Part shown: piece after piece, positions 1 through 64,000 of the stretch
How positions within the stretch are numbered: position 1 is the first letter of the stretch
How the letters are laid out: each line of letters begins with the position of its first letter
The notes under the pieces: model-generated
Database searches by the model: none
What the model saw: only the letters and a program-made list of their open reading frames with translations
What the model was told of the DNA's origin: nothing
Program-made: the position numbers and the translations under genes
DNA from: Escherichia phage moha
Direction: 5' to 3' (one strand)
Sequence record: MN850590.1
Length of the DNA: 64,000 nucleotides

Positions 1-1755
1 AATGCTAATAAAGATTCTCGTGTTTTTCCAACTCAACGGGACCTTATGGCTGGTATTGTGTCTAAACACATTGCCAAAAATATGGTCCCGTCTTTTATTA
101 TGAAAGCGCATGAAAGCGGAATTATCCATTTCCACGATATTGATTATTCCCCTGCTCTTCCGTTTACTAATTGCTGTTTAGTCGATTTAAAGGGGATGCT
201 TGAGAACGGATTTAAATTAGGCAATGCTCAAATTGAAACGCCTAAATCGATTGGTGTTGCTACTGCAATTATGGCACAAATTACTGCACAAGTTGCTTCC
301 CATCAATACGGCGGAACGACTTTTGCTAATGTAGATAAAGTACTTTCTCCTTATGTTAAACGCACCTATGCAAAACATATTGAGGATGCAGAAAAATGGC
401 AAATCGCTGATGCGTTGAATTATGCTCAATCTAAAACAGAAAAAGATGTATACGATGCATTCCAAGCTTATGAATATGAAGTAAATACTCTTTTTAGTTC
501 AAACGGGCAAACGCCTTTTGTAACAATTACATTTGGTACGGGAACTGACTGGACTGAACGAATGATTCAGAAAGCAATTCTGAAAAATCGTATTAAAGGT
601 CTTGGTCGTGATGGGATAACTCCTATTTTTCCTAAACTTGTTATGTTTGTTGAAGAAGGTGTTAATCTTTATAAAGATGATCCAAACTATGATATTAAAC
701 AACTTGCGTTAGAATGTGCAAGCAAAAGAATGTATCCTGACATTATTTCGGTTAAGAATAATAAAGCTATTACCGGCTCATCTATTCCTGTTTCTCCAAT
801 GGGTTGTCGTAGTTTCTTGAGCGTATGGAAAGATTCGACTGGTAATGAAATTCTTGATGGACGTAATAATCTTGGTGTTGTAACACTGAATCTTCCTCGT
901 ATCGCATTAGATTCTTATATTGGAACCCAGTTCAATGAACAGAAATTTGTTGAATTATTCAATGAACGAATGGATTTATGTTTTGAAGCATTGATGTGCA
1001 GAATTAGTTCCTTAAAAGGAGTTAAAGCGACTGTTGCTCCTATTCTTTACCAAGAAGGTGCATTCGGGGTTCGTCTTAAACCTGATGACGACATAATTGA
1101 GTTATTTAAAAACGGTAGAAGTTCAGTGTCTTTAGGGTACATTGGTATTCACGAATTGAATATTCTTGTCGGTCGTGATATTGGGCAAGAAATTTTAACT
1201 AAAATGAATGCTCATCTTAAGCAGTGGACCGAAAGAACTGGATTTGCTTTTAGTTTATATTCTACTCCTGCTGAAAACCTTTGTTATCGCTTCTGTAAAC
1301 TCGATACAGAAAAATATGGAAGCGTAAAAGATGTTACTGATAAAGGCTGGTACACTAATAGTTTCCATGTTTCAGTAGAAGAAAATATTACTCCGTTTGA
1401 AAAGATTTCTCGTGAAGCGCCATATCATTTCATTGCGACAGGTGGTCACATTTCTTACGTTGAACTTCCTGATATGAAAAATAACCTAAAAGGTCTTGAG
1501 GCCGTGTGGGATTATGCTGCACAACATTTAGATTATTTTGGTGTTAATATGCCAGTAGATAAATGTTTTACATGCGGAAGTACCCATGAAATGACTCCTA
1601 CTGAAAACGGATTTGTTTGTTCTATTTGTGGAGAAACTGATCCTAAAAAGATGAACACAATAAGAAGAACATGCGGATATCTTGGAACTCCTAGCGTTGT
1701 TCCATGGAATTTAGGTAAAATGAAAGAAATGGTAAAACGAGTAAAACATGCATAG
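1..1755 (+). CDS. nrdD: Anaerobic ribonucleoside-triphosphate reductase NrdD (5' end outside window)
   Basis: Frame open to window edge; C-terminal glycyl-radical motif RRTCGYLG and Cys cluster CFTCGS...CSICGE; followed by nrdG as in T4. Confidence 0.9.
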   Translation, partial: NANKDSRVFPTQRDLMAGIVSKHIAKNMVPSFIMKAHESGIIHFHDIDYSPALPFTNCCLVDLKGMLENGFKLGNAQIETPKSIGVATAIMAQITAQVASHQYGGTTFANVDKVLSPYVKRTYAKHIEDAEKWQIADALNYAQSKTEKDVYDAFQAYEYEVNTLFSSNGQTPFVTITFGTGTDWTERMIQKAILKNRIKGLGRDGITPIFPKLVMFVEEGVNLYKDDPNYDIKQLALECASKRMYPDIISVKNNKAITGSSIPVSPMGCRSFLSVWKDSTGNEILDGRNNLGVVTLNLPRIALDSYIGTQFNEQKFVELFNERMDLCFEALMCRISSLKGVKATVAPILYQEGAFGVRLKPDDDIIELFKNGRSSVSLGYIGIHELNILVGRDIGQEILTKMNAHLKQWTERTGFAFSLYSTPAENLCYRFCKLDTEKYGSVKDVTDKGWYTNSFHVSVEENITPFEKISREAPYHFIATGGHISYVELPDMKNNLKGLEAVWDYAAQHLDYFGVNMPVDKCFTCGSTHEMTPTENGFVCSICGETDPKKMNTIRRTCGYLGTPSVVPWNLGKMKEMVKRVKHA

Positions 1756-2578
1756 GTATTATATAATTTATAAAATAACAAATATAATTAATTCAAAGGA
1801 ATATATCGGTGCGCATAGCACCGATAACATAAATGACGGTTATATGGGGTCAGGAACATTGATTCGTGCCGCTTTATTAAAATATGGTAGAAAAAATTTT
1901 AATAAAGAAATTTTACATGTTTTTGATAATGAAAAACAAATGTATGATAAAGAAGCTGAACTTGTAACCGAAGAGTATTGTCTAAAAGAAAATACATATA
2001 ATATTAAACCTGGTGGAAAAGGTGGAACTGCCTATGAACAGACACTTGAACATCGCCGTAAAAATAGTTTAGCAAATAAAGGTAAAAAGAGAACAGAAGA
2101 AACTAAAATAGCTATTTCACGTGCTTTAAAGAAATATAAACGTACGCCAGAGCATCAAGCAAATTTAAATAAAGCCGTAAGCATAGCTATGAAGCGAAAA
2201 GATGTTAGAAGTAAATTAGCTGGAGAGCGGTCTGAGAAAGATAAATTATCTATATCAAACGGTGTTAAAAAATATTACAATTCTTTGAGTGAAGAAGAAC
2301 GCGAACTTCATCGCAAGCGAATTATTGAAGGTAAAAAGAATTCTCCCATGTCATTGGAATCTAGACAAAAGCTTTCAAAAGCTTTAAAAGGGCTTCAAGT
2401 TGGTTCAAAAAATCCAATGTATGGAAAAATTTCTCCAACTAGCAAAACCGTTTCAGTTGACGGTATTAAATATGATTCAATTAAAAAGTGCTCAAATGCC
2501 ATAAAAGTTTCTAGACATCTTATACTAAAACGCTGTAATTCTACTGATGAAGCTTGGAAAAATTGGATATTATTATGA
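1748..2578 (+). CDS. Free-standing GIY-YIG family homing endonuclease
   Basis: N-terminal YIIYKITN...KEYIGAHS motif block, lysine-rich C-terminal half; overlaps nrdD stop (8 nt) and nrdG start (ATGA). Confidence 0.7.
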   Translation: MHRYYIIYKITNIINSKEYIGAHSTDNINDGYMGSGTLIRAALLKYGRKNFNKEILHVFDNEKQMYDKEAELVTEEYCLKENTYNIKPGGKGGTAYEQTLEHRRKNSLANKGKKRTEETKIAISRALKKYKRTPEHQANLNKAVSIAMKRKDVRSKLAGERSEKDKLSISNGVKKYYNSLSEEERELHRKRIIEGKKNSPMSLESRQKLSKALKGLQVGSKNPMYGKISPTSKTVSVDGIKYDSIKKCSNAIKVSRHLILKRCNSTDEAWKNWILL

Positions 2579-3045
2579 ATTATGATAGATTTTATCCTTG
2601 CGATTTTGTGAATGGCCCTGGTTGCAGGGTCGTTCTTTTCGTTACAGGTTGTTTGCATAAATGCGAAGGGTGTTATAATAAATCAACATGGAATGCTAGA
2701 AATGGTATTCCATTCACCGGAGAGACACTAGAACAATTAATTGAATGTTTGAATAATGATTATATAGAAGGATTGACTATAACCGGAGGTGACCCTCTCT
2801 ATCCTGATAACAGAGATGTGATTCACTCTGTGGTTCAAACTATTAAAAATCTTTATCCCAATAAAAGCATTTGGCTGTGGACAGGATATAAGTTTGAAGA
2901 TATTAAACAGCTAGAAATGCTTAAATATGTTGATGTTATTATTGATGGGAAGTATGAGAAAAATCTTCCGACTAAAAAGCTGTGGCGAGGATCAGATAAT
3001 CAGCGACTTTGGTCAAATACCGATGGGGTGTGGAAACATGATTAA
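2575..3045 (+). CDS. nrdG: Anaerobic RNR activating protein NrdG
   Basis: YPCDFVNGPG and CLHKCEGCYN (CxxxCxxC) motifs; ATG at 2575 preferred over TTG at 2554. Confidence 0.9.
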   Translation: MNYDRFYPCDFVNGPGCRVVLFVTGCLHKCEGCYNKSTWNARNGIPFTGETLEQLIECLNNDYIEGLTITGGDPLYPDNRDVIHSVVQTIKNLYPNKSIWLWTGYKFEDIKQLEMLKYVDVIIDGKYEKNLPTKKLWRGSDNQRLWSNTDGVWKHD

Positions 3046-3155
3046 ATTGAATTACATTATGGATACTATAAATGATATGATTTTTCGTTTTGGTCCAGAA
3101 TTTTATTCGCAATATAGTTTAATGATTATCAATGCTTAGTTAATTAAGGGTAAAT

Positions 3156-3371
3156 ATGTACAAATTTCGTAAAGGTTTAGCTGATTTTCTTACAACTGTA
3201 ACGTTCTTTTTGTTTATGGCAGTTGGAGCTATTTTTCTTATTCCTTTTACTGGTGTATTTTTCGTGATTAGTTTAATTTCTCCAGAAAAGGGTTTATCCT
3301 CCAGCGAATTCAATGAACGTTTGGACAAAATTACTAATAAACTGAATTCTGTTCTTGATAAAAAGGCTTAA
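3156..3371 (+). CDS. Hypothetical small membrane protein
   Basis: 71-aa ORF with one hydrophobic helix, AAGGG RBS. Confidence 0.45.
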   Translation: MYKFRKGLADFLTTVTFFLFMAVGAIFLIPFTGVFFVISLISPEKGLSSSEFNERLDKITNKLNSVLDKKA

Positions 3372-3373
3372 TT

Positions 3374-3691
3374 ATGATTAGTTTTGAGCGGTATGTAGTA
3401 GAGAGTTGGAATGGTTTTGATATGTTCGGTAATGACTATTATTTCTATGAATGTAGTCTGAACCCAAGCTTCTGGGCTGGACGTGAACAAGACCTCGAAG
3501 AAATCAACGCCCGTGCCGATTTGTTAGGTGAACTGCCTACGGTTTATTTTACCTTTGATGAATCCGGCTTCGTTATCCAGGTTTATTTTCCTGAAGAAAA
3601 CTCTGGTGAGGATTCTGTTAATCCTCCTTATTGGGCTTACCAAGGAATTATTTCTCGTGGAACAAAACTCGAACTTAAAGAACAAGATTGA
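3374..3691 (+). CDS. Hypothetical acidic protein
   Basis: 105-aa ORF, start overlaps upstream stop. Confidence 0.5.
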   Translation: MISFERYVVESWNGFDMFGNDYYFYECSLNPSFWAGREQDLEEINARADLLGELPTVYFTFDESGFVIQVYFPEENSGEDSVNPPYWAYQGIISRGTKLELKEQD

Positions 3692-3980
3692 AATTTATGG
3701 CATCCCTGAAGAAGTTGGACGTTGTCCAGGATGTTATACTGTTACAAAACTTTTAAAGGAGCTCAATGCTCCTTATACATTTTATAAAGTCCTCACTAAT
3801 AATGGTAAGATTGAATATGACCGTCCTTTAATCGTATCTCTTGCTAAACGTGCAGGATTCACTTCACTTAATATTCGTTATCCTGTCATATTTTTAAATG
3901 ATAAGAAACAAAAGAATATTGCAGAGTTTAAAAAGTCCTTGATTTCATTAGGATATGACTCTGATATCATAGAAGATTGA
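3657..3980 (+). CDS. nrdH: Glutaredoxin/NrdH-like redoxin
   Basis: CPGCY active-site motif after predicted beta-strand IEIYG; no in-frame ATG, probable GTG start at 3657 preceded by AAGGA; terminator follows. Confidence 0.55.
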   Translation: MEQNSNLKNKIEIYGIPEEVGRCPGCYTVTKLLKELNAPYTFYKVLTNNGKIEYDRPLIVSLAKRAGFTSLNIRYPVIFLNDKKQKNIAEFKKSLISLGYDSDIIED

Positions 3981-4003
3981 CCAGGTGCCGCCTGGTCTTC
4001 TTT
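3979..4003 (+). terminator. Intrinsic terminator after nrdH-like gene
   Basis: GACCAGG-tgccg-CCTGGTC stem followed by TTCTTTA. Confidence 0.5.
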
Positions 4004-4148
4004 ATCTCATTTCTAATATAATCCATTGGAATCTTCACTTCACTATCTCCTTGTGCCCCTCTCAAATCAAAAAAATATTTTCATAAAACAGTTTACATCC
4101 TCGATAGATATGTTAAGATTAACACCATCTACCGCAGAGGAAAATAAA

Positions 4149-4331
4149 ATGACAATTGAAGATAAAGAAATTAAGGTTGACCAGTACTATTCTGTCAATG
4201 GTAATGCCATACAGATAACCAGAGTTTCAAGCCTGGATGTTTGGTACCGTTCAATCAAATATCCAGAAATTGGTGAAATGCTTTGTGACCGTGGTATCTT
4301 CTGTTCAATTGCGAAGGAAATTAAGTCATGA
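4149..4331 (+). CDS. Hypothetical protein
   Basis: Internal ATG with AGAGGA RBS in ORF 4026-4331. Confidence 0.35.
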   Translation: MTIEDKEIKVDQYYSVNGNAIQITRVSSLDVWYRSIKYPEIGEMLCDRGIFCSIAKEIKS

Positions 4332-4576
4332 TTAGTTTAGATTCAAAGAAAGTTGTTCTAACCCTTAAAGTTAATGACGAGCGTCCGATATTCATTACCA
4401 TTTCCGATTTGAACGTTGAAATTGCTAATGGCGTTCGTACTTATCAAGCAAATAAAACTCATTGGGATTATATCCCGATGTTGACGCTTACTCAGCGTTT
4501 AGAATCAATCGGTCTTAAAGACCTTTCAGTAAGTGAAGTGAATTTTATCAAACGCGTTGTATCAATCAACCTCTGA
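4328..4576 (+). CDS. Hypothetical protein
   Basis: 82-aa ORF, ATGA overlap with upstream gene. Confidence 0.5.
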   Translation: MISLDSKKVVLTLKVNDERPIFITISDLNVEIANGVRTYQANKTHWDYIPMLTLTQRLESIGLKDLSVSEVNFIKRVVSINL

Positions 4577-4583
4577 GGTACTT

Positions 4584-4877
4584 ATGGGTAAAACATATCG
4601 TCGTAAAGATTTGAAAGTTCGCGATTACGACTATTTTGGTAAGCGTAAAGCTCCTGACGGTGTTAGCCACAAAGACATGGTTGAAAACATCTTCCGCTCA
4701 GATAAATGGAAACGTATGAAAGGCGTTGATTCTGAAGTCAAGAATGAAATGAATCGACAACTCCGCAAAGAAGTTCGTAAGTTGAAAAAAGATGTTTACA
4801 GTAAAGAAGAGTATGATTATAATACTTCTCATACTGAAGCCAAACGTAAAGCTAACGAATGTTATCGTTACAGTTGA
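4584..4877 (+). CDS. Hypothetical basic protein
   Basis: ATG at 4584 after GAGG RBS; Lys/Arg-rich. Confidence 0.5.
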   Translation: MGKTYRRKDLKVRDYDYFGKRKAPDGVSHKDMVENIFRSDKWKRMKGVDSEVKNEMNRQLRKEVRKLKKDVYSKEEYDYNTSHTEAKRKANECYRYS

Positions 4878-4884
4878 GGAAATT

Positions 4885-5019
4885 ATGAATATCAAACGAA
4901 TGCTTTTTAAGCAGGGATTATATACTTTAAATGTTAATCCAAAGGGTGATACAACTAAATGGTCTGTAAATGACTGGATTAAGTTCATCGATGAAAATGG
5001 GGCCTGGAACACAAAATGA
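4885..5019 (+). CDS. Hypothetical small protein
   Basis: ATG after GAGGAAA RBS; short, weak. Confidence 0.25.
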   Translation: MNIKRMLFKQGLYTLNVNPKGDTTKWSVNDWIKFIDENGAWNTK

Positions 5020-5216
5020 ATCCTGAATCTATGTTATCGCAAAAGCTTCGTGAAGAACGTGCCGAATTCTTTGCCAATATGAAACTCAACGGTGTTGAGG
5101 ACGAAGACTTCTTACGCTGGTTCTGGATTTACAAATACAAAGAATGCCAGCACGCTGTACTACTGACTTGTGCAGTTATGTACGAAGGCTGGAAAGGCGC
5201 TAAAAAGTTCGGTTAA
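5016..5216 (+). CDS. Hypothetical protein
   Basis: 66-aa ORF. Confidence 0.45.
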   Translation: MNPESMLSQKLREERAEFFANMKLNGVEDEDFLRWFWIYKYKECQHAVLLTCAVMYEGWKGAKKFG

Positions 5217-5225
5217 TAATGTACA

Positions 5226-5259
5226 ACGATAGGAAGACATGTTATTATCTTCCTATCGT
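5226..5259 (+). promoter_or_regulatory. Perfect 12-bp inverted repeat hairpin
   Basis: ACGATAGGAAGA-10 nt-TCTTCCTATCGT; loop contains TTATTA; no clear U-tract. Confidence 0.4.
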
Positions 5260-5279
5260 CTTAAAATGAGGAAAATATC

Positions 5280-5519
5280 ATGGCCCAAGAATTAGATTTT
5301 ATCAAATTCAAAAAACACCTCGACGTTAAAATTGGGGATTCAATTGTTAGGATTGAGTATGACATTTTAACAGATGCTATTACTGTTAGTTGTGATGGAA
5401 ATAGTTTCAGCTTCGATACAACCGAAAACAAATACCCAATCTATAAAGGCATCTTTGATATGGGTGTTGATATTACTCCACGTGATACAAATTACTTACT
5501 TTTCATGCTTAAAAAATAG
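5280..5519 (+). CDS. Hypothetical protein
   Basis: 79-aa ORF, GAGGAAAA RBS. Confidence 0.55.
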   Translation: MAQELDFIKFKKHLDVKIGDSIVRIEYDILTDAITVSCDGNSFSFDTTENKYPIYKGIFDMGVDITPRDTNYLLFMLKK

Positions 5520-5555
5520 TATACAAACTCTTGAGAGATGAGTATAATTCTCTCG
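5518..5555 (+). promoter_or_regulatory. Early-type promoter with IR around the -10 (copy 1 of a duplicated 30-mer)
   Basis: GTATACAAACTCTTGAGAGATGAGTATAAT; -10 TATAAT at 5543-5548 between GAGAGA/TCTCTC arms. Confidence 0.45.
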
Positions 5556-5585
5556 TTGGATAATAAAATAACCGAGGAAAATAAT

Positions 5586-5918
5586 ATGTCTACTAAAATC
5601 AAAAACGTAGTTAATTCTTTCGCTTTCGATAAAGTTGTTGCTCTTCTGGAATCTGGCAATATTGTTACTCCTCAAGTTCTTGATGCGTGGGAATTCCGTC
5701 TTTATGAAATCATGCAAAAACACGACCAGAAAATTGGACGTAATTCTATTCGTGAAATTCTAGTACAATATATTCTTTCTGAATTTGACGTTGCTGCATT
5801 TGGTGTTGAATCTAAAGCTTATCAGAAACATGAAATCTCTGAAAAGACTATCCGTCGTATGAAAAATCAACGTAAGAAAAAATTCGTTGACCTTAAAATT
5901 GTTAAGGCGGTAAAATGA
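5586..5918 (+). CDS. Hypothetical protein
   Basis: ATG at 5586 with GAGGAAAA RBS downstream of promoter-like element. Confidence 0.5.
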   Translation: MSTKIKNVVNSFAFDKVVALLESGNIVTPQVLDAWEFRLYEIMQKHDQKIGRNSIREILVQYILSEFDVAAFGVESKAYQKHEISEKTIRRMKNQRKKKFVDLKIVKAVK

Positions 5919-6142
5919 GCGTATTAACAGAAACTTTGATTAATGACCTGCATCTAGCTGGTTACGAAGTTGGTACAAATAGTCTAGGTCTTCCTCAGAT
6001 TGAAGGTCCTGGATTTATTCTAGAATACGAATTCAAACAATGGTGGTTATATGCTACGGTTGACGATGCGTTGAATATTGATTTCGTTGACCAATTTGAT
6101 TCGCTGGATGCTGCTCTTGAAGCAGCAAAGGAACTAGAATGA
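5915..6142 (+). CDS. Hypothetical acidic protein
   Basis: 75-aa ORF, overlapping stop/start. Confidence 0.5.
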   Translation: MSVLTETLINDLHLAGYEVGTNSLGLPQIEGPGFILEYEFKQWWLYATVDDALNIDFVDQFDSLDAALEAAKELE

Positions 6143-6408
6143 AATTAACTCGAATCAGTATAACTGAAGAAAAGCTGGGCGAATTTTATGTTGACGAATA
6201 CATGAAAGTCACGTATTTTCCATTCGTTAAAGGTGTTGGTTTTTGGGAAACTCATGTATCTCAATTAAACGAAGGCGACTATAACGAAACACATGAGAAC
6301 TTTTTAGATTTTCTTTATAATGCCGGTCTTACTGAGCTTTATATCGATATCCATGAGTTCAAACGTTTAATGGAAAAAGTGTTTCAGGCTTATTGTTTGC
6401 TCCGATAG
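6139..6408 (+). CDS. Hypothetical protein
   Basis: 89-aa ORF, overlapping stop/start. Confidence 0.5.
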   Translation: MKLTRISITEEKLGEFYVDEYMKVTYFPFVKGVGFWETHVSQLNEGDYNETHENFLDFLYNAGLTELYIDIHEFKRLMEKVFQAYCLLR

Positions 6409-6415
6409 TATCTCG

Positions 6416-6459
6416 TGCTTTAAGATAGGTCTCTAAATATTATGATATAATAGACCTAT
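6416..6459 (+). promoter_or_regulatory. Promoter-like element upstream of gene 55
   Basis: TGCTTTA at 6416-6422, TATAAT at 6446-6451 inside 8-bp IR ATAGGTCT/AGACCTAT. Confidence 0.35.
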
Positions 6460-6480
6460 GAATTGAGCCAAGAGGTACTT

Positions 6481-7038
6481 ATGACTGAACAAAAACCTAA
6501 AAATAACTATGTGAATAATAAAGAGCTTCTCGCCGCTATAATCGAGTGGAAAAAGGAGCTCTTAAATAATAAAGACCCAAACAAAATTATTCGTCAGAAT
6601 GATACCATCGGTTTAGCAATTATGCTTATCGCCGAAGGCCTGTCCAAACGTTTCAACTTTTCAGGATATACCCAGTCTTGGAAGCAGGAGATGATTGCAG
6701 ATGGGATTGAAGCCTCTATTAAGGGACTTCATAATTTCGACGAAACTAAGTACAATAACCCACATGCATACATAACTCGAGCTTGTTTTAATGCTTTTGT
6801 CCAACGTATCAAAAAAGAACGTAAGGAAGTTGCAAAGAAATATAGTTACTTCGTTCATAATGTCTACGACAGTCATGACGATGATATGGTAGCGTTGGTA
6901 GATGAAACGTTTATTCAAGACATCTACGATAAAATGACGCATTATGAAGAATCCGCTTATAAAGCTCCTGGGGCTGAAAAGAAGGAAGTTGTTAGCGATT
7001 CGCCTAGTTTGGATTTTTTATATGAGGATGACAATTGA
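6481..7038 (+). CDS. 55: Late-transcription sigma factor gp55
   Basis: Near-identity to T4 gp55 as I recall it ([58 protein letters not shown]); ATG 6481 with AGAGG RBS. Confidence 0.9.
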
Positions 7039-7237
7039 CATCTCTAACTACTTAGAAGAACCTTTTGACGAAGCAATCCCTTATTTGGTAAAACTGTTGG
7101 GTCGTGAATTTAAAATTAATTTTGACATCGACCCTTTGAACCCACATGACGTGTCATTTTCGATAAACGGGACTCCAGTTGAATATGAGTTCTGTATTGA
7201 AGAGGATGGACGTTTTTATTTTAATTTAATGAGATAA
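7022..7237 (+). CDS. Hypothetical protein
   Basis: Internal ATG overlapping gene 55 stop. Confidence 0.35.
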
Positions 7238-7238
7238 T

Positions 7239-7562
7239 ATGACTACCGAGATTATTGAAAATAAAGAAGCAGAAGATGCAGTAGCTAAAATGCTAAAAGA
7301 AATCCAAAAGAAAAATGAAGCTGAAGCACGTAAAAAATCCGAAAAGATTCTTAAAAAGAATCGTTTTGAACTAAACCGTCTTTATGCTCATGCTCAAGAA
7401 GCAGCAATTCAAAACAACTTCGAAGCTTACGAATATGCTATTAAGAAATCTCGGGATATTCTACGACAACCATACAATGACAAGTTAATTAAAATCCAGT
7501 GGGTTACTACTCGTCAGGCTATTGAGGACATCATTAATGGCGCTAGTTCAAACAAAGTTTAA
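7239..7562 (+). CDS. Hypothetical Lys/Glu-rich protein
   Basis: 107-aa ORF. Confidence 0.5.
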   Translation: MTTEIIENKEAEDAVAKMLKEIQKKNEAEARKKSEKILKKNRFELNRLYAHAQEAAIQNNFEAYEYAIKKSRDILRQPYNDKLIKIQWVTTRQAIEDIINGASSNKV

Positions 7563-7743
7563 ACGTCTGAAGCTGAACGCAGGGTTCACCCTTAAATTGG
7601 GAGGTCCTCTTTGTGTTAAAATTTCTGAAAAGGAATATCACGACGGTTCTATTACAGAAATTTGTCCGCCTATTGTAAAGGCAGACCCAAAACAACTCGT
7701 ATGGGTTGATTCATTTCAAGTTAAGAAATGGTGGAAACGATGA
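7537..7743 (+). CDS. Hypothetical protein
   Basis: Internal ATG in ORF 7522-7743. Confidence 0.3.
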   Translation: MALVQTKFKRLKLNAGFTLKLGGPLCVKISEKEYHDGSITEICPPIVKADPKQLVWVDSFQVKKWWKR

Positions 7744-7782
7744 GAGAAATCGATTTAGGTATTTTCTGAGAGGTGCTTATGC

Positions 7783-7956
7783 ATGACGAACATCCCGACT
7801 TCTGAAAATTTCGATAAAATCCGTAAAGGCAAAGCAGAAAGAATGAGACGTTTTAAAGAGTCTTATGATAAAGCTAAAGCCGAAGGAACTATTACGTACA
7901 AGCCCATTCGATTTAAAAGTTCAAATGAGCCTCTGTACGGTGTACTATGTGGATAG
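7783..7956 (+). CDS. Hypothetical small protein (57 aa, below ORF-track cutoff)
   Basis: ATG 7783 after GAGAGGTG; stop directly followed by strong terminator. Confidence 0.3.
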   Translation: MTNIPTSENFDKIRKGKAERMRRFKESYDKAKAEGTITYKPIRFKSSNEPLYGVLCG

Positions 7957-7981
7957 GAACTCTTCGGAGTTCCTTTTTTGC
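7957..7981 (+). terminator. Intrinsic terminator
   Basis: GGAACTC-TTCG-GAGTTCC followed by TTTTTT. Confidence 0.8.
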
Positions 7982-8025
7982 TTTATAAACGGATGATAGA
8001 ATGAATTAACTAATGAGGAAATAAT

Positions 8026-9045
8026 ATGAAAATTTTGCACTTAGGCGACTTCCATATCGGAGTCAAACAAGACGACCCATGGGTTCAAGATATTCAACGT
8101 GATGGTATTCGACAAGCAATTGAATACTCTAAGAAACACGGGATTAAAACTTGGATTCAGTACGGTGATTGGTTTGACGTCCGTAAAGCAATAACACATC
8201 GTACAATGGAATTCAATCGTGAAATCGTTGATATGATTTCTAAAGCAGGCATTCACGTTCATGTCACGATAGGAAATCATGACATGGCGTTTAAGAATAC
8301 AATAACACCTAACACTGTTTCTGAATTGTTAACTCAATTTGAAAACTTTACTATTTACGAGCATCCAACTACTGTAGATTTTGACGGATGTCTGATTGAT
8401 ATCGTTCCATGGATGTGTGAAGAAAATACAGGTGAAATCTTAGAGCACATCAAGACTTCTTCCGCAGCGTATTGTGTTGGGCACTGGGAACTGAATGGCT
8501 TTTATTTCTATAAAGGAATGAAGTCTCATGGGCTTGAACCTGATTTCTTAAAGACCTATAAACAAGTCTGGTCCGGCCACTTCCACACAATCTCTGAAGC
8601 TGCTAACGTCAAATATATTGGGACACCATGGACACTTACTGCAGGTGATGAGAACGACCCGCGCGGATTCTGGGTATTTGACACTGATGTTGAACGTATG
8701 GAATTTATTCCTAATGAAACAACATGGCATCGACGAATCACTTATCCGTTTAAAGGCAAAATCAATTATTCTGATTATACTAATCTAGCCTTACGTGTTA
8801 TAGTATCAGAAATTGATTCAGAGTTGACTAAGTTTGAATCTGAACTTGAAAAAGTAGTTCACTCTCTTCGCATGGTTTCTAAAGTTGATAACAGTGTTGA
8901 ATCTGATGACGACCAGGAAATCGAGATTAAATCACTTCAAGATATCATTAAAGAATATATTGACGCGATTCCAGATATCTCAGACGAAGACAGAGAAGCG
9001 CTGGTCAAATATTCCAACGAACTTTATATTGAGGCAACACAATGA
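8026..9045 (+). CDS. 47: Recombination nuclease subunit gp47 (Mre11-like)
   Basis: Calcineurin-like phosphoesterase motifs LHLGDFH, GDWFD, GNHD; followed by gp46. Confidence 0.9.
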   Translation: MKILHLGDFHIGVKQDDPWVQDIQRDGIRQAIEYSKKHGIKTWIQYGDWFDVRKAITHRTMEFNREIVDMISKAGIHVHVTIGNHDMAFKNTITPNTVSELLTQFENFTIYEHPTTVDFDGCLIDIVPWMCEENTGEILEHIKTSSAAYCVGHWELNGFYFYKGMKSHGLEPDFLKTYKQVWSGHFHTISEAANVKYIGTPWTLTAGDENDPRGFWVFDTDVERMEFIPNETTWHRRITYPFKGKINYSDYTNLALRVIVSEIDSELTKFESELEKVVHSLRMVSKVDNSVESDDDQEIEIKSLQDIIKEYIDAIPDISDEDREALVKYSNELYIEATQ

Positions 9046-9299
9046 CTTTAGATGAATTTAACAATGCTGGGCTCGGGCTTGAAGTTGAAATAGACGTTAA
9101 AGATGATGATGGATTCGAGAACACCATCAAGTATTGGATTGAGCCAATACGCGTTGAAGGCGATGAAGTTAAAGCAGTTCATGTCTGCACCGACTGGGCT
9201 ATTGAATTTAGCTTTAATATAATGGACAACGATACTCCCGGCTCTATTCTTAAAATGGCTGAAGCATGTATTGAGGATGCGTATAATGACGAAGACTGA
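9042..9299 (+). CDS. Hypothetical acidic protein
   Basis: 85-aa ORF. Confidence 0.5.
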   Translation: MTLDEFNNAGLGLEVEIDVKDDDGFENTIKYWIEPIRVEGDEVKAVHVCTDWAIEFSFNIMDNDTPGSILKMAEACIEDAYNDED

Positions 9300-9525
9300 T
9301 TATGAAATCCATCGTCATGAATTTAGTATTGGTGACGGTTATATTGGTATCGTTGAATGGACTGAGAATTACGAGGAATCAACTCCTCGTTTCTTTGGAA
9401 CAATGTATGTTACTTGCGAGTATGCACCAGGTGTTGTTATGTATGCAGAACTAGATGAATATTTTGCTGATAGAGATGACATGTTAAAATATGTAGAGGA
9501 CTTCATTCGAAGAGAATACATATGA
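9286..9525 (+). CDS. Hypothetical protein
   Basis: ATG 9286 in ORF 9271-9525. Confidence 0.45.
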   Translation: MTKTDYEIHRHEFSIGDGYIGIVEWTENYEESTPRFFGTMYVTCEYAPGVVMYAELDEYFADRDDMLKYVEDFIRREYI

Positions 9526-11210
9526 AATCATTTAAATTAAATCGTGTTCGTTATCAAAACATCATGTCGGTAGGTGGGAATCCTATCGATATCCAATTAG
9601 ATAAAGTCCAAAAGACCTTAATCACCGGTAAAAATGGCGGTGGTAAATCTACGATGTTAGAAGCCATTACTTTCGGACTTTTCGGTAAACCATTTCGTGA
9701 TGTTAAGAAAGGACAAATCATTAATAGCACGAACAAGAAAGAGCTCTTAGTTGAGCTTTGGATGGAATTCGATGATAAAAAATACTTCATTAGACGCGGC
9801 CAAAAGCCCAATATTTTCGAAATCTCCGTTGACGGTGTTCGTCTCGATGAATCTGCCAGCAGTCGTGACTTCCAAGAAGAATTTGAACGTAGCATCGGAA
9901 TGTCATACGCGTCTTTTAAACAAATCGTTGTGCTTGGGACGGCAGGGTATACCCCTTTCATGGCTCTTAGCACCCCTGCTCGTAGAAAACTTGTCGAAGA
10001 CCTTTTAGAAGTCGGCACACTCGCTGAAATGGATAAAATCAATAAGTCTCAAGTTCGAGAACTTAATTCCCAGGGACAAGTTCTCGATGCTAAGAAAGAT
10101 GGTGTTATCCAACAAATTAAGATTTATAACGAGAATATCGAACGTCAAAAGAAATTATCTGGTGATAATGTAGCGCGTCTACAGAATATGTATGACGACC
10201 TAGCCAAAGAAGCTCGTTCATTAAAAGCAGAAATCGAAGAAGCTAATGAGCGACTACTTAATATCGTTCTTGATGAAGACCCTACTGAGGCATTCAACAA
10301 GATAGGACAAGAAGCATTCTTGATTAAATCTAAAATCGACTCATATAACAAAGTTATTAAGATGTATCATGACGGTGGCACATGTCCTACTTGTGCATCA
10401 CAGTTGCACCAGGGTGATCCTATTGTCTCTAAGATTACCGATAAGCTTCACGAATGTAATCACTCATTCGAACAACTTACATGTCACAGAGATAATCTGA
10501 GTGTCCTAGTGGACGAATACAGAGCCAATGTTAAGACTAAACAGGACCTTGCATCTGATATTCGTACCAAGAAACAAGCAATGATTGCCACTATTGATAA
10601 AGCTAAGAAAGTTAAAGCTGCAATAGAGCAAGCCTCAGCAGAATTTATCGACCATGCCGATGAGATAGCTTTGCTTCAAAAAGAACTTGATAAAATCATT
10701 AAAACAAAATCAGATATCGTTCTTGAAAAATACCATCGTGGTATTATCACAGATATGTTAAAAGATTCTGGTATTAAAGGTGCTATCATTAAAAAATATG
10801 TGCCTCTGTTCAACAAGCAGATTAACCATTATCTTAAAATCATGGAAGCTGATTACGTGTTTTCTATTGATGAAGAATTCAATGAATCTATAAAATCACG
10901 TGGTCGTGAAGATTTTAGTTATGCTTCATTTAGTCAAGGTGAAAAAGCACGCATTGATATCGCGTTGTTGTTTACATGGCGAGATATTGCTGAAAAGGTC
11001 TCTGGTGTTAAAATCAACACTCTGATTCTTGATGAGGTTTTTGATGGGGCAGTTGATTCTGAAGCTGTTAAGGCTATAGATACCATTCTTGGAAGTTTAC
11101 AAAATACTAACGTGTTCATTATTTCTCATAGGGACCATGACCCTCAACGTTATGGACAACATTTGCAAATGAGCAAAGTTGGACGATTTACTGTAATGAC
11201 TGTTTCATAA
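9522..11210 (+). CDS. 46: Recombination ATPase subunit gp46 (Rad50/SbcC-like)
   Basis: Walker A GKNGGGKST, coiled-coil middle with CPTC zinc hook, signature/Walker B region LILDEVFD. Confidence 0.9.
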   Translation: MKSFKLNRVRYQNIMSVGGNPIDIQLDKVQKTLITGKNGGGKSTMLEAITFGLFGKPFRDVKKGQIINSTNKKELLVELWMEFDDKKYFIRRGQKPNIFEISVDGVRLDESASSRDFQEEFERSIGMSYASFKQIVVLGTAGYTPFMALSTPARRKLVEDLLEVGTLAEMDKINKSQVRELNSQGQVLDAKKDGVIQQIKIYNENIERQKKLSGDNVARLQNMYDDLAKEARSLKAEIEEANERLLNIVLDEDPTEAFNKIGQEAFLIKSKIDSYNKVIKMYHDGGTCPTCASQLHQGDPIVSKITDKLHECNHSFEQLTCHRDNLSVLVDEYRANVKTKQDLASDIRTKKQAMIATIDKAKKVKAAIEQASAEFIDHADEIALLQKELDKIIKTKSDIVLEKYHRGIITDMLKDSGIKGAIIKKYVPLFNKQINHYLKIMEADYVFSIDEEFNESIKSRGREDFSYASFSQGEKARIDIALLFTWRDIAEKVSGVKINTLILDEVFDGAVDSEAVKAIDTILGSLQNTNVFIISHRDHDPQRYGQHLQMSKVGRFTVMTVS

Positions 11211-11252
11211 ACGCTTTAACACGATGTGGTTATAATGACCACATCAAATTAA

Positions 11253-11453
11253 ATGGAGAACAACATGGAGTATTCAACTGGACAACATCTTCTCGTTGTC
11301 CCTGAAATTAAAAAATATGTTTTGACCAATACGTTTTCAGGTGAAGAACATATTGTCACTGAACAAATGCTCAAATCTGCTTTTAAAGATGAGTATAATA
11401 AAATAATGTCTAATCGCAATTCCGCATGGACAGTTACCGACTTCTACGAATAA
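11253..11453 (+). CDS. Hypothetical protein
   Basis: 66-aa ORF. Confidence 0.4.
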   Translation: MENNMEYSTGQHLLVVPEIKKYVLTNTFSGEEHIVTEQMLKSAFKDEYNKIMSNRNSAWTVTDFYE

Positions 11454-11465
11454 GAGAGAAATAAT

Positions 11466-11882
11466 ATGTTTACTACTGCTAAAGGTTTTACCGCTGCTGA
11501 TCTGAAAGTTACTTCTATCCGTACTGACGCTAACCCACATAACCATAATCGTGTTCGTAAAGCATGGGTCCTGCATTGTGATGACGCAAGTGCTAAAAAA
11601 CTCCAATCTTTGCCACAAGAAACTCGTTTTATGATTTATGGTTTTATTGATAACGATGTATCTGATATGTGGATTCATCTGATGCGTAAGCACTATAAAG
11701 ATTCTATTGAAGCTGGCGGAAAAATCGTTCTTGATAAAGACGGTTCTGAGCGTCTGGAAGATTTCTACTGTGTTGATGCCGACGAACAACTAATTGCCGC
11801 TGGTGAAATTGTTGCTTCTAAAATTCCAGAATATATTGAATCACTGCCTGAAGCTATTAAAAAGCAGATGGTTGCTGCATAA
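11466..11882 (+). CDS. Hypothetical protein (position of T4 rpbA/45.x)
   Basis: 138-aa ORF; identity not recognised. Confidence 0.5.
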   Translation: MFTTAKGFTAADLKVTSIRTDANPHNHNRVRKAWVLHCDDASAKKLQSLPQETRFMIYGFIDNDVSDMWIHLMRKHYKDSIEAGGKIVLDKDGSERLEDFYCVDADEQLIAAGEIVASKIPEYIESLPEAIKKQMVAA

Positions 11883-11924
11883 TAAATTTGTTATAAACTT
11901 TGAATTGTCTTGAAAGGAAATAAA

Positions 11925-12611
11925 ATGAAACTGTCTAAAGATACTATCGCTATTCTGAAAAACTTTGCCTCTATTAACTCCGGCATTCTGCTGAGTCAAG
12001 GTAAATTTATTATGACTCGTGCAGTTAATGGCACCACTTATGCGGAAGCAAATATCTCTGATGAAATTGATTTTGACGTAGCACTTTATGATTTGAATAG
12101 CTTCTTAAGCATTTTGAGTCTAGTGTCCGATGATGCTGAAATTTCAATGCACACCGATGGCAATATTAAAATTGCAGATACACGTTCCACAGTTTATTGG
12201 CCTGCCGCTGACAAGAGCACCATTGTTTTTCCTAATAAGCCAATTCAATTCCCAGTGGCTTCTGTGATTACTGAAATTAAAGCTGAAGACCTTCAACAAT
12301 TGCTTCGAGTTTCACGTGGTCTTCAGATTGATACAATTGCTATTACAAATAAAGATGGTAAAATTGTTATCAATGGCTATAATAAAGTTGAAGATTCTGG
12401 GCTAACTCGTCCTAAGTATTCTTTGACTCTTACCGATTATGATGGTTCTAACAATTTTAACTTCGTAATCAATATGGCTAATATGAAAATCCAGCCAGGT
12501 AACTATAAAGTAATGTTGTGGGGAGCTGGTGATAAAGTTGCAGCCAAGTTTGAAAGCTCTCAAGTAAGTTATGTTATTGCGATGGAAGCCGATTCTACTC
12601 ACGACTTCTAA
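11925..12611 (+). CDS. 45: Sliding clamp gp45
   Basis: 228 aa, same length as T4 gp45 and T4-like sequence as recalled; ATG 11925 preferred over TTG 11910. Confidence 0.85.
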   Translation: MKLSKDTIAILKNFASINSGILLSQGKFIMTRAVNGTTYAEANISDEIDFDVALYDLNSFLSILSLVSDDAEISMHTDGNIKIADTRSTVYWPAADKSTIVFPNKPIQFPVASVITEIKAEDLQQLLRVSRGLQIDTIAITNKDGKIVINGYNKVEDSGLTRPKYSLTLTDYDGSNNFNFVINMANMKIQPGNYKVMLWGAGDKVAAKFESSQVSYVIAMEADSTHDF

Positions 12612-12643
12612 GTCAAAGCTTTACGTTTATTGTGATACGATTA

Positions 12644-12661
12644 TGGAGGAGAAATCCTCCA
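12644..12661 (+). promoter_or_regulatory. Hairpin upstream of gene 44 RBS
   Basis: TGGAGGA-GAAA-TCCTCCA stem-loop 25 nt before ATG. Confidence 0.35.
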
Positions 12662-12686
12662 GTTTAATGATAATGAGGAAAATTAC

Positions 12687-13649
12687 ATGATTACTATCAA
12701 TTCCAAAGAACACATTCTAGAACAGAAATATCGTCCTTCTTCCATTGACGAATGTATTCTGCCTGCGTATGACCATGAAACATTCAAGTCTTTAGTATCT
12801 AAAGGAAAACTTCCTCATATTATTTTGCACTCTCCTTCTCCTGGTACCGGTAAAACAACCGTAGCAAAAGCATTATGTAATGATATCAATGCCGAAATGA
12901 TGTTCGTCAACGGTTCTGATTGTAAGATTGATTTTGTGCGGGGTCCGTTAACCGCATTCGCTCGTTCAGTCTCAATGGAAGGCAAGCCTAAAGTTATTGT
13001 TATTGATGAATTTGACCGTAGTGGCCTCGCCGAATCACAACGTCACCTTCGTACGTTTATGGAAGAATTCTCTAGTAACTGCTCTATTGTTATTACTGCT
13101 AACAACATCGATGGAATTATTGAACCATTACGTAGTCGTTGTCGAGTTATCGAATTCGGACGTCCAACCGAAGAAGATAAAATCTCGATGATGAAGAAAA
13201 TGATTCATCGTATGGTTGAAATCTGTAAGAATGAAAATATCGAAATCGCTGATATGAAAGTTGTTGCAGCTCTGGTTAAAAAGAACTTCCCAGACTTTCG
13301 TCGCACAATTGGTCAATTAGACCAGTACTCGTCTAAAGGTGTTCTTGATGCGGGTATTTTGTCTATCGTAACTAATGACCGTGGCACAGTCTCTGATGTT
13401 ATCGAAGCAATGAAGAACAAAGATATCAAACAGCTTCGTGCATTAGCTCCAAAATATGCTGCAGATTATTCATGGTTCATCGATAAATTAGTTTCAGAAT
13501 GTTATGACCAAGTTGCACCTGGTAAAAGTATTATTTCGCTTTACGAAATTGCAGGCGAAAATAATAAGTTTCATGGACTAGCAAGTAATATTGAATTACA
13601 TGTTATGTATATGCTTCTTCAACTGACCTGCGAACTGACTTGGAAATAA
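12687..13649 (+). CDS. 44: Clamp loader large subunit gp44 (AAA+)
   Basis: Walker [11 protein letters not shown], Walker [12 protein letters not shown]-like motif. Confidence 0.9.
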
Positions 13650-13650
13650 T

Positions 13651-14214
13651 ATGAACTTATTCGATGATGACGTCCAGCTTAACGAGCACCAAATTGCATG
13701 GAAGTCTAATGACGCTGATGCGATTCAAAAATGTGCTGATATGTTTAAAGAAAAACCTGAGAATGAATTCTTTAAAATCATTAATGCTATTAATGAAAAG
13801 AAATCTATGTCAATTGCTCAGGTCGACTACTCAAAATTTATGGTTGAGAACTCGTTATCCCAGTTCCCAGAATGTATGCCAGCTGTTTACATGATGAACT
13901 TAGTCGGTTCTGAATTAAGCGATGAAGCGCACTTCAACTATATGATGGCGGCAATTCCGCGTGGTCGTCGATTCTCTAAATGGGCTAAACTAGTCGAAGA
14001 CACTTCAGAGTTACTAGTTATCAAACTGTTGATGAAACATTACACAATCAACATGAATGATGCTACTGAGTATAAGCGGCTCCTTGAAAAAAATAACAAG
14101 TTGCCAATAGTCCTTAAAGAACTGAAGGCCATGGTCACTGATGAGTTTCTCAAAGAAGTTACAAAAAATGTGAAAGAACAAAAACAATTTAAAAAATTAG
14201 CATTGGAATGGTAA
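13651..14214 (+). CDS. 62: Clamp loader small subunit gp62
   Basis: Size (187 aa) and position between 44 and regA. Confidence 0.7.
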
Positions 14215-14216
14215 AA

Positions 14217-14585
14217 ATGATTGAAATTAAATTGAAGAACCCTGAAGATTTTCTGAAAGTCAAAGAGACTTTGACCCGTATGGGCATCGCTAATAACAAG
14301 GATAAAGTTCTTTATCAGTCCTGTCATATCCTCCAAAAGCAAGGTAAGTACTATATTGTCCACTTTAAAGAAATGTTGCGTATGGATGGACGTCAGGTTG
14401 ATATTGATGGTGAAGACTATCAGCGTCGTGATTCGATTGCTCAGTTGCTTGAAGACTGGGGCTTGATTGTTATTGAAGACTCTGCTCGTGAAGATCTGTT
14501 TAGCCTGACTAATAACTTCCGTGTTATCTCTTTTAAACAGAAAGATGACTGGACTTTGAAAGCAAAATATACAATTGGTAATTAA
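14217..14585 (+). CDS. regA: Translational repressor RegA
   Basis: 122 aa, T4 RegA-like sequence as recalled (LKVKETLTRMGIANNKDKVLYQSCHIL); position before gene 43. Confidence 0.85.
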   Translation: MIEIKLKNPEDFLKVKETLTRMGIANNKDKVLYQSCHILQKQGKYYIVHFKEMLRMDGRQVDIDGEDYQRRDSIAQLLEDWGLIVIEDSAREDLFSLTNNFRVISFKQKDDWTLKAKYTIGN

Positions 14586-14589
14586 AGCA

Positions 14590-14611
14590 ATGGGACTTCG
14601 GTCCCATTTGG
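14590..14611 (+). terminator. Hairpin after regA (weak terminator or gene 43 leader structure)
   Basis: ATGGGAC-TTCG-GTCCCAT followed by TTGG. Confidence 0.4.
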
Positions 14612-14666
14612 AGTATAATAAGTTCATCAACAAACAAAAGACAATAACTCGTCTAAAGGAAATTAA

Positions 14667-17378
14667 ATGAAAGAATTTTACTTAACGGTTGAACAGATTG
14701 GTGATTCAATTTTTGAACGTTACATCGATTCTAATGGCCGTGAACGTACTCGTGAAGTAGAATATAAACCATCACTGTTTGCTCATTGTCCAGAAAGTCA
14801 GGCTACGAAATATTTCGATATCTACGGTAAGCCGTGTACTCGTAAGTTGTTCGCCAATATGCGTGATGCCTCCCAATGGATTAAACGCATGGAAGATATC
14901 GGTCTTGAAGCATTAGGTATGGACGATTTCAAATTGGCGTATTTGTCTGACACTTATAACTATGAAATCAAATACGACCATACAAAAATTCGTGTGGCTA
15001 ACTTCGACATCGAAGTAACATCTCCAGATGGGTTCCCTGAGCCGTCACAAGCAAAACATCCGATTGATGCTATCACCCATTATGACTCAATTGACGACAG
15101 GTTCTACGTATTTGATCTATTGAATTCTCCATATGGTAATGTAGAAGAATGGTCTATTGAAATCGCTGCTAAGCTTCAAGAACAAGGCGGTGATGAAGTT
15201 CCATCCGAAATTATCGATAAAATCATTTATATGCCGTTCGATAACGAAAAAGAATTGTTGATGGAATATCTCAACTTCTGGCAACAGAAAACTCCTGTCA
15301 TTTTGACTGGATGGAACGTTGAGTCATTTGATATTCCATATGTGTATAACCGAATCAAGAATATTTTTGGCGAATCTACTGCGAAACGTTTATCACCACA
15401 TCGTAAAACTCGTGTTAAAGTTATCGAAAACATGTATGGTTCTCGTGAAATCATTACATTGTTCGGTATCTCTGTTCTTGATTACATTGACCTTTACAAA
15501 AAATTCTCTTTTACCAATCAACCGTCGTATTCTCTGGATTACATTTCAGAATTTGAATTGAACGTTGGTAAACTGAAATATGACGGCCCTATTTCTAAGC
15601 TTCGTGAAAGCAATCACCAACGATATATTTCTTATAACATTATCGACGTGTATCGTGTATTGCAAATTGATGCTAAGCGTCAGTTCATCAACTTGAGTTT
15701 GGACATGGGTTATTATGCTAAGATACAGATTCAATCTGTGTTTAGCCCAATTAAAACATGGGATGCTATTATTTTTAATAGCCTTAAAGAGCAGAACAAG
15801 GTGATTCCACAAGGTCGTTCTCACCCTGTTCAACCTTATCCTGGCGCTTTTGTTAAGGAACCTATTCCAAATCGATACAAATATGTAATGAGTTTCGACC
15901 TTACATCTCTGTATCCAAGTATTATTCGCCAAGTGAATATTAGCCCAGAAACAATAGCAGGAACGTTTAAAGTAGCTCCATTGCATGATTATATTAACGC
16001 AATCGCTGAACGTCCTTCTGATGTGTACAGTTGTTCTCCTAACGGCATGATGTATTATAAAGACCGTGACGGTGTTGTTCCAACTGAAATCACTAAGGTC
16101 TTTAATCAACGTAAAGAACATAAAGGTTATATGCTTGCGGCTCAACGTAATGGTGAAATAATTAAAGAGGCACTGCATAATCCTAATCTTTCTGTTGACG
16201 AACCATTAGATGTTGATTATCGTTTCGACTTCAGTGATGAGATTAAAGAAAAGATTAAAAAGTTGTCTGCTAAATCTCTTAATGAAATGTTGTTTAGAGC
16301 TCAACGTACTGAAGTTGCAGGTATGACTGCACAGATTAACCGTAAATTGCTTATCAACTCACTTTATGGTGCACTTGGCAACGTTTGGTTCCGTTATTAT
16401 GATTTGCGTAATGCTACTGCAATCACAACATTCGGTCAAATGGCTTTACAGTGGATTGAACGTAAAGTTAATGAATATCTGAATGAAGTTTGTGGTACAG
16501 AAGGTGAAGCTTTCGTTCTTTATGGTGATACAGACTCTATTTACGTATCTGCTGATAAAATTATCGATAAGGTTGGTGAATCTAAATTCCGTGATACCAA
16601 CCATTGGGTAGACTTCTTAGATAAGTTCGCACGTGAACGTATGGAACCGGCTATTGATAGAGGTTTCCGTGAAATGTGTGAATACATGAACAATAAACAA
16701 CACTTAATGTTCATGGACCGAGAAGCTATCGCTGGTCCTCCGCTCGGTTCTAAAGGTATTGGTGGATTCTGGACTGGTAAGAAACGTTATGCATTAAACG
16801 TTTGGGATATGGAAGGTACTCGTTACGCTGAGCCTAAACTCAAAATCATGGGTCTAGAGACTCAGAAATCTTCGACTCCTAAAGCAGTACAGAAAGCTCT
16901 TAAAGAATGTATTCGTCGTATGCTTCAAGAAGGTGAAGAATCATTACAAGAATATTTTAAAGAGTTTGAAAAAGAATTCCGTCAATTGAATTATATTAGC
17001 ATCGCGTCGGTATCTTCTGCGAATAACATTGCTAAATATGACGTTGGTGGATTCCCTGGTCCTAAATGTCCGTTCCATATTCGTGGAATTCTGACGTATA
17101 ACCGGGCTATCAAAGGTAATATTGATGCTCCACAAGTTGTAGAAGGTGAAAAAGTATATGTTCTGCCTTTACGTGAAGGAAACCCATTCGGTGATAAATG
17201 TATCGCATGGCCTTCTGGTACTGAAATCACAGATTTAATTAAAGACGACGTACTTCATTGGATGGACTACACTGTTCTCCTTGAGAAGACATTTATTAAA
17301 CCACTTGAAGGATTCACATCAGCAGCGAAACTCGATTACGAGAAGAAAGCATCTCTGTTCGATATGTTCGATTTTTGA
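14667..17378 (+). CDS. 43: DNA polymerase gp43 (family B), RB69-type
   Basis: 903 aa; sequence matches RB69 gp43 as recalled from structural literature; exo motif FDIE, pol motifs DxxSLYPS and YGDTDS. Confidence 0.97.
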   Translation: MKEFYLTVEQIGDSIFERYIDSNGRERTREVEYKPSLFAHCPESQATKYFDIYGKPCTRKLFANMRDASQWIKRMEDIGLEALGMDDFKLAYLSDTYNYEIKYDHTKIRVANFDIEVTSPDGFPEPSQAKHPIDAITHYDSIDDRFYVFDLLNSPYGNVEEWSIEIAAKLQEQGGDEVPSEIIDKIIYMPFDNEKELLMEYLNFWQQKTPVILTGWNVESFDIPYVYNRIKNIFGESTAKRLSPHRKTRVKVIENMYGSREIITLFGISVLDYIDLYKKFSFTNQPSYSLDYISEFELNVGKLKYDGPISKLRESNHQRYISYNIIDVYRVLQIDAKRQFINLSLDMGYYAKIQIQSVFSPIKTWDAIIFNSLKEQNKVIPQGRSHPVQPYPGAFVKEPIPNRYKYVMSFDLTSLYPSIIRQVNISPETIAGTFKVAPLHDYINAIAERPSDVYSCSPNGMMYYKDRDGVVPTEITKVFNQRKEHKGYMLAAQRNGEIIKEALHNPNLSVDEPLDVDYRFDFSDEIKEKIKKLSAKSLNEMLFRAQRTEVAGMTAQINRKLLINSLYGALGNVWFRYYDLRNATAITTFGQMALQWIERKVNEYLNEVCGTEGEAFVLYGDTDSIYVSADKIIDKVGESKFRDTNHWVDFLDKFARERMEPAIDRGFREMCEYMNNKQHLMFMDREAIAGPPLGSKGIGGFWTGKKRYALNVWDMEGTRYAEPKLKIMGLETQKSSTPKAVQKALKECIRRMLQEGEESLQEYFKEFEKEFRQLNYISIASVSSANNIAKYDVGGFPGPKCPFHIRGILTYNRAIKGNIDAPQVVEGEKVYVLPLREGNPFGDKCIAWPSGTEITDLIKDDVLHWMDYTVLLEKTFIKPLEGFTSAAKLDYEKKASLFDMFDF

Positions 17379-17418
17379 TATAATACCATGGACGGTAAAC
17401 TAATTAAATGAGAGAAAT

Positions 17419-18054
17419 ATGAAAACTACTCCTATTACTATCGCTATTGACGCAATCGTAAAACAAGCTTCTTCTTTGGCTACTATGGCCAAAGTAATTA
17501 GTCAAAACCCTGCTCGTTATAATGCTATTCTAGAAACTCTTCGACGCCCAGGACTTAGCAATTATGAAAGCCGAGTAATTATTACAGGTGTTGGTAAGAA
17601 TGCTAATATTGCAACTAAAGCTTCTGAGACATTTGCTTCACTCGGTATCCCAAGTATGTACTTGAACACCGGGCATTATTCTCACGGTGATGCAGGATTC
17701 ATTGCGCCTAATGATGTGTTGATTCATATTAGTCGTTCTGGTAAGACCGAAGAAATGATAGGTGTTGCTAAACATCTTCGTATGATTCGTCCGAACGTCA
17801 AACAGATTCTGTTGCATTGTAACCCAGACATTCCACAAGAAAATGAAGCCCTTTTTGATTACTCTTTCTGTACAGGCATCGCAGTAGAGGTTGACGAGAA
17901 CTCTTTAGCTCCGACTATGTCTACTACATTGTTGTTAGCGCTTATCGATACGTTTGCTATCAACCTTTCGTCTGAGCGTGGATTTACCTCTAATGACTTC
18001 CTTAAGTTCCACCCTGGTGGTGCACTAGGTGCCATGTTACGAGGCGAACAATGA
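17419..18054 (+). CDS. SIS-domain sugar-phosphate isomerase (KdsD/GutQ-like arabinose-5-phosphate isomerase, no CBS domains)
   Basis: ITGVGKNANIA, HISRSGKTEE, LAPTMSTT, HPGGALG blocks co-linear with KdsD SIS domain. Confidence 0.8.
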   Translation: MKTTPITIAIDAIVKQASSLATMAKVISQNPARYNAILETLRRPGLSNYESRVIITGVGKNANIATKASETFASLGIPSMYLNTGHYSHGDAGFIAPNDVLIHISRSGKTEEMIGVAKHLRMIRPNVKQILLHCNPDIPQENEALFDYSFCTGIAVEVDENSLAPTMSTTLLLALIDTFAINLSSERGFTSNDFLKFHPGGALGAMLRGEQ

Positions 18055-18194
18055 AAGCAATAACAATAGGACTTTTACTATTGATGCTTGTCATGACTAT
18101 CTACTGGAGCTTAACAGCTCCAGTAATGATTCCAACACTTGTAATTGGATGGATTATGATTGGACTACAAGCAAAGTATGAATGCTTTAACTAG
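18051..18194 (+). CDS. Hypothetical 47-aa hydrophobic peptide
   Basis: ATGA overlap with SIS gene stop; hydrophobic throughout; below ORF-track cutoff. Confidence 0.25.
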   Translation: MKAITIGLLLLMLVMTIYWSLTAPVMIPTLVIGWIMIGLQAKYECFN

Positions 18195-18207
18195 AATAGT
18201 GTACAAT
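18183..18207 (+). promoter_or_regulatory. MotA-dependent middle promoter upstream of nucleotidyltransferase-kinase gene
   Basis: MotA box TGCTTTA (18183-18189), 12-nt spacer, -10 TACAAT (18202-18207). Confidence 0.55.
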
Positions 18208-18235
18208 ACTCCTACTTACCAATGAGGACTTCAAC

Positions 18236-19921
18236 ATGAAAAAAGCTGTTATTCTTGGTGCTGGATTGGCAACTCGTTTATATCCAATAACGCATCATAT
18301 TCCTAAGGTGCTTGTTAACTATAAACAAGACACTATTCTGAGCAATTTGTATACAATTTATTCTGACCTTGGCGCAGATGAAATTATTGTAGTAGTTCAT
18401 TCAAAATTTGCTGAAACTGTTCGAGCTTATTGTGAGCAAGAAGGGTTCAATGTGACTATTCGTACAGTTGATGAAGCGTATGGATCTGCTTATGCTCTTG
18501 CTAAATTACACAAAGATTTAGACGGCCATAATGTAATTGTTAACTGGTGTGATATTATTCCTGATTTTGGTTCATGGTCTTGGAATGTTAACGCAATCTA
18601 TGTTAAAGGTGACGAATGTCGATATAATTTCGACGGTGAAAATATCACTAACGTAGGTTCAACAGGTGGTAATGTTGTAGGAATTTATCAGTTCAAAGAC
18701 TGGGAATTCTATATGGGTTCTACTGATGAAGAAATTCATGAATACTGCAAAGGACGTGATTTCGTAGAATTCCTTTACGCCAGCGCATTCAATAAATCAG
18801 AGCTTATGAATCTAATTGATTTAGGTGATATGCCTAAACTTGAAAAGGCTCATGAAGTTCGTGAACTTAATCGTAGTTTTAATGCAGTTGAAATTGGTGA
18901 AGAAACTGTAACTAAATTCGCATTGACCGAACAGGGTCGAGCTCTTCAGAAAGATGAGATTTCATGGTATCTTAAAGTGAAATCGGATTCAGTTCCTCAG
19001 TTAGTTTCTGTTAATGAAAATAACTTTGAAATGGAACGCATTAAAGGTAAGCCGGCATTTGAATATATTAAATCCAAATCAAGTCTTGCTCGTCCACAAA
19101 TTGTTGATGCAATTTTAGATGCACTGAAATTCAGCACAGACACTTATTTTGTAAGTCCTGAAACTGTTCGTCGTGATTTCACTAAAGAATTCTATACGAA
19201 AGTTATTGATCGTTGTGAAAGCATTCAACCATTGATTGATTCATTTGGTAAAATCACGCATGTGAACTACACTAAGATTGGACGTCTGAAGCCAATGCTG
19301 AAACAAGCTTTAGAACACCTTATTCGTTATCATAACCGTTCTCAGGGGCAGTACTCTGTTATTCACGGTGACCCGAACTTCAGTAATACTATGATTACTG
19401 ATAACGGCGAAGTCAAGTTTATCGACCCTCGTGGATATTTTGGCGAAACCAAGATTTACGGGCCAAAATTGTATGATGAAGCTAAAGTGCTTTATGCTGT
19501 TTCAGGTTATGATGAATTCAATGCTAATCCGACCTGGGGACAGTTTACTATTGATGAAACAACTTGTAATGTGACTATTAACATCAATCCATTAGTTTAC
19601 AAATATGGAAAGATGAGTTCGTTTAACGAGTATCATCATTTGGCAGTGGCAATTATCTGGATTGCATTAGGTGGTTATTTCAAGAATAATCCACTTAAAG
19701 CGGTAGCCGCATATTATAAAGGTATGGAACTTCTGACTAAGCAATTACGTAACATGGGCCGTGTACTTCAGGACGGCTCTATTAGTTATGACGTAGCAGA
19801 ACCTGTAACGGCTACTCTGATTACAAAAAATCCTGGTAAATGGGTACTAACTGATAAAGAAACTGGTGTTTCCTATCGTCCAATCGGTGGCGATATCACT
19901 CATCAATGGGAACGAATCTAA
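18236..19921 (+). CDS. Bifunctional sugar-1-phosphate nucleotidyltransferase / APH-fold sugar kinase
   Basis: N-terminal AVILGAGLATRL nucleotidyltransferase motif; C-terminal HGDPNFSN (HxDxxxxN) and IDPRG kinase motifs. Confidence 0.7.
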   Translation: MKKAVILGAGLATRLYPITHHIPKVLVNYKQDTILSNLYTIYSDLGADEIIVVVHSKFAETVRAYCEQEGFNVTIRTVDEAYGSAYALAKLHKDLDGHNVIVNWCDIIPDFGSWSWNVNAIYVKGDECRYNFDGENITNVGSTGGNVVGIYQFKDWEFYMGSTDEEIHEYCKGRDFVEFLYASAFNKSELMNLIDLGDMPKLEKAHEVRELNRSFNAVEIGEETVTKFALTEQGRALQKDEISWYLKVKSDSVPQLVSVNENNFEMERIKGKPAFEYIKSKSSLARPQIVDAILDALKFSTDTYFVSPETVRRDFTKEFYTKVIDRCESIQPLIDSFGKITHVNYTKIGRLKPMLKQALEHLIRYHNRSQGQYSVIHGDPNFSNTMITDNGEVKFIDPRGYFGETKIYGPKLYDEAKVLYAVSGYDEFNANPTWGQFTIDETTCNVTININPLVYKYGKMSSFNEYHHLAVAIIWIALGGYFKNNPLKAVAAYYKGMELLTKQLRNMGRVLQDGSISYDVAEPVTATLITKNPGKWVLTDKETGVSYRPIGGDITHQWERI

Positions 19922-20307
19922 TGCCCCGTGTAGAAAACATGCTTAATCTTTGTTTTGATGTCGATGATTGCATCACGGAATGGAATAACAATCGTGATTA
20001 CGTGAACTTCAAACCAGACGTCGAAATGGTGTCTGCCATTAATGCCCTGTATGATGCAGGGCATACCATAACGCTTTACACTGCTCGTGGTATGAAGTCA
20101 GTAGGTCCTGGTCGTATAGCAATTGACATTCTCCCAAGTCTGATTCAGAACTTGGAAAACATTGGTTTGAAGTACCATAATTTGCTAACACATAAACCAG
20201 TATATGATTGGATTATCGACGACAAAGCTATGCGTCCTGATGAATTCAAAGCTCTTATGAATAAAGGCGAATTCGAAACATTTAAATCATATAAACCAAA
20301 TCTATAA
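19921..20307 (+). CDS. HAD-superfamily phosphatase (small, KdsC/GmhB-like)
   Basis: Motif I FDVDDCIT, motif IV IIDDK; ATG 19921 overlaps upstream stop (alternative ATG 19906). Confidence 0.6.
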   Translation: MPRVENMLNLCFDVDDCITEWNNNRDYVNFKPDVEMVSAINALYDAGHTITLYTARGMKSVGPGRIAIDILPSLIQNLENIGLKYHNLLTHKPVYDWIIDDKAMRPDEFKALMNKGEFETFKSYKPNL

Positions 20308-20364
20308 TAATTTAAGTAAGACCTGCAAAAACCATCGCATCAATTAACGTGAGATGCAAAAAAA

Positions 20365-21525
20365 ATGAATACTTTTAAAATCGGAACGAATTTTGATTTA
20401 GCTCTTCTTGATAAAATCGTAGAGCTCAATAAAACCTATCCTAATAGCTTGATAAACGAAGTATATGGCTCTACAAGAGAAATGGCTTTTGTAGCAGCCA
20501 GACCTGATTTTAGGCTTCCTGACGTTGACAAAAAGATGTTAGAAGACTACGTTAAACGTTGTAACGAATTAGGTATTTGCTTTAACTATACACTCAACAC
20601 GATAAATCCTGGTTCAAAAAGAGAACTAGTTGAGTGGAAGAAGAAAGCTATTCAGGATTATGTTCAGTATCTTTGGTCAATAGGCGTATGGCGTATTACT
20701 ATCGCTAACCCTGTTGTTATGGAAATTGTTCGTGAAGTCAATAAAGATATTGAGATTGAAGTTTCAACAATTCTACATGTCGATGCTGTAACTCAAATAA
20801 AATACTTGCATGACCAATATAACATCAAAAAGGTCTGTTGCGGAATTCATAAGAACCGTTCAGTTTCTTTCCTGAAGCGTGCAGCAGAGTTTTGCAATAA
20901 GAACAATATAATATTTGAAGTTCTTGTAAATGAGTTCTGTTCTAATGCTGGTAAAGGGTATACAACACATTGTAGCTATCGTGACTCTTGCTATATTTTC
21001 CATAGTACTGATGTTACCGCTGATGATGCTAAATCCTTAAATGGATATCCAATGCAACACTGCATTAAAGCTCGTGATACAGACCCATTTAACTGGCTGA
21101 GAACTCGTTTTGTTCGTCCTCAAGATTTGAAACTTTATAATGATATTGGTATCACTCAATTCAAAGTTTCAGGACGTACAGGTAGCACAGACTACATTTT
21201 GAAAGTTCTTGAAGCATACGCTTCTGAAAAGTTTGAAGGTAATTTGTTAGAACTGTGGAAGCCTTTAGAGACTATTTTCACTCTTGAAAACGAAACTGAG
21301 TTTTCACATACAGTAAATATTGAAACCTCTTTGTTAGATGGCTTTTTAGAAAAAAGGTGGTTCAGACATCCAGATTTCGATTGTGCTAATGAAATCTGCG
21401 GGACGACGTGTACATATTGTGAAAGATATTATAAACGTCAATTATCTAAAAACGGGTTAGCAGAAAACTCTATATCTATTATTGATATAACTAACTCTGA
21501 TGACGCTTTGAGGTACCCGGAATGA
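20365..21525 (+). CDS. Cys-rich putative Fe-S enzyme (family unassigned; U32-like or radical-SAM-like)
   Basis: 386 aa; CX3CX2C (CGTTCTYC) near C-terminus plus internal Cys cluster EFCSNAGKGYTTHCSYRDSC. Confidence 0.55.
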   Translation: MNTFKIGTNFDLALLDKIVELNKTYPNSLINEVYGSTREMAFVAARPDFRLPDVDKKMLEDYVKRCNELGICFNYTLNTINPGSKRELVEWKKKAIQDYVQYLWSIGVWRITIANPVVMEIVREVNKDIEIEVSTILHVDAVTQIKYLHDQYNIKKVCCGIHKNRSVSFLKRAAEFCNKNNIIFEVLVNEFCSNAGKGYTTHCSYRDSCYIFHSTDVTADDAKSLNGYPMQHCIKARDTDPFNWLRTRFVRPQDLKLYNDIGITQFKVSGRTGSTDYILKVLEAYASEKFEGNLLELWKPLETIFTLENETEFSHTVNIETSLLDGFLEKRWFRHPDFDCANEICGTTCTYCERYYKRQLSKNGLAENSISIIDITNSDDALRYPE

Positions 21526-21761
21526 TTTCTAGAAAAACTTTTAACCACCAACTTAATGAAGAGATTTTGACTATGAAACTGAACACTAATGAACAAATTC
21601 TTAAAAAGGCCCTGATGGGCCTTTTTGAAACTAAAGCGGCTAAAGTGATTAAAGAACCTGTTCAATTAGAATACTACGCTGATGCATTTCTTCATAGTGT
21701 TCTTGGAAGTATCGATGCCGAAGCTTTACGTTATATCAATATTGCCAAGAAATTCAAATAA
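21522..21761 (+). CDS. Hypothetical protein
   Basis: 79-aa ORF overlapping upstream stop. Confidence 0.4.
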   Translation: MISRKTFNHQLNEEILTMKLNTNEQILKKALMGLFETKAAKVIKEPVQLEYYADAFLHSVLGSIDAEALRYINIAKKFK

Positions 21762-21802
21762 GCTTTACGAATTGAGTATATAATAATTGTATTGAGGTAA
21801 AC

Positions 21803-22519
21803 ATGGGAAAACATAACACAATGAAATATATCAAAGCCGCAGATTTTCAAACCGCATTTAAAGCAGTCAATCGTGAAATTTTAGAAAACCCGGAATTCGT
21901 AACTGATTCTCGTATTGGACGTTGTAATGAAATTGGGTCTATGACAGTAGTTGTTGACACTCCATCATCATTCAAAATGACCGACCCACGTATTAACCGC
22001 ATCTCTTATGAATATGCCGAAGACTTCTGGAAGTTTATGATTTCTGGTGGTACCAACGCAGAAGAAGCGTTTAAGGCATATCCTAATGTCGCTAAATTTA
22101 TTTCTAAACCAAAATCAGATGTTTTGCCGGCGAACTTCAACACTTTCTATGGTCCTCGCATTGCGGCTCAATTACCAGCTCTTCTAAAAGAACTTAAAGA
22201 GAAGCCTAACTCTCGAAGAGTTGTGTTCCAAATTCTAGAAAGTTCTGATCAGGCTTTGCTTGATTCGGACGAAACGCTTGAATATCCATGTACTGACTCA
22301 GTGACTTATTATATTCGTGATGGTAAGCTTTATACCCACTGTCATATGCGTTCTCAGAACTGTGCTGTTGTTATGCAGTTGGATTTTTATCTCCAAGGAA
22401 AATTACTTCATTATATCGCTAACGAATGTGGTGTAGAAGTTGGTGATTATACTCATACCATGGTAAGTGCCCATGTGTTTGAACGTGATTTTGATTATGT
22501 TAAAGGATTCCTTGACTAA
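21803..22519 (+). CDS. 42: ThyA-fold pyrimidine hydroxymethylase (dCMP hydroxymethylase-like)
   Basis: Candidate nucleophile Cys in EYPCTDSV and HMRSQN block typical of thymidylate synthase/dCMP hydroxymethylase family; position of T4 gene 42. Confidence 0.7.
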   Translation: MGKHNTMKYIKAADFQTAFKAVNREILENPEFVTDSRIGRCNEIGSMTVVVDTPSSFKMTDPRINRISYEYAEDFWKFMISGGTNAEEAFKAYPNVAKFISKPKSDVLPANFNTFYGPRIAAQLPALLKELKEKPNSRRVVFQILESSDQALLDSDETLEYPCTDSVTYYIRDGKLYTHCHMRSQNCAVVMQLDFYLQGKLLHYIANECGVEVGDYTHTMVSAHVFERDFDYVKGFLD

Positions 22520-23418
22520 TGGCTATTTTCCGCGTACCTATCTTGAGTATGCGGTCTTATGAAACTGGACAGTATGCTATCCTTAAGGATGGCAACTTCC
22601 AACTTCATTTGCACCGTGCTAATCCAGGTGATGTGATTACATATCCACGTAATGCATCTGATATTAAAGAATGTGAACGTCTTTTCCCAGAATTTAAGTT
22701 TGTTCCATTATGGTATAAAGATAACGCGTATAACACTCGTAAATATTTCTGGTCTGAAAATGAATTTGTGGTTGATTCATTAATTGCTTATTATGATTGT
22801 GATTTTCTAATCACAGATATCACTGGATATGATGGTGCTTTTGATGTAGAATTCAATTTCAATATCACTGCAGACCCTAATAAACCACGTTTTTATATTG
22901 ACGAATTCTTAAAAACTGATATGTTGTCGGTTAATCGTTCACTTCAAACTACTGTGTTGAATGAACGTCAAAAAGAAGTGCTGGTTAACGCAGGTGCAAA
23001 TGGTAATAAGATTATCGTAACGCAGAAAGTTATACGTCCTTCCATCATGCAGCGTCTTGTAGGTGATTTGGCTCCTATTCATCTAGATGGTATTTTTCAT
23101 CCATTTCGAATTAGTGACCCATGCTATCGTTTTGAACAAGTGGTTGAATGTGCAATTCAATTAGGTCAACCGCTTTATATAACCGATCCAAATAATAGCT
23201 TCGACAGAAATAAGTATCCTGAAGAAGCGTTGATTCGAATTTTTAAACCAACTAAAACTGAGTACTATCAAATTCTTAAAGGACGTCCGAAGATTCAATA
23301 TTTCGAAAATCCTGAAGAAGTATTCCATCCAGGTCTTGGTGAGTTCATCTACTTTAATGCTTTAATTTCTTCGCCGTATAATATACCTAAATACGAAGAT
23401 GTCGTAATCGAGGAATAA
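22519..23418 (+). CDS. Hypothetical protein in the beta-gt slot (candidate DNA-modification enzyme)
   Basis: 299-aa ORF, no recognised motifs; lies where T4 has beta-glucosyltransferase. Confidence 0.55.
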   Translation: MAIFRVPILSMRSYETGQYAILKDGNFQLHLHRANPGDVITYPRNASDIKECERLFPEFKFVPLWYKDNAYNTRKYFWSENEFVVDSLIAYYDCDFLITDITGYDGAFDVEFNFNITADPNKPRFYIDEFLKTDMLSVNRSLQTTVLNERQKEVLVNAGANGNKIIVTQKVIRPSIMQRLVGDLAPIHLDGIFHPFRISDPCYRFEQVVECAIQLGQPLYITDPNNSFDRNKYPEEALIRIFKPTKTEYYQILKGRPKIQYFENPEEVFHPGLGEFIYFNALISSPYNIPKYEDVVIEE

Positions 23419-23419
23419 A

Positions 23420-23968
23420 ATGGCTAAAATTATTTTAGTAGACGGCCCAGATAATGCTGGTAAAACAACTTTCATTAATGACATAATGGAAATTAGTGAA
23501 AGATATGTAAAGATTGATTTCCCTAAACGAACAGTTGATGGACGTTTCGATGTTAAGTCTCGAAATGAAGTTGGCTGTTTCGAAACGATGTTGAATTATT
23601 TAGACCCTACTAAGATTTATCTGTTAGACCGTGGATATATTAGTAACTGGGTTTATGGACGTATTCGACAAGATGCGGACTCGGTTCTTGATGTTTATGA
23701 ACAGGATTATGTTCGTCTTTGCCAAAACCATGATGTGTTCACAATTATTTTAACACGTAACGAAATGACTGAAAGTTTTGAAGACGACCTTATTACTTTG
23801 TCTTCATTCGGTTTTAATACAGTCATTTCACATTTTGAAGAGTTTGCAATTCATAACAAAATCCAAACGTATCAATTACTTAATCATGATGGTGCTAACA
23901 AAGTTATAGGATTTAATGCAAGCGAACGTAATGATTTGATTACAGAAATCATCAAATGGGCTCGTTAA
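23420..23968 (+). CDS. P-loop nucleoside-monophosphate kinase-like protein (Tmk-like)
   Basis: Walker A DGPDNAGKTT; LDRGY...YG resembles thymidylate kinase DRY/lid region. Confidence 0.6.
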   Translation: MAKIILVDGPDNAGKTTFINDIMEISERYVKIDFPKRTVDGRFDVKSRNEVGCFETMLNYLDPTKIYLLDRGYISNWVYGRIRQDADSVLDVYEQDYVRLCQNHDVFTIILTRNEMTESFEDDLITLSSFGFNTVISHFEEFAIHNKIQTYQLLNHDGANKVIGFNASERNDLITEIIKWAR

Positions 23969-24066
23969 GAGCCATTTAAAGTTTTAAATGCTGTATAACC
24001 CTTAGTATATAATCATTTTATCTTTTAAACATGAGTAAAATATAATGATGCCTATGGAAAAATACA

Positions 24067-25239
24067 ATGTCTGATTTAAAATCTCGTCTGATTAAAGCTT
24101 CTACTTCTAAAATGACTGCAGACTTGACTAAGTCTAAGCTGTTTAATAATCGCGATGAAGTCCCTACTCGTATTCCGATGTTGAATATTGCATTAGGTGG
24201 TGCACTGAATGCAGGGTTGCAATCAGGCTTAACTATTTTTGCTGCACCTTCTAAACATTTTAAAACATTGTTTGGACTAACTATGGTTGCAGCGTATATG
24301 AAGAAATATAAAGATGCAATCTGTTTGTTTTATGACTCAGAATTCGGTGCTTCAGAATCTTATTTTCGTTCAATGGGTGTTGATTTAGACCGTGTAGTTC
24401 ATACTCCGATTCAATCTGTCGAACAACTTAAAGTTGATATGACTAATCAGCTTGACGCTATTGAACGCGGTGATAAAGTTATTATCTTTATTGACTCGAT
24501 TGGTAATACTGCATCTAAGAAAGAAACCGAAGATGCATTGAACGAGAAAGTTGTAGGTGATATGTCTCGTGCTAAGGCACTTAAATCTCTGTTCCGCATT
24601 GTGACCCCGTATCTGACTATTAAAGATATTCCGTGTGTTGCAATTAACCATACAGCAATGGAAATCGGCGGATTGTATCCTAAAGAGATTATGGGTGGTG
24701 GTACAGGTATTCTTTATTCTGCCAACACAGTGTTTTTTATCTCTAAACGTCAGGTTAAAGAAGGTACAGAATTGACCGGTTATGACTTCACGTTGAAAGC
24801 AGAAAAATCTCGCACAGTTAAAGAGAAATCTACTTTCCCGATCACGGTTAATTTTGATGGCGGTATTGACCCATTCAGTGGCTTGTTAGAAATGGCAACT
24901 GAAATTGGTTTTGTGGTTAAGCCTAAAGCCGGTTGGTATGCTCGCGAATTCCTTGACGAAGAAACAGGTGAAATGATTCGTGAAGAAAAATCATGGCGTG
25001 CTAAAGCTACTGATTGTGTAGAATTCTGGGGACCTTTGTTTAAACACAAACCTTTCCGAGATGCAATTGAAACTAAATATAAACTAGGTGCTATCTCTTC
25101 TATTAAAGAAGTTGATGACGCTGTTAATGACCTTATTAATTGCAAAGCAACAACTAAAGTTCCGGTTAAAACTTCTGATGCTCCGTCTGCAGCAGATATA
25201 GAAAACGACCTTGACGAAATGGAAGATTTCGATGAATAA
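24067..25239 (+). CDS. uvsX: Recombinase UvsX (RecA-like)
   Basis: T4 UvsX-like N-terminus MSDLKSRLIKASTSK as recalled; Walker A GPSKHFKT. Confidence 0.95.
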   Translation: MSDLKSRLIKASTSKMTADLTKSKLFNNRDEVPTRIPMLNIALGGALNAGLQSGLTIFAAPSKHFKTLFGLTMVAAYMKKYKDAICLFYDSEFGASESYFRSMGVDLDRVVHTPIQSVEQLKVDMTNQLDAIERGDKVIIFIDSIGNTASKKETEDALNEKVVGDMSRAKALKSLFRIVTPYLTIKDIPCVAINHTAMEIGGLYPKEIMGGGTGILYSANTVFFISKRQVKEGTELTGYDFTLKAEKSRTVKEKSTFPITVNFDGGIDPFSGLLEMATEIGFVVKPKAGWYAREFLDEETGEMIREEKSWRAKATDCVEFWGPLFKHKPFRDAIETKYKLGAISSIKEVDDAVNDLINCKATTKVPVKTSDAPSAADIENDLDEMEDFDE

Positions 25240-25573
25240 TCTCGATGATTTAAATCTAGAAATCGTTGATGAATCCCCTTCTTCGGAAGGGGAGGACATT
25301 CGCAAAGAACGAGTGTTTAATGAATCTCTTAAAATTATCCGTTCAGCAATGGAAAATGTCATTCAAGAGATTCTGATTACACTTGAAGACGGTTCCCATC
25401 ATATAGTCTATATTACAAAACTAGATTGGGTTGATGGTAAAATCGTAATGGACTTTGCAGTTCTTGACCAGGACAGAAAAGCAGAACTTGCACCACATGT
25501 TGAAAAATGTGTTACAATGCAAGTACAACAAGCTTTTAATGAACGAACCAAGAAAAAATTTAAATTCTTTTAA
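25232..25573 (+). CDS. 40: Hypothetical protein at gene 40 position
   Basis: 113 aa, ATGA-type overlap with uvsX stop; identity by position only. Confidence 0.45.
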   Translation: MNNLDDLNLEIVDESPSSEGEDIRKERVFNESLKIIRSAMENVIQEILITLEDGSHHIVYITKLDWVDGKIVMDFAVLDQDRKAELAPHVEKCVTMQVQQAFNERTKKKFKFF

Positions 25574-25582
25574 GGAGTTATC

Positions 25583-27025
25583 GTGGTAGAAATTATTTTG
25601 TCTCATCTAGTATACGACCAGGCTTATTTTTCTAAGGTCTGGCCTTATATGGATTCTGAGTATTTTGAGCGTGGACCGGCAAAAAACGTCTTTAAAATTA
25701 TAAAGAGCCACGTTAACGAATATAATGCAATGCCATCTATCAATGCATTAAAGGTGGCTTTAGATAACAGTTCTTTAACTGAAGCCGAATATAAAGGAAC
25801 TTCAGACCTAATTGAAAAATTGGCTGATACTCCTGAAGACCACGAATGGTTGGTTAAAGAAACTGAGAAATATGTCCAGCAAAAAGCGATGTATAATGCT
25901 ACATCCAAAATCATTGAGATTCAGTCTAATGCTGAACTACCTCCAGAACAACGTAACAAGAAAATGCCTGATGTAGGAGCTATTCCTGATATTATGCGTC
26001 AAGCACTTTCAATTTCGTTTGATAGTTATGTTGGACATGACTGGATGGAAGACTACGAAGCACGCTGGCTTTCTTATCTAAATAAAGCACGTAAGGTCCC
26101 GTTCAAATTAAACATTCTGAATAAAATCACTAAAGGTGGTGCTGAAACCGGTACACTGAATGTTTTAATGGCCGGTGTTAACGTTGGTAAATCTTTAGGC
26201 CTTTGTTCACTTGCTGCAGATTATCTTCAAACAGGTCATAATGTTCTTTATATTTCTATGGAAATGGCTGAAGAAGTTTGTGCTAAGCGTATAGATGCAA
26301 ACATGCTTGACGTATCACTCGATGATATCGATGATGGTAACGTATCTTATGCTGAATATAAAGCCAAGATGGAAAAATGGCGTTCAAAATCCACATTAGG
26401 ACGTTTAGTAGTTAAACAGTATCCTACTGGTGGAGCTAACGCTAATACATTTCGTGCATTGCTTAATGAGTTAAAACTTAAGAAGAACTTTGTGCCATCT
26501 GTAATCATGGTTGATTACTTAGGTATTTGTGGGTCTTGTCGTATCAGAGTTTACACTGAAAATAGCTACACATTAGTTAAAGCTATTGCAGAAGAACTTC
26601 GTGCATTAGCAGTAGAATCTGAAACAGTTCTATGGACTGCAGCTCAAGTAGGACGTGCAGCATGGGATGCTTCAGACATGAACATGAGTGATATCGCAGA
26701 ATCAGCAGGTTTACCAGCAACGGCAGATTTCATGTTGGCCGTAATTGAAACCGAAGAACTTGCACAAGCTGAACAACAACTTATCAAACAAATAAAATCA
26801 CGATATGGTGATAAGAATAAGTGGAATAAATTCCTGATGGGTGTACGTAAAGGCAATCAGAAATGGGTTGAGATTGAGCAAGAAGGCATGAACACACCTA
26901 ACACAGTAAATGAAAACGCAGGTGCTCAGATGCGTCAGGCAGAGGTGAATCGTACGGAACGCGTAGGTAAAGCCAAAGCAACACGTGCTGACCTAGATAG
27001 CTTAGCCAACGAGTTAAAATTTTAA
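25583..27025 (+). CDS. 41: Replicative DNA helicase gp41 (DnaB-like)
   Basis: Walker A GVNVGKSLG, RecA-fold C-terminal domain; GTG start after TAAGGAG. Confidence 0.9.
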   Translation: MVEIILSHLVYDQAYFSKVWPYMDSEYFERGPAKNVFKIIKSHVNEYNAMPSINALKVALDNSSLTEAEYKGTSDLIEKLADTPEDHEWLVKETEKYVQQKAMYNATSKIIEIQSNAELPPEQRNKKMPDVGAIPDIMRQALSISFDSYVGHDWMEDYEARWLSYLNKARKVPFKLNILNKITKGGAETGTLNVLMAGVNVGKSLGLCSLAADYLQTGHNVLYISMEMAEEVCAKRIDANMLDVSLDDIDDGNVSYAEYKAKMEKWRSKSTLGRLVVKQYPTGGANANTFRALLNELKLKKNFVPSVIMVDYLGICGSCRIRVYTENSYTLVKAIAEELRALAVESETVLWTAAQVGRAAWDASDMNMSDIAESAGLPATADFMLAVIETEELAQAEQQLIKQIKSRYGDKNKWNKFLMGVRKGNQKWVEIEQEGMNTPNTVNENAGAQMRQAEVNRTERVGKAKATRADLDSLANELKF

Positions 27026-27030
27026 TAAAA

Positions 27031-27052
27031 AGGAGACTTCGGTCTCCTTTCG
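27031..27052 (+). terminator. Intrinsic terminator after gene 41
   Basis: GGAGAC-TTCG-GTCTCC followed by TTTCGTGGTTT. Confidence 0.65.
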
Positions 27053-27054
27053 TG

Positions 27055-27084
27055 GTTTACATCTTCCTCTAGGCATGATATGAT
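27055..27084 (+). promoter_or_regulatory. Early-type promoter
   Basis: -35 GTTTAC (27055-27060), -10 TATGAT. Confidence 0.45.
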
Positions 27085-27113
27085 GTACTTACACAAACCA
27101 AGAGGAAAACATT

Positions 27114-27488
27114 ATGAATATGTCTCAAGCAATTTTTACTGCAATCACCGAAAACACAACTGTTGAAGTAGTTTCTCCACTGGCAACCTACGTTATTCTT
27201 GCTCCTAAAACTATTGTATCTCGTATGGAAAACACAGGCAAACGTATCGTACAAATAGTTGGAGCTGGAAATCAAAAACTTGATTATCTACGAACCATCA
27301 AAGCTTACGAACATTTCCAACTCGAAAAAGGTTCTCCTATCCAGGTAGAACTCGTAAATGGTGATATCGTTCGAGCAATGTTCCATCATTTCTATGCATT
27401 GAATGACCCATCTAAAGCGGTTCGTTTAATTGCATACGACGCAAACCAAAACGAAATCAACGCAGATGTATCTAAATTACGTTTTTAA
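27114..27488 (+). CDS. Hypothetical protein
   Basis: 124-aa ORF. Confidence 0.5.
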   Translation: MNMSQAIFTAITENTTVEVVSPLATYVILAPKTIVSRMENTGKRIVQIVGAGNQKLDYLRTIKAYEHFQLEKGSPIQVELVNGDIVRAMFHHFYALNDPSKAVRLIAYDANQNEINADVSKLRF

Positions 27489-27536
27489 GTTTACTTCTCC
27501 AGTAGTTGTGTTATTATAGATCTATCAACTACTGGA
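27488..27536 (+). promoter_or_regulatory. Early-type promoter embedded in 12-bp inverted repeat that includes the downstream SD
   Basis: -35 GTTTAC 27488-27493, -10 TATTAT 27511-27516; arms CTCCAGTAGTTG (27496-27507) and CAACTACTGGAG (27525-27536). Confidence 0.55.
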
Positions 27537-27543
27537 GAACAAA

Positions 27544-27861
27544 ATGAAAACCATCGATTGTAAAGCAGAATTTAAGATTTTTTATCAAGGTTCAAGTAGT
27601 TCAGCTAACATCGAAAACATGCTTTGTCCTCCTGAAGAAACAGGAGTTCTGTCTGAAACTGGACGTAAGAAAAACTTGGATCGTGTATTCTTTACTGAAG
27701 ATATCGGTTTAGCAAAGATTTATGCAGGACGAGCAGCACGCTCTTATGGAGGTGAACCACGTCTCTATCGAGTAATTTCTCCGGTAGATGTAGTTCAAAT
27801 GAATGATACTAAAGGCGCTACAGTTTATCACGCTGAATGGGCCTTTTGCGAGGAAATATGA
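27544..27861 (+). CDS. Hypothetical protein
   Basis: 105-aa ORF with GGAG RBS. Confidence 0.5.
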   Translation: MKTIDCKAEFKIFYQGSSSSANIENMLCPPEETGVLSETGRKKNLDRVFFTEDIGLAKIYAGRAARSYGGEPRLYRVISPVDVVQMNDTKGATVYHAEWAFCEEI

Positions 27862-28049
27862 GCAAATTAACTAAAGTTACTTTTATCGGTTGGTTTAAAA
27901 GCGGTGAGATGTTCACTAAAGATATGATGTTATCAGGTGATCGCGAAGAAATCGAGTGGGTTACGGTACAACTTGCTGAAGTAAACAAAACATTAGTTAA
28001 AGCATTTATTAATGACGAGAAAGTTTTTGAAGCTGATTTCAGAGGATAA
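27858..28049 (+). CDS. Hypothetical protein
   Basis: ATG 27858 after GAGG, overlapping upstream stop. Confidence 0.4.
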   Translation: MSKLTKVTFIGWFKSGEMFTKDMMLSGDREEIEWVTVQLAEVNKTLVKAFINDEKVFEADFRG

Positions 28050-28050
28050 T

Positions 28051-28263
28051 ATGTATTCAACTGTGTTTAAACCATCAACATATGAATTTGCATCAACTAC
28101 ACAATGGAAAGCTCTTATTCTGGAAGGATGGGAACTAATGATGGACTGTGAAGCATCTGAAAAGTTTCCACACGGCAAAGTGGACTTCGTTAAATTTGCT
28201 GTACGTCCGACTAAACGACAGATTCGTCAAGAAAAACGCAAATTTCGAAAAAGTTTAAAATAG
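28051..28263 (+). CDS. Hypothetical protein
   Basis: ATG 28051 after AGAGGA. Confidence 0.4.
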   Translation: MYSTVFKPSTYEFASTTQWKALILEGWELMMDCEASEKFPHGKVDFVKFAVRPTKRQIRQEKRKFRKSLK

Positions 28264-28265
28264 CC

Positions 28266-28295
28266 GTTTACAAGCACCACATACTGTGTTACTAT
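28266..28295 (+). promoter_or_regulatory. Early-type promoter
   Basis: -35 GTTTAC, -10 TACTAT. Confidence 0.45.
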
Positions 28296-28323
28296 CTTTC
28301 TATCAACTACAGAGGAAATTGAA

Positions 28324-28692
28324 ATGAAAAAATTAATCGCTTTAGCAATGGTATTTGGATTAACCGGATGTGGTGCCCATGGCTTTATCCCTAATAATGT
28401 CGGCCAATTGATTTACAATCCTAATGTTAAACAATATGAACAACCTAAAGTTGAAGTGGAAGACCCGGTTACTGTAGGTAATCGAATGATTCAAGCTGAT
28501 GCCCATGCTCAACGTTATCGTGACTCTGATACTGTAGCATTGTCAAAAGAACAACGCGTTAAAGAACATTGCTTACAGGCTACTGAAATCGCATTCATTC
28601 GCTATGTTGAAACAACTGGCAAAGAGCCTACCCAGAAACAAATCGCGAATAACTACGTCCAGTGTATTGAACGTTTAAACAAATTTAATTAA
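28324..28692 (+). CDS. Predicted lipoprotein
   Basis: Signal peptide with lipobox LTGC. Confidence 0.55.
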   Translation: MKKLIALAMVFGLTGCGAHGFIPNNVGQLIYNPNVKQYEQPKVEVEDPVTVGNRMIQADAHAQRYRDSDTVALSKEQRVKEHCLQATEIAFIRYVETTGKEPTQKQIANNYVQCIERLNKFN

Positions 28693-28695
28693 TTG

Positions 28696-28725
28696 GTTTA
28701 CACCAAAGTTAAAACAAGATACTAT
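28696..28725 (+). promoter_or_regulatory. Early-type promoter
   Basis: -35 GTTTAC, -10 TACTAT. Confidence 0.45.
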
Positions 28726-28753
28726 AAACATAACAAATCAAGAGGAAATTAAC

Positions 28754-29002
28754 ATGGAATTATTCGTAGCTAGTTCAGTAGCAGTTTTAATCGCAGGTAT
28801 TGGTTCAATCATCATTTACATGTTGCCTTGGGTAATCGCACTTATTCGTGGCACAAAAAGCACAACAGCAATCTTCTTTGTATCTTTACTCTTTAACTGG
28901 ACGATGATTGGTTGGATTGGAACTTTAATTTGGTCTATCGTTGCCGAAAAGAAATCTGCTCAGCAGCCTCAACAAGTAATTATTATTCGCGAAAAAGAAT
29001 AA
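28754..29002 (+). CDS. Small two-helix membrane protein (superinfection-immunity Imm-like candidate)
   Basis: 82 aa, two hydrophobic helices (LPWVIALIRG...NWTMIGWIGTLIW). Confidence 0.4.
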   Translation: MELFVASSVAVLIAGIGSIIIYMLPWVIALIRGTKSTTAIFFVSLLFNWTMIGWIGTLIWSIVAEKKSAQQPQQVIIIREKE

Positions 29003-29006
29003 ACTT

Positions 29007-29041
29007 GTTTACATTATAGATGGACTATAGTATAGTAGTCC
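29007..29041 (+). promoter_or_regulatory. Early-type promoter with short IR
   Basis: -35 GTTTAC 29007-29012, -10 TATAGT; GGACTA/TAGTCC arms. Confidence 0.45.
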
Positions 29042-29065
29042 TATCAAATCAACTAAGGAGTTAAA

Positions 29066-29359
29066 ATGAAAAAGTTATCATTGGCAGCAATCTTACTTGC
29101 AGTATCATGTGCACCGGCTCCAGTTACGGCAGGTTATGATAAAGACCTCTGTGAGTGGTCAATGACTGCAAATCAAGAAGATGTTGAACAACAAATCTTC
29201 TCTGATATCATGAACATCACTAAACGAGACCGTCCTAATATGGTTAATAAAGTTGTTGAACAACTTAAGTCTGGCGGTGTCATGCAGTACAACTATGTTT
29301 TGTATTGTGACCCTAATTTCGATAACAAAGATATCGTAACCGAAATCACAGGTGAATAA
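29066..29359 (+). CDS. sp: Periplasmic Spackle-like protein
   Basis: 97 aa with signal peptide; GYDKDLCEWSMTA and GGVMQYNYVLYCD blocks match T4 Spackle as recalled; located between 41 and 61. Confidence 0.6.
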   Translation: MKKLSLAAILLAVSCAPAPVTAGYDKDLCEWSMTANQEDVEQQIFSDIMNITKRDRPNMVNKVVEQLKSGGVMQYNYVLYCDPNFDNKDIVTEITGE

Positions 29360-29360
29360 T

Positions 29361-30011
29361 ATGATTTATTATATGCACAAAAATGCGCCATTTAAATATG
29401 GTAAATTTCCTAATGCACAATGTTATAATATAACGCCGAATGAAAATAATAACGGATACCATCTCGGTGTAATTTTTGTAATTGTTAAAGATAACGAAAT
29501 CGTTGCCTGGGCAGATTTTAAAGGTACAACATATGATGTTAATCCTGTGCCTTTCACATATTACAATATAATGGATTTGGCATATGATTATAATTGGTTT
29601 AATCATGACACGTTGGCTCATATTGAAGGTGTAGGATTTGACATCTCTTATTCTAGCTATTCATTATGTCCTATGAGCCGAGCTCACGGTAAAGATGTAT
29701 CATATCTTTCAATTCGGAAACGTGTAAACTTCAAACGTAGTACAGAGTATGTTGGTGGACTCTTTGTTAAAGATAATAAAATAACCCGTATTAGTTATCC
29801 TCTAAGTGTAGGCCAAAAAGATGTTGATGTTGATTTGGACTTAACTGAAAATAACATTAATCGTATTGCTTCTGTATATTTTGATATCGATGAAAAAATT
29901 GTAGTGTGTGGATATGAATTACCACCTGAAGAAAAGGCTGAAGCAATTGAAGTCGAATTAGAAATTTCTGTTGATGACCAAATATTTAATGCATTTATGA
30001 ATCGAGGTTAA
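29361..30011 (+). CDS. Hypothetical protein
   Basis: ATG 29361 after upstream stop. Confidence 0.5.
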   Translation: MIYYMHKNAPFKYGKFPNAQCYNITPNENNNGYHLGVIFVIVKDNEIVAWADFKGTTYDVNPVPFTYYNIMDLAYDYNWFNHDTLAHIEGVGFDISYSSYSLCPMSRAHGKDVSYLSIRKRVNFKRSTEYVGGLFVKDNKITRISYPLSVGQKDVDVDLDLTENNINRIASVYFDIDEKIVVCGYELPPEEKAEAIEVELEISVDDQIFNAFMNRG

Positions 30012-30012
30012 A

Positions 30013-30210
30013 ATGACTACTGCAATTTGCACTGGTTCTAAAATTAGTGTTTTTACAAGTTTTGAAGATTATGAAGTTGTTTCAAAACACCAATGCCATA
30101 TTAGCGTAAAAGCTAATGACGGTGTAATTTGGAATATTCCACAGTATGAAGGCACTACATATGAAGTCACAGATATAAATGGTGACAAAGCAATCTTTGT
30201 AATTGATTAA
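30013..30210 (+). CDS. Hypothetical protein
   Basis: 65-aa ORF. Confidence 0.45.
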   Translation: MTTAICTGSKISVFTSFEDYEVVSKHQCHISVKANDGVIWNIPQYEGTTYEVTDINGDKAIFVID

Positions 30211-30229
30211 ATATACTCAGGAGGTACCT

Positions 30230-30697
30230 ATGGGTATTATTAACACTGCGATAGATTCTGTTTACGCATATAAGTTTATTCGACTAATGCAAAAACCTTT
30301 TACCGAATGGAAAGCATACGAAGCCAAAATCATCGATGAACGTGGAAGTGTTCTTAAACGTCCTTCCACTCCTGAAGAGAAAGCGGCTTATACACCTTTT
30401 CATGCTTCAGTTCGTTCAATGAAGCGAATGATGAACACTGTTCCAGGTCTTAATGGAATGGCATCAATGATGTCTGCTTGGAGTGCTGTAGCTTCACGCT
30501 ATAACATTACGGAAGAACAACAGAAAGAAATATTTAAAGAGCTCCCTTTATTTGAGGATATGGTTGCTGGTGATTCAGGCGACAGTCCTCAAGCTATTGC
30601 ATCAGGAACAACTACAGGTGCAGTCGTAAATAAAGGTCCAGAACAAATTCCTTCCAAGAAAAGAAAGCGAATTAAAGTAAATATTAATAAGTTGTGA
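30230..30697 (+). CDS. Hypothetical protein
   Basis: ATG 30230 after AGGAGG. Confidence 0.5.
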   Translation: MGIINTAIDSVYAYKFIRLMQKPFTEWKAYEAKIIDERGSVLKRPSTPEEKAAYTPFHASVRSMKRMMNTVPGLNGMASMMSAWSAVASRYNITEEQQKEIFKELPLFEDMVAGDSGDSPQAIASGTTTGAVVNKGPEQIPSKKRKRIKVNINKL

Positions 30698-30736
30698 TAT
30701 GATGGCCTTATTAATTTAAGGCCTCTGGAGAATACT

Positions 30737-31759
30737 ATGGCTGAATGGATAGATAATGAATTTGCTTATCGTGCGTTTTCTCACCTACCTCGTTTTAGAC
30801 AAATTAATAATTCAAGCACATTTAAATTAACATTTCGTTGTCCAGTTTGTGGCGACTCTCAGACAGATGCAATGAAAGCTCGCGGATGGTATTACGGTGG
30901 TACTCCTGGTAATGTACATTGCTATAACTGTCAATACCACAATACAATTTCCGGATACTTAAAAGAGTATGATGAAGAGCTTTATCGCGAATATCTAATG
31001 GAAGTTCGTAAAGAAAAAGCTAGAATGGAACCAAAGATTGAAAAGGTTCCTGAACATAAACCAGAACCGGAGAAAAAGACTATAAATTCTTTGCCGTCTT
31101 GTTCTCGTCTGGACAAGTTGCCTGAAGAGCATCCTATTGTGAAATATGTTAAGTCTCGGTGTATTCCTAAAGAATCATGGAACAGATTATGGTTCACATT
31201 AGAATGGCCCAAATTGGTCAACAAGATTCAACCTGGTACGTATAAGAAAGAGATTCCCGAACCACGTTTAGTTATTCCTATTTTTAATAAAGATGGGAAG
31301 GCCGAGTCATTCCAAGGACGTGCACTTCGTAAAGATGCTCCTCAGAAATATATCACTATTAAAGCGTTTGAGTCTGCAACAAAAATTTATGGTGTTGAAC
31401 GTGTTAAGGAAGGGGACGTCTGGGTAATGGAAGGCCCTATTGATAGTTTATTCATACCCAATGCAATCGCTATTACAGGCGGCTCAATAGATTTAGATGT
31501 GGTACCATTTAAAGAACGTCGGGTATGGGTAATGGATAATGAACCTAGGCATCCAGATACTATAGCTCGCATGAAGCGATTAGTTGATGCAGGCGAACGT
31601 GTCATGTTCTGGGACCGAGCTCCATGGAGATCAAAGGATGTGAATGATATGGTAATGAAAGAAAATGCAACACCACAAGAAATTTTAGAATATATGAAAC
31701 AGAATATTTCAAGTGGGTTGCATGCTAAAATGAGATTATCTCGTTATTCGAAGATTTAA
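30737..31759 (+). CDS. 61: DNA primase gp61
   Basis: N-terminal zinc ribbon CPVCGDS...CYNC; Toprim-like C-terminal part; 340 aa. Confidence 0.85.
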   Translation: MAEWIDNEFAYRAFSHLPRFRQINNSSTFKLTFRCPVCGDSQTDAMKARGWYYGGTPGNVHCYNCQYHNTISGYLKEYDEELYREYLMEVRKEKARMEPKIEKVPEHKPEPEKKTINSLPSCSRLDKLPEEHPIVKYVKSRCIPKESWNRLWFTLEWPKLVNKIQPGTYKKEIPEPRLVIPIFNKDGKAESFQGRALRKDAPQKYITIKAFESATKIYGVERVKEGDVWVMEGPIDSLFIPNAIAITGGSIDLDVVPFKERRVWVMDNEPRHPDTIARMKRLVDAGERVMFWDRAPWRSKDVNDMVMKENATPQEILEYMKQNISSGLHAKMRLSRYSKI

Positions 31760-31953
31760 ACAAGTCCTATAATAGCAAAGGCCAAATCAACTACAGTATC
31801 CAATGGAACAGAAGGAACTATAATACCATGGGCAACTAACAATGGTGCAATCCCGAAGTTCCATGAAATAATGCCACCTACAACTATTGCAGCGATAGCA
31901 GTTTTCTTTTTATTGCCTTTAATAGCGTTGATTAACGATGGAAGTTTAAACAT
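31756..31953 (-). CDS. Hypothetical small membrane protein (antisense orientation to surrounding early genes)
   Basis: 65 aa, two hydrophobic segments; GGAG RBS 7 nt upstream on - strand. Confidence 0.4.
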   Translation of the reverse strand: MFKLPSLINAIKGNKKKTAIAAIVVGGIISWNFGIAPLLVAHGIIVPSVPLDTVVDLAFAIIGLV

Positions 31954-32041
31954 AATATCTCCTTAGTTACCTATTATTTATTACGCTTTATAAAATTAAT
32001 GTTAGAATTAACTCTCTTATACTGAATTGAAAGGAAAAATA

Positions 32042-32563
32042 ATGGCACACTTTAACGAATGTTCACAACTTATTTCTGGTGTTGATAAAGCAGAAGAAGC
32101 TTATTTTAATGCTCTGATTCACGAAGATAAAGACCCACTGCAGGTAATGCTTGATATGCAGAAATCTTTACAGGTTCGTCTGGCAAATGACAAGCCTGAA
32201 CATAACAAACATCCTGATGAATTGGTCACTGCTGGCGATGTTGTTGATTGGCTGCGTAATCAGAAAGATTATATTGATGATGAATTCCGTGAACTGCTGA
32301 CTTCACTTGGTGGTATGAGCAATGGTGAAAAAGCCGCTAGCTCTGTATGGAAGCCATGGAAAGCACAACATGCTGAATATCGAAATCGTCGTATCGATGA
32401 ACTGTCTCCTGAAGACCAGCTTGAAATTAAATTTGAAATGATTGATATTCTGCACTTCGTTCTGAACATGTTCCAAGGTCTGGGTCTTTCTGCTGAAGAA
32501 ATCTTTAAACTGTATTATCTGAAGAATGCTGAAAACTTTGCTCGTCAAGACCGAGGTTATTAA
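32042..32563 (+). CDS. 56: dCTP pyrophosphatase gp56 (MazG-like)
   Basis: All-alpha MazG-like sequence with acidic block EDQLEIKFEMIDILHF; position after gene 61. Confidence 0.7.
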   Translation: MAHFNECSQLISGVDKAEEAYFNALIHEDKDPLQVMLDMQKSLQVRLANDKPEHNKHPDELVTAGDVVDWLRNQKDYIDDEFRELLTSLGGMSNGEKAASSVWKPWKAQHAEYRNRRIDELSPEDQLEIKFEMIDILHFVLNMFQGLGLSAEEIFKLYYLKNAENFARQDRGY

Positions 32564-32736
32564 TGGCTCGTTTAAATAAACGTCAGCTTAAGAAAGCTCA
32601 TAAGAAACGTATTGACCAACTATTTAAAAATGATAACAGTGAGCTTATTTGTAAGCTCCTGTCTAATCAGCTTCAGCATGTTAGTCAATTATCAGACCAT
32701 CTACATATGGTTGATTGGGTTGCAAATGAAACTTGA
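32563..32736 (+). CDS. Hypothetical small basic protein (57 aa)
   Basis: taATG overlap with gp56 stop; below ORF-track cutoff. Confidence 0.3.
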   Translation: MARLNKRQLKKAHKKRIDQLFKNDNSELICKLLSNQLQHVSQLSDHLHMVDWVANET

Positions 32737-32950
32737 TTTTTATGCATGGCAAAAAGCCGGGAGACCGGCTAATAAAGCATTCGGCTCTGATGGATATAAT
32801 ACTAGACTCCACTGGAAATTTAATACTCCAGATGATTATTCTCCGGTAATAATTAACGGTGATGTTGTTATATTAGCTAAATTCGGATATTTTATTGTCC
32901 CGAAGAAATTCATTATAAATACACCTGTAATTAAACAACAAAGGAGTTAA
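32726..32950 (+). CDS. Hypothetical protein
   Basis: Internal ATG in ORF 32612-32950. Confidence 0.35.
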   Translation: MKLDFYAWQKAGRPANKAFGSDGYNTRLHWKFNTPDDYSPVIINGDVVILAKFGYFIVPKKFIINTPVIKQQRS

Positions 32951-32952
32951 TT

Positions 32953-33189
32953 ATGGGTGGTTATGTAAACATCAAAACCTTTACGCATCCTGCTGGTGAA
33001 GGTAAAGAAGTTAAAGGTATGGAAGTTTCTGTGCCGTTTGAGATTTATTCAAACGAACATCGGATTGCAGATTCTCATTATCAGACCTTTCCTTCTGAAA
33101 AGGCGGCATATTCTACTGTAGTTTCTGATGCAGCTGACTGGAAAACTAAGAATGCTGCAATGTTTACCCCTACACCAGTAAGTGGTTAA
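32953..33189 (+). CDS. Hypothetical protein
   Basis: 78-aa ORF with AGGAG RBS; terminator follows. Confidence 0.5.
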   Translation: MGGYVNIKTFTHPAGEGKEVKGMEVSVPFEIYSNEHRIADSHYQTFPSEKAAYSTVVSDAADWKTKNAAMFTPTPVSG

Positions 33190-33198
33190 ATAATTTAA

Positions 33199-33224
33199 GG
33201 AATCCTTCGGGATTCCTTTTTTTT
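33199..33224 (+). terminator. Intrinsic terminator
   Basis: GGAATCC-TTCG-GGATTCC followed by TTTTTTTT. Confidence 0.8.
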
Positions 33225-33233
33225 GTTTCTACA

Positions 33234-33263
33234 GTTTACAACCGCTAAAAACTGTGTTAAGAT
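33234..33263 (+). promoter_or_regulatory. Early-type promoter
   Basis: -35 GTTTAC, -10 TAAGAT. Confidence 0.4.
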
Positions 33264-33291
33264 ATTCTTACTTACTCAAGAGGAGAACAAT

Positions 33292-33519
33292 ATGTTAAAT
33301 CGTTGGATTAAACCTAATAACACATTAGGTGCTTTGATTGCTCAAGAAGTTTCGTTGAAATACGGTCTTGGATATTACGATGATGTAGTCGTACACTCAT
33401 TCATGATGGATGGCGAAGACGTCAAATTTAATGCCGAAATCCGTTGGGATGATGGTGGTGTTCGTTTTGTTCGAGGAACAATTAATGCTTACGATACTGA
33501 AGAAGTTGTTTGCTGTTAA
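33292..33519 (+). CDS. Hypothetical protein
   Basis: ATG 33292 after AGAGGAG. Confidence 0.45.
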   Translation: MLNRWIKPNNTLGALIAQEVSLKYGLGYYDDVVVHSFMMDGEDVKFNAEIRWDDGGVRFVRGTINAYDTEEVVCC

Positions 33520-33532
33520 GCCAGGCGAAGGT

Positions 33533-33733
33533 ATGATGCCTATTCCTGATACACACGAAAAAAGTTGGGAATATATCGGTGACGGAATGATGGAAGAAGT
33601 TGTTCGTCCAAAAACAAAACAGGTTAATGCTTCAAGCTCTTCCGATTATAATCATTCATACGTATCGTCTTGGCCTGGTGATTCCGGGTCAAGTTATTCT
33701 GATTGTGGTTCAAGCTCAGGGAGCTGCGAATGA
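33533..33733 (+). CDS. Hypothetical Ser-rich protein
   Basis: Internal ATG in ORF 33410-33733. Confidence 0.35.
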   Translation: MMPIPDTHEKSWEYIGDGMMEEVVRPKTKQVNASSSSDYNHSYVSSWPGDSGSSYSDCGSSSGSCE

Positions 33734-33909
33734 ACAAGATAGTTAAATGGTTTAAAAGCTGGGACGATGGTGTCGGTCCAGAAGATTGGCTGGATGTTCT
33801 TGAAGAGAATATGGCTAAAGAATTCCAGAAACATGAAGAAAAGCTCGTCGAAGATGAAGGCGAACGTATTGTAAAACTTTATATGGGTGAACCATCGAGG
33901 AAATTATAA
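33730..33909 (+). CDS. Hypothetical protein
   Basis: ATGA overlap. Confidence 0.35.
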   Translation: MNKIVKWFKSWDDGVGPEDWLDVLEENMAKEFQKHEEKLVEDEGERIVKLYMGEPSRKL

Positions 33910-34373
33910 TGGATGCTATGTTATTTAAAATGTATTTGCTTGAAGCCAAGTCGTTTAAACATATACCAGTAGAAGATAAGACTCCACTAGAAATAGCTAT
34001 TCTCATTAACAAAAGTCTAAATAATCCGCAATATATCGTAGAAGAATTCTGCAAATTGCAGATTCCTAAAGGTTACAAAATTCGTGTAGAGCGAGTTGGA
34101 GCTATTACTCGTTCTAAAAATTCTCCGTTTAGTCTTGAAGAAGGCATAAAGGACTTAGGTTATGAATCTACGGAAAATGCCGTTTATGCGAATCCTGAAA
34201 AGCGTTTAGACTTGTTTGAAAAGCGAGACCACAAGTATTTTGCCAAAAAATACTTTATTACATCATTAGCAGATTTAATCCATTTGCAACGAGCTATTTG
34301 GAAATTTTTTAAGACAAAAGGTGTAGCACTAGAAACATTCTCTGAACCTGCTAGTTTTTATTTAGGTGAATAA
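33909..34373 (+). CDS. Hypothetical protein
   Basis: 154-aa ORF. Confidence 0.5.
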   Translation: MDAMLFKMYLLEAKSFKHIPVEDKTPLEIAILINKSLNNPQYIVEEFCKLQIPKGYKIRVERVGAITRSKNSPFSLEEGIKDLGYESTENAVYANPEKRLDLFEKRDHKYFAKKYFITSLADLIHLQRAIWKFFKTKGVALETFSEPASFYLGE

Positions 34374-34374
34374 T

Positions 34375-34554
34375 ATGGACCTTATGAGTATGTTTGACGA
34401 GCCTGAAGTTGAGGCTCCTAAAGTGCATCGTAGTGAACTTGTTGATGAACTAGATAGTATTATACAGCGTCATGGATTTAGTTTACCATTAGATGTCCTG
34501 AAAGACCTCGCCTCTTATTATGATGACCCTCCACCATGGAGTCCTTGGAAATGA
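34375..34554 (+). CDS. Hypothetical acidic protein
   Basis: ATG 34375. Confidence 0.4.
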   Translation: MDLMSMFDEPEVEAPKVHRSELVDELDSIIQRHGFSLPLDVLKDLASYYDDPPPWSPWK

Positions 34555-34715
34555 AAGAGAAATTGAAAGAGAAATTCTTACTAGAAATCAAGGAAAAAGA
34601 CTTTGAGACATGGTATCGAATGGTGAAAGGGTTGACATTGCTTTTTAAAGCATCCTTATTCATGTTAGAACAACCTGGTCCTGATGGTCCTTTAGTAGGA
34701 AAGCTTAAAAAGTAG
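34551..34715 (+). CDS. Hypothetical small protein (54 aa)
   Basis: ATGA overlap; below ORF-track cutoff. Confidence 0.25.
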   Translation: MKEKLKEKFLLEIKEKDFETWYRMVKGLTLLFKASLFMLEQPGPDGPLVGKLKK

Positions 34716-34743
34716 TTTACATTCCCTCCTCTCGTGTTATGAT
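34715..34743 (+). promoter_or_regulatory. Early-type promoter upstream of ModB-like gene
   Basis: -35 GTTTAC 34715-34720, 17-bp spacer, -10 TATGAT. Confidence 0.45.
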
Positions 34744-34770
34744 AGGCTTATCTTTAAATGGAGGTCTATC

Positions 34771-35352
34771 ATGACATGTCAATCTGAACTTCAAGAACGT
34801 GAATACCTAACAAATCTGATTGATAGCAAATTCACCCGCCAAGAACAAAACATTCTCTGGGCTTGCACCGATTCTAAGGAAGACCCGGATTTCCACTATG
34901 AATTAGACCATCTTGTTCGTAAGCATATGACTTCTACAGTACCAGTAGAACTCTACCGTGGTGTAACTCCAGAAGAAGTAGAACGTCTTTCACTTCTTTC
35001 TGTTGGATGCCATTGGTCTCCTGGACGAGTAACATCGTTCACAACTGATTTCAGTACAGCTCGTCAATTCTCTGGGAGATGGGAATATCAGACGTACACT
35101 ATTCTTAGTCTCAGGAATGCTCCATTCATTTTTGATTACTACCAAAACATGATTAACATTGTACTCGCCGGAAAGAACCCTAAGCATGTTATGGAAGAAA
35201 AGCGTGTTGACGTCTTAGATATGATTGAATCCGAACAAGAGTACATGGTCTCAGGTATCTCTAGATTTGAGATTGTGGAAATTGAAGACTTAGAATATGA
35301 CCCTTTATCTCGATTATACAAAATCATTCATTTGAAAATGTTGAATTTTTAG
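34771..35352 (+). CDS. ADP-ribosyltransferase-like protein (ModB-like, paralog 1)
   Basis: R-S-E pattern: LYRG, S/T-rich block FTTDFSTA, acidic EQEYMV; paralogous to next gene. Confidence 0.55.
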   Translation: MTCQSELQEREYLTNLIDSKFTRQEQNILWACTDSKEDPDFHYELDHLVRKHMTSTVPVELYRGVTPEEVERLSLLSVGCHWSPGRVTSFTTDFSTARQFSGRWEYQTYTILSLRNAPFIFDYYQNMINIVLAGKNPKHVMEEKRVDVLDMIESEQEYMVSGISRFEIVEIEDLEYDPLSRLYKIIHLKMLNF

Positions 35353-35410
35353 TGTACAAACTCTTCCAATGATGATACTATTACCTTTATCAACCACAGG
35401 AGAAACCTAA

Positions 35411-36019
35411 ATGTTTATGCCGTATAACGAGTGTGAAATTGAAGAAATGGTTCGTCGTGCTCAAAACCCCGAATATCAAGATGTATTGCAGTACGAAATT
35501 GATAGTCAATTCAGCGACATTGAACAAAGTGTACTGTGGCAGTGTATGGAAAACAAGCCAGACTGTATTCAACAGGAGTTAAGTTCAATCGTTCGTAGAA
35601 ATTGGACGTCTTCTGTTCCTGAGACAATGTATCGTGGAATCTCTAAGAAAACTATGGCCACACTTGATGATAAAGGCATTGGTAGTATTATTAAATTTGA
35701 CAGAGTAATGAGCTTCAGCCCAGTGTTCGGTGTAGCACGTAACTTTGCTTCGTATAATTTTTACGGAACATTTAATATGTTCTGCATCAAAGATGCACCA
35801 TTTGCTTTCAACTTCCGTGAACATATGCTTAACATGATTCTGGCTGCGCCATCTTGTGAGTTCAATGGAGCTTTCCCTGAAGCGACAAGACGGTCTAATG
35901 CTAGACTTATATCCGACGAATGTGAATTTATGCTCCCTATAGGGACTACACTGCGTGTAGATTCTATTATTCAGGATGGACGTTATACAATCTGGAATCT
36001 GTCTATTGTCAGTTACTGA
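35411..36019 (+). CDS. ADP-ribosyltransferase-like protein (ModA-like, paralog 2)
   Basis: MYRG, MSFSPVF, DECEFML pattern; paralogous to previous gene. Confidence 0.55.
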   Translation: MFMPYNECEIEEMVRRAQNPEYQDVLQYEIDSQFSDIEQSVLWQCMENKPDCIQQELSSIVRRNWTSSVPETMYRGISKKTMATLDDKGIGSIIKFDRVMSFSPVFGVARNFASYNFYGTFNMFCIKDAPFAFNFREHMLNMILAAPSCEFNGAFPEATRRSNARLISDECEFMLPIGTTLRVDSIIQDGRYTIWNLSIVSY

Positions 36020-36172
36020 CTGAATTGGAATAACCGAATGGAACTCAGAACCATTATAACACATAAAAAATTAAAGCATTTTACGAAAAAAGAGTGTACA
36101 CTACCTGAGGGCATGATATTATAAGCTTATCAGCTAAATGACCTTAACGTCCGTAAGACAGAGGAAAATATT

Positions 36173-36919
36173 ATGTTATCAAATAATAAAATTAACAAAA
36201 TCAATCGTCGTCTTGACCACACCAGAGCTTCTGCGAAGAGACGCTCTAAGGATTTTAACTTAGACTTTAATTACCTTAAAAACATTCTTGATCAAAAGGT
36301 CTGCGCTTACTCAGGTGAATCTTTTAATAACTCTGTTGAAGGTGAGAAATTATCCTTAGAACGTTTTAATAATGATATAGGCTACATTAAAGGTAATGTT
36401 ATCCCAGTTAAGAAAAAATATAACACGGCTCGTTCTGATTTAACACTAGAAGAACTTATTGAGAAACGTGACGCTGTTGCAAGACGTATTGCTAATCCTT
36501 CTGCCCGTAAAGTAGAGAAACTTAATCTCGACGAGAAGAAATGGGCCCAAATTAAAAAGGTTTACGGTACTATTTTAAAAATCCGAGCAAAACGTGAAAA
36601 TCGTGTTAAGCATATGGCGAACATGATGAAAAATCAACCTTTATCTAACGAATCTAAACTTAGAATTGTTGCTTTGAAAGCACGCATTAATGGCTCACAT
36701 CAAGCAGAAGGCCATGAACTTACTAAACTCAACGTTCTTCTTAAAGGCTCTGACTGGAAAACTAAAACTAAATTAACTGACGCTGAATCGCTTTTCGATA
36801 CATATGATAAAGTTATCCAAGGTCTGCAACGTTTTGAAAAGATTGGTTTCATTGGTAAATTAAAATTGAAACGTGGCTTACCACTTAGCGCATCATTATT
36901 CCAACTGATTAAAGGTTAA
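36173..36919 (+). CDS. Hypothetical basic protein (position of T4 srd)
   Basis: 248-aa ORF; identity by position only. Confidence 0.5.
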   Translation: MLSNNKINKINRRLDHTRASAKRRSKDFNLDFNYLKNILDQKVCAYSGESFNNSVEGEKLSLERFNNDIGYIKGNVIPVKKKYNTARSDLTLEELIEKRDAVARRIANPSARKVEKLNLDEKKWAQIKKVYGTILKIRAKRENRVKHMANMMKNQPLSNESKLRIVALKARINGSHQAEGHELTKLNVLLKGSDWKTKTKLTDAESLFDTYDKVIQGLQRFEKIGFIGKLKLKRGLPLSASLFQLIKG

Positions 36920-36921
36920 TT

Positions 36922-37233
36922 ATGGTTTATGTATATGCAATAGTTTATCGAGATATGGAAGGATTTACTGTCCCGGTTCCACTTGATGAGCATCGTCCTG
37001 CAGTATTTTTTAGAAAGGATATTGCAGATAAAGTTTTCGATACTTTGAAAACACAGTATAAAACAGATTTAAAAATGGGAGTTCTAAGAATGGTCGAAAC
37101 TCCGCGTAAGTTCTGGTTTAATAAGCTTGAAATGAAACACGTTAAACTAGATGCGGAGACGCAAAGATTGTATCAACGAATCCTAGACACAGGCCGTATT
37201 GTTAGTATTCCAATTGCAGGGACTTTACGATGA
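36922..37233 (+). CDS. Hypothetical protein (dda.1 position)
   Basis: 103-aa ORF. Confidence 0.5.
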   Translation: MVYVYAIVYRDMEGFTVPVPLDEHRPAVFFRKDIADKVFDTLKTQYKTDLKMGVLRMVETPRKFWFNKLEMKHVKLDAETQRLYQRILDTGRIVSIPIAGTLR

Positions 37234-38543
37234 CATTTGATGATTTGACTGAAGGCCAGAAAAACGCCTTCAACGTTGTTATGGAAGCTATTAAAGAAAA
37301 GAAACATCATGTAACTATTAATGGACCGGCTGGTACAGGTAAAACAACACTTACTAGATTTATTGTTGAAGCTCTTATTTCTTCAGGAGAATCAGGTATT
37401 ATTTTAGCAGCCCCTACACATGCTGCTAAAAAGGTTCTAAGCAAACTTGCTGGTCAAGAAGCATCGACTATTCATAGCATTCTTAAAATCAACCCAACTA
37501 CATACGAAGAAAACGTATTGTTTGAACAGAAAAAGGTTCCCGACTTAGCCTTGTGTCGTGTACTGTTATTTGATGAAGCGTCAATGTGCGACCGTTCTCT
37601 GTTTAAAATAATGTTAGCTAGTATCCCTAAATGGTGTACAGTAATTGGAATCGGCGACAGATGCCAGATTCGTCCGGTAGACCCAGGCGAATCAACTGCG
37701 TATCTAAGTCCTTTCTTCACTCACAAAGACTTCGTGCAATGCAACCTTACAGAAGTTAAACGTAGCAATGCACCAATTATTGATGTTGCGACTGATATTC
37801 GTAATGGCAAATGGATTTATGATAAAGTAGTTGATGGGCACGGTGTTCATGGATATACAGACCTTAAATCGTATATGATGAACTATTTTAACGTCGTTAA
37901 AACTCCTGAAGACCTTTTCGAAAATCGAATGATGGCATTCACAAATAAGTCGGTGGATAAGTTAAATTCAATTATTCGCCGAAAACTTCTTGAAACAGAA
38001 AAACCATTTATTAAAGACGAAGTCATTGTTCTACAAGAGCCGTTTACTAAGACGTACAAGCTAGATGGTAAAAATATGACCGAAATGCTTTTCAATAACG
38101 GGCAATTCGTTCGTATTCGAGATGCTGTAGAAACGTCTACATTCGTTAAAGCACGTGGTGTTTCAGGCGAATATATGATACGATACTGGAATCTTACAGT
38201 AGAAACATATGGTGATGATGAAGAATACATCCGCGAGGATATAAAGGTTATTTCTTCTGAAGAAGAGCTTTATAAATTCAATTTGTTTTTGGCTAAGACC
38301 GCAGAAACATACAAATTCTGGAATAAAGGTGGTAAAGCCCCATGGAGCGAATTCTGGGATGCTAAACGCATGTTCACTAAGGTGAAGGCACTACCTGTAT
38401 CAACCTTCCATAAGGCCCAGGGTATATCTGTTGACACGGCCTTTGTTTATACACCGTGTATCCATTATGCCGATTCAGAATTAGCCAAACAATTACTATA
38501 TGTCGGCACTACTCGTGGTCGTTTTGACGTCCATTTTATTTGA
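37230..38543 (+). CDS. dda: SF1 DNA helicase Dda
   Basis: Walker A INGPAGTGKTT, Walker B LLFDEASM; 437 aa. Confidence 0.85.
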   Translation: MTFDDLTEGQKNAFNVVMEAIKEKKHHVTINGPAGTGKTTLTRFIVEALISSGESGIILAAPTHAAKKVLSKLAGQEASTIHSILKINPTTYEENVLFEQKKVPDLALCRVLLFDEASMCDRSLFKIMLASIPKWCTVIGIGDRCQIRPVDPGESTAYLSPFFTHKDFVQCNLTEVKRSNAPIIDVATDIRNGKWIYDKVVDGHGVHGYTDLKSYMMNYFNVVKTPEDLFENRMMAFTNKSVDKLNSIIRRKLLETEKPFIKDEVIVLQEPFTKTYKLDGKNMTEMLFNNGQFVRIRDAVETSTFVKARGVSGEYMIRYWNLTVETYGDDEEYIREDIKVISSEEELYKFNLFLAKTAETYKFWNKGGKAPWSEFWDAKRMFTKVKALPVSTFHKAQGISVDTAFVYTPCIHYADSELAKQLLYVGTTRGRFDVHFI

Positions 38544-38552
38544 GAGAAAATT

Positions 38553-39230
38553 ATGAGCACTGATGTTATTATAGATTTTGAAACATTCGGCAATACATCA
38601 AAAGCGGCTGTTATTGACCTTGCGGTTATTGCATATAATTCGGACCCTGAAGTTGTTGAAACATTTGAAGAACTTGTTCAACGAGGTAAGCGAATTAAAT
38701 TTAATTTAGCTTCTCAAAAAGGGAAGCGAGTTTTCGCTAAATCAACTATGAAATGGTGGAAAGAACAATCGGCTGAAGCGCGTAAAAACTTGGCCCCGTC
38801 TGAAGACGATGTCACTACGCTTGAAGGCATTAAAATCTTTTTAGATTATTGTCGAGCTAATAAAGTTGACCAATGGAAATCACAGATGTGGTGCCGTGGT
38901 ATGAGCTTTGACTTCCCGATCTTGGTCGATTTGATTCGTGACCTCTATCGTGATGAAGGTGTTCTTGAACCAGATATTGATACTGATAAATTAGAACCTG
39001 TTAAATTCTGGGCTCAACGTGATATTCGTACGGCAATCGAAGCTTACTCGTTGACACGAGGATTAAGTATGTGTCCATTACCGATGGGTACGCTAAAAGG
39101 ATTCGTTGCTCATGATAGTATTCATGATTGTGCTAAAGATATTTTGATGTTAAAATATGCTCAGCGTTATGCGCTTGGCCTTGAAGATGTCCCTGAGAAT
39201 CCTGACCCGTTAAGTGTAAAACAGCGATAA
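38553..39230 (+). CDS. dexA: Exonuclease A (DEDD-type)
   Basis: N-terminal IIDFETFG exo motif; 225 aa; position after dda. Confidence 0.7.
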   Translation: MSTDVIIDFETFGNTSKAAVIDLAVIAYNSDPEVVETFEELVQRGKRIKFNLASQKGKRVFAKSTMKWWKEQSAEARKNLAPSEDDVTTLEGIKIFLDYCRANKVDQWKSQMWCRGMSFDFPILVDLIRDLYRDEGVLEPDIDTDKLEPVKFWAQRDIRTAIEAYSLTRGLSMCPLPMGTLKGFVAHDSIHDCAKDILMLKYAQRYALGLEDVPENPDPLSVKQR

Positions 39231-39235
39231 AATCA

Positions 39236-39265
39236 GTTTACAACCAAGGATGGTTGGAGTATAAT
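39236..39265 (+). promoter_or_regulatory. Early-type promoter (copy 1 of duplicated unit)
   Basis: -35 GTTTAC, -10 TATAAT; CCAAGGATGGTTGGAGTATAATG. Confidence 0.5.
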
Positions 39266-39296
39266 GAATCTATCTTAACCAAACAGGAAAAACATT

Positions 39297-39791
39297 ATGA
39301 ATATCAATACTACGGCTACTTACATCCTGAAAGACGAAAAACAAATCAACTGGTACGGTGCTTCAGTGCGAGCTTATGAAAAGTTTTGTGAAATTTTAGG
39401 TGCCACTCAAGGTAATAGTTTCACTATTGTTAACTTCATCAAACAAGCTGAAGGCCCTTGGTTATTCTTAGAAATTAAAAATTCACACGGTACAATTTCT
39501 ACTACCGCCATTCCAAGCACCGACTTTGAACTGTTGATTGAAGAAGTAGAACCTGTTAAAGACATCTGTATTGATACGGATATCGCTTGTATGTACGGTA
39601 CTCTGATTAAGCCTATTGAGCCTACTGATTTGCTGTGTAAATATGTTTCAATTCGACGCCCATTCGCTGGTCCAGTAAATGGATGGGTAACTGATCAGTG
39701 GATTGAAGACGGTGTTGAACTTCTGAACGTTGTTCATGCAGGTGATTTTAGTGTAGTTCCACGTAGTGCTGTGGTTAATATTCTAAATTAA
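39297..39791 (+). CDS. Hypothetical protein, tandem paralog family member A
   Basis: C-terminal block WVTDQWIEDGVELLNVVHAGDFSVVP shared with next two genes. Confidence 0.5.
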   Translation: MNINTTATYILKDEKQINWYGASVRAYEKFCEILGATQGNSFTIVNFIKQAEGPWLFLEIKNSHGTISTTAIPSTDFELLIEEVEPVKDICIDTDIACMYGTLIKPIEPTDLLCKYVSIRRPFAGPVNGWVTDQWIEDGVELLNVVHAGDFSVVPRSAVVNILN

Positions 39792-39793
39792 TG

Positions 39794-39823
39794 TTGTACA
39801 TCCAAGGATGGATGGAGTATAGT
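39794..39823 (+). promoter_or_regulatory. Early-type promoter (copy 2 of duplicated unit)
   Basis: CCAAGGATGGATGGAGTATAGTG nearly identical to 39242-39264. Confidence 0.45.
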
Positions 39824-39851
39824 GAATTCAATTTAAACAAAGAGAGAAATT

Positions 39852-40316
39852 ATGATTACTATTGGTGAAATTAAGCGTGTATCGACAGCGTCTCGTTCTA
39901 AAGCTGCAGGAAAGCTGGTTGAAGTAGTAGGACTTCGTACTAATGGCATGGGCCGTATTAAAGAAGTTAAAGTTCGAATCATTCCTAGTTCTGGAAAAAC
40001 TGAAACTCAGTTCGCCTATGTAAGTCCTAAATTCTTGGAAACTCGTGTAAGTGCCCACTTTGCTTCAAGCGATATCGTTGAGCCTACTACACAGTTCAAA
40101 TGGGCCTTATGTAAAGGTGTTGAATTCCAGACTGATAAAGAATTTGACTTCATCGATGAATACGGTTATCCAAGCAAAACTGATACTATGTGTGGCTTCA
40201 TTAGCGACCAATGGGTTGAAGATGGTAAAAAGCTATACAATATTGTATTCTTAGGTGACTTCCGAGTTGTTGAAGAATCTGAAATCACTCGCTATGTGTC
40301 TCCTCGTAAAGCTTAA
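39852..40316 (+). CDS. Hypothetical protein, tandem paralog family member B
   Basis: ASRSKAAGKLVEV and FISDQWVEDGKKLYNIVFLGDFRVV blocks. Confidence 0.5.
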   Translation: MITIGEIKRVSTASRSKAAGKLVEVVGLRTNGMGRIKEVKVRIIPSSGKTETQFAYVSPKFLETRVSAHFASSDIVEPTTQFKWALCKGVEFQTDKEFDFIDEYGYPSKTDTMCGFISDQWVEDGKKLYNIVFLGDFRVVEESEITRYVSPRKA

Positions 40317-40325
40317 GGAATTATT

Positions 40326-40745
40326 ATGAATATTGTAAATCTCTCTACAGGTGATTACGTACACGTATCGGATGCTTCTCGCTCTAAAGTTGCCGGGAAG
40401 TTGGTTGAAGTTCTTTCTGTGAGTGATCCGGTTTTTGGACGTAACGAAGTTAAAGTTCGTGACGCCGATGGTAACATTGGTTACGTCTCAAGCCAGTTCA
40501 TTGAACCAGAAGAAAAAGCGTTCAAATGGAAACTGTGCAGGTCAGTTTTAGTTGTAAAAGATCATGAATTTACTATTGCTGCCGCAACTGATGGGTCTCC
40601 ATGGACAACGAATCAAGTCGCTGGTTTTATTTCAGACCAATGGGTTGAAGATGGTGTTAAGCTTTATAACATCGTTTTCGCCGGACAGTTCATGGTAGTT
40701 CCTGAATTCCAAATCAAAGGATATAGCCAAGCATCTTTTGCATAA
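40326..40745 (+). CDS. Hypothetical protein, tandem paralog family member C
   Basis: ASRSKVAGKLVEV and FISDQWVEDGVKLYNIVFAGQFMVVP blocks. Confidence 0.5.
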   Translation: MNIVNLSTGDYVHVSDASRSKVAGKLVEVLSVSDPVFGRNEVKVRDADGNIGYVSSQFIEPEEKAFKWKLCRSVLVVKDHEFTIAAATDGSPWTTNQVAGFISDQWVEDGVKLYNIVFAGQFMVVPEFQIKGYSQASFA

Positions 40746-40749
40746 AGTA

Positions 40750-40798
40750 GTTTACTTCTCCTCTGGTTTTGATATTATAACCATATCAACCAGAGGAG
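40750..40798 (+). promoter_or_regulatory. Early-type promoter embedded in 11-bp inverted repeat that includes the downstream SD
   Basis: -35 GTTTAC 40750-40755, -10 TATTAT 40773-40778; arms CTCCTCTGGTT (40758-40768) and AACCAGAGGAG (40788-40798). Confidence 0.55.
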
Positions 40799-40804
40799 AA
40801 TAAT

Positions 40805-41329
40805 ATGTTAGTTTACCGCGTAGAACGTAGTTTTTGTACTCAACGTGAATCATTACCCGGAATTGCTATCGAAGACGGTAAAGCCGTCAGAATTTGGGAA
40901 ACCTCTTGGAATAAAGAACCTCGCTCGCCGTACGGTTGGTCGGGTACCGACAACTCTGAAGAAACATGGGAGTTCCTTGATAAACACGGAATACTCTCAG
41001 GTAACTTCTACCATCACGGCGACAACTATAATGTCCCTAATCGTCCTACAGTAAATGAAGACAAACTCCTTGAACAAAATATCTTAAGATACTATAGAAT
41101 TGAGCACACATTTGAATTGAGTGAAGATTGGGCTCAAGGGTTCTATTTTGGATTTGAAAGTGTTGACGCGGTTTATACATGGTTTGATGACCAGGTGGAT
41201 GTTGAACTCTTGAAAGCTAAAGGATACTACATCGCGGTCTATGAAGCACCTGATTTCATACTCGGAAGTTGTCAATTAATGTTCAGACGTTCATTAGCAG
41301 AACAAGTTGATTTTATTTTGCTAAAATGA
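40805..41329 (+). CDS. Hypothetical protein
   Basis: 174-aa ORF with GAGGAG RBS. Confidence 0.5.
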   Translation: MLVYRVERSFCTQRESLPGIAIEDGKAVRIWETSWNKEPRSPYGWSGTDNSEETWEFLDKHGILSGNFYHHGDNYNVPNRPTVNEDKLLEQNILRYYRIEHTFELSEDWAQGFYFGFESVDAVYTWFDDQVDVELLKAKGYYIAVYEAPDFILGSCQLMFRRSLAEQVDFILLK

Positions 41330-41386
41330 TGTACAACAACTATGGTCTATGATACTATAGACCTATCAAAACAAGAGGAGAATATT

Positions 41387-41614
41387 ATGAAACGTCAAAT
41401 CATTAAAAACGTAACTACTGATTCAAACATCGATGAGTTTGAAGATGTTCTGTTTAATCCTGATTTAGTTGTTGTACAGAAAAACTGGACTGAATTTTTA
41501 TGCTACACTGAAGTGGTTTACGTTTACGAAAAACTCGGCGATGAAATGCCTATCTATGGTATCTTCCGTGAAATCACTGAAAATGGTACAACTTATTGGA
41601 AGGAAACTTACTAA
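41387..41614 (+). CDS. Hypothetical protein
   Basis: ATG 41387 after AGAGGAG. Confidence 0.45.
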
Positions 41615-42027
41615 TGGCTAATAAATTCCGCGTTAACTCACGGTACCAATTTAAAGATAAACGTGCCCAAGAAGAGTTTATTAAAGACCACACTGATAAT
41701 GGGATTTATGCACGACGTCTTGGCATGGAACCATTTAAAGTATTAGATGTTGACCATCTTGGTCGTCCTACTAAAATTGTGACATCTACCGGCATGGTTG
41801 GATACGCAACAGGCGGTGATATCCTTGATGAAAACTTTATCTGGCTCTCCACGAATGAAGCAGAATTCTTTGACGAAGTTGGAAATCCATATCAAGCGTC
41901 CGAAGAGCAAGATTCTGGTGAACTTGATGAATTGTCTGAATTTCCGGTGATGACGATTACTATCGAAAATAACGACCAGGCATGGTCTTTGTATCAAATG
42001 TTGAAAGCTCACTTTAAGGAACAATAA
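41614..42027 (+). CDS. Hypothetical acidic protein
   Basis: taATG overlap. Confidence 0.45.
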
Positions 42028-42206
42028 TGCCGTTATACGACTATAAATGTCAATCTGAAGATTGTGGTCATGAATATGAAAAAATTAAAAGAATTTCTGA
42101 ACGAGAAAACGATGTTTGCCCTGAATGTCATCGTCTGTCTACTCGTCGGGTTTCTGCTCCTAAACATGTGAACGGTGGTTTTTACGACTTACTTAAGAAG
42201 GGTTAA
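42027..42206 (+). CDS. Small zinc-ribbon protein (FmdB-like, 59 aa)
   Basis: CQSEDCGH...CPECH four-Cys ribbon; below ORF-track cutoff. Confidence 0.4.
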   Translation: MPLYDYKCQSEDCGHEYEKIKRISERENDVCPECHRLSTRRVSAPKHVNGGFYDLLKKG

Positions 42207-42208
42207 TT

Positions 42209-42631
42209 ATGGCTTTTAAAGGTTTTGAAGTTGGTAAGAAATATCGTATTATTAAAGGACAGGAAGATAATTTCTTGAGAATTCTTAATACGACTGGTAA
42301 ACGTCTTAACACTACTCTGCATACAGTTTTATTATCAAGAGATTTTATTGTAGAAGAGATGATTGGTTATGGTGTTTCAATGATTGCCGCTGAAACCGAT
42401 GGACCTGGACGTACAATCATTAGTATGCAAGGTGATATTCTAATTTACGGTGCAGAATTTAAATTCTTTGAAGAAGTTCCTGAATCAGATACAGCCGTAG
42501 ATTTCAAAAAAGGCTCTATAGAATTTGTTGATGGTTCGGTGATCGTATCAGGTGATGTGGTCATTACAGTTAAAAGTGAACAAGGGCGTTTGGCTGCAAT
42601 TGATGCACTTCAGAAAATTAAATTTAAATAA
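42209..42631 (+). CDS. Hypothetical protein
   Basis: 140-aa ORF; terminator follows. Confidence 0.5.
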   Translation: MAFKGFEVGKKYRIIKGQEDNFLRILNTTGKRLNTTLHTVLLSRDFIVEEMIGYGVSMIAAETDGPGRTIISMQGDILIYGAEFKFFEEVPESDTAVDFKKGSIEFVDGSVIVSGDVVITVKSEQGRLAAIDALQKIKFK

Positions 42632-42648
42632 GGGCTTCGGCCCTTTTT
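42632..42648 (+). terminator. Intrinsic terminator
   Basis: GGGC-TTCG-GCCC followed by TTTTT. Confidence 0.7.
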
Positions 42649-42672
42649 GCTTTAGATTTCGGATGATAGAAT
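42648..42672 (+). promoter_or_regulatory. MotA-dependent middle promoter upstream of gene 39
   Basis: TGCTTTA (42648-42654), 12-nt spacer, -10 TAGAAT (42667-42672). Confidence 0.5.
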
Positions 42673-42694
42673 ACCTTCATAACGAGGAGACAAC

Positions 42695-44512
42695 ATGATT
42701 AAAAATGAAATTAAGGTATTGTCAGATGTAGAACATATTAAGAAACGTAGTGGTATGTATATTGGTTCTTCTGCTAAAGAAGCACATGAGCGTTTTTTGT
42801 TTGGTAAATATCAACAAGTTGAATATGTTCCTGGTCTGGTTAAATTAATCGATGAGATTATTGACAACTCGGTTGATGAATCTATTCGTACATCATTTAA
42901 GTTTGCAAATAAAATTGATGTGCAAATTAAAAATAATCAAGTTTCGGTGGAAGATAACGGACGTGGTATTCCTCAAGGTTTAGTTACCGACCAAACAGGT
43001 GAACAAATTCCTGGGCCTGTAGCAGCCTGGACTATTCCAAAGGCTGGTGGTAACTTTGGTGATGATTCTGAACGCAAGACTGGTGGTATGAACGGCGTCG
43101 GGAGTAGTTTAACTAATATCTTCTCTACGTTGTTTACAGGCATCACGTCAGATGGCGAAAATGAAATCACTGTTAATTGTTCAAACGGAATGGAAAACAA
43201 ATCATGGTCTTCTAAGAAATCTAAATGTAAAGGCACTAAAGTAATCTTCACTCCTGATTTCTCTTCATTTGAAGAGCATAATTTATCTCAAATTTATTTA
43301 GATATTACTTTAGACAGACTTCAAACATTGGCAGTCGTTTATCCTGATATCAAGTTCACATTTAATGGTAAAAAGGTTGATGGTAATTTTAAACGATTTG
43401 CTAAACAATTTGGTGAAGATAACATCATTCAAGAAAATGATAAAGTCTCTATAGCATTCACAACATCACCAGATGGCTTCCGTCATTTAACTTATGTGAA
43501 TAACATCCATACTAAAAATGGTGGTCATCATGTTGAATGTGTAATGGATGATATCTGCGAACATCTTTTGCCCGGTATTAAAAAGAAATATAAGGGTATT
43601 GAAGTCACTAAAGCTCGTGTTAAAGAATGTCTCACAATGTTGATGTTTATTAGAGACATGAGCAACATGCGTTTTGATTCTCAGACTAAAGAACGTTTAA
43701 CGTCAACGTATGGTGATATTCGTAATCATATCCAATTAGATGCTAAGAAAATTGCTCAGGCACTTCTTAAAAACGAAGCCTTGATTATGCCTATTGTTGA
43801 AGCAGCATTAGCTCGTAAATTGGCAGCAGAAAAGGCTGCAGAAACTAAAGCAGCTAAAAAGGCAACTAAAGCTAAGGTTCATAAGCATATTAAAGCTAAC
43901 CAATGTGGTAAAGATGCAGATACGACATTGTTTTTAACAGAAGGTGATTCGGCAATTGGTTATCTCATTGATGTTCGTGACCGTGAACTACACGGCGGAT
44001 TCCCATTACGTGGTAAGGTGATGAATAGCTGGGGTATGTCATATGCTGATATGATGAAGAACAAAGAGCTCTTTGATATCTGTGCTATCACGGGTCTTAT
44101 TCTTGGTGAAAAGGCAGAGAATACGAACTATCGTAATATTGCAATTATGACCGATGCCGATCATGACGGTCTTGGAAGTATCTATCCGGCTTTGCTTGCT
44201 TTCTTTAGTAATTGGCCTGAATTGTTTGAACAAGGACGTATTCGCTTTGTTAAAACACCTGTAATTATTGCACAAATTGGCAAAGCTCAAAAATGGTTTT
44301 ATACTGTAGCTGAGTATGAAGAAGTTAAAGATACACTGCCTAAGCATAGTATTCGATACATCAAGGGATTAGGCTCCCTTGAAAAGTCAGAATATCGTGA
44401 AATGATTCAGAACCCTGTGTACGACGTAGTTAAACTTCCTGAAAATTGGAAAGAACTCTTTGAAATGTTGATGGGTGATGATTCAGAACTTCGTAAAGAA
44501 TGGATGTCCTAA
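42695..44512 (+). CDS. 39: DNA topoisomerase II large (ATPase, GyrB-like) subunit gp39, unsplit form
   Basis: GHKL ATPase motifs (IDNSVDE, EDNGRGIP), Toprim block; 605 aa single ORF. Confidence 0.9.
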   Translation: MIKNEIKVLSDVEHIKKRSGMYIGSSAKEAHERFLFGKYQQVEYVPGLVKLIDEIIDNSVDESIRTSFKFANKIDVQIKNNQVSVEDNGRGIPQGLVTDQTGEQIPGPVAAWTIPKAGGNFGDDSERKTGGMNGVGSSLTNIFSTLFTGITSDGENEITVNCSNGMENKSWSSKKSKCKGTKVIFTPDFSSFEEHNLSQIYLDITLDRLQTLAVVYPDIKFTFNGKKVDGNFKRFAKQFGEDNIIQENDKVSIAFTTSPDGFRHLTYVNNIHTKNGGHHVECVMDDICEHLLPGIKKKYKGIEVTKARVKECLTMLMFIRDMSNMRFDSQTKERLTSTYGDIRNHIQLDAKKIAQALLKNEALIMPIVEAALARKLAAEKAAETKAAKKATKAKVHKHIKANQCGKDADTTLFLTEGDSAIGYLIDVRDRELHGGFPLRGKVMNSWGMSYADMMKNKELFDICAITGLILGEKAENTNYRNIAIMTDADHDGLGSIYPALLAFFSNWPELFEQGRIRFVKTPVIIAQIGKAQKWFYTVAEYEEVKDTLPKHSIRYIKGLGSLEKSEYREMIQNPVYDVVKLPENWKELFEMLMGDDSELRKEWMS

Positions 44513-44536
44513 GCTCCTTCGGGAGCTTCATTTTAA
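44511..44536 (+). terminator. Intrinsic terminator after gene 39
   Basis: AAGCTCC-TTCG-GGAGCTT followed by CATTTTAATTTT. Confidence 0.65.
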
Positions 44537-44554
44537 TTTTAATAAGGCTTAATT

Positions 44555-45655
44555 ATGAAAGTTATGTTTATCCCATCTCGTGCAGTCCCATTTAACCCAG
44601 AACGTGTACAAGGTGGTCTTGAAGCAGTACATTTAAATGTGTTGAAATATCTTGTGTCCATCGGTGCCGATATTGATTATATTGGTTTTGATAATGACAC
44701 ATTTGGTGATTGGAAGGTTAATCATCATCCTGTTGGTCATCTGACTAAATTCAGTCTAGGTATGAGTTATACTATGGCTCGTAAGATTGTTGAACTAGCC
44801 GGCATCCATGAATACGATTTTGTTGTTACTATGGAACCGACTAAACTAACCGTTCAGGCAATTAAAGACGCAGGTCTCTCTAAAGTTCATAAGAATTTTA
44901 TGGCAACACCATTTGAACCGGTATCTCGTGGCATTGTTCAAATTTGGGACCAGACTATTCAAATTCATAAGAATGGTGGTAAGAGTTATGCTCCTACTAA
45001 AGCCTTCCGTGAATTTGAACGTAAATATTGTTATATGACTTCAGGTCTGACTGACAAAATTGATTATGATTATTGGCGAGCAAATCCTTTGTTTGAAGCC
45101 GAAGATTATCCGGTTATTTGTTTGACTGAAAAGCCAGAAGTTCTTCCGGCGACGGATCTGATTATTAGTGCACAACGTTATGACACTAAAATGCGTCGTA
45201 CTGATGTTGCTCTTGAAGCGATTAAAGCACTAGGCGAAAATGGTGCAGGATACTGTCCAAGCAAATGGGCGCCACCGGCTAAATATCCTGTTATTATTGA
45301 TGCTCCACACAGTGAAATTATGGAACGTCTTAAAACAGCTAAAGCACTTATTAATACGTGTCCTGACACAGGTACGGTAGAGAATAGTTCTATTGAAGCC
45401 ATCTCTAAAGGTGTCCCTGTAATCCAGTTAGTTTTTAAGGATTATCCTCATGCGACATTTGAATACGACCCAGATACTGTGCGTGTAGAAATTGATTCCT
45501 CTACTCCTAAGAAAGAAGTAGTTGCGCTTTACACAAAAGCTGTATTAGAATTCACTGACACATACGAAGCTCGAGTTAAACGTGCTGAAGCAGTATGGAA
45601 GAAGTATAACCGAGATGCAGTTGTTGCGATGTGGGATAAAATCTTCACAGCGTAA
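44555..45655 (+). CDS. GT-B fold glycosyltransferase (candidate DNA sugar transferase)
   Basis: N-terminal MKVMFIPS...GG.E.V and C-terminal ENSSIEAISKGVPVIQ resembling GT-B donor-binding E-x7-E region. Confidence 0.6.
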   Translation: MKVMFIPSRAVPFNPERVQGGLEAVHLNVLKYLVSIGADIDYIGFDNDTFGDWKVNHHPVGHLTKFSLGMSYTMARKIVELAGIHEYDFVVTMEPTKLTVQAIKDAGLSKVHKNFMATPFEPVSRGIVQIWDQTIQIHKNGGKSYAPTKAFREFERKYCYMTSGLTDKIDYDYWRANPLFEAEDYPVICLTEKPEVLPATDLIISAQRYDTKMRRTDVALEAIKALGENGAGYCPSKWAPPAKYPVIIDAPHSEIMERLKTAKALINTCPDTGTVENSSIEAISKGVPVIQLVFKDYPHATFEYDPDTVRVEIDSSTPKKEVVALYTKAVLEFTDTYEARVKRAEAVWKKYNRDAVVAMWDKIFTA

Positions 45656-45747
45656 ATCCTGAATAGCCTGAGGCACTATTACACATAAGATGATAGATTA
45701 TACGGTCTTTAGTAATAGTGCCCTAGGAATCTACTGAAGAGAATATT

Positions 45748-45948
45748 ATGAGAACATATAACGTGGACTTGGAACTTTTTGATAAAGCAGTGCTCCGGGA
45801 ATTCCGGCTTATCCAAAGATTTTTTGATATCGAATCAGCAGAGTCCTTTAAAGAACGCTTTAAAGAAATTCGATATAAAATACAAACCGATACAGCTACT
45901 AAAGAAGAACTTCTTGAAGTAGCAGAAATTTTTAAACGTAACTTGTGA
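45748..45948 (+). CDS. Hypothetical protein (rIIA.1 position)
   Basis: 66-aa ORF. Confidence 0.45.
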   Translation: MRTYNVDLELFDKAVLREFRLIQRFFDIESAESFKERFKEIRYKIQTDTATKEELLEVAEIFKRNL

Positions 45949-45960
45949 TGAGAGAAAAAT

Positions 45961-48174
45961 ATGATTATTGAAACGGCTAAAGAAACGATTATTGGTTCAG
46001 GCGGTAAGAGCACAGCATTCACTATTCAAGGCAATAGCAAAGTTTATAAGATTTTGTCTAATGACCTTTATACAAACAAAGAATTGGCTTGTGTACGTGA
46101 ATTAATCACAAACTGTATCGATGGACAAATTCTTAATGGTTGCACTGATAAGTTTATTGTTCAGGCTCCAGGTCGTTTAGACCCACGTTTTGTAGTTCGA
46201 GACTTTGGTCCTGGTATGAGTGATTTCACCATTCGAGGTAATGACGAAGAGCCAGGAATCTATAACTCATATTTTGCTTCAACTAAAACATCGAGTAACG
46301 ATTTCATTGGTGGATTCGGACTCGGCTCTAAAGCTCCATTAGCATATACCGATACGTTTAACCTTACGTCTTATCACAACGGTGAAGTTCGTGGTTACGT
46401 AATCTACCAAGATGACACTGGTCCACAGATTAAGCCAACCTTCGTAGATAAGATGGGTCCTGATGACCGGACCGGCGTTGAAGTAGTTGTACCGGTTAAC
46501 CCAGAAGATTTTGAAAAGTTCGCATCCGAAATTGCATATGTTATGCGTCCTCTAGGTGATATTGCAGAAGTTCGCGGTGTTAAAGATATCAAATACTTTC
46601 CTGAATTCGATGATGTTTATTTAGCCAAGGAAGCTCCATGGGGTGAACGTGGTAATATCATGGCTGTTTATGGTGGTATTGTATATCCAATCGGAAGTGT
46701 TATTAAAGAACAAACATGGATGATGACGCGATGCACTACAGCTTATATTAAATTCCCTATGGGTGAACTAGATGTAGCCCCGTCTCGTGAAGCATTGTCA
46801 TTTGATAAACGTACAGTAGCAAATATCCATAAACGCGTTGCAGAAATCGATGCTAAATTGTTCGCTGAAGATTCTAAGAAATGGATTGATTGTAAATACC
46901 CACGTCATGTGTTCCGTGAAATTGATTCTCTTGGCTATACCGCTCGTAAATACATGGAAAAGGCTGGGTCTAATATTGAATCACTGAAATACTCTAAAGA
47001 ACAACTAACTTATTCCGAGTTGTACAAACGTTTTAAAATGGGACCCGAATGGTGCAACCTTGGCGTTGTATATGATATCGTTTCAGACCCACGACTTCGT
47101 CGTATTCGTGAAAGCGGAAGCTCGTCTGCAACTATTTCAATTAATAGCCTGCTAGGTATTAGTCGTAAGCATATTGATATCGTTATTGACGATGTGAAAG
47201 GCCGCGTACCAATGATGCGTGCTCTGAACGATGCTTTGACTTCCACCGATGCATCAACACTCGTTGATAAGGTTCCTTCCGGATGGGGTAGTAGCGTATT
47301 ATTCATTAACCCGGAAGATGAAGTTGCAATGAAACTTCTGGAACGATTAAAGGTTATTTTCGCTGGTGATAGCCTTAAATTTTATAAGACCTCTGAAATT
47401 CTTGCATTAGTTAAACCATGGATTGAAGTTAAAGAACGTTCATCGCAGCCTCGTCCTAAATCCCCAAGTGCTCATCGGTTCTTTAAGAATGAAAACGATG
47501 TTTGGGTATCGGAAGATCTCTTTATTCCAGCGAGTGAAGCTGGTGAAATCCAAGGTTATGCTATAGTTCGTAATCGTTCTAATGCTGAATGTCTTGACGC
47601 AGATAAAGGTTGGTTGAACTATGACTCTAATTTCTTGACCCGTATTGCTGATTTGTCAGATATTAAAGAGTTCACTGTAGTCCGTCCACAGATTGCTAAG
47701 AAAGTTCGTAAACTTGGTGAAGTAGAATGCTTGTTCGAAAAATCAATTAATGACTATATTACGCTAATCGATAAAGTAGATTATGATGAGTATGTATCAC
47801 CAAGTCGTAGAGCACAGCCCTATCTAAACCATATTACTCGTAATGAAGAGCTTAACTTCCTTAGTAAGTATTTTAGCTCTAAGAACAAAGAAATCAGTAA
47901 AGATTTTGCAAAACTCTCCACAGTAAATAATCGCTGGGGATGGAATCGATTCGCAGGTGCTACTAATACAGACCTGAATAAGAAGTTAGAATTGTGTGCT
48001 AAAATTTTCGATAAGCTTAAAGATAATGCTTACGATAATGATGATAAAATGATTATTGAATTCGAAACCAATTATCATATTGTGTCAGAATACATGGGAC
48101 GACGTGGTACTCTTTCAAAAGAACAGGTCGCTCAAATCGTTAAATTCATGAAGGCCGTGGAAGCGGCCAAATAA
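45961..48174 (+). CDS. rIIA: rIIA protein
   Basis: 737 aa, N-terminal HATPase-like region; followed by rIIB; T4 synteny. Confidence 0.85.
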   Translation: MIIETAKETIIGSGGKSTAFTIQGNSKVYKILSNDLYTNKELACVRELITNCIDGQILNGCTDKFIVQAPGRLDPRFVVRDFGPGMSDFTIRGNDEEPGIYNSYFASTKTSSNDFIGGFGLGSKAPLAYTDTFNLTSYHNGEVRGYVIYQDDTGPQIKPTFVDKMGPDDRTGVEVVVPVNPEDFEKFASEIAYVMRPLGDIAEVRGVKDIKYFPEFDDVYLAKEAPWGERGNIMAVYGGIVYPIGSVIKEQTWMMTRCTTAYIKFPMGELDVAPSREALSFDKRTVANIHKRVAEIDAKLFAEDSKKWIDCKYPRHVFREIDSLGYTARKYMEKAGSNIESLKYSKEQLTYSELYKRFKMGPEWCNLGVVYDIVSDPRLRRIRESGSSSATISINSLLGISRKHIDIVIDDVKGRVPMMRALNDALTSTDASTLVDKVPSGWGSSVLFINPEDEVAMKLLERLKVIFAGDSLKFYKTSEILALVKPWIEVKERSSQPRPKSPSAHRFFKNENDVWVSEDLFIPASEAGEIQGYAIVRNRSNAECLDADKGWLNYDSNFLTRIADLSDIKEFTVVRPQIAKKVRKLGEVECLFEKSINDYITLIDKVDYDEYVSPSRRAQPYLNHITRNEELNFLSKYFSSKNKEISKDFAKLSTVNNRWGWNRFAGATNTDLNKKLELCAKIFDKLKDNAYDNDDKMIIEFETNYHIVSEYMGRRGTLSKEQVAQIVKFMKAVEAAK

Positions 48175-48183
48175 GGAAACATT

Positions 48184-49131
48184 ATGTACAATATCAAATG
48201 CTTGTCCCAAGAAGAACAGTTAGAAGCTTACGGCCTGGTTGAATCAGGCAAATGGACTCGTAAAGAAATTGCCGATTACTTCGACATTTCAACAGATACT
48301 CTTCGTAAGATTGTTAAGAATTTTAAAGCAGAAGGCGTTGTCCCTGAAGCAAACGATGCCTCTTATGTAATCGAAGAAGTTCCAGAAAATGATGAACCTA
48401 TTATCGGCGGCCATCGTCCTGAAATCGTATGGAACGCGTCATCTAAATTTATTTCAATTATTGAAGGACGCGTAGCATACAATGCGACTCCATCAAGTCA
48501 TGCAAATTTTGAAGAAATTAAAGCTAATCTGGTCGCAGGAAACCTTAGTAAAGCTGTCGAACTTATTAACATCAAGAAAGCTATTAGTAAGTTTGTTGAC
48601 GGTAATGTTGTTATTGAAGGTGGTAGTTTATTTTATCAAGGTATAGAAATTCGTTCAGGACTGGTTAATCGTATTATTGATTCCATGGAAAAAGGCGAAG
48701 ACTTTAAATTCTATCTGCCGTTCCTTGAAAACCTGTTAGAAAACCCAAGCGAAAAAGCTGTACAACGTTTATTCGACTTCTTGGTTGCAAACGATATTGA
48801 AATCACTGAAGATGGTCATTTCTATGCGTGGAAAGTAGTTCGTAAGGACTATTTAGACTGCTATAGTGGTACATTTGATAACTCCCCAGGTAAAGTTGTT
48901 TCAATGCCTCGTACTCGAGTTAACGACGATGATACTCAAACCTGTTCTCGCGGTCTCCACGTTTGTGCTAAATCTTATATTCGCCACTTTGGTTCAAGCT
49001 CAGATAAAGTTGTGAAAGTTAAAGTTCATCCACGTGATGTTGTATCCATCCCGGTTGACTATGGTGATGCTAAGATGCGTACATGTCGTTATGAAGTAAT
49101 TTCAGACGTTACTGAATTATTTGCAGAATAA
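48184..49131 (+). CDS. rIIB: rIIB protein
   Basis: 315 aa, N-terminus MYNIKCL as in T4 rIIB as recalled; strong terminator follows. Confidence 0.8.
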   Translation: MYNIKCLSQEEQLEAYGLVESGKWTRKEIADYFDISTDTLRKIVKNFKAEGVVPEANDASYVIEEVPENDEPIIGGHRPEIVWNASSKFISIIEGRVAYNATPSSHANFEEIKANLVAGNLSKAVELINIKKAISKFVDGNVVIEGGSLFYQGIEIRSGLVNRIIDSMEKGEDFKFYLPFLENLLENPSEKAVQRLFDFLVANDIEITEDGHFYAWKVVRKDYLDCYSGTFDNSPGKVVSMPRTRVNDDDTQTCSRGLHVCAKSYIRHFGSSSDKVVKVKVHPRDVVSIPVDYGDAKMRTCRYEVISDVTELFAE

Positions 49132-49136
49132 TAATT

Positions 49137-49159
49137 GGGGACTTCGGTCCCCTTTTTTC
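49137..49159 (+). terminator. Intrinsic terminator after rIIB
   Basis: GGGGAC-TTCG-GTCCCC followed by TTTTTTC. Confidence 0.8.
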
Positions 49160-49172
49160 TTTAGGGGTAATT

Positions 49173-49460
49173 ATGATTCATCCATTTGACGTATCAGAAT
49201 CCAAAATCGCTAATCTTCGTGGCCATCATAAATGTAAATCAGTGTATTGCGCTAAATTGGTAAAACACCCAGGTGATGCACACTATGGCTGGTTAGAATG
49301 TGACGAAGTTGTTATTGAAATCCCACCGGTAGATGCAGAATATCTTGAAGAAGGTGACCGCATTTATTTTGGCGAACTACACATTAGAGGTATCTATGGT
49401 AAAGACGAACTTGGGACTGTTGAGGCTGAAGAGTCTTCCGACATTTATCCTGTCGAATGA
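49173..49460 (+). CDS. Hypothetical protein
   Basis: 95-aa ORF. Confidence 0.5.
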   Translation: MIHPFDVSESKIANLRGHHKCKSVYCAKLVKHPGDAHYGWLECDEVVIEIPPVDAEYLEEGDRIYFGELHIRGIYGKDELGTVEAEESSDIYPVE

Positions 49461-49476
49461 GTTTTTGACTAGCGAA

Positions 49477-49953
49477 ATGAAGGTTAAGATCGCTGATACT
49501 GCTCGGTACTCGTTGAAACAAGATCCAGGTCAAATAAAAGAAGACGTTGTTCGACGTTGTAAGGTTGCAGTCTTTGCAGAGTATGTAGTAGCAAATTGGC
49601 TAGACGGATATGTTAATAAAGGTAATGAAGACGTAGAAGACCCGTACACGTATGCATGGGACGTTTTAGCTCATCCTAAGTACTGTGGTCTACGCGTAGA
49701 AGTAAAGACCCATCAGATGGATTCGAAATGGATTTCGGTTACCACAGGATACGGTGGTGATTATCCGGGTGGCAACGGAATAAACATAGGGCCCTTCCTT
49801 AATCATCGAGTCGCTGACTGTATTATTATATTGAATGTCAAAGAAACCTCACCTGACGTCTTCTCTTATTCTATAAAGTTTGTGGGAGACCATGAAGACC
49901 TAAAGAAAATCGTCCGCAAGAGCAACTACAACGGGTGGTATCTTCATCTTTAA
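49477..49953 (+). CDS. Hypothetical protein
   Basis: Internal ATG in ORF 49333-49953. Confidence 0.45.
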   Translation: MKVKIADTARYSLKQDPGQIKEDVVRRCKVAVFAEYVVANWLDGYVNKGNEDVEDPYTYAWDVLAHPKYCGLRVEVKTHQMDSKWISVTTGYGGDYPGGNGINIGPFLNHRVADCIIILNVKETSPDVFSYSIKFVGDHEDLKKIVRKSNYNGWYLHL

Positions 49954-49965
49954 TTTCATAAAAGT

Positions 49966-50001
49966 GTTTACAACTAAGTAGGACTATGATATATTAGTCC
50001 T
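49966..50001 (+). promoter_or_regulatory. Early-type promoter with IR
   Basis: -35 GTTTAC 49966-49971; AGGACTA/TAGTCCT arms flank the -10 region. Confidence 0.45.
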
Positions 50002-50021
50002 ATCTAAAAGAGGATAACATC

Positions 50022-50285
50022 ATGAAATTTAAATTTTTCTACGCAAAACATAAAGTAACAGGCGAATTTGTTTCAATGTACAACACTGCAGATGACGAAG
50101 GGATGATTTATACCCATTTGGGTCTATCTCATTGGGACTCAGACGTGCCTTATATGTCATCTGAAGCCGAAATAACTCGTTTAGTTAACGGACATATGAA
50201 CGACCATTTTAGTGTTATTCTTTCTAAAGACCTTAAAGAGGTTATCAACAAAGGATATATGGAACTTGCGGAAGTTGAGATATGA
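50022..50285 (+). CDS. Hypothetical protein
   Basis: 87-aa ORF with AGAGGA RBS. Confidence 0.5.
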   Translation: MKFKFFYAKHKVTGEFVSMYNTADDEGMIYTHLGLSHWDSDVPYMSSEAEITRLVNGHMNDHFSVILSKDLKEVINKGYMELAEVEI

Positions 50286-50474
50286 GCTCTAAAATGTGGA
50301 TCGGAATATGGTTGCTTAGTATCCCTATGATTTGTATAATATTTTCAATTGCATTGAGGTACTTATGAAAAATGCACTTATTGTATTAAGAACAATTTGT
50401 GATACGGGTTTTTACATTGCATGTTCGTTCACTGGAACATGGATGGCTTTAACATATTTTAATGTAATTTAATT

Positions 50475-50512
50475 GTTTACATCACGGTAGGATTATGGTA
50501 TAGTAGTCCTAC
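50475..50512 (+). promoter_or_regulatory. Early-type promoter with IR
   Basis: -35 GTTTAC 50475-50480, -10 TATAGT; GTAGGA/TCCTAC arms. Confidence 0.45.
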
Positions 50513-50532
50513 TGAAACATGAGGAACACAAA

Positions 50533-50733
50533 ATGGCTAAGCTTTTTAAAGATGTTGAAATTGGTGAAAAATTTGTTCTGAATAATGGTCAGCAGCTTAT
50601 TCGTGTAGCTTCTATCGCCGGACAAACTCATAACTGTATCGCCCCAACGTGTTGGACTCGATTCTTTATTGAAGATGACACTGAATGTTTAACTGTTGAA
50701 GAGCTTTTTGAACGTTCTGATATGACCGAATAA
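50533..50733 (+). CDS. Hypothetical protein
   Basis: 66-aa ORF with GAGGAA RBS. Confidence 0.45.
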   Translation: MAKLFKDVEIGEKFVLNNGQQLIRVASIAGQTHNCIAPTCWTRFFIEDDTECLTVEELFERSDMTE

Positions 50734-50737
50734 AATT

Positions 50738-50771
50738 GTACAAACTCTTGAGAGCAGAGTATAATGCTCTC
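50738..50771 (+). promoter_or_regulatory. Early-type promoter with IR (copy 2 of duplicated 30-mer)
   Basis: TGTACAAACTCTTGAGAGCAGAGTATAAT; -10 TATAAT 50760-50765 between GAGAGCA/TGCTCTC arms. Confidence 0.45.
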
Positions 50772-50809
50772 ATGGATTACAAAAACATTAATCAATTGAG
50801 GAAATTAGC

Positions 50810-51256
50810 ATGTCCAAATATTTAACTCGTAAAGACCTTCTGGCAGTTGGCGGTGAAGTTGTTGCAGTAGTTCGTAATGGCGAATACGGTTCTGAAGTTT
50901 CTAAAGAGTTTCGTTCTCGTGAAGGTTTTTACTTCTTCGTTAAAGGTTCATCTGATTGGCGACAAGTAGCAGCACGATTCTTTGTAGGACGTCAACGTTC
51001 TAAACAAGGGTTGGATGCAATTCTTTCTCACATTCGTCAAGGCCGTTCGCAACTAGCCCGTACCATGGGCACTAACAATATTGAATATGATGTAATCTTT
51101 GTTGCAGCTAAGAACATGAAACCACTGACCACTGGTTATGGTAAAGGTCAATTGGCTCTGGCATTCACTCGCAATCATACATCAGAATATCAAACACTCA
51201 CCGAAATGAACCGTCTTCTGGCCGATAATTTCAAATTCATTCTGCAGAGTTACTAA
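50810..51256 (+). CDS. Hypothetical protein, possibly Ndd-like
   Basis: 148 aa; position between rIIB and 52; Ndd assignment from weak recollection only. Confidence 0.4.
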
Positions 51257-51308
51257 TTTATACGGACCTATTAAGTTGGGCCTTTAATTTATTTTTGAGG
51301 TAATTAAA

Positions 51309-51455
51309 ATGGTAGCATGGATTATTGCATTGCTGTGTTGGTCGTTTTTATTCGTTAACACTTTAGTTACGGGCGAAACAACAGTATTTCAACAGGCCGT
51401 ATCACAAGGTACCTTAGCGGTCTTAGCTCTTATTAACGTGTTAAAAGGCGAGTAA
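51309..51455 (+). CDS. Hypothetical 48-aa hydrophobic peptide
   Basis: Single TM-like segment; below ORF-track cutoff. Confidence 0.3.
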   Translation: MVAWIIALLCWSFLFVNTLVTGETTVFQQAVSQGTLAVLALINVLKGE

Positions 51456-51595
51456 TGATTAAGAAAATCTTAGCAGGAGCCTTCGGGCTCTTGTTGTTGC
51501 TTACGGTTCTGTACTACGGTGTGATGTTTGGACTAATCCAAGTAGTGCTTTTCATTTCAGATGTTATAATGGTTATTCGTTCATTAATATGGTGA
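51455..51595 (+). CDS. Hypothetical 46-aa hydrophobic peptide
   Basis: taATG overlap with previous; hydrophobic. Confidence 0.3.
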   Translation: MIKKILAGAFGLLLLLTVLYYGVMFGLIQVVLFISDVIMVIRSLIW

Positions 51596-51599
51596 AAAT

Positions 51600-52925
51600 A
51601 TGCAATTGAATTCTCGTAATCTAAAAAGTATTATTGATAACGAAGCCTTAGCATATGCGATGTACACCGTTGAAAACCGTGCAATCCCAAACATGATTGA
51701 TGGATTTAAGCCGGTTCAACGTTTTGTGGTCCATCGTGCGTTAGATTTGGCTCGTGGTAATAAAGAAAAATTTCATAAACTTGCGTCAATTGCAGGCGGT
51801 GTTGCAGATTTAGGTTATCACCATGGTGAATCTTCTGCACAAGATGCAGGTGCATTGATGGCTAACACATGGAACAACAACTATCCACTGTTAGATGGCC
51901 AAGGCAACTTTGGTTCTAGAACAGTCCAAAAAGCTGCAGCATCTCGTTATATTTTTGCTCGTGTAAGTAAAAATTTCTATAACGTATATAAAGATACTGA
52001 ATATGCTCCAGCTCATGAAGATAAAGAACACATTCCACCAAAATTTTATCTTCCTATTATTCCGACAGTTCTTTTGAATGGCGTCTCTGGTATTGCAACC
52101 GGTTACGCAACAAATATTCTGCCTCATAGTTTTAAATCAGTCAAAAAGGCTGTATTACAAGCTCTTCAAGGTAAAAATGTCACTAAGCCAAAAGTTGAAT
52201 TCCCGGAATTCCATGGCGAAGTACATGAAGTTGATGGGCGTTATGAGATTCACGGAACATATAAGTTCACATCTCGCACTCAAATGCAGATAACTGAAAT
52301 CCCATATAAATTCGACCGTGAAACGTATGTGAGTAAGGTTCTTGACCCATTAGAAGATAAAGGTCTAATCTCATGGGAAGATGATTGTGGTGAACACGGC
52401 TTTGGGTTTAAGGTGAAGTTCCGTAAAGAGTACTCGCTTCCAGATGACGAAGAGCTACGTCATGAAAAAATCATGAAAGATTTTAGTCTCATCGAACGTC
52501 GTTCACAAAACATCACAGTGATTAATGAAAAGGGTAAATTAGCGGTCTACGATAATGTAGTAGACTTAATCAAAGATTTTGTTGAAGTCCGTAAGACTTA
52601 CGTTCAGAAACGTATTGACAACAAAATCCTTGAATCTGAAAAAGCATTTAAACTGGCTTTTGCTAAGGCGCACTTCATCAAAAAAGTTATCAACGGTGAA
52701 ATTGTGATTCAGGGCAAGACTCGTAAAGCTTTGACTGAAGAGCTAGCACAAATCGAAATGTATAAAGAACATGTCGATAAACTGGTAGGTCTTAACATCT
52801 TCCATATCACTTCCGACGAAGCACGTAAACTAGCAGAAGAAGCTAAAGCTAAGAAAGAAGAAAATGAGTATTGGAAGTCTACTGATGTTGTGACAGAGTA
52901 CACTAAAGACTTGGAGGCACTTTGA
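51600..52925 (+). CDS. 52: DNA topoisomerase II medium (GyrA-like) subunit gp52
   Basis: 441 aa; GyrA-like N-terminal block RAIPNMIDGFKPVQR; T4 synteny. Confidence 0.9.
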   Translation: MQLNSRNLKSIIDNEALAYAMYTVENRAIPNMIDGFKPVQRFVVHRALDLARGNKEKFHKLASIAGGVADLGYHHGESSAQDAGALMANTWNNNYPLLDGQGNFGSRTVQKAAASRYIFARVSKNFYNVYKDTEYAPAHEDKEHIPPKFYLPIIPTVLLNGVSGIATGYATNILPHSFKSVKKAVLQALQGKNVTKPKVEFPEFHGEVHEVDGRYEIHGTYKFTSRTQMQITEIPYKFDRETYVSKVLDPLEDKGLISWEDDCGEHGFGFKVKFRKEYSLPDDEELRHEKIMKDFSLIERRSQNITVINEKGKLAVYDNVVDLIKDFVEVRKTYVQKRIDNKILESEKAFKLAFAKAHFIKKVINGEIVIQGKTRKALTEELAQIEMYKEHVDKLVGLNIFHITSDEARKLAEEAKAKKEENEYWKSTDVVTEYTKDLEAL

Positions 52926-53002
52926 GTGCCCTAGCCTTAGGATTTCTCGGTGCAATAGCTGTACTAGTGATTTGGCTGTATTGGTTGGACAAACATGATT
53001 AG

Positions 53003-53022
53003 GGAGCTTCGGCTCCTTTTTT
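53003..53022 (+). terminator. Intrinsic terminator after gene 52
   Basis: GGAGC-TTCG-GCTCC followed by TTTTTT. Confidence 0.75.
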
Positions 53023-53043
53023 GTGCATTTTTCTCACAAAACA

Positions 53044-53072
53044 GTTTACATGTGCTTCAAACATGATATTAT
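53044..53072 (+). promoter_or_regulatory. Early-type promoter upstream of motA
   Basis: -35 GTTTAC 53044-53049, 17-bp spacer, -10 TATTAT. Confidence 0.5.
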
Positions 53073-53111
53073 AGACCTATCAAAACAAAACAACCAAATT
53101 GGAGAAATAAA

Positions 53112-53744
53112 ATGTCTAAAGTTACTTACATCATCAAAGCTTCTGAAAACGCTCTGAATGAAAAAACTGCTGCAATAATGGTTTATATCATTAAGAACAA
53201 CTTCACCACTGCTGCCAATGTCCGTGAAGCTCTGGAAGCGGAATACAATGCATCAGTTGTTAACTCTAACATTGGTGTATTGATTAAGAAAGGTTTAGTC
53301 GAAAAATCCGGTGATGGACTTATAGCAACAGGCGAAGCAATGGATATTATCCAAAAAGCTGCAGACCTATTTGCTCAAGAAAATGCTCCAGAACTTCTTC
53401 AGAAACGTAACACCAGAAAAGCACGTGGAGTTACTCCTGAAATGCATGAACTAGCAAACTTTGTTTTTGAAAATATTAAAGATAAAGTTGAAGTTAAAGA
53501 AATTGGTGAAAACCGTAGTAACTTAGAAGTTCGATTTGCAAAACGAGTTCTAGGTATTCGTCAGATCGAAATTCGTCGAGATGGCGCTCTTAGAATCTTT
53601 GCATACAACATGTCAGAAACTGAATCAAAACTGTTTACTTCTCTTGAAAATGATGTTAAGATTAAGATCGGTGGTAAATATACTTACATTGACTTCCCTA
53701 ATGTGTCCAAAGAAATCATTACCCTTGTAACTAACGTACTGTGA
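53112..53744 (+). CDS. motA: Middle-transcription activator MotA
   Basis: 210 aa; N-terminus MSKVTYIIKAS and NIGVLIKKGLVEKSGDGLI block as in T4 MotA as recalled. Confidence 0.8.
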   Translation: MSKVTYIIKASENALNEKTAAIMVYIIKNNFTTAANVREALEAEYNASVVNSNIGVLIKKGLVEKSGDGLIATGEAMDIIQKAADLFAQENAPELLQKRNTRKARGVTPEMHELANFVFENIKDKVEVKEIGENRSNLEVRFAKRVLGIRQIEIRRDGALRIFAYNMSETESKLFTSLENDVKIKIGGKYTYIDFPNVSKEIITLVTNVL

Positions 53745-53754
53745 GGAATACATA

Positions 53755-54084
53755 ATGAATAAGCTGAATATTATTAACGAACTTCGTAAATGTGCAGAAC
53801 CTACTCAGGAAGGATGGGATATTTGGTACCACGGGGCTTATTTAGGGACAATTGTAAAGATTAAAGCAGGCCAATATACGGTTATTCGTGAAAATAATGA
53901 CGCGCCATTTGGCCTTCGTAAAAACTACATGGCCGCGATCAGTTCATTTGTTGATGCAGCTTATGAAATCTATAAAGAAGATTATAAAGAATATCAGCAG
54001 TCACAACCGGTTATTCGTTCAATTGGTGTTAACAAAGCTCAGCAGAAAACTTTGTGGCAACGTATTAAAGGATGGTTTAAATGA
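53755..54084 (+). CDS. Hypothetical protein
   Basis: 109-aa ORF. Confidence 0.5.
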
Positions 54085-54542
54085 AAACTTTTAAAGAACG
54101 TTTAGCTCTGTTAGATAAAGCTTTGTCGCGTGAGACTCCGGAAAGTCTGGCTGCTAAATTAGCTTCTTACGGTGGTGAATATACAGAACAAAATGTTTTA
54201 GATGAAGTTCCTGAAATCTGTTGGCAGACTCTGTATTGGGATGAAAACCAAAAGTATCAACGACGAATTGTCTGCGCAGCCAACCGTTTTAAATTAAAAG
54301 ATGGACGAACTCTTATTATTCCAGGTGCTCGTCATTATTCTAAAGATATGGCAGAAGTTTTAGATGTAGTTAAACCTCAATTAGTTACTCAACAAGTTTG
54401 TGATGATGACCAAGGGTTTATTGACCAGTATAGTAATTATTGGACACGTGAAGAAGCAATGATTATTGCAACTTACGCTGGACAAGTACGTATTGAACGT
54501 GGTGGTAATGAAAAAGAACTTTACTCTGAGGACCTTTACTAA
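54081..54542 (+). CDS. Hypothetical protein
   Basis: 153-aa ORF. Confidence 0.5.
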
Positions 54543-54823
54543 TGAATCTTAAACAACTCCAGATTGATGCTATTGAAGCCCACATTAATCATATCAAACG
54601 CCTGAATGCTATGATGGAAGAAAATTATGGTATGTATGCTAATCAGCCTGGTTGGGATGCTTTAGACCATCCTTATTTGGTTAATTTATGTAAAGGTGAT
54701 ACGTTAGCAATTATTCGTGATGGGTTAAAACCTTTCTTGCGCGACATGTATATTAAAATGAACGAAGAAATTATTAGCTCGTTTCAATATCAATTAAGGA
54801 AATTAGACGATGAGAATAATTGA
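54542..54823 (+). CDS. Hypothetical protein
   Basis: 93-aa ORF. Confidence 0.5.
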   Translation: MNLKQLQIDAIEAHINHIKRLNAMMEENYGMYANQPGWDALDHPYLVNLCKGDTLAIIRDGLKPFLRDMYIKMNEEIISSFQYQLRKLDDENN

Positions 54824-55034
54824 TTCTAAAGCAGATTATTTTAATTCTGTTAATGATAAGAATAAAGCTTTAATTCGTCACTTTATTACTGAGATGGGAT
54901 ATACTGACTCTAAAGATTTGAAAGAGCACATTATCGAATGTTCTGTGGCTAAAAAGTTTTCTTTCACAGACAAATGTTTAAATGAGGTTATAAATCATTA
55001 TGAACAATCTTGTAGCAAAACACGATTTCAATAA
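54810..55034 (+). CDS. Hypothetical protein
   Basis: 74-aa ORF. Confidence 0.4.
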   Translation: MRIIDSKADYFNSVNDKNKALIRHFITEMGYTDSKDLKEHIIECSVAKKFSFTDKCLNEVINHYEQSCSKTRFQ

Positions 55035-55108
55035 GGCTTCTGTCCATAAGGACAAAAAGAAATCAGAACTTCAATCTAAACGTAAACAAAAACATAAGGG
55101 TAAAGACT

Positions 55109-55408
55109 ATGCTTACTAAAATCAAAGAAAATCCTGCCACTGAACTTGTTATTCGATGTGAAGAACTTGCAGAGCTTTATCAGGTTAACCGAGAAGTGTG
55201 TCGTAGTGTTATCGTAGATATGGAAGATGAAGTCTGTTCTCGTATTCCTTTTAGTGTCGATTTCAATCACATGAAGCCCGGTGAAATCACTATCGTCTTT
55301 GGTTCTGACTATACTGAAGAACGGGCTCTTAACGTCCTAGAATATGAAATGTCGTTTTTCGACATACAGGACTATATTGATAGTTATAAGGAACGATATG
55401 AGTCATAA
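55109..55408 (+). CDS. Hypothetical acidic protein
   Basis: 99-aa ORF. Confidence 0.45.
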   Translation: MLTKIKENPATELVIRCEELAELYQVNREVCRSVIVDMEDEVCSRIPFSVDFNHMKPGEITIVFGSDYTEERALNVLEYEMSFFDIQDYIDSYKERYES

Positions 55409-55559
55409 TCTTCAGAACGTAGTAGAGGCCGAACGTGAGCGTGAGGCTTTAGTCTATAATGAACTATTAGTTCAATTCTTGGTCTTACACTCGTATGAAC
55501 AGGAAGACTATACCAATTACGTTAAAAGCGTAGAAAAAGCCGTTTACAATCAACACTGA
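55398..55559 (+). CDS. Hypothetical small protein
   Basis: Internal ATG in ORF 55344-55559. Confidence 0.3.
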   Translation: MSHNLQNVVEAEREREALVYNELLVQFLVLHSYEQEDYTNYVKSVEKAVYNQH

Positions 55560-55605
55560 TAATGGTACTATATCCATATCAACTAAGTGGAATGAATAAA
55601 ACGTT

Positions 55606-55878
55606 ATGAATAAAGATATTGAAATCGTACGTGAAATTATTACTATTGCTTCTATTTTGATTAAATTCTCTAGGGAAGATATTGTTGAAGACCGAGCAAG
55701 TTTCATCGGATTCTTGAATGAGATTGGAATTAAAAAAGATGGTCGGCAGCTAAATCAGAATTCGTTCAGAAAACTAATTACAAATTTAACTGCCGAAGAA
55801 AAGAAAACACTGATTAGTGAATTCAATGAAGGTTTTGAAAATATTTATCGTCATTTAGCGATGTATTCTAACAACTAA
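55606..55878 (+). CDS. asiA: Anti-sigma-70 factor AsiA
   Basis: 90 aa; near-identity to T4 AsiA as recalled (VREIITIASILIKFSREDIVE...FNEGFE). Confidence 0.9.
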   Translation: MNKDIEIVREIITIASILIKFSREDIVEDRASFIGFLNEIGIKKDGRQLNQNSFRKLITNLTAEEKKTLISEFNEGFENIYRHLAMYSNN

Positions 55879-56538
55879 TTATTTAGCCCTTCCTAGTATT
55901 CGGACCGCTTGGTTGCATATAGCCGCTAAGCGATCTTCCTCAAGTATATTATTCCCCTTATACCAATACATCGTCACAGTTCCAGCATAGATGTTATCCA
56001 AATTAAAGTATGGACAACTATACATATAAGAAAGTTCGGCAGTCTTAGATTTTGTAGGCAAAAATGCAAATTCTGATTTAGATGAGAAATGACGGCCACT
56101 TAAATGAATTATATATTCATTGGCCGTTTTATCCACCGGGAATCCGCCAAGGGACTTTTCAGAAATTGTGCTAGGTAGTTTGCCTTCATAAGCTATAAGG
56201 TCGACAAAATAATTTAAGTTTTTAGGTCTGAAAGAATACACAGCACTAAAATCTGCACCAGATGAGATATGAACTATTTGCAGTTGTTCTAGAGCCGCAG
56301 ATTCAAAACGTAAAGCTCGTTCTTTTTGGATTATTTCAGTATAAGTATCATACTTAGCTCTTACATAATAATCCAGCAAAATACTTCCTTTGTACCATAT
56401 TAGTGCCATTAGGAACAAAAGAATAATTACCGCTACTCGGGACATTAAAACCTTTCCAGTAGCGTTATCTTTGAAAATACGATCTAGCAACCCAAATAGA
56501 ATATCACTAGGCGAAAATGACACTTTTGGTGTTGCCAT
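55879..56538 (-). CDS. t: Holin T
   Basis: 219 aa; T4 holin-like (SFSPSDILFG..LDRIFKDNATGKV; single TM; YMYSCPYFNLDNIYAG). Confidence 0.9.
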   Translation of the reverse strand: MATPKVSFSPSDILFGLLDRIFKDNATGKVLMSRVAVIILLFLMALIWYKGSILLDYYVRAKYDTYTEIIQKERALRFESAALEQLQIVHISSGADFSAVYSFRPKNLNYFVDLIAYEGKLPSTISEKSLGGFPVDKTANEYIIHLSGRHFSSKSEFAFLPTKSKTAELSYMYSCPYFNLDNIYAGTVTMYWYKGNNILEEDRLAAICNQAVRILGRAK

Positions 56539-56547
56539 AATACCTCC

Positions 56548-57099
56548 TTACTTAAAGATATTTATAATCGCTTTGATAATAGATTTGTTTTCAAGGTCAG
56601 GGAATTTAGGGAATTCACCGCCAAGATGTTCATGTTTTTCTAAAAGGGCAAAGAATTTTTTGAGCTCTTTAAATTTTCGTTTTTCTTCTCTATTAGCAAC
56701 CTCTGCGTCAATAAGAGAACTTAAAACACTGAATAATTTATAGAGTTCATGAATTTTCTTATCACGTTGAACTACGCGTTTATATGCTTCATCTTCCTTC
56801 CACCCGTCACCGGTCCAAATGTCAAATTCACCAGGTTCTTCTGTAGTAACATTTTGAAGAGCACCTGGAGTGTCAATAACAATTTTTTGCTTATCATAAG
56901 TCCATACTGTTTTTCCACGATGGTCTTCAACATACACCCATTCTTGTTCGCGTTCATCAAATAAAACAGCATAGCCTTCTTTAGGGTCTAAAGGTTTTTT
57001 AGATGTCGAGTGAGCTGGAAGACCCATACCTTTAATCGGTTTGTAATTTTCTTCTTTGTAAAATTCTTTAGTGTCAAAATAATAATGATATATTTTCAT
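56548..57099 (-). CDS. 38: Tail-fibre assembly protein gp38 (T4-type, 183 aa)
   Basis: N-terminus MKIYHYYFDTKEFYKEENYKP as in T4 gp38 as recalled. Confidence 0.85.
   Translation of the reverse strand: MKIYHYYFDTKEFYKEENYKPIKGMGLPAHSTSKKPLDPKEGYAVLFDEREQEWVYVEDHRGKTVWTYDKQKIVIDTPGALQNVTTEEPGEFDIWTGDGWKEDEAYKRVVQRDKKIHELYKLFSVLSSLIDAEVANREEKRKFKELKKFFALLEKHEHLGGEFPKFPDLENKSIIKAIINIFK
56559..56566 (-). promoter_or_regulatory. T4-type late promoter for gene t
   Basis: TATAAATA on - strand inside the 3' end of gene 38, followed by AAGGAGG RBS and ATG of t. Confidence 0.6.
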
Positions 57100-57126
57100 A
57101 TTTAGAAGGGGCCGAAGCCCCTCTCC
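57100..57126 (-). promoter_or_regulatory. Split Shine-Dalgarno hairpin in gene 38 translation initiation region
   Basis: On - strand RNA: GGAGAG, then GGGGC-UUCG-GCCCC hairpin, then UUCUAAAUAUG; hairpin would bring SD near AUG. Confidence 0.5.
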
Positions 57127-60100
57127 TTATGCTAAACGAACGATATAGTTAAAAGCAACGTTTTTAACTGTGTTTTCTGTATTTCCTGTGGCATTTACAG
57201 TTATTGTATGTCCATGGGAACCAATCGCTACCGAATGAGAGTGGGCACCAATACCTACAGTATGTGTATGGGCACCGATACCCACAGTATGAGCATGGTT
57301 ACCTGTGGTACTTGTAGTTCCTGACCAACTATGGGTGTGGGCACCATCTGAAGAAGTTTTGGCCATATTCGACGATGCAGTAGCACCGCTCACGGTTGCA
57401 GTGAATTTAGCGTTGCCGTTTGGACCCGCACTATTGTATCCATCATAGAATATGCTAGTGGGTATGCCGCCTTGTACCTGAGGACCTGAACGCGCGTGTT
57501 GGTGCGCACCAGCGGAACTAGTATTACCACTCACTGTATGGCTATGGTTGCCAGTGGTATTACTGGTCTTAGTACCATAATCAAAGCTTGAAGTCGTTTT
57601 GCTACCGTAATCAAAACTAGAAGTGGTCTTAGTACCCAAATCTGTGCTTGATGCACTTGCACTATGGCTATGTGACTTAACACCGTCTGCTTCTGTACTC
57701 AATACATCACGCCCAGATGGTTTACCCTTAATAGTTTGCCCACGCATATCAGGAATAGTACCTGTTGGATACGCTGCCGCTAGTTTAGGATATGCAGACT
57801 TATCAAAGGTTTGACCTTCCATTAAAGCGAACCCGGCTGGAACTGAATCACTTGGCCATGGAATCGGAGCACCGACTGGATAAGGTATTTGAGCATCAGA
57901 ATACATCATATACACTTGACCAACGAGATGACCAGCGGGTAATTCTGTTACTGGTGTTTGATATCCACCATTAAGTCCAATTACCGAAATATAACGGGTA
58001 TTTTCTGTGGCGTCATATTCAACTATAAGTTTGTCTGCATAAGTCCCAGCATACAGATAAACGTCATAATCATCACCGGAGGTATTAATTGTTGCTATAT
58101 TAGTAAATCCATTACCCGTGCGCCCCCATAAAGTGGCGTTAATACCTTTAGGATTGTTATTACTGGTACGAAGAACTACTTCAGTAATTGTAGCCTGTTC
58201 TGGTGAATTGGCATTATATCCATTACCACCTATAATCTTAAATTGGACGGTAGAAACTGATTGTGGCATAGTTACAGTAGCAAATTTATACCATCCTGCA
58301 GTTGAACTACCGGACCAAGTTCCGACCTTAACTCTACGTTCTAAAGTTGTGTTCAGGTTAGCAAAATTACCAGAACCACCTGTGATGTTACCATCGGTTC
58401 CAATCTGGGTTGAACCTATTCTAAGAGGTTTAGCTATATCAACCGTATCAGAGTTTAATGCAATACCATGGGAGTAGGTGTAACTATGCATACGAACGAC
58501 GTTTCCGCCATCGCCAATACCCAAATACCATTTTGTGACATCTGCTTTACGTCCTTGGATGAAGTTAGAAGACTCTTGTGTTGGAGCATTTATTCTAATA
58601 GCATCTGATGCTGTATTTATTGTTATACGCTGACCTGCTGTAGTACCGGATGCTTCTACTTTAAATCTACCGCCACCGATATCTACATCATGATCCATGG
58701 AAACTTTACCATTACTTAATGCAATATAGAACGGACGTAAATTAGAAATACCACCTGTTTCACCAGCGTTCTGCGGAGTTGGAATAATATAAAGCTTATC
58801 TTCAGAACGACGGAAAATAGCACCATATTCGGCATTCCAAATTCTTAATGCATCTGCTGTTCCACCAAATTTAGCTTGTCCGTTTACAGATAATCCATTA
58901 TTTGCAACTAAACTTGATTCACTAACAATAGAACCGGCCGATATAATACCACCACCCACACGTAAAGCGCCGGAAATTCTAAATTGGAGAGAACCGACAG
59001 TTTCAGAACCTGTTGGAGCTAAACGTTGAGAATAAAAATGATAGCCCTGGCCGTCATACAATTCAAATACGGTTTCACGATTACCGGCAGTGGAGTCGAA
59101 TGCATTACCCCAAGCTTTCATAGTTAAATAACTTTTATTTTGTCCTGCACGGGACCCGGCATTCCACTGGATAGTTCTCGAGCCATCAACTTTGCTAGGG
59201 GCGCCAAATTTAAGTCCTGCAGTATTATTAGAACTATTTAAAAATAATTCGTTGTCCAATTTAACAGGTTGGATAGAAGAAATAGTGCCATCAGCATAAA
59301 ACTGTACATTATTAGAGCCAGTTACCAATTTCAAAATACCCGGGTTAATTTCCATACCTTCCTGTGTATTAATGTTGGTTTGGCCTTTACCACGGAAATA
59401 ATGGGAAAATTTACCGCCAGAATTATATCCAATGTGGGTTTGACCATCACCTGCATTGTTTGTATCAGCCTGGGTTTGAACCGATAAAAGCGCGGCGTTG
59501 ATTCCAGGCATGGTCCAGGTTCCGCCTTGGTCTTCTGAGCGTCCAAATAACGCTTTACGAGTACTACGGAAACTGTCAGGTGTAATAGAAGCAACAGAAT
59601 TCCAATTACCTACTAAATCATAAACGCCTTGCTTAATATATTTTAAACCAGTTGCAGCATCGCCCAAAGCAATATATCTTTCTCCCATTGGAGTAGGAGA
59701 GCCGTAGTTGTTAGTATTTTCGTCAGCAGTAATTGTGCCAATAGCAAGTGAACGACGTAATACCATTGCTCCATCATTACGAAGACCCATTAATTTAGTA
59801 GTAAGTGTATTTCCGGTCCACCAAGAAATTTCATCATTCTTACCAGTTTGAGCTGAAGCGATTTCATGGTAAATGGTTCCACCTGATTTAGCTCGAACTT
59901 TACGAAGATAGTTTATACCATTTTCTTCACCTGTTCCAGGATAAACATATTGAACTAATGACTGCGAATCGTATTGTCCAAATGCTTTTGTGTCTAAAAC
60001 AATGGTTTTCGTATTAACTTGTGGAGCAGAAACTATACCATTAGCGGAGTTAATATTGCCTGACGCAGAAATATTACCTTTGCTGACAAATAAATCACCA

Positions 60101-60618
60101 GTGTCAACTTGGAAATTACCATTACGATTAAAAGTCCAATATTTCGAATCCCCAGTTTCATCAATATAATGGAACTTAAAACTGCCTTCAGCAACCAATG
60201 TACCCGCTGAAAACGTACCATCTTTATAACGTTGCTTAATGAGTGGATGATATTCTGAAATAGAAGTAGTTGAACTTAAATCTGTAAAGATAGGAGCTTT
60301 ATTTAGGTGTTGATTTGCCCACGCGCCATTACCAGCTGTTTTAGGTAAAAATTCAATATATTTTCCTGCATAAACAAACTGATTTCCATTGAGATTATAT
60401 GTGCCGTTTTGTAAATAATCACCATTTTGAGTTACATTACCGTTAATATCCCCGCCCTTAGCAAAGCCTAGGCTAATAATATTACCGAGGTCATCTTTAG
60501 TAAAAAGAGTTCGATCTTTTAAGTTTATCGCTAATTCGCCTTCGGCTAATTGTGCTGCAGTAGGATTAACTCCTGCCACTTTGCTTCTTTTAAATTGTAT
60601 CTGTTTTAATGTAGCCAT
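57127..60618 (-). CDS. 37: Long tail fibre distal subunit gp37
   Basis: 1163 aa; C-terminal His-x-His repeat region ([24 protein letters not shown]); T4 synteny. Confidence 0.9.
57180..57330 (-). repeat. His-x-His repeat-encoding segment of gene 37
   Basis: Repeated GGCACC(A/G)ATACC...ATG(G/A)GTATG units encoding GxHxHxV repeats. Confidence 0.6.
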
Positions 60619-60626
60619 AAGTCCTC

Positions 60627-61289
60627 TTAATAATAGCCGAAATCTTGAACAGAATCTTTAATTACAATCTGGTCGAAACGAGGAACATGATTAGCCTCAG
60701 ACGCCGGATTCTGTGAGAAAAAGTTTGGTGCTGTTAAAGTACCAGTCATGGTATCGCCTTTACGCAATACACGAGAATTTGCGTTATCCGTAACAATATT
60801 TATTCGTCCATCAACATAATCTTTTCTTGTGAGATCATTTGCTGCAACCGGAGCAGTAGCGTTAGAACGGACAGGACCAATTGCATAAAAACCGCCCTTA
60901 GTGCTGATATCACCGGTACGAGCGTTAATTACAACAGTTCGGTCTGCTGAACCTTGTGATGACTTAAAACCAATACCATTCCACGAAACGATGTCAATAT
61001 TTGCCATATCAAAAGTAGCTGCATCACCGTTACCTGGATAAACACCACACTGTTGACTACTACCTACAGTAGGAACATGTACTCCTCCATTAAATCGAAC
61101 AGTTGCAGCGTAAGTACCACCATTAGCTTTAGAAACGAAATCGTTATCAGCCGCTTGTGGTTTATTATATTCTGAATAGAGTTTAAACGTTTTATACAGG
61201 ACGTCATCACCTGCTGGCATTAAAGGGAAATTACCTTGATGCCATATGACAGCACCGCCAGTTGTACTACCAGCTTTTAAATCGGCCAT
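60627..61289 (-). CDS. 36: Long tail fibre hinge protein gp36
   Basis: 220 aa, position between 35 and 37; TATAAATA late promoter upstream. Confidence 0.8.
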
Positions 61290-61313
61290 AGTTGTCTCCT
61301 TATATGTATACCA

Positions 61314-61321
61314 TATTTATA
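61314..61321 (-). promoter_or_regulatory. T4-type late promoter for gene 36
   Basis: TATAAATA on - strand about 25 nt upstream of gene 36 ATG with AAGGAGA RBS. Confidence 0.6.
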
Positions 61322-61346
61322 CAAAAATGGGAGACCGAAGTCTCCC
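61319..61346 (-). terminator. Intrinsic terminator after gene 35
   Basis: GGGAGAC-UUCG-GUCUCCC followed by AUUUUUGU on - strand RNA. Confidence 0.6.
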
Positions 61347-61351
61347 TAAAT

Positions 61352-62479
61352 TTATTCTGATGCTTCTTTAAATTCTTGTCCAAATACCTTACCAGTATCA
61401 GTTGAAGATTGAGTAGGTAGTGTCATTATGTCTGGGGCACTTAAAGATTCTGAAACATAATTTACACGAATACCATTTATACCAAACTCCGCAGGTTTTG
61501 AAACGCTTCCATTGCATGATACTTCAGTTAATATAACGTTTCTTAATCCACCTTGCCCGACTGGAGCTGTACGATAACAATAAATCGTGAACCCGTCAGC
61601 ACCAGCAGGAATTTCTATGTAGTCTTCATATATCTTCCATTCACCTGCGGCCCCATCAAAGTTTGTATCCTTAAATGAAATAGGTGAAGTAGAAGGAGAT
61701 TTAAAGAAACGAATAGAAAGTCGTGTCGTCCCTTGTGCTAACAAATCGGCATCTGCCATTAGTTGGAATTTCATATAAAGGAAATCTCCAGGCTTCAATT
61801 TATACCCAGCGAGAGGTGTAATAATGGACGGTGTAGGCATCCTTTTAATTTCATTATTAGTACCTCCAACGGCAGATAAAAATGTGTCTGACGATTCATA
61901 CGTACGACTAGGGAAGCCGGTAGCACCAATATCATCTATAGTGTCGTACACAACATCAAGTGGTGTACTATAGTCGGTTGAAGTTTTCTTATTACTATAC
62001 TTAATATGTTCTAGTGCTATAGCATTCTTACCAGAAATATAAAATGCAGAATAAGAAATGTCCACTATATTTAAAACTTGTTGAGCTAATGGAATAACAG
62101 AACTCCCAGCTTTAGTAAACCATGTGAGAACTTCTGGTGGAAAGTTTGTTTTAGAGTTAGTAACAAGAGCAAATATAAAATTTGAAGCATATGTGTCCAT
62201 GTAAGTAACAAATGCACTTGACGTGGCGTCGTTTTCAGTAGAGAAATTATATGTCTTAGATTCAACTACTGCACCCGTTGTAGGATTTATTACACGAACG
62301 TTTAATCCAACGGAAAAAACCTGGGACCCAAGTGGATTATCCTGGAACTTAATATAAGCAGGAGATGTTGATAGCGGACAAGAGCCCGCTATGCTTAATT
62401 TAAATCGTACTGAATTGCTTTCCGATAAAAATGGCGTTTGGACGTATCCTTGTCCAAACTTAGCCATAAATTTTTCCAT
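61352..62479 (-). CDS. 35: Long tail fibre hinge protein gp35
   Basis: 375 aa, position between 34 and 36. Confidence 0.8.
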   Translation of the reverse strand: MEKFMAKFGQGYVQTPFLSESNSVRFKLSIAGSCPLSTSPAYIKFQDNPLGSQVFSVGLNVRVINPTTGAVVESKTYNFSTENDATSSAFVTYMDTYASNFIFALVTNSKTNFPPEVLTWFTKAGSSVIPLAQQVLNIVDISYSAFYISGKNAIALEHIKYSNKKTSTDYSTPLDVVYDTIDDIGATGFPSRTYESSDTFLSAVGGTNNEIKRMPTPSIITPLAGYKLKPGDFLYMKFQLMADADLLAQGTTRLSIRFFKSPSTSPISFKDTNFDGAAGEWKIYEDYIEIPAGADGFTIYCYRTAPVGQGGLRNVILTEVSCNGSVSKPAEFGINGIRVNYVSESLSAPDIMTLPTQSSTDTGKVFGQEFKEASE

Positions 62480-62487
62480 AATACCTC

Positions 62488-64000
62488 TTATTCAATCCAC
62501 TCGAATTTAACAGATTTATTCACAGGGTCCGGAATAATGCGGACGTTACCAATCCTTAAGAAATCCCTTATTGTCAAGTTTCCGATTGTTGCATTATCAG
62601 AAGGTAAAGCACCAATATCAGATGGCTGAGGAGGGTTACCCCCATCAAATACTTGAACAAAACTTGACCAAGAATTTTTAGTTTTCTGCCATGTACGAGT
62701 CCAACGGGTTGTACGTGCTTCTGGGGTTGTTGGATAAGTAATCCAATCTTGGTAAAGTGAATCAAGTGTGTTACCAAACTGAGTCAGTGTACCAGGAGAT
62801 TTAACTTCTTCGCCACGTTCTAAGTATGGAAGCCCAGTCACTTCATTAGTTTTTTCAACCATTTTAAAATAACCTGGGAACTGGTTATAAGTGGCTGAAT
62901 CGTTAATATCAATTGACCAGAATCCTACATTATCAGATGTTGGCGCACGGGTATATAAATCGGATGTTTTAGTACCCTGAGAACGAATTCTTGAGTTAAC
63001 AGTCAAACCGCCAGAATTTATAGTAGCACCTTTGGCAATGATTAAGCTTTCACCAATCGTAACTTGACCGGATTGATTATTAATTGATAATGGACGTAAT
63101 CCATTAAATCCACCGGTCTGATCACCAGATGCAGTAAGCATAAAATATGTGCTGCCGCCATCATTGCGAATAAAGAATCCGTAATCACCACTAATTGCTC
63201 TGAAAGCATTTGCAGACTTGCTAATGAATTCGCCATTGGCTGTAACTGAACGTCCAAATGTTGCAATGCCATTCGCATTTAACGTGCCTGAAGCGTTAAC
63301 ATTTATTGGCATCAAAGTACCATTAATGCTAAACGTTATATTCCCAGCTTTATTACGTTGAGAATAAAAGTGATTAGATGTTTCATCACCAACTTCAAAT
63401 ACAGTAGAACGTGTTGTATCTGAACCACCACCACCAAATTCATTTCCCCAAACTCTGATAGTCATCGTCTGTGCTGGGTTAGTTCCAGTTTGAGGTCCTT
63501 TCTCAAAAATCAGACGAGTTGCCGTTCCAGTATTAGAAATAGTTAATGTACTATTTGCCGAAACTGAACCACCAAACGTAGCAGTACTAGTTGATACAAG
63601 AGGGGCACTCAGATTCGTTTGTTGGGTTAAGGTTAGTGAACCATTAACCGTCTGTGCAATGTCCCTACGAATGAACTGAGATGAATCTAGGCCATCTAAT
63701 AAATTACTATCTACGGCTTTAGCTTTCAATGGCAAATAGTTAGCAAGTACACGGTTTAATTCATATGGTGATACTGCATAGCTATTTTTCTCATATGATT
63801 CTAAAGGTTGTGTTGAACCAACTGTATCATTACCAACAAATGTAATAGAACCGGATGAAGTTTTAACGAATCCACGAATCGCCGTAGTAGCAGCCCATGT
63901 TGGTTCAGACTGGACAATCCATTTTAAATTCTTAGGAGATACAGCAGTATTAGCAGAAGTTCCTGTTACAGTTTCAGCCTGAGTAGCAACCTTAATTACG
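62488..64000 (-). CDS. 34: Long tail fibre proximal subunit gp34 (C-terminal part; N-terminus outside window)
   Basis: Frame open to window edge with no stop; Gly/Ser/Thr/Asn-rich fibre composition; T4 synteny. Confidence 0.8.
   Translation of the reverse strand, partial: VIKVATQAETVTGTSANTAVSPKNLKWIVQSEPTWAATTAIRGFVKTSSGSITFVGNDTVGSTQPLESYEKNSYAVSPYELNRVLANYLPLKAKAVDSNLLDGLDSSQFIRRDIAQTVNGSLTLTQQTNLSAPLVSTSTATFGGSVSANSTLTISNTGTATRLIFEKGPQTGTNPAQTMTIRVWGNEFGGGGSDTTRSTVFEVGDETSNHFYSQRNKAGNITFSINGTLMPINVNASGTLNANGIATFGRSVTANGEFISKSANAFRAISGDYGFFIRNDGGSTYFMLTASGDQTGGFNGLRPLSINNQSGQVTIGESLIIAKGATINSGGLTVNSRIRSQGTKTSDLYTRAPTSDNVGFWSIDINDSATYNQFPGYFKMVEKTNEVTGLPYLERGEEVKSPGTLTQFGNTLDSLYQDWITYPTTPEARTTRWTRTWQKTKNSWSSFVQVFDGGNPPQPSDIGALPSDNATIGNLTIRDFLRIGNVRIIPDPVNKSVKFEWIE

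Follow-up and report, generated by a model that had tools for sequence, protein, structure and literature searches.

PeSL (promoter-early stem-loop) cassettes were described in RB49/phi1 (Arbiol et al. 2010, PMC2839356) and extended to T4/PST and KVP40/nt-1 (Comeau et al. 2014, PMC4122927). According to the accessible portions of these papers, a PeSL is intergenic: AT-rich sequence comes first, then a strong sigma-70-type early promoter with a stem-loop, and finally the SD and ATG. Five positional classes are given there, the commonest with the stem-loop between -35 and -10 or overlapping the -10, and the cassettes occur in many copies, beside small ORFs and at cassette-exchange sites (PMC2839356, PMC4122927). 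The function reported in those portions is that of a terminator/attenuator and of a recombination site: an RB49 PeSL stem-loop cuts downstream lacZ as strongly as rrnB T1, and neighbouring PeSLs recombine (Arbiol 2010, PMC2839356). This is the sole experimental test of PeSL termination in the literature, and it used a G/C-rich RB49 stem with another layout. Masking of the SD or AUG by a promoter-proximal strand is not mentioned in these portions, and RB69 and the Mosigviruses lie outside their scope.

A second described system is found in T4, where e, soc, 49 and I-TevI (also mobE and segB) have promoter-selective hairpins that sequester the translation initiation region, or TIR (Uzan & Miller 2010, PMC3014915). 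For the first four genes, transcripts started upstream have the SD and/or AUG base-paired. The promoter lies inside or just past the 5' strand, and the gene's own transcript, without that strand, is translated (PMC3014915). T4 e and I-TevI embed late promoters (TATAAATA, gp55), which delays translation until late (PMC3014915). Both the PeSL architecture and TIR masking of the e/soc/49 type are already known; masking combined with early promoters is a new variant. Searches for literature on T4 RNA-seq start mapping or on SD masking at early promoters returned nothing relevant, although older subscription papers may differ.

The stretch of DNA that we analysed (64,000 nucleotides of Escherichia phage moha, MN850590.1; hereafter the window) is from a T4-type, RB69-like phage (Mosigvirus). 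A sequence-only reading had listed ten sites, as a minimum, where an early -10 hexamer sits in the loop of an inverted repeat, and the repeat was found around the hexamer at all ten. The spacer between -35 and -10 holds the 5' arm, the TAnnnT hexamer is in the loop, sometimes partly within an arm, and the 3' arm begins at or just past the hexamer. Nine of the sites coincide with RB69 early promoters predicted by HMM (Nolan et al. 2006); these are of the GTTTAC-N17-TAnnnT type, sigma-70-like and intergenic, with a spacer of about 17 bp. The description as early does not extend to the tenth site, at 6425, which neither Nolan's early list nor the middle one includes and which is orthologous to the T4 middle promoter P55. 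The geometry agrees with the earlier proposal that a transcript from the embedded promoter lacks the upstream arm, as the 5' arm is upstream of the -10 at every site. Like in the T4 hairpins, the 5' strands are upstream of the predicted +1, with starts in the window and RB69 placed by sigma-70 spacing and Nolan's model, and a mapped start for T4 P55 only (at 40180, 7 nt past its TATAAT).

In terms of abundance, all 21 promoters picked in the window match Nolan's predictions, and 10 have a perfect complement of at least 6 bp spanning the -10, against 1.85 expected from spacer shuffling (maximum 6 in 2000) and 4.9 from cross-pair permutation (P=0.005). Among the 44 Nolan promoters of RB69 itself, complements of at least 6, 7, 8 and 10 bp across the -10 number 19, 16, 11 and 5. 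Shuffling gives 5.0, 1.3, 0.34 and 0.02, and cross-pairing 9.1, 3.4, 1.9 and 0.3, the observed values never being reached in 1000 trials. Since many promoters are paralogous copies, such as the TAGGACTAT...ATAGTCCTA family, the sites are not independent events and these counts are inflated, which the cross-pair control corrects only partly. Considering 87 non-redundant predicted promoters (the window and 50 IMG/VR T4-like loci), 32 have the repeat where about 10 are expected. In this RB69-like phage, roughly one early promoter in two has an inverted repeat around its -10, far above chance. The GenBank record AF158101 contains no promoter features, and Rfam returned no family at or above the gathering score over the whole window.

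The site at 27490, upstream of ORF040c, is composed of the following elements:

27489..27494, + strand: -35 hexamer GTTTAC of the ORF040c early promoter (RB69 Pe:20537)
27495..27508, + strand: 5' arm TTCTCCAGTAGTTG, filling the promoter spacer and opening with the anti-SD TTCTCC
27512..27517, + strand: -10 hexamer TATTAT, within a 17-nt loop
27524, + strand: predicted start (A), from sigma-70 spacing; Nolan's model ends at the same A
27526..27539, + strand: 3' arm CAACTACTGGAGAA, including the SD GGAG at 27534-27537
27544, + strand: ATG of ORF040c

The stem had been reported as 12 bp and perfect at 27496-27536; it is perfect, but 14 bp long (27495-27508 / 27526-27539). Read-through RNA folds at -24.7 kcal/mol with a z of -3.99, while the own transcript has a z of -0.46, and opening the SD..AUG region costs 10.5 kcal/mol more in read-through than in own-promoter RNA.

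Four further sites have a masked ribosome-binding region, two of them absent from the earlier list:

40750..40800, + strand: motB.2 promoter element, with -35 GTTTAC at 40750-40755
40756-40768, + strand: motB.2 5' arm TTCTCCTCTGGTT, followed by -10 TATTAT at 40773-40778
40788-40800, + strand: motB.2 3' arm AACCAGAGGAGAA, including the SD; ATG at 40805
34716..34778, + strand: modB promoter and mask, newly added; -35 at 34716-34721
34733-34748, + strand: modB 5' strand CGTGTTATGATAGGCT, including the -10 at 34738-34743
34763-34778, + strand: modB 3' strand GGTCTATCATGACATG, including the ATG at 34771; SD GGAGG at 34760-34764
4092..4151, + strand: promoter of a gp55.6-like ORF, newly added; -35 at 4092-4097
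4098-4102, + strand: anti-SD TCCTC of the gp55.6-like ORF, pairing with SD GAGGA at 4137-4141, with inner helices between; ATG at 4149
6407..6479, + strand: gene 55 leader, a nested structure whose outer helix (6407-6414 / 6472-6479) pairs the SD AGAGG
6417-6420 / 6465-6468, + strand: gene 55 middle helix
6425-6432 / 6452-6459, + strand: gene 55 inner helix ATAGGTCT / AGACCTAT, the originally listed site
6443-6451, + strand: TGnTATAAT in the gene 55 loop; ATG at 6481

At motB.2 the perfect stem extends to 13 bp rather than the 11 bp first given near 40758, and here as at ORF040c the GGAG lies in the 3' arm, as had been noted. The extra opening cost in read-through RNA is 13.5 kcal/mol, with a fold z of -5.34 against +0.90 for the own transcript. 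At modB (34716) the 5' strand includes the -10 itself, which pairs with the AUG region (+13.1 kcal/mol). The 4092 site has a cost of +8.4 kcal/mol, and its RB69 counterpart Pe:43945 a difference of 8.1. The SD of gene 55 is masked through the outer helix, at an opening cost of 13.2 kcal/mol. Read-through RNAs of the masked sites have z values from -3.2 to -5.3 and own transcripts from -0.5 to +1.2, in thermodynamic folds that leave out ribosomes, helicases and co-transcriptional kinetics.

Ranked by masking of the TIR among 78 + strand genes, modB, motB.2, ORF040c and gene 55 are the top four and the 4092 ORF is eighth; the three most masked all share the layout that straddles the -10. The window soc, a known T4 case, also has a high score. 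In the RB69 genome, 7 of 41 early promoters (17%) have a difference of at least 7.8 kcal/mol, compared with 2-3% of controls. Pairing of the SD or AUG in read-through RNA at 27490, 40751, 34716, 4092 and gene 55 resembles that of the T4 hairpins; the seven other listed sites differ from T4 in having none. The embedded promoters are also unlike those of T4 e and I-TevI, being early (GTTTAC-N17-TAnnnT) or, for gene 55, middle (TGnTATAAT). The predicted effect is therefore mirrored, with translation only while the early promoter (middle for 55) fires.

Translational coupling, in which the hairpin would close the downstream TIR until a ribosome ending the upstream ORF melts it, so that read-through RNA would be translated only in step with the gene before it, has some points in its favour. 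The outer helix of gene 55 overlaps the upstream stop codon (6406-6408), the 5' arm at 27490 begins 6 nt past one, and the T4 55.1 stop codon is within the -10 box, so that ribosomes traverse all the 5' strands there. A terminating ribosome covers roughly 10 nt. The arms begin 11 nt after the stop at 40751, 17 nt at modB and more than 100 nt at 4092, all beyond this cover, and at 27490 such a ribosome would melt no more than about 4 of the 14 bp. We consider coupling an improbable explanation.

The seven remaining listed sites leave the SD free:

5226..5259, + strand: 12-bp inverted repeat ACGATAGGAAGA/TCTTCCTATCGT around -10 TATTAT (5243-5248); SD uninvolved
5532..5555, + strand: 6-7 bp inverted repeat GAGAGA/TCTCTC around TATAAT
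29022..29041, + strand: 6-bp inverted repeat GGACTA/TAGTCC around TATAGT, sp promoter
41344..41363, + strand: 7-bp inverted repeat GGTCTAT/ATAGACC around TACTAT, cef promoter
49978..50003, + strand: 8-9 bp inverted repeat TAGGACTA/TAGTCCTA around TATATT, ORF270c promoter
50485..50514, + strand: 9-bp inverted repeat GTAGGATTA/TAGTCCTAC, with one U.G pair, around TATAGT, ndd.1 promoter
50749..50772, + strand: 8-bp inverted repeat TGAGAGCA/TGCTCTCA around TATAAT, ndd promoter

The 5532 promoter family also includes 50737 and T4 motB, and sp promoter orthologues have GGTCTAT/ATAGACC or GGGATAA/TTATCCC arms. The geometry common to all sites, with strong masking at 27490 and 40751, might suggest that every one of the ten or more hairpins works as a switch that sequesters the SD, with translation set by the promoter of origin. 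Against this, read-through and own RNAs at 5226, 5533, 29022, 41344, 50487 and 50750 differ by only -0.7 to +1.3 kcal/mol in SD..AUG opening, the hairpins end at -2 to +5 with the SD 10-25 nt downstream, and 34 of the 41 RB69 promoters have differences of at most 4.9 kcal/mol. At 49980 the difference is +4.7 kcal/mol, from other upstream pairing. A universal switch is thus very hard to credit. As for the sequence-only reading, its folding comparison gives a large gap at a minority of sites and none at most. Hiding of the SD in read-through RNA is strong at 27490, 40751 and, by the outer helix, 6425, but not at the other seven. The SD is in the distal arm directly at two of ten sites and indirectly at 6425, so "often" was an overstatement. 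Promoter-dependent SD masking is partly supported, for a minority of sites only.

The seven SD-free hairpins match PeSL promoter/stem-loop cassettes, and a similar role may be supposed for them. Like PeSLs, the window sites are strong early promoters with a stem-loop in or abutting the promoter (6425 being middle/TGn instead). A spacer-internal stem (39241-39256) and upstream terminators are also present, and a further cassette feature is seen in window promoter sequences such as aaaagaataaacttgTTTACA ... aaggagttaaaATG. In RB49, the sequences of ORF198 and ORF204 confirm a -10 wholly or partly in the loop. Most RB49 stems (GGGGATC...GATCCCC), on the other hand, are wholly inside the spacer, whereas those of the window mostly straddle the -10. 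Exchange of small ORFs, surveyed at the focal site, has one clear case in the window: ORF041c appears, from comparison with relatives, to have been inserted as a promoter-to-promoter cassette. Relatives without it have one promoter, the left half resembling P27056 and the right half P27490. Pfam assigned no family to ORF040c, motB.2, modB, the 4149 ORF or ORF041c.

Intrinsic terminators are likewise hairpins in promoter-bearing intergenic regions. True examples in the window (27029-27050 and 33197-33218) have a G+C-rich stem, a UUCG-type tetraloop and a T-run, upstream of the -35. The repeats straddling the -10 differ, with loops of 6-19 nt and no T-run (their tails read CAAAATG, TAATATG, TATCAAA, CTTAAAA and GTTGGAT), and a + strand terminator scan flagged the nearby true terminators and none of these stems. 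The lack of a T-run led us to reject them as intrinsic terminators. We also considered whether stems are shorter where a canonical terminator lies upstream; this fits the ORF040c orthologues and, by eye, is not clean across RB69 promoters.

These observations bear on whether PeSL functions alone suffice, the stem-loops being terminators/attenuators and homology patches for modular recombination, with incidental overlap of the SD. The lacZ reduction and recombination in RB49 (PMC2839356) agree with this, as do the apparent ORF041c insertion, near-identical promoter cassettes before unrelated genes, and some hairpin in almost every intergenic gap of the window. The missing T-runs and the silent scan do not. 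Incidental overlap also leaves unexplained why the top three masked TIRs share one layout and why masks of motB.2, regB, denV, modB and 55 are kept with differing sequences across genera. We regard this explanation as unlikely, though it is the most plausible of the alternatives considered.

Conservation lends the masked subset good support, as judged from sequence comparison. The masks persist, with covariation, in T4, JS98-like and other lineages, and regB and denV are masked too. In T4, modB, motB.2, 55, regB and denV have the same masks with different stem sequences, at opening costs of 12-18 kcal/mol, and motB.2 is masked in five lineages through three distinct pairing solutions (15-20 kcal/mol). 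The covariation score of the gene 55 leader was reached by 0 of 500 shuffles. For the anti-SD family in register, 80% of cells are paired against 66%, with 25 double changes against 10.8 (0 of 500 shuffles); alignment A5 was set in register manually. Single-protein searches with motB.2 and modB gave 3 loci each and the Dda alignment 7, and the gp55 and motB.2 alignments served better.

Repeats without function, left over from promoter cassette duplication and templated quasi-palindrome correction in replication, would fit the dominance of paralogous promoter families in the list. The 14-bp stem at 27495 has changed in concert on both arms relative to its JS98-like orthologue, and such correction could produce perfect long arms without selection. 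The covariation between orthologues of separate genera, the different pairing solutions for the same gene and the enrichment above cross-pair controls in the window and RB69 make this a very improbable account.

A DNA-level element, either a cruciform or palindromic operator for promoter melting or the target of an early shut-off factor, has similarly low odds. The repeat is centred on the -10, many copies share TAGGACTA arms, and the mechanism of early-promoter shut-off is unknown. However, the arms are wholly different between families (GAGAGA, GGGACC, ACGATAGGAAGA, TTCTCCAGTAGTTG), so there is no single protein site, and we rejected a single-protein operator. Extrusion is poor for 6-8 bp stems with loops of 6-19 nt, and in the motB.2 and modB masks the -10 itself can serve as one arm. 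Internal G.U and A.C pairs stand at 5:1 in a systematic count of small numbers, against 1.75:1.9 in cross-paired controls. By eye, more G.U/U.G pairs occur in sp orthologues, T4 55, T4 regB and RB69 69254/72936, and one A.C in RB69 76459. This excess of G.U favours sense-strand RNA.

Our preferred reading is that the hairpins are probably the Mosigvirus version of PeSL-type composite elements, some of which mask the TIR and some not. Intergenic regions are very short in T4-type phages, and the spacer and the 6-nt discriminator would be among the few stretches with no visible commitment to promoter or translation. Any hairpin made of these two must enclose the -10 box in its loop, which suggests that the layout is tied to genome compaction. 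It would act as a sense-strand RNA structure, present only in transcripts begun further upstream. At roughly a sixth of the promoters (in the window ORF040c, motB.2, modB, the gp55.6-like ORF and, with a middle promoter, gene 55; elsewhere in RB69 and T4, regB, denV and mobD.2a included), the strand upstream of the start would serve as anti-SD or anti-AUG and pair with the TIR. A TIR so paired in read-through RNA should translate poorly and have its GGAG hidden from the RegB nuclease. In RNA from the own promoter it would be open, confining translation to the minutes of that promoter's firing. Such gating in vivo we infer from the observed anatomy, statistics, folding energies and covariation.

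RegB targets GGAG in early SDs and structure protects from it; the masked window SDs are GGAG or GGAGG. We found nothing published that ties the spacers of early promoters to RegB resistance, and the connection is our own. A broader proposal, which we advance only tentatively and would not yet favour, is that T-even early-promoter spacers are anti-SD strands forming a general promoter-of-origin gate for regB, modB, motB.2, denV, ORF040c and, through its middle promoter, the late sigma gene 55, all of them translated, and cleavable by RegB at GGAG, only on own-promoter RNA. If so, read-through or middle-mode copies of these cistrons would be neither translated nor cut by RegB, which would account structurally for the strictly immediate-early expression of toxic enzymes and, in part, for the hitherto unexplained inactivation by RegB of early, and not middle or late, transcripts with the same GGAG.

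Should the masks work, they would give the most closely studied family of lytic phages a further layer of temporal control, in which the promoter of origin decides whether a cistron is translated; genes would be turned off once the first minutes have passed, not turned on late. The genes concerned encode regulators or potentially harmful enzymes (RegB RNase, ModB ADP-ribosyltransferase, endonuclease V and the late sigma factor gp55). PeSL cassettes would then carry their own translational insulation when moving, beyond their promoter/terminator and recombination roles. For annotation and engineering, deletion or swapping of an early promoter could mask or unmask the ribosome-binding site downstream.

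Lastly, the hairpins at the seven other listed sites end at about +1 and would leave the TIR unaffected. We also considered, and do not claim, that such hairpins insulate the TIR and hold it equally open in both RNA contexts; the medians, read by eye, are about 0.9 versus 2.0 kcal/mol. The likeliest role of these hairpins would be punctuation of read-through, by attenuation or by 3'-end protection of the upstream cistron, and the conserved cassette may double as a recombination site.

Over 26500-29500, the window is 98-99% identical to RB69-like Mosigvirus phages (megablast). It is the reverse strand relative to RB69 NC_004928, its + strand being the direction of early transcription, and carries in order nrdD, 55, 43, uvsX, 41, dmd, 61, modB/modA, dda, motB, 39, rIIA/B, ndd, 52, motA and tail-fibre genes. 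The 21 intergenic promoters that we picked by hand, plus one at 4795, are exactly the RB69 early promoters predicted by HMM for this region by Nolan et al. 2006; the promoter set is thus independent of the repeats. All ten promoters with repeats (5226, 5533, 6425, 27496, 29022, 40758, 41344, 49980, 50487 and 50750) had been called early. Nine are in the early list of Nolan et al. 2006, and 6425 is absent from that list and from the middle one. The promoter at 4795-4835 (RB69 Pe:43242) lies at the very beginning of an ORF with ATG 4792, and a 7-bp inverted repeat, AGTATGA/TCATACT, spans its TATAAT.

Inspection of the sequence finds the proposed shared layout at all ten sites. From 5' to 3' there is GTTTAC or TGTACA, a 5' arm within the spacer, a TAnnnT hexamer in the loop and a 3' arm at or just past the hexamer. 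The two repeats described as perfect have stems longer than the claimed 12 and 11 bp: 14 bp before ORF040c (27495-27508 / 27526-27539) and 13 bp at 40758. For comparison with chance, each promoter was scored by the longest spacer stretch perfectly complementary to the 30 nt that follow the -10.

Promoters with a perfect complement of at least the given length
Window, 21 promoters, at least 6 bp: observed 10; spacer shuffled 1.85 (maximum 6 of 2000); cross-paired 4.9 (P=0.005)
RB69, 44/58 Nolan promoters, at least 6/7/8/10 bp: observed 19/16/11/5; spacer shuffled 5.0/1.3/0.34/0.02; cross-paired 9.1/3.4/1.9/0.3 (maxima 17/9/6/3 in 1000)
Window plus 50 IMG/VR loci, 87 non-redundant promoters, at least 6 bp: observed 32; shuffled ~10; cross-paired ~10
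Same 87 promoters, at least 8 bp: observed 9; shuffled ~1; cross-paired ~1

The cross-paired control is conservative because arms are common to paralogous promoters. The inverted repeat across the -10 is a real, general feature of T4-type phages. At imperfect stem positions, G.U exceeds A.C by 5:1 in a systematic survey (control about 1:1; small numbers), and G.U-type imperfections were seen at further promoters outside it. A DNA cruciform or protein site is the alternative to a sense-strand RNA helix; the G.U excess, small as the numbers are, favours the RNA helix.

The architecture matches the PeSL (promoter-early stem-loop) cassettes of Arbiol et al. 2010 (PMC2839356). That paper gives five positional stem-loop classes, the commonest being “between -35 and -10” and “overlapping the -10 box”, and reports that one RB49 stem was terminator-like in a reporter and that adjacent elements recombine. 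PeSLs also occur in T4/PST and KVP40/nt-1, according to Comeau et al. 2014 (PMC4122927). In RB49, inspected directly, stems are mostly wholly within the spacer, with few having the -10 in the loop. This predominant RB49 layout is seen in two spacer-internal 6-bp hairpins of the window, 39241-39256 (P39237, CAACCAaggaTGGTTG) and 39799-39814 (P39795, CATCCAaggaTGGATG). Almost all intergenic gaps of at least 39 nt in the window have some hairpin. Canonical tetraloop hairpins with T-runs (27029-27050, 33197-33218, 7955-7974, 42630-42645 and 49137-49152) lie just upstream of a -35 or in promoterless intergenic gaps; the first two, upstream of a -35, are canonical terminators.

The sequence-only reading also proposed that read-through RNA sequesters the SD. 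We computed the opening cost, the free energy to make SD..AUG single-stranded, in read-through RNA and in RNA from the predicted +1.

Extra opening cost in read-through RNA, by promoter
27490, ORF040c: +10.5 kcal/mol
40751, motB.2: +13.5 kcal/mol
34716, modB (outside the ten sites): +13.1 kcal/mol
4092, gp55.6-like ORF (outside the ten sites): +8.4 kcal/mol
49967, ORF270c: +4.7 kcal/mol
Remaining window promoters: at most +3.2 kcal/mol

At modB, the 5' strand includes the -10, which itself pairs with the AUG region. A second folding analysis agrees, with z of -3.99, -5.34 and -3.18 for read-through RNAs and unstructured matching own transcripts (-0.46, +0.90 and +1.21). The highest read-through costs among 78 + strand genes are those of modB (18.0), motB.2 (14.9), ORF040c (14.4) and gene 55 (13.2), against a median of 4.8; soc is seventh (9.8) and the 4149 ORF eighth (9.5). 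Across RB69, the difference is at least 7.8 kcal/mol in 7/41 early promoters (motB.2, modB, regB, ORF040c, denV, gp55.6 and mobD.2a) and at most 4.9 kcal/mol in the other 34/41. Controls with upstream sequence shuffled or swapped attain 7.8 kcal/mol in 2-3% of cases. This split and the controls make SD masking a separate minority class (class S) and no general property of the ten sites. Sequestration is therefore borne out by computation for ORF040c, motB.2 and gene 55, but not for the other seven sites (class N), whose hairpins have essentially no effect on the TIR in folding. The original observation stands with corrections and its interpretation in part: promoter-dependent masking is right for about 1/6 of promoters, the ORF040c site included, and wrong when extended to all ten sites.

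The soc case (32900-32960, ATG 32953) is a known T4 arrangement with a late promoter and served as positive control for the ranking; its start codon is within a 13-bp helix, the 5' strand following a late-promoter-like TATAAATA. At 18051-18194, the SD of a 47-aa ORF (RB69ORF054c-like, “42-imm intercistronic region”) is strongly paired (opening cost 12.7 kcal/mol), and the ORF has no promoter near it.

At gene 55, site 6425 has TGnTATAAT and is orthologous to the T4 middle promoter P55, whose start is mapped at 40180 (Hinton review, Table 1). This start falls where the 3' arm ends, 7 nt past TATAAT, and initiation is thus inside the repeat. It was the sole experimental start-site evidence found in the literature. 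The repeat forms the innermost of several nested helices, and the SD is paired by the outer helix, 6407-6414 / 6472-6479. Aligned leaders show G-C / G.U / A-U and U-A / C-G exchanges, with a covariation score of 0.246 against 0.178 shuffled (0/500 as high) and 0.03-0.12 with partners slid 1-3 columns. Terminating ribosomes of an upstream ORF could also act on a downstream mask. Such coupling is plausible at gene 55, because the outer helix overlaps the upstream stop codon. Judged by the distances, it is borderline at 27490 and not plausible for motB.2, modB or 4092. A perfect MotA-box-like TGCTTTAA (6416-6424), kept in all gene 55 leaders, is about 9 nt too far upstream for the mapped start; a second start may use it, or it may be retained because it forms part of the middle helix.

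Masks recur in T4, with opening costs of 16.0 (modB), 15.1 (motB.2), 15.7 (55), 18.2 (regB, a 15-bp stem including two G.U) and 12.4 (denV). T4 and RB69 stems have only the anti-SD/SD core in common, the other stem sequence being different. The motB.2 TIR is masked in 5/5 lineages (15-20 kcal/mol) by three different pairing solutions.

Masks of motB.2
RB69-like phages: TTCTCCTCTGGTT/AACCAGAGGAGAA
JS98-like phages: TTCTCCTCATG/CATGAGGAGAA
T4: 17-bp stem
Lineages L108/L120 and L109 (third solution): 5' strand formed by -10 and discriminator, paired with SD-AUG

From the third solution, the selected property is TIR pairing by a strand 5' of the start site, not the -10 in the loop. Twelve anti-SD promoters, set in register by hand with the GTTTAC end and SD block end as anchors, have 80.4% vs 66.1% paired cells, 25 vs 10.8 double changes and covariation of 0.398 vs 0.175 (each 0/500). 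At regB and denV (RB69 61305-61376 and 64863-64934; T4 regB 62740, denV 65355), the same anti-SD strand is directly 3' of GTTTAC in both RB69 and T4; the stems differ in sequence. RegB cuts the GGAG of its own SD, which the long-transcript hairpin at regB would hide.

In class N, the 3' arm is at -7..+5, and stems of 6-12 bp enclose loops of 6-10 nt. None of the seven stems is followed by a T-run, and as terminators they fail on sequence criteria. Orthologous sp promoters have GGACTA/TAGTCC, GGTCTAT/ATAGACC or GGGATAA/TTATCCC, and a promoter family of the form TACAAACTCTT-stem-GAGTATAAT-stem has arms GAGAGA/TCTCTC, TGAGAGCA/TGCTCTCA or GGGACCA/TGGTCCC. Among RB69 promoters, an AGTCC discriminator goes with a GGACT spacer and AGACC with GGTCT (0 discordant). 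As judged from sequence, class N hairpins are selected structures despite their negligible TIR effect.

The mechanisms that we infer lie beyond the observed anatomy, enrichment, energetics and covariation. In class S, long transcripts would conceal the SD/AUG, together with the GGAG that RegB targets, own-promoter transcripts would be open, and translation would be confined to the period of early-promoter activity. A review describes GGAG as protected from RegB by RNA structure. Class N hairpins would punctuate read-through RNA and serve as recombination patches, as proposed for PeSLs. The -10 in the loop is, in our view, most likely a result of compaction: with the UP element, -35, -10, 5' UTR and SD all under constraint in some 60 nt of gap, spacer and discriminator are the sole stem material left. 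Precedent in a few T4 genes had been cited, and rightly: promoter-selective TIR masking is established for e, soc, 49 and I-TevI, and the promoters described for e and I-TevI are late ones (PMC3014915). The class S prediction mirrors these late-gene cases in reverse, translation being limited to the time when the early promoter fires. No description of an early-promoter version was found in the reviews and the openly accessible literature searched. The finding joins two known kinds, PeSL architecture and T4-type promoter-selective TIR masking, here with early promoters.

ORF040c (27544-27861) is directly upstream of dmd; it matches no Pfam family and has homologues 54-99% identical in 50 T4-like viral contigs from genomes of 160-235 kb. 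Orthologues directly after the gene 41 terminator have a stem of only 5-6 bp (TCTCC/GGAGA; in one lineage TCCTC/GAGGA). In RB69-like phages, ORF041c is inserted upstream, there is no terminator and the stem is 11-14 bp. Relatives lacking ORF041c have a single promoter after the terminator, its left half aligning with P27056 and its right half with P27490. By this alignment, ORF041c (27114-27488; window 27026-27545) looks like a cassette inserted within one ancestral promoter, a PeSL-style event. The T4 denV and JS98-like ORF040c promoters are near-identical (GTTTACATCTCCTGTAGG..GATACTATAGACCTATCAACT) in different phages and before unrelated genes, which suggests that promoter cassettes move.

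Follow-up and report, generated by a model that had tools for sequence, protein, structure and literature searches.

We found that three adjacent genes of Escherichia phage moha, within a 64,000-nucleotide stretch of record MN850590.1 (hereafter the window), almost certainly correspond, as orthologues from the RB69 group (Mosigvirus), to imm.1, imm and sp of T4, an immediate-early anti-superinfection set in which the imm.1-imm part has been relocated from gene 43. The three genes are consecutive ORFs on the plus strand, which together fill positions 28324-29359 and span 1.04 kb. The first gene, imm.1 (28324..28692, plus strand), encodes a predicted lipoprotein of 122 aa; the second, imm (28754..29002, plus strand), encodes an 82-aa superinfection-immunity protein that is predicted to lie in the inner membrane; and the third, sp or 61.3 (29066..29359, plus strand), encodes Spackle, a 97-aa predicted periplasmic inhibitor of the gp5 lysozyme. 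Gaps of 60 nt, 61 nt and 63 nt precede imm.1, imm and sp, respectively. A sequence-only reading of this DNA had proposed three adjacent envelope-targeted genes at this place, and the ORFs were recovered on the plus strand with exactly the coordinates it gave.

On the 5′ side the trio is bordered by the gene for gp41, two small ORFs, dmd and 61.4, and on the 3′ side by 61.2 (whose product, AdfA, is an anti-DarT factor), two small genes and the primase gene 61 (30737-31759). The trio had been described as standing next to gene 61; it is indeed near that gene, but not directly adjacent to it, being parted from it by 61.2/adfA and the two small genes. The genes, their names and their positions are not new: the 3.3 kb around the trio share 98-99% identity with RB69 and with some 150 further genomes of Mosigvirus, and in the RB69 GenBank record (AY303349), dating from 2003, the same genes already carry the names imm.1, imm and sp, as they do in many of the related records. 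Local HMM searches over the 935 stop-to-stop segments of the window returned one imm, one imm.1 and one sp only, with no second copy of any of them. No Rfam family reached its gathering score anywhere in the window, and no NCBIfam match was obtained for any of the three proteins. The minus-strand ORFs across the region were set aside as noise, as they are short, lack family matches and overlap plus-strand genes.

The assignment of sp was supported by family, sequence and structure comparisons. Its product scored 144.8 bits against PF25676 (T4_Spackle; cut-off 27) and matched phrog_1586, 'spackle periplasmic', at E = 2e-42, and it aligned over its full length with T4 Sp at 67% identity (E = 1e-50). 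Searches against solved Spackle structures gave PDB 6X6O at 1e-39 and 7CN6 at 8e-34, so that the Spackle-like periplasmic protein of the sequence-only reading can be called Spackle itself. In T4, exported Spackle is trimmed by cleavage to 75 residues with a disulfide between Cys29 and Cys81, and it binds the gp5 lysozyme domain at a 1:1 ratio to inhibit it allosterically (PMC7677548). The N-terminus of the window protein is hydrophobic at residues 4-24 and signal-like, from which cleavage is predicted, and the Cys29/Cys81 pair is retained. Moreover, the gp5-contact residues S32, M33, T34, A35, Q37 and N76 are identical to those of T4. The window protein therefore resembles T4 Spackle (gp61.3; PDB 6X6O, 6XC0 and 7CN6) in length, signal sequence, cysteine pair, contact residues and a locus between 61.4 and 61.2. 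However, the two differ in the signal peptide, which reads AVSC...VTA in the window and LASC...AMA in T4, and in the 5′ neighbour of the gene, which is imm in the window and 61.4 in T4.

Similarly, the second gene encodes a full-length orthologue of T4 Imm. The profile search for Imm homology, which had been named beforehand as a refuting test, matched the whole 42-position model of PF14373 (Imm_superinfect) with 57.2 bits (cut-off 27.9; E = 1.5e-15). The protein also matched phrog_1039, 'immunity to superinfection', at E = 1e-30, and T4 Imm at 65-66% identity over 82/83 residues (E = 3e-37). Hydrophobic stretches were identified at about residues 1-34 and 40-59 with Kyte-Doolittle windows of at least 1.6, and the profile matches that of the 83-aa T4 protein. 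The earlier description of a two-helix, Imm-like protein thus stands for the homology and for the two stretches, but two helices may understate the fold, as a 2026 preprint models Imm with four (10.64898/2026.03.06.709160). The same preprint reports that T4 Imm and the helical-bundle domain of the tape-measure protein gp29 co-purify and yield a cryo-EM map, that the substitutions W50A and R33A abolish or lower exclusion, and that plasmid-borne Imm alone suffices to exclude T4 (10.64898/2026.03.06.709160). The equivalents of T4 R33 and W50 are R32 and W49 in the window protein and were invariant in the seven lineages aligned. They lie within the conserved motifs YMLPW..IAL.RG.KS and LLFNW..IGW, and the C-terminal VIIIREKE is kept as well. 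As an analogy, the preprint likens Imm to HK97 gp15, a small inner-membrane protein that contacts the incoming tape-measure protein and blocks genome translocation; gp15 differs in being encoded by a prophage and not by a lytic phage, and the likeness is one of function only (10.64898/2026.03.06.709160).

The lipoprotein gene, which the sequence-only reading had correctly described by its LTGC lipobox without recognising its family, is the orthologue of T4 imm.1. Its product scored 38.2 bits against PF17578 (DUF5481; cut-off 27; E = 2e-9), just over the cut-off, whereas T4 Imm.1 scored 239 bits. It matched phrog_1754, a family of unknown function, over its full length at E = 5.8e-29, and aligned over its full length with T4 Imm.1 at 33-35% identity (E = 3e-19). 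The N-terminus, MKKLIALAMVFGLTGC, places the lipobox at residues 13-16, with Cys16 as the lipidation residue and Gly at +2. The two proteins share the lipobox position, the motifs YNPNVK and AQxYR(D/N)SD, two conserved cysteines in the mature part and a gene immediately 5′ of imm, but the window protein lacks the extra Cys33/Cys44 pair of T4. In an alignment of 27 sequences, the window cysteines Cys83 and Cys114 occupy nearly invariant columns. Six of the seven lineages have the lipobox, and none of these carries Asp at +2; the remaining lineage has LAGF in its place and no lipidation cysteine. Under the +2 rule of E. coli, the absence of Asp at +2 predicts an outer-membrane destination.

From the same 27-sequence alignment, AlphaFold2 produced a weak, mostly helical model with a beta-hairpin and three helices (pLDDT 61, pTM 0.45). 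Foldseek found no PDB neighbour of this model below E = 2, and a profile search against PDB sequences returned only noise at the level of signal peptides (E at least 0.4). Scanned in full with HMMER, 1.8 billion representatives yielded eight homologous proteins, a count of about eight representatives at the 50% identity level, and a word-indexed search with a 10-sequence profile gave 26 clusters, all of whose contigs are phage-sized or smaller. Neither the HMMER scan nor the word-indexed search found a bacterial or otherwise annotated relative. As delimited by these searches, the Imm.1 family is tiny and phage-restricted. The closest relative outside the RB69 group is 47% identical and comes from a metagenomic contig (L008). 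A comparative paper counts Imm.1 among the proteins missing from the RB69 group (PMC5885020), which is contradicted by the 33%-identical orthologue in the window.

An Imm.1-family gene stands beside imm, or one small ORF away from it, in all seven lineages examined. It lies upstream of imm in the window, T4, Merlin, Roth76 and the metagenomic contig, and downstream of imm, after a 47-aa ORF, in P896 and AnYang, where the order is inverted. This neighbourhood, the predicted location and the rate of divergence together suggest Imm.1 as a candidate third factor. In the fullest form of this proposal, Imm.1 would be a third exclusion component, an outer-membrane lipoprotein partnering Imm, and its fast divergence would reflect an arms race with tail or baseplate proteins that sets the exclusion spectrum, which we regard as rather improbable. 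If it were true, each of three envelope layers would have its own guard, Imm.1 acting at the outer membrane, Spackle in the peptidoglycan layer and Imm in the inner membrane. The divergence cited for such an arms race is the 35% identity of Imm.1 to its T4 counterpart against about 66% for Imm and Sp.

It is quite possible, although somewhat doubtful, that Imm.1 is instead unrelated to exclusion, being an envelope lipoprotein that stands near imm merely because both belong to a shared small, mobile early-gene cassette; it might then mask a receptor, stabilise the envelope or counter a defence system. Since plasmid-borne Imm excludes T4 by itself, Imm.1 is unnecessary for Imm activity, and this fits such a reading, as do the separate promoter matches of imm.1 and imm in the window, the loss of the lipidation cysteine in one lineage (LAGF) and a literature search that found no reported function of Imm.1. 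However, the pairing with imm persists in seven of seven lineages despite relocation in the window and inversion in P896 and AnYang, which exceeds what passive linkage usually keeps in a hyperplastic region. At most, Imm.1 would be accessory to Imm or a separate envelope factor.

The position of the pair was then compared with that in other T4-type genomes. The T4 order is 43 - imm.1 - imm - 42 - b-gt ... 41 - dmd - 61.4 - sp - 61.2 - 61.1 - 61, so that T4 imm lies between 43/imm.1 and 42, whereas the window imm lies between 61.4/imm.1 and sp. This agrees with the sequence-only reading, which had placed T4 imm near gene 42 and had seen a sugar cluster in the corresponding slot here. We found imm just after gene 43, or with no more than two small genes in between, in T4 and five other lineages, namely P896 (Gaprivervirus), Merlin (Moonvirus), AnYang (Dhakavirus), the Klebsiella T4-like phage Roth76 and the metagenomic contig. 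The order 61.4-imm.1-imm-sp was found only in the RB69 group, in about 154 records with at least 95% identity to the window, and the same records were returned by each of three protein and DNA searches. As imm is at gene 43 in all other lineages compared, this site is ancestral and the order in the window is derived. Given the orthology of the lipoprotein to T4 Imm.1, the moved unit was the two-gene imm.1-imm cassette and not imm by itself. The comparison of seven lineages thus supports the earlier suggestion that superinfection-exclusion genes had been shuffled as modules.

A footprint of the move was identified at the old locus. An ORF of 47 aa, predicted to encode a membrane protein (18051..18194, plus strand; phrog_3610 at 7e-27), stands beside gene 43 in the window and was left at the ancestral imm locus. 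In T4, P896, AnYang and the metagenomic contig, this ORF follows imm on its 3′ side, with an ATGA overlap of stop and start. It is no longer 3′ of imm in the window; there, its start overlaps, again as ATGA, the stop of an arabinose-5-phosphate isomerase-like gene (17419..18054, plus strand; phrog_5670 at 2e-116), which is the equivalent of ORF055c of RB69. The isomerase gene fills, between gene 43 and the 47-aa ORF, exactly the slot in which T4 has imm.1-imm, and the interval between genes 43 and 42 of the window contains arabinose and sugar-nucleotide genes. The isomerase belongs to a candidate module for ara-hmC synthesis in RB69 (PMC6024577). We also observed that the 47-aa ORF is unannotated in the T4 reference record.

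Imm and Sp have diverged from T4 (66% and 67% identity) to an extent like that of their neighbours (55-87%), which fits vertical descent with an internal move. Two outliers were found, Imm.1 at 35% and gp42 at 28%, and the latter indicates that the region has seen replacement. These outliers would agree with a horizontal origin, in which imm.1-imm was acquired beside sp by xenologous replacement and the gene-43 copy was lost separately on arrival of the sugar genes: Imm.1 is at 33-35% where its neighbours are at 55-87%, its nearest outside relative belongs to a metagenomic lineage, and gp42, the other outlier, sits in the old slot. However, Imm at 66% is as close to T4 as Sp and 61.2 are, the 47%-identical relative of Imm.1 is located at gene 43 and not by sp, and no donor of higher similarity was found among the 1.8 billion representatives. 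A horizontal origin is thus unlikely, and we favour relocation of the cassette within the genome.

Each gene of the trio is preceded by a match to GTTTACA-N17-TA(C/T)(T/A)(A/G)T, followed about 25 nt further on by a Shine-Dalgarno sequence and ATG. The matches lie on the plus strand at 28266..28295 before imm.1 (GTTTACA-N17-TACTAT), at 28696..28725 before imm (GTTTACA-N17-TACTAT) and at 29007..29036 before sp (GTTTACA-N17-TATAGT). The GTTTAC/TA-rich promoter that had been proposed for every gene was thus found, in the form of motif matches. Across the 64-kb window, GTTTAC-N17-19-TAnnnT occurred 17 times on the plus (coding) strand and once on the minus strand, against an expectation of about two per strand from mononucleotide shuffles, indicating a real strand-specific signal, and five consecutive matches occupy the gaps from gene 41 to sp. 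The motif conforms to the consensus published for early promoters of the T4 group, TTTACW-N17-TAYWAT (PMC4122927). From this consensus and the strand bias, we infer that the matches probably act as early promoters. The window imm has its own match in the 61-nt gap, unlike T4 imm, which follows imm.1 after a gap of 11 nt with no promoter.

We further considered whether the intergenic units correspond to PeSL elements (promoter-early stem-loops; Arbiol 2010; Comeau 2014). As in PeSLs, the small non-essential genes are each flanked by intergenic stretches about 60 nt long, the order within these is stop codon, -35, -10, Shine-Dalgarno and ATG, and their promoters fit the consensus. A stem-loop at about 29019-29045 covers the -10 of the sp cassette (z -2.6; an equally good fold arose in 3 of 200 shuffles), and significant stem-loops were also found in two cassettes further upstream, at 27055 and 27489 (z -2.9 and -5.15). 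However, folding was not significant in the imm.1 and imm cassettes (z +0.7 and +0.15), which thus lack the stem-loop that defines a PeSL. PeSL-type recombination is a proposed route of shuffling in T4-type phages (PMC2839356), and by analogy it is a plausible route for the relocation. The possibility that promoters travelled with their genes was rejected, as the pairs of window imm.1 with T4 imm.1, window imm with T4 sp and window sp with T4 dmd agreed at 36-40 of 66 positions, which is background in an all-against-all comparison of 20 early promoters (maximum 46, mean 29 of 66 positions). No recombination junction could be located, given that the likeness between window and T4 promoters is at background. 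That the adjacency of imm.1-imm and sp was selected as a co-regulated 'exclusion operon', and is not a product of neutral shuffling, is very unlikely, because, although the three products act in the envelope on incoming phage from within 1.04 kb and the arrangement is fixed in about 154 sequenced genomes, each gene has a separate promoter match, the sp stem-loop would attenuate read-through, the genes are about 6 kb apart in six other lineages, and fixation inside one group of 95-99% identity amounts to a single ancestral event.

By homology to the T4 proteins, exclusion, gp29 binding and gp5 inhibition are likely activities of the RB69-group proteins. The trio would then supply immediate-early envelope proteins that guard the infected cell from T-even phages arriving later. 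With a predicted sigma-70-type early promoter at each gene, expression would start right after infection. Imm in the inner membrane would bind the helical-bundle domain of incoming gp29 and so block the DNA-translocation channel. Spackle would be exported to the periplasm, cleaved to a disulfide-bonded helical protein of 75 residues, and bind gp5, the tail-spike protein of the incoming phage, at its lysozyme domain, inhibiting that domain allosterically. Imm.1 would be exported and lipid-anchored, at the outer membrane as predicted by the +2 rule, as a mostly helical protein with one conserved cysteine pair, and the gene neighbourhood suggests that it may be tied to Imm, either as an accessory or as a third factor in the envelope. 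At the level of the genome, imm.1-imm would have left the site downstream of gene 43 and settled between 61.4 and sp. Its old slot would have gone to the arabinose-5-phosphate isomerase gene, part of the arabinosyl-hmC module, and the promoter-bearing intergenic cassettes, as PeSL-type elements, may have mediated the shuffling.

As the mechanisms of Spackle and Imm have already been worked out for T4, the trio offers little that is new as a discovery, and what remains of interest is the clear footprint of the relocation, together with the conserved pairing of Imm.1 with Imm. The pairing marks a small, phage-restricted lipoprotein family as a candidate for an unrecognised function in exclusion or in the envelope. 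The locus itself represents a clean, datable case in which a gene cassette of a T4-type genome changed place and left a footprint, in that the translational coupling of the 47-aa ORF has passed from imm to a sugar-pathway gene. This footprint ties the move of imm.1-imm to the gain of the arabinosyl-hmC module, which isolates RB69 genetically from T4.

Because both AdfA and dmd are located between gene 41 and gene 61, this interval was identified as a series of early genes for anti-defence and exclusion, each with a predicted promoter of its own. AdfA, an anti-DarT factor, is the product of gene 61.2 (window 29352/29373-30011; PF23813, 1.5e-119), directly after the Spackle gene sp, while dmd, which encodes an antitoxin against RnlA/LsoA, was found two genes upstream of imm.1 (window 27837/27858-28049). 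We found that the dmd start region is overlapped by the end of a 105-aa ORF (window 27544-27861), the counterpart of RB69ORF040c and a member of phrog_2110. This ORF had no match in Pfam or NCBIfam, and the RefSeq record of phage HX01 calls it 'ADP-ribosyl transferase'.

Two further ORFs are single in the window and split in the RB69 record. A 164-aa ORF with a TTG start (window 30203-30697), matching phrog_2086 over residues 10-162, corresponds to two RB69 genes, ORF032c and 61.1, reflecting either a frameshift in the 2003 RB69 sequence or a real split. Similarly, a 561-aa ORF (window 18236-19921) corresponds to RB69 ORF053c plus ORF052c, consistent with the resequencing that showed these two to be one gene (Thomas et al. 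2018).

We also identified a conserved hydrophobic ORF of 47-49 aa (phrog_3610; window 18051-18194 and T4 NC_000866 ~26227-26376), which carries no annotation in the T4 reference record or that of the Dhakavirus AnYang. In T4, the Gaprivervirus P896, AnYang and the metagenomic contig L008, this ORF is ATGA-coupled to the imm stop, whereas its coupling partner in the window is the arabinose-5-phosphate isomerase gene. The nearest relative of the window's Imm.1, at 47% identity, is also carried by this contig (L008:718-1086; Logan SRR30535852), with a frd.3-like gene between it and gene 43. Because LAGF stands where the lipobox LAGC is expected, this relative is probably no longer anchored by a lipid but soluble in the periplasm. 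Moreover, the window gp42 homologue (dCMP hydroxymethylase; 21803-22519) shares only 28% identity with T4 gp42, whereas its neighbouring core genes reach 62-87%; this low identity is consistent with an arabinosyl-hmC module enzyme that was replaced or is evolving rapidly.

Among the early promoters, one subset has in common a palindrome surrounding the -10 box, GGACTAT(A/G)GTATAGTAGTCC, present at window 29007-29045, 49966-50000 and 50475-50510 and at T4 20612, the dmd promoter. The 'CTATCAACTAC' type promoters (window 27489, 28266 and 55542) are distinct from this subset. At three early promoters (window 27480-27546, 27026-27116 and ~40750-40805), we observed that the -35/-10 spacer is complementary to the leader that follows it downstream, and that this complementarity extends to the Shine-Dalgarno sequence. 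In the first of these, the stem (27495-27541) has 14 bp and a z of -5.15. With such pairing, the ribosome-binding site would be sequestered in transcripts reading through from upstream and would stay free in those begun at the local promoter.

Follow-up and report, generated by a model that had tools for sequence, protein, structure and literature searches.

The window analyzed here, a stretch of 64,000 nucleotides from Escherichia phage moha (MN850590.1), belongs to a Mosigvirus, an RB69-like T-even phage, and its region 31400-32400 is 99% identical to JN02, Shf125875, and HX01. At 31756..31953 on the minus strand lies a 65-codon ORF with an ATG start, the product of which is a membrane microprotein, MFKLPSLINAIKGNKKKTAIAAIVVGGIISWNFGIAPLLVAHGIIVPSVPLDTVVDLAFAIIGLV. 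The ORF is situated between two plus-strand genes that were identified by profile matches and by annotation in relatives: the convergent gene 61, encoding DNA primase (30737..31759; PHROG 47, E = 1.1e-101), and the divergent gene 56, encoding dCTPase (32042..32563; PHROG 173, E = 1e-45). A first-pass annotation of the window had described a 65-aa minus-strand ORF with exactly these boundaries, preceded by a ribosome-binding site and overlapping the primase stop by 4 nt, and all three observations hold. The Shine-Dalgarno sequence AAGGAG is found at 31959..31964 (minus strand), 5 nt before the ATG, and the TTAA at 31756..31759 is common to the stop codons of gene 61 on the plus strand and the microprotein ORF on the minus strand. 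This tail-to-tail overlap is best read as genome compaction. It is also the only overlap of the ORF on the plus strand, and as no other plus-strand gene lies over it, purifying constraint belongs to the ORF itself. In a greedy ORF map of the window, the only other minus-strand ORFs between approximately 14 and 55 kb were 14040-14627 and 34478-34663, both of which look like chance antisense ORFs; the minus-strand block of late tail fiber and holin genes starts at approximately 55.9 kb.

The 65-codon ORF is a genuine protein-coding T-even gene of the RB69ORF029w family. The profile of PHROG 2024 (unknown function) matched the window protein over its entire length (residues 1-65 of 65; E = 1.9e-27), and 64 of its 65 residues are identical to those of RB69ORF029w (NP_861719), which is already annotated beside gene 61 in the RB69 genome. 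Position and orientation relative to gene 61 are the same in this sister Mosigvirus, and nothing substantive differs. Using codon-level comparisons, dN/dS of the ORF was found to be approximately 0.05 to 0.16 in unsaturated pairs and approximately 0.09 to 0.16 within a genus. Values of 0.09 were obtained for the window against L009 (Sd 12, Nd 4) and for Marfa against Potts1 (dS 0.88, dN 0.08), with 0.12 for T4 against L012 and 0.05 for the type-B copies, described below, of two Gapriverviruses (L004 against L010). Between genera, pS was saturated (approximately 0.7 to 0.8) at a pN of approximately 0.33, and the length changes among the homologues were in-frame 9-nt deletions.

A tblastn search with the window protein gave matches in 692 phage records, and across three different queries the number of phage records with a family member was 692, 183, and 594. 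All 19 diverse relatives (19/19) matched PHROG 2024, and in close relatives the gene is labeled "hypothetical protein" or "putative transmembrane protein." Profile searches widened the family to members of 60 to 70 aa that share only 15 to 30% identity. The family core, W-N-[FYL]-x3-P ... G-x3-P in a protein of 60 to 70 aa, is present in the window protein. An HMM search of 1.84 billion representatives returned 16 proteins, all of 33 to 70 aa, and those inspected carry this core motif. Two types can be distinguished: type A, which includes the window protein, the T4 protein, and copy 1 of Gaprivervirus, and type B, with members of the form MGTLFYQIWKL...FLWNLLVVPIAATQGV.LPQVTMEH. The two occur in tandem in some Gapriverviruses, with A followed by B (L004, L010, and L016), and in the order B then A in the Mosigvirus-like contig L029. 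The second codon of the type-B copy has become a stop in CJ20 and L017 (ATGGGA to ATGTGA).

Conservation in relatives, which had been proposed as a check on the ORF, was borne out, as homologues were found in at least seven genera. Loci syntenic with primase were identified in Tequatrovirus, Mosigvirus, Gaprivervirus, Jiaodavirus, Gelderlandvirus, Kanagawavirus, and Marfavirus, as well as in several metagenomic T4-like contigs. Wherever the context could be read, the microprotein gene is convergent with and abuts the 3' end of the primase gene, the distant member P0115 excepted. The 4-nt tail-to-tail overlap is usual and was found in T4, Marfa, Potts1, L023, L025, CF-SP2, and KLB31. The gene is absent from RB49 (Krischvirus), where gene 56 directly follows gene 61 with no room between them, and it is therefore accessory, not core. 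P0115 is located among tail (late) genes of an unrelated, temperate-phage-like contig, a placement that counts in favor of late expression. Its neighbors are endonuclease VII, a weak match to "minor tail protein," and a serine recombinase; they do not form a lysis cassette and are uninformative about function.

In T4, the orthologue is found at 17738-17938 (plus strand) of NC_000866, between dam and gene 61, and its product shares 54% identity with the window protein. It shares with the window ORF the 4-nt overlap with gene 61 and the Shine-Dalgarno sequence, and its own box, GATAAATA, is likewise placed upstream, at a distance of 21 nt; unlike in the window, dam is inserted between the microprotein gene and gene 56. 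The orthologue is unannotated in both RefSeq NC_000866 and AF158101, and the dam-61 gap of 310 bp that holds it is "empty" in the curated annotation; in the newer T4 assembly OZ209057, Pyrodigal calls the gene. T4, the reference organism of the group, is thus annotated without a gene that purifying selection has maintained in at least seven genera. A literature search returned nothing on RB69ORF029w or on T4-style names such as 61.-1 and dam.1, and no T4 Ribo-seq was found by it. A T4 dRNA-seq preprint (bioRxiv 10.1101/2024.04.04.588121) gives 150 TSS, 22 of which are antisense. The targets of the CRISPRi-ART libraries are "all annotated CDSs" from NCBI, and studies of this type that build on NCBI annotation may have missed the T4 orthologue. 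The existence of the gene is already known, as it is annotated as hypothetical in close relatives, and the window feature is an ordinary annotated hypothetical gene, not a new regulatory element. New here are the finding that a late-promoter box accompanies the gene throughout the family, the division into A and B paralogues, the strictness of its synteny with primase, and its omission from the T4 reference annotation.

The T4 late promoter recognized by gp55 has the sequence TATAAATA at positions -13 to -6. Upstream of the window ORF, a putative T4-type (gp55-dependent) late box, AATAAATA, which matches this sequence at seven of eight positions, lies at 31975..31982 on the minus strand. Its ATAAATA occupies 31975-31981, and the box ends 21 nt before the ATG. 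In an alignment of the 60 nt upstream of the gene from ten diverged lineages, only the GGAG/GGAGG Shine-Dalgarno sequence and ATAAATA are kept, the flanks not being alignable, and the 3' end of the NATAAATA core is located 14 to 22 nt before the ATG in 10 of 10 lineages. The box reads AATAAATA in the window, other Mosigviruses, and a Tequatrovirus variant (L011/L014), GATAAATA in T4 and L024, and CATAAATA in Gaprivervirus, L023, and L025, with the perfect TATAAATA in three of the 10 lineages (Marfa, Potts1, and L022). According to Nolan et al. (2006), there is little conservation of the T at -13 outside T4, either A or T being found in RB69 and other relatives; the microprotein site is not listed in the late-promoter HMM scan of RB69 in the same study. 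ATAAATA is depleted five-fold in the window (7 copies observed on both strands versus 30.2 ± 4.8 in shuffles), and four of the seven copies are 20 to 31 nt upstream of the starts of holin t, gp36, soc, and the microprotein ORF. No sigma-70-like promoter was found near the ORF on the minus strand. Most likely, the microprotein gene is a late gene with its own gp55-type promoter, and the predicted start of the late transcript falls at approximately 31967-31969 (minus strand). Back-to-back with the late box lies a putative MotA-type middle promoter for gene 56 (31984..32008, plus strand), made up of CGCTTTA at 31984-31990, a 12-nt spacer, and TAGAAT at 32003-32008, which was identified by comparison with the T4 middle-promoter consensus. 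For T4, a review places a MotA-dependent promoter near oriA/56.

Two hydrophobic segments had been ascribed to the protein in the first-pass annotation. Two such stretches exist, but only the first (residues approximately 18-41) is long enough for a membrane span. The AlphaFold2 model obtained with the family alignment (pLDDT 82.8) has helices at residues 3-11, 15-41 (27 residues), and 51-62 (12 residues). The second hydrophobic stretch, at approximately 51-65, holds two Asp residues and forms the 12-residue helix of the model; because it is too short and too acidic, this segment would not span the membrane. As modeled, the microprotein has one transmembrane (TM) helix, not two, and published TMHMM output for RB69ORF029w, which is 98% identical, likewise gives a single TM helix at 21-41. 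The basic KGNKKK before the helix, read by the positive-inside rule, points to an N-in/C-out orientation.

Alignment A2 shows no variation at six residues, W31, N32, P37, G43, P47, and G63; of these, P37 stays invariant in the wider alignment A3, and W31 and N32 nearly so. W31, N32, and P37 are within the TM helix, with G43 and P47 just after it, and type-B members have an additional conserved Asp in the helix. Polar residues of this kind suggest that the helix works as a surface for interaction and is not simply an anchor. Searches of Pfam and NCBIfam gave no match to the microprotein even at E ≤ 10, and a sequence profile search of the PDB returned only noise on the TM helices of acetylcholine receptors (E ≥ 0.1). 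Foldseek found nothing in the PDB, and in BFVD family members took ranks 1 to 3, beyond which only insignificant matches (E > 5) were obtained. A SAR domain, which would require a TM helix rich in Gly, Ala, Ser, and Thr, was also considered and rejected as inconsistent, since these residues make up approximately 42% of the TM helix in the window protein but approximately 18% in type B.

Several other explanations of the locus were weighed. That the ORF arose by chance and is without function has a practically negligible probability; it is short, AT-rich, and missing from the T4 reference annotation, but a dN/dS of approximately 0.1, together with family-wide conservation, synteny, and the promoter evidence, effectively refutes this. 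As a small, apparently late, membrane protein, the microprotein could be taken for a holin, a pinholin, or an antiholin-like lysis-timing factor, all the more so as the orthologue of vB_EcoM_OE5505 is named "Holin" in UniProt and two distant members match holin PHROGs marginally (E = 5e-4 and 0.012). No experimental grounds for the UniProt label are apparent, however, and the weak PHROG matches are split over two families. There is no adjacent lysis gene, the neighbors being primase and dCTPase, and the canonical holin T is already present in the window at 55879-56538 (minus strand; PF11031, E = 4e-92). Holins end in a charged hydrophilic C-terminal domain, whereas the C terminus of the microprotein is hydrophobic (...DLAFAIIGLV) and its last 9 positions are free of charged residues. 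Of the holin traits, a small size and at least one TM helix (one full helix) are present; a charged C terminus, a significant family match, and linkage to an endolysin were not found. Given the uncharged C terminus, the presence of holin T, and the marginal PHROG matches, the assignment was dropped as improbable. Cleavage of the protein was also considered, in which case the first approximately 41 residues would be a long signal peptide and the product a hydrophobic peptide of approximately 24 residues, HGIIVPSVPLDTVVDLAFAIIGLV, located in the periplasm or secreted. The N-region is basic, and Pro at -5 and small residues at -3 and -1 precede a conserved H/Q/N-G; the site is AXA-like in T4 (A-I-A/HG) and Gaprivervirus (A-L-A/HG) and reads L-V-A/HG in the window. 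Such processing is nevertheless of low probability, as the hydrophobic core of approximately 19 to 24 residues is longer than a typical h-region (7 to 15) and contains W31 and N32, and signal peptides seldom hold invariant residues there. At -1, F or T is found in some members, and published SignalP output for RB69ORF029w is negative.

The remaining alternative places the function in the RNA. The late transcript would then be a cis-antisense RNA directed against the 61-56 junction and the 3' part of gene 61, lowering primase and read-through 56 mRNA, and the ORF would be incidental or secondary. The convergent layout with its 4-nt overlap is kept across genera, and no terminator-like site was found on the minus strand between the ORF and gene 61 or for more than 7 kb (from 31756 down to 24000); with the stops overlapping, it follows that any late transcript has to continue into gene 61 in antisense. 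Late antisense transcription also has a documented precedent at T4 gene 32 (Belin et al., 1987, as cited elsewhere). Against this, conservation is at the amino acid level, with synonymous sites saturated, and an RNA-only function would not keep W-N-x4-P...G...P at 20 to 30% identity; the Shine-Dalgarno sequence, moreover, is strong and conserved. At a dN/dS of approximately 0.1, RNA-based conservation is not seen, nor was a terminator of its own found for the predicted transcript over that distance. The predicted late transcript region had no match in Rfam, and its folding showed no unusual structure (z = +0.57). RB49 has genes 61 and 56 yet not the element, and, as the predicted late start and the putative promoter of gene 56 point away from each other, the late RNA would not pair with promoter-proximal 56 mRNA. 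An RNA function of this kind is therefore decidedly improbable, and an antisense element controlling 61/56 expression, as raised in the first-pass annotation, is unsupported as the reason for conservation, in view of the protein-level conservation and the lack of an Rfam match or terminator. A side effect of the late transcript on primase (read-through 61) mRNA is possible.

We favor, with a probability of roughly 0.8, a late-expressed bitopic inner-membrane microprotein that would act as a small membrane-protein modulator. For the other suggestion made at first pass, a real small membrane protein, there is good support from selection, the Shine-Dalgarno sequence, the late-promoter box, synteny, and the confident single-TM model. 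Transcription would occur late, from the gene's own gp55-type promoter, NATAAATA, and translation from the strong Shine-Dalgarno sequence would yield a bitopic inner-membrane protein of 60 to 70 residues. Its short basic N terminus would be cytoplasmic, followed by one TM helix with the W-N-x4-P motif and a periplasmic tail of approximately 24 residues (G-x3-P ... D/E) that ends in a short hydrophobic helix. The TM helix, with its polar residues, and the short tail may bind a second envelope protein, of phage or host origin, in the late phase, and the timing of lysis, the integrity of the envelope, or assembly at the membrane could be affected; antisense transcription into gene 61 would be a by-product. 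What the analysis shows directly is constraint on the coding sequence, conserved synteny, a promoter-like box, and an architecture with a single TM helix. From these we infer late expression, the membrane topology, and, most of all, a partner and a physiological role. As neither a homologue with known function nor a fold match outside the family was found, it is from the architecture that the mode of action is argued.

A wider proposal, to which we give an outside chance, is that a late microprotein found Tevenvirinae-wide constitutes an undiscovered late envelope component, and that antisense read-through into gene 61 might also help to curb primase synthesis late in infection. If true, the microprotein could, for example, be partnered through its TM helix with the holin/antiholin system or with head assembly at the membrane. 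In either case, a probable late membrane microprotein presents a concrete and cheap target and adds to the poorly understood small membrane proteins of phages.

Among known systems, T4 T (class III), lambda S (class I), and S21 (class II) are likewise small late membrane proteins of phages, from which the microprotein differs in having no charged C-terminal domain and one TM helix with a short tail. Lambda OOP RNA is a convergent cis-antisense RNA against the 3' end of cII. As with OOP and the antisense transcription of T4 gene 32, the putative late promoter of the microprotein gene would fire toward the 3' end of an early gene convergent with it; in contrast to both, its transcript carries an ORF under purifying selection and is without a defined terminator or conserved RNA structure. 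AcrZ, MgrB, and MgtS are small bitopic membrane-protein regulators of E. coli, and T4 RI is an antiholin. None of the four has a sequence or fold relationship to the microprotein, and the periplasmic domain of RI is approximately 70 aa, compared with approximately 24 residues in the microprotein. The analogy is in the mode of action only: with regulators of this class the microprotein shares a size of less than 70 aa, a single TM helix with conserved polar residues, and the lack of an enzymatic domain.

The T4 orthologue of the small ORF (66 amino acids) lies on the + strand inside the dam-61 gap, at 2239-2439 of the T4 locus L002 (NC_000866 17738-17938), with AAAGGAGG and GATAAATA found 5' of it. 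No gene is annotated in this 310-bp gap in the T4 reference, as RefSeq NC_000866.4 or as GenBank AF158101.6; the orthologue is called in a newer T4 record annotated by Pyrodigal. The RB49 (Krischvirus) lineage carries neither dam nor the small ORF, and at its 61-56 junction (L030, RB49 10009-10022) gene 56 follows 14 nt after gene 61. Elsewhere, the family is represented by two tandem paralogues, in the order A-B in Gaprivervirus, where copy 1 is of the same type as the window and T4 proteins, and B-A in a Mosigvirus-like contig. Tandem pairs were located at L004 2501-2907, at 3001-3407 of both L010 and L016, and at L029 3501-3914, with further paralogue loci in L005 and L017 just after 2698 and 3198, respectively. 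In the B copy of both CJ20 and L017, codon 2 has become a stop codon (ATGGGA to ATGTGA), and the CJ20 copy is also partly deleted. A distant family member of 69 amino acids, P0115 (L028 3501-3710), has as neighbours a lambda-J-like tail tip gene with an endonuclease VII gene to one side and a serine recombinase gene to the other. As this contig is not of the T4 type, the family is not strictly limited to T4-like phages.

Across the whole window, the late promoter core ATAAATA was approximately 4- to 5-fold rarer than expected, with 7 copies against 30 expected (at 31975, 32915, 55842, 56559, 58614, 60797, and 61314). The copy at 55842-55848 (-) lies just 3' of the stop codon of holin t, directed antisense into the + strand ORF at 55606-55878. 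Back-to-back with the putative late promoter box of the small ORF is a + strand sequence (31984-32008; CGCTTTA, a 12-nt spacer, and TAGAAT) that resembles a MotA-dependent middle promoter, making it a candidate promoter of gene 56. In T4, oriA is thought to be primed by a MotA-dependent transcript near 56.

Immediately after soc comes a GC-containing hairpin of 9 bp and then a T-run (33197-33218). This is likely the terminator of the soc late transcript, and it scores on the opposite strand as well. A perfect 7-bp hairpin (GGCCTTA-AATTAA-TAAGGCC; 30704-30723) occupies the short gap just 5' of gene 61 and may limit read-through into the primase gene. In Kanagawavirus KLB31, a terminator hairpin is annotated at the equivalent site (L034 2696-2724), and its T-run lies on the early strand.

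Follow-up and report, generated by a model that had tools for sequence, protein, structure and literature searches.

The motB.1-motB-motB-like cluster of a Mosigvirus: a promoter repeat flanks motB.1, and relatives appear to have lost the gene repeatedly

MotB of phage T4 is made early and binds DNA irrespective of its sequence. Besides this DNA binding, toxicity to E. coli, co-purification with H-NS/StpA and a doubled burst size have been described for it (PMC6070864, PMC7827196), and it counteracts H-NS, a xenogeneic silencer (PMC7827196). MotB and MotB.1 have a common C-terminal domain and different N-terminal domains (Patterson-West et al. 2021, PMC7827196), and it was suggested that one of the two derives from the other by duplication (PMC7827196). 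The C-terminal domain of MotB is termed an OB-fold in the literature and may bind DNA, while the N-terminal domain of MotB.1 adopts an LSm-like fold shared with GoF and Frd.2, as described in 2025 (PMC12152347). RB69 was reported to have motB in two copies, together with one motB.1 and a 29-aa peptide (PMC7827196). A second described system that bears on the locus is that of the PeSLs, promoter-early stem-loop cassettes known from RB49/phi1 and PST/T4 (Arbiol et al. 2010, Comeau et al. 2014; PMC2839356, PMC4122927), for which mini-circles were demonstrated in RB49/phi1 (PMC2839356).

We analyzed a stretch of 64,000 nucleotides of Escherichia phage moha (MN850590.1), hereafter the window. The source phage is a Mosigvirus, that is an RB69-type T4-like phage; the region studied is 98% identical to that of Escherichia phage APCEc01, with the same gene order, and more than 140 database records cover at least 80% of the query. 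The local order is dda, dexA, A, B, C, D, cef, and A, B and C are ORFs of the same strand that occupy a variable slot bordered on the left by the conserved exonuclease gene dexA (38553..39230, + strand) and on the right by the conserved cef (41387..41614, +). The same slot is likewise filled in T4, RB69, JS98 and 23 IMG/VR loci, and this early, non-essential position between dexA and cef of a Tevenvirinae genome is the one that characterizes the MotB family.

Gene A (39297..39791, +) encodes an intact MotB.1 ortholog of 164 aa that matches phrog_2333 end to end (E=2.4e-81, residues 1-164). Gene B (39852..40316, +; 154 aa) is the MotB ortholog, 48% identical to T4 MotB over its full length, and gene C (40326..40745, +; 139 aa) is a second MotB copy, 44% identical to B and 40% identical to T4 MotB; both B and C match phrog_1671. 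Because the gap between B and C is only 9 nt, C has no promoter of its own and the two genes are probably co-transcribed. Gene D (40805..41329, +), whose nearest T4 partner is MotB.2 (34% identity), was considered as a fourth paralog and rejected, since it matched neither Pfam, PF17613 included, nor the C-terminal-domain HMM and is a MotB.2 homolog that lies outside the MotB family. Some records, for example that of pEB20, give D the label "MotB". In the phage database the C-type copy was found at 80% identity or more in about 207 records, the B-type copy at 60% or more in about 201 (all sampled rows at 78% or more) and the Mosigvirus-type MotB.1 at 90% or more in about 149. A search of the whole window against Rfam matched no structured RNA.

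The earlier note had described A, B and C as consecutive ORFs sharing a conserved C-terminal block, and this is borne out by both domain and pairwise searches. All three proteins score above the 25-bit gathering score of PF17613 (MotB, modifier of transcription), with 34.3 bits for A, 136.9 for B and 86.6 for C, and their C-terminal domains contain the core G[FWY][IV][TS]DQW[VI]EDG..L.N.V..G. An HMM of this domain run on the six frames of the window returned exactly three copies, in A, B and C (E = 1e-31, 9e-29 and 9e-28, respectively), and no further match. The BLASTP alignments are significant for each pair, with E=1e-10 for A-B (32% over 110 aa), 3e-11 for A-C (62% over the 29-aa core) and 2e-32 for B-C (44% over 148 aa), and the three genes are true paralogs. 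The N-terminal SRSKxAGKLVEV block that the same note had assigned to B and C is also real, the underlying DNA being 81% identical over 47 nt. The KOW-like N-terminal domain to which it belongs (SRSKxAGKLVEV...EVKVR) identifies B and C as MotB proper, category 1 of Patterson-West 2021 and phrog_1671. A and B have only the C-terminal domain in common, their N-termini being different folds (MotB.1-type and KOW-like). When 1.84 billion representative proteins were searched with a profile of the C-terminal domain, 27 clusters at 50% identity came up, mostly of 100-250 aa with one 43-aa fragment, and none of these 27 lay clearly outside the MotB family. The family defined by this domain is thus small and phage-restricted.

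The trio itself, the gene family and the paralogy within it had all been known and annotated before: RB69, the type Mosigvirus, has the same trio in the same arrangement and the sharing of a domain by MotB and MotB.1 was published in 2021. The RB69 cluster motB.1/ORF012/motB/ORF010 (NC_004928) belongs to the same genus and shows the same gene order and the duplicated promoter. The RB69 motB.1 has two 1-nt insertions that split it into a 132-aa ORF and the 29-aa peptide, whereas the copy in the window is uninterrupted. B resembles T4 MotB in the combination of a KOW-like N-terminal domain with a DQWVEDG C-terminal domain, the position upstream of cef, the basic pI and the early-type promoter; the difference is the presence in this phage of C, an acidic second copy directly behind it. 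A and T4 MotB.1 share 37% identity. The T4 reference motB.1 is frameshifted (119 aa) by an apparent extra G at NC_000866.4 position 7304-7305, so that its product is truncated, and has no intergenic promoter, whereas A is an intact protein of 164 aa whose C-terminal domain is complete and whose gene has a predicted promoter to itself. A also carries the 23-aa motif DTDIACMYGTLIKP in its linker, a motif with an N-terminal position in other variants.

Two predicted early-type promoters accompany these genes, one ahead of A (39237..39265, +; TTTACA-17-TATAAT, spacer ACCAAGGATGGTTGGAG) and one ahead of B (39795..39823, +; TGTACA-17-TATAGT, spacer TCCAAGGATGGATGGAG). Both fit the sigma-70/T4-early type by match to the consensus, and in the region as a whole promoter-like sites are no more frequent than in shuffled sequence (18 against 18.9). 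They had been called near-identical in the earlier note, and indeed the 23-nt core CCAAGGATGGWTGGAGTATARTG is found in the window solely at 39244-39266 and 39802-39824, with two mismatches between the copies, where chance would give 0 matches even with 3 mismatches allowed. The likeness extends over a promoter-leader repeat of 66 nt (76% identity ungapped; 48/62 or 77% gapped), and sequence comparison places copy 1 at 39239..39304 (+) and copy 2 at 39797..39862 (+), on the left and right flanks of motB.1, respectively. We asked how far a common early-promoter consensus accounts for this. For the spacer the explanation was rejected, since the two copies agree at 15/16 positions and the next-best among the 171 pairs formed by the 19 early-type promoters of the window agrees at 11 (background 5.2 +/- 2.2). 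For the leader it is partly true: the motif cTATCAAC is common there, and the identity of the whole unit, 69%, is only just the highest of the 171 pairs. Immediately behind its -10, the upstream promoter of the window reads TGAAT and so agrees with the downstream copy. At this place TCTTT is found in most other Mosigvirus genomes that contain motB.1 and TTTTT in one, and the TGAAT may be a short conversion tract.

Comparison of the genes with their promoters indicates that A and B split long before the promoter repeat formed. Over the 29 codons that A and B conserve best the third positions are 34% identical, that is saturated, while the spacers are near-identical. The promoter core is present in every Mosigvirus locus examined, and no Tequatrovirus, Dhakavirus or other non-Mosigvirus locus examined contains it at up to 6 mismatches. 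In T4 the gap between motB.2 and motB.1 is 10 nt and consequently leaves no room for an intergenic promoter, and the spacer of the T4 motB promoter is unrelated to that of Mosigvirus. Saturated third positions, near-identical spacers, a core confined to Mosigvirus and the T4 gap together indicate a promoter copy younger than the gene duplication.

The gene order points to the occasion on which the repeat may have formed. In T4, JS98 and others the order is dexA-motB.2-motB.1-motB, and the L024-26 group likewise has dexA-motB.2-motB.1; in the phage studied here it is dexA-motB.1-motB-motB'-motB.2, and in Mosigvirus motB.2 adjoins cef. The -35 box GTTTAC follows the dexA stop codon after 5-6 nt in the window and RB69 and after 6-7 nt in T4 and JS98, and beyond this box Mosigvirus continues with the spacer, -10 and leader found at the motB promoter. 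The upstream promoter thus looks like a chimera, with its -35 context from the dexA-proximal promoter of T4/JS98 and the rest from the motB promoter. We propose that this direct repeat is young and specific to Mosigvirus, that it arose during the rearrangement of the gene order, and that it would give motB.1 an early promoter of its own; the ancestral order is taken from parsimony over the limited number of genera sampled.

Direct repeats on both sides of motB.1 lead one to expect that recombination between them has deleted the gene from some genomes. We therefore ran a synthetic junction from which A had been deleted (the dexA 3' end, the promoter core and the motB 5' end) against a phage collection. 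This search led to the identification of nine phages, JK42, PTE-Eco05, JM17, AV116, AV114, NHEP36, JK45, AV109 and PNJ-9, which match the junction in one piece or over a span of 519-587 nt and in whose annotations dexA is directly followed by motB. Diagnostic positions sort their crossover points into about five classes: inside the -35 box (NHEP36), within the spacer (JK42), between a spacer polymorphism and the leader, around the -10 (PTE-Eco05, AV114, AV116 and PNJ-9), in the leader (JM17 and JK45), and a distinct deletion that keeps both spacers (AV109). Among the motB.1-less phages AV109 is the only one that clearly derives from a two-promoter ancestor. The comparison shows motB.1-less relatives joined within the repeats at several different points, and we infer from it that natural relatives lost motB.1 repeatedly by recombination there. 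On this model motB.1 would be an excisable cassette, and recombination between the repeats would remove the gene and leave one hybrid promoter behind. Overall we read the locus as a Mosigvirus motB.1-motB-motB-like cluster with a young promoter repeat, through which motB.1 has repeatedly been lost, and we give this reading a probability of roughly 80%. It is only modestly new, the additions being the cassette-like loss of motB.1 via flanking promoter repeats and the frameshifts of the T4 and RB69 references.

The promoter units resemble PeSLs. Like them they are early sigma-70-type units with an SD sequence and an ATG that recur in a hyperplastic region on either side of a variable ORF, and like them they contain the junctions of indels and leave chimeric promoters behind. 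The form TTTACW-N17-TAYWAT followed by SD and ATG is found here, the downstream copy (TGTACA-17-TATAGT) having one mismatch to this consensus in the -35 and one in the -10, and the nine motB.1-less phages provide the expected hybrid promoters in about five junction classes. In contrast, the stem-loops predicted upstream of the two promoters (-9.6 and -5.3 kcal/mol) are not significant against shuffled sequences (z = -0.42 and -0.83), and strict PeSL membership was rejected on this ground. The sole terminator-like candidate is a weak 5-bp hairpin at 39759-39774. PeSLs moreover form a genome-wide consensus family, whereas the repeat in the window is a two-copy, locus-specific pair. By analogy, then, the units may work like PeSLs while failing one of their defining features, the stem-loop.

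The PeSL integration model also offers the reverse polarity, in which the motB.1-less state is ancestral in Mosigvirus and motB.1 came in on a promoter-bearing mini-circle, whose recombination with the resident motB promoter created the flanking repeats. A circle with one promoter copy would give exactly the structure observed, PeSL mini-circles have a demonstrated precedent, and the chimeric upstream promoter is compatible with such an event. Nevertheless, about five junction classes in very similar genomes fit repeated deletion more easily, AV109 with both its spacers is easier to obtain by deletion from a two-promoter parent, and the roughly 149 records with a Mosigvirus-type motB.1 stand against only nine phages identified without it. 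We consequently regard insertion as an unlikely account of the present distribution, although it may still be the first origin of the promoter repeat.

The trio had also been presented as a diversifying family. Nei-Gojobori dN/dS was calculated against ten related loci, eight of Mosigvirus type and two of Tequatrovirus, wherever an ortholog was matched. Among the Mosigvirus relatives A, B and C gave gene-wide values of 0.07-0.28, and dexA, D and cef gave 0.00-0.16; positive selection on A, B and C was therefore rejected, and with it "diversifying" in that sense. The values suggest instead that purifying selection keeps the C-terminal domain in A and C. What does stand out is dS, which for B and C reaches 0.24-0.70 in 6 of the 8 Mosigvirus comparisons, those with the more divergent relatives, against about 0.1 in the flanks. 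In addition, the B-C pair is 80-91% identical to the pairs of the Tequatrovirus phages GiZh and ECP2301, whose dexA and cef are just 65-68% identical to those of the window. High dS relative to the flanks and likeness across genera together argue for recombinational allele exchange, and to judge from these alignments B-C behaves as a module exchanged by recombination, also between genera.

These results bear on the view that the trio is an anti-defence arsenal diversifying in an arms race. What would suit it is that these early, non-essential genes vary in copy number and pass between genera, and that T4 MotB acts against the xenogeneic silencer H-NS (PMC7827196). However, low dN/dS with elevated dS is the mark of allele exchange, not of positive selection; PADLOC, a library of defence and not of anti-defence proteins, gave no matches; and a published anti-defence phenotype was not found in the literature searched. 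An arsenal of this kind seems very doubtful to us.

The identical spacers could alternatively represent a shared regulatory site, for instance one bound by a phage or host factor, that co-regulates motB.1 and motB, their use in recombination being incidental. The spacer is kept in every Mosigvirus copy and is unique among the 19 early-type promoters of the window; this conservation carries little weight, however, because the sampled Mosigvirus genomes are all at least 90% identical in the region. Moreover, no operator-type inverted or direct sub-repeat was found, and T4 has a motB promoter with an unrelated spacer, which makes a shared site highly improbable. Weakest of all is the claim of the earlier note that the duplication copied promoter and gene together, read here as one tandem event after which the coding parts diverged while selection kept the promoters nearly identical: the promoter-gene-promoter-gene layout and a spacer invariant in all Mosigvirus copies examined speak for it, but a spacer without known function at 15/16 beside third positions at 34%, T4-type genomes that have motB.1 and lack an intergenic promoter, the absence of the repeat outside Mosigvirus, an upstream copy that joins the dexA-proximal -35 context of T4 and JS98 to another promoter, and the unrelated N-terminal domains of A and B leave it barely credible.

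Besides the repeated loss of motB.1 through a young promoter repeat, which remains our preferred reading, the proteins themselves allow some statements on function. AlphaFold2 models of A and B (mean pLDDT 77.2 and 81.8, respectively) each contain two beta-rich domains with a disordered linker between them. The N-terminal domain modelled for A comprises helices and strands (E8-11, H26-37, E42-49, E55-61, E67-73, H74-79, E80-83), and together with the full-length match to phrog_2333 and T4 MotB.1 this places A in the MotB.1 group, its MotB.1-type N-terminal domain being followed by a linker and the MotB C-terminal domain. C has the two-domain plan of B, but is acidic and has a shorter linker. 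The pI is 8.5 for B (10.7 for its N-terminal domain), 4.6 for A and 5.1 for C, compared with 9.2 for T4 MotB, and the C-terminal domains of A, B and C are all acidic (4.7-5.6). Taken as the sole proxy for non-specific DNA binding, toxicity and co-purification with H-NS/StpA, charge would favour B and not C.

By analogy with T4 MotB, from which DNA binding, the interplay with H-NS and early timing are transferred at 48% identity, B is most likely made early and abundantly, coats DNA without specificity and disturbs H-NS/StpA nucleoprotein complexes, which would improve phage yield. Homology and composition suggest that it would bind DNA through its basic KOW-like head, the argument from charge being an indirect one, and that the acidic C-terminal domain is more likely a protein-contact module. 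A and C, which are both acidic, probably differ in function; they would probably use the C-terminal domain for a common protein contact and their heads for something else. The host-takeover flavour that had been attributed to the family is in keeping with what is described for T4 MotB, namely toxicity, DNA binding, co-purification with H-NS/StpA and a doubled burst size.

The cluster presents three heads, MotB.1-type in A, basic KOW-like in B and acidic KOW-like in C, on one small acidic beta-rich C-terminal domain. One may go further and take the C-terminal barrel as a common docking or oligomerisation module for the three heads, and motB.1 as a promoter-flanked mobile cassette with a host-dependent cost; we put this forward as a speculation and consider it improbable. 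If the docking part were true, three nucleic-acid-binding heads would be brought to the same host target, for example H-NS/StpA filaments. If the cost part were true, the deletions of motB.1 in at least nine wild Mosigviruses and the frameshifts in T4 and RB69 would reflect that cost, for example sensing by a host defence.

The practical value of the analysis lies in annotation and experimental design. The trio is to be labelled motB.1, motB and motB-like, and the fourth gene is the unrelated MotB.2. The T4 MotB.1 of published experiments is the frameshift-truncated form, and an intact form of 143-164 aa such as A is the one to be used in tests of function. For the T-even phages more widely, the locus extends the PeSL idea to Mosigvirus, here without the stem-loop, and the promoter repeat would be a clean natural example of promoter-mediated cassette loss, with several independent junctions.

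The T4 reference copy of motB.1, the gene that comes first in the MotB family cluster of the window (motB.1 at 39297-39791), carries one surplus G at about 1805-1806 of the T4 locus L003 (about 7304-7305 of NC_000866.4). The annotated product is consequently a protein of 119 aa ending in ...DQWIGRWR*. When the extra G is removed, T4 motB.1 encodes 143 aa with exactly the sequence of P0132, which is present on 256 contigs, and the 150-nt 'intergenic' gap ahead of T4 motB is therefore the remainder of the MotB.1 C-terminal domain. Published work used the truncated 13.8-kDa form of MotB.1 and does not mention the frameshift. The RB69 copy (RB69p012, locus L031) is also split: relative to the intact copy of the window it has two 1-nt insertions, which give a 132-aa ORF and a 29-aa peptide, the latter already noted in the literature. 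The second of these insertions falls in the stretch encoding DQWIEDG, and some 10 nt separate it from the site of the T4 frameshift. In the IMG/VR locus L019 motB.1 is likewise found in two pieces, of 93 and 73 aa.

The near-identical early-type promoters that flank motB.1 as direct repeats were compared with those of other Mosigvirus genomes containing this gene. Directly 3' of the upstream promoter's -10 box the window reads TGAAT (39266-39270), as in the downstream copy, while the same positions are TCTTT in most of the other genomes and TTTTT in one. Gene conversion between the two repeats, over a short tract, may explain the TGAAT. Other early-type promoters of the window have their -10 boxes at 27512, 28290, 28720, 41353, 53067 and 55566, and a cTATCAAC element located 5-12 nt 3' of the -10 box is common to many of the window's promoters of this type. 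Similar pairs also occur, for example 27512/40773 and 28720/41353 (-10 positions), each with 67% identity over 70 nt. Together, the shared element and these pairs suggest that there are more promoter-cassette families.

Gene D, the MotB.2 homolog (40805-41329), is preceded by a strong hairpin (40756-40800; -23.9 kcal/mol, z = -5.6) in which the spacer of its early promoter (GTTTACT-16-TATTAT) pairs with its Shine-Dalgarno sequence. The ribosome-binding site would therefore be masked in read-through transcripts and exposed in those begun at the proximal promoter. The same design, with compensatory changes, is found upstream of motB.2 in T4 and JS98. Gene D is also bracketed by a 20-nt Shine-Dalgarno/start repeat with 90% identity (40788-40807 and 41370-41389) and by a 19-nt inverted repeat with 95% complementarity (40756-40774 and 41364-41382). 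Because the T4 homolog of D is placed elsewhere, these repeats may be footprints of its relocation.

Some Tequatrovirus genomes, GiZh (L027) and ECP2301 (L029), contain the motB pair (B and C) with 80-91% amino-acid identity to the window, and their dexA and cef, which border the variable slot, are merely 65-68% identical. In ECP2301 motB.2 and motB.1 are missing as well, except for the final motB.1 codons, which directly adjoin the dexA stop codon. The motif D(T/M)DIACMYGTLIKP, found in the linker of the window's MotB.1 (39570-39611, residues about 92-105), lies at the extreme N-terminus of 180-250-aa MotB.1 variants from other genera, and variants from Klebsiella and Enterobacter phages join a MotB.1-type C-terminal domain to a KOW-like head. 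The moved motif and these hybrids show that domains have been shuffled extensively within the MotB family.
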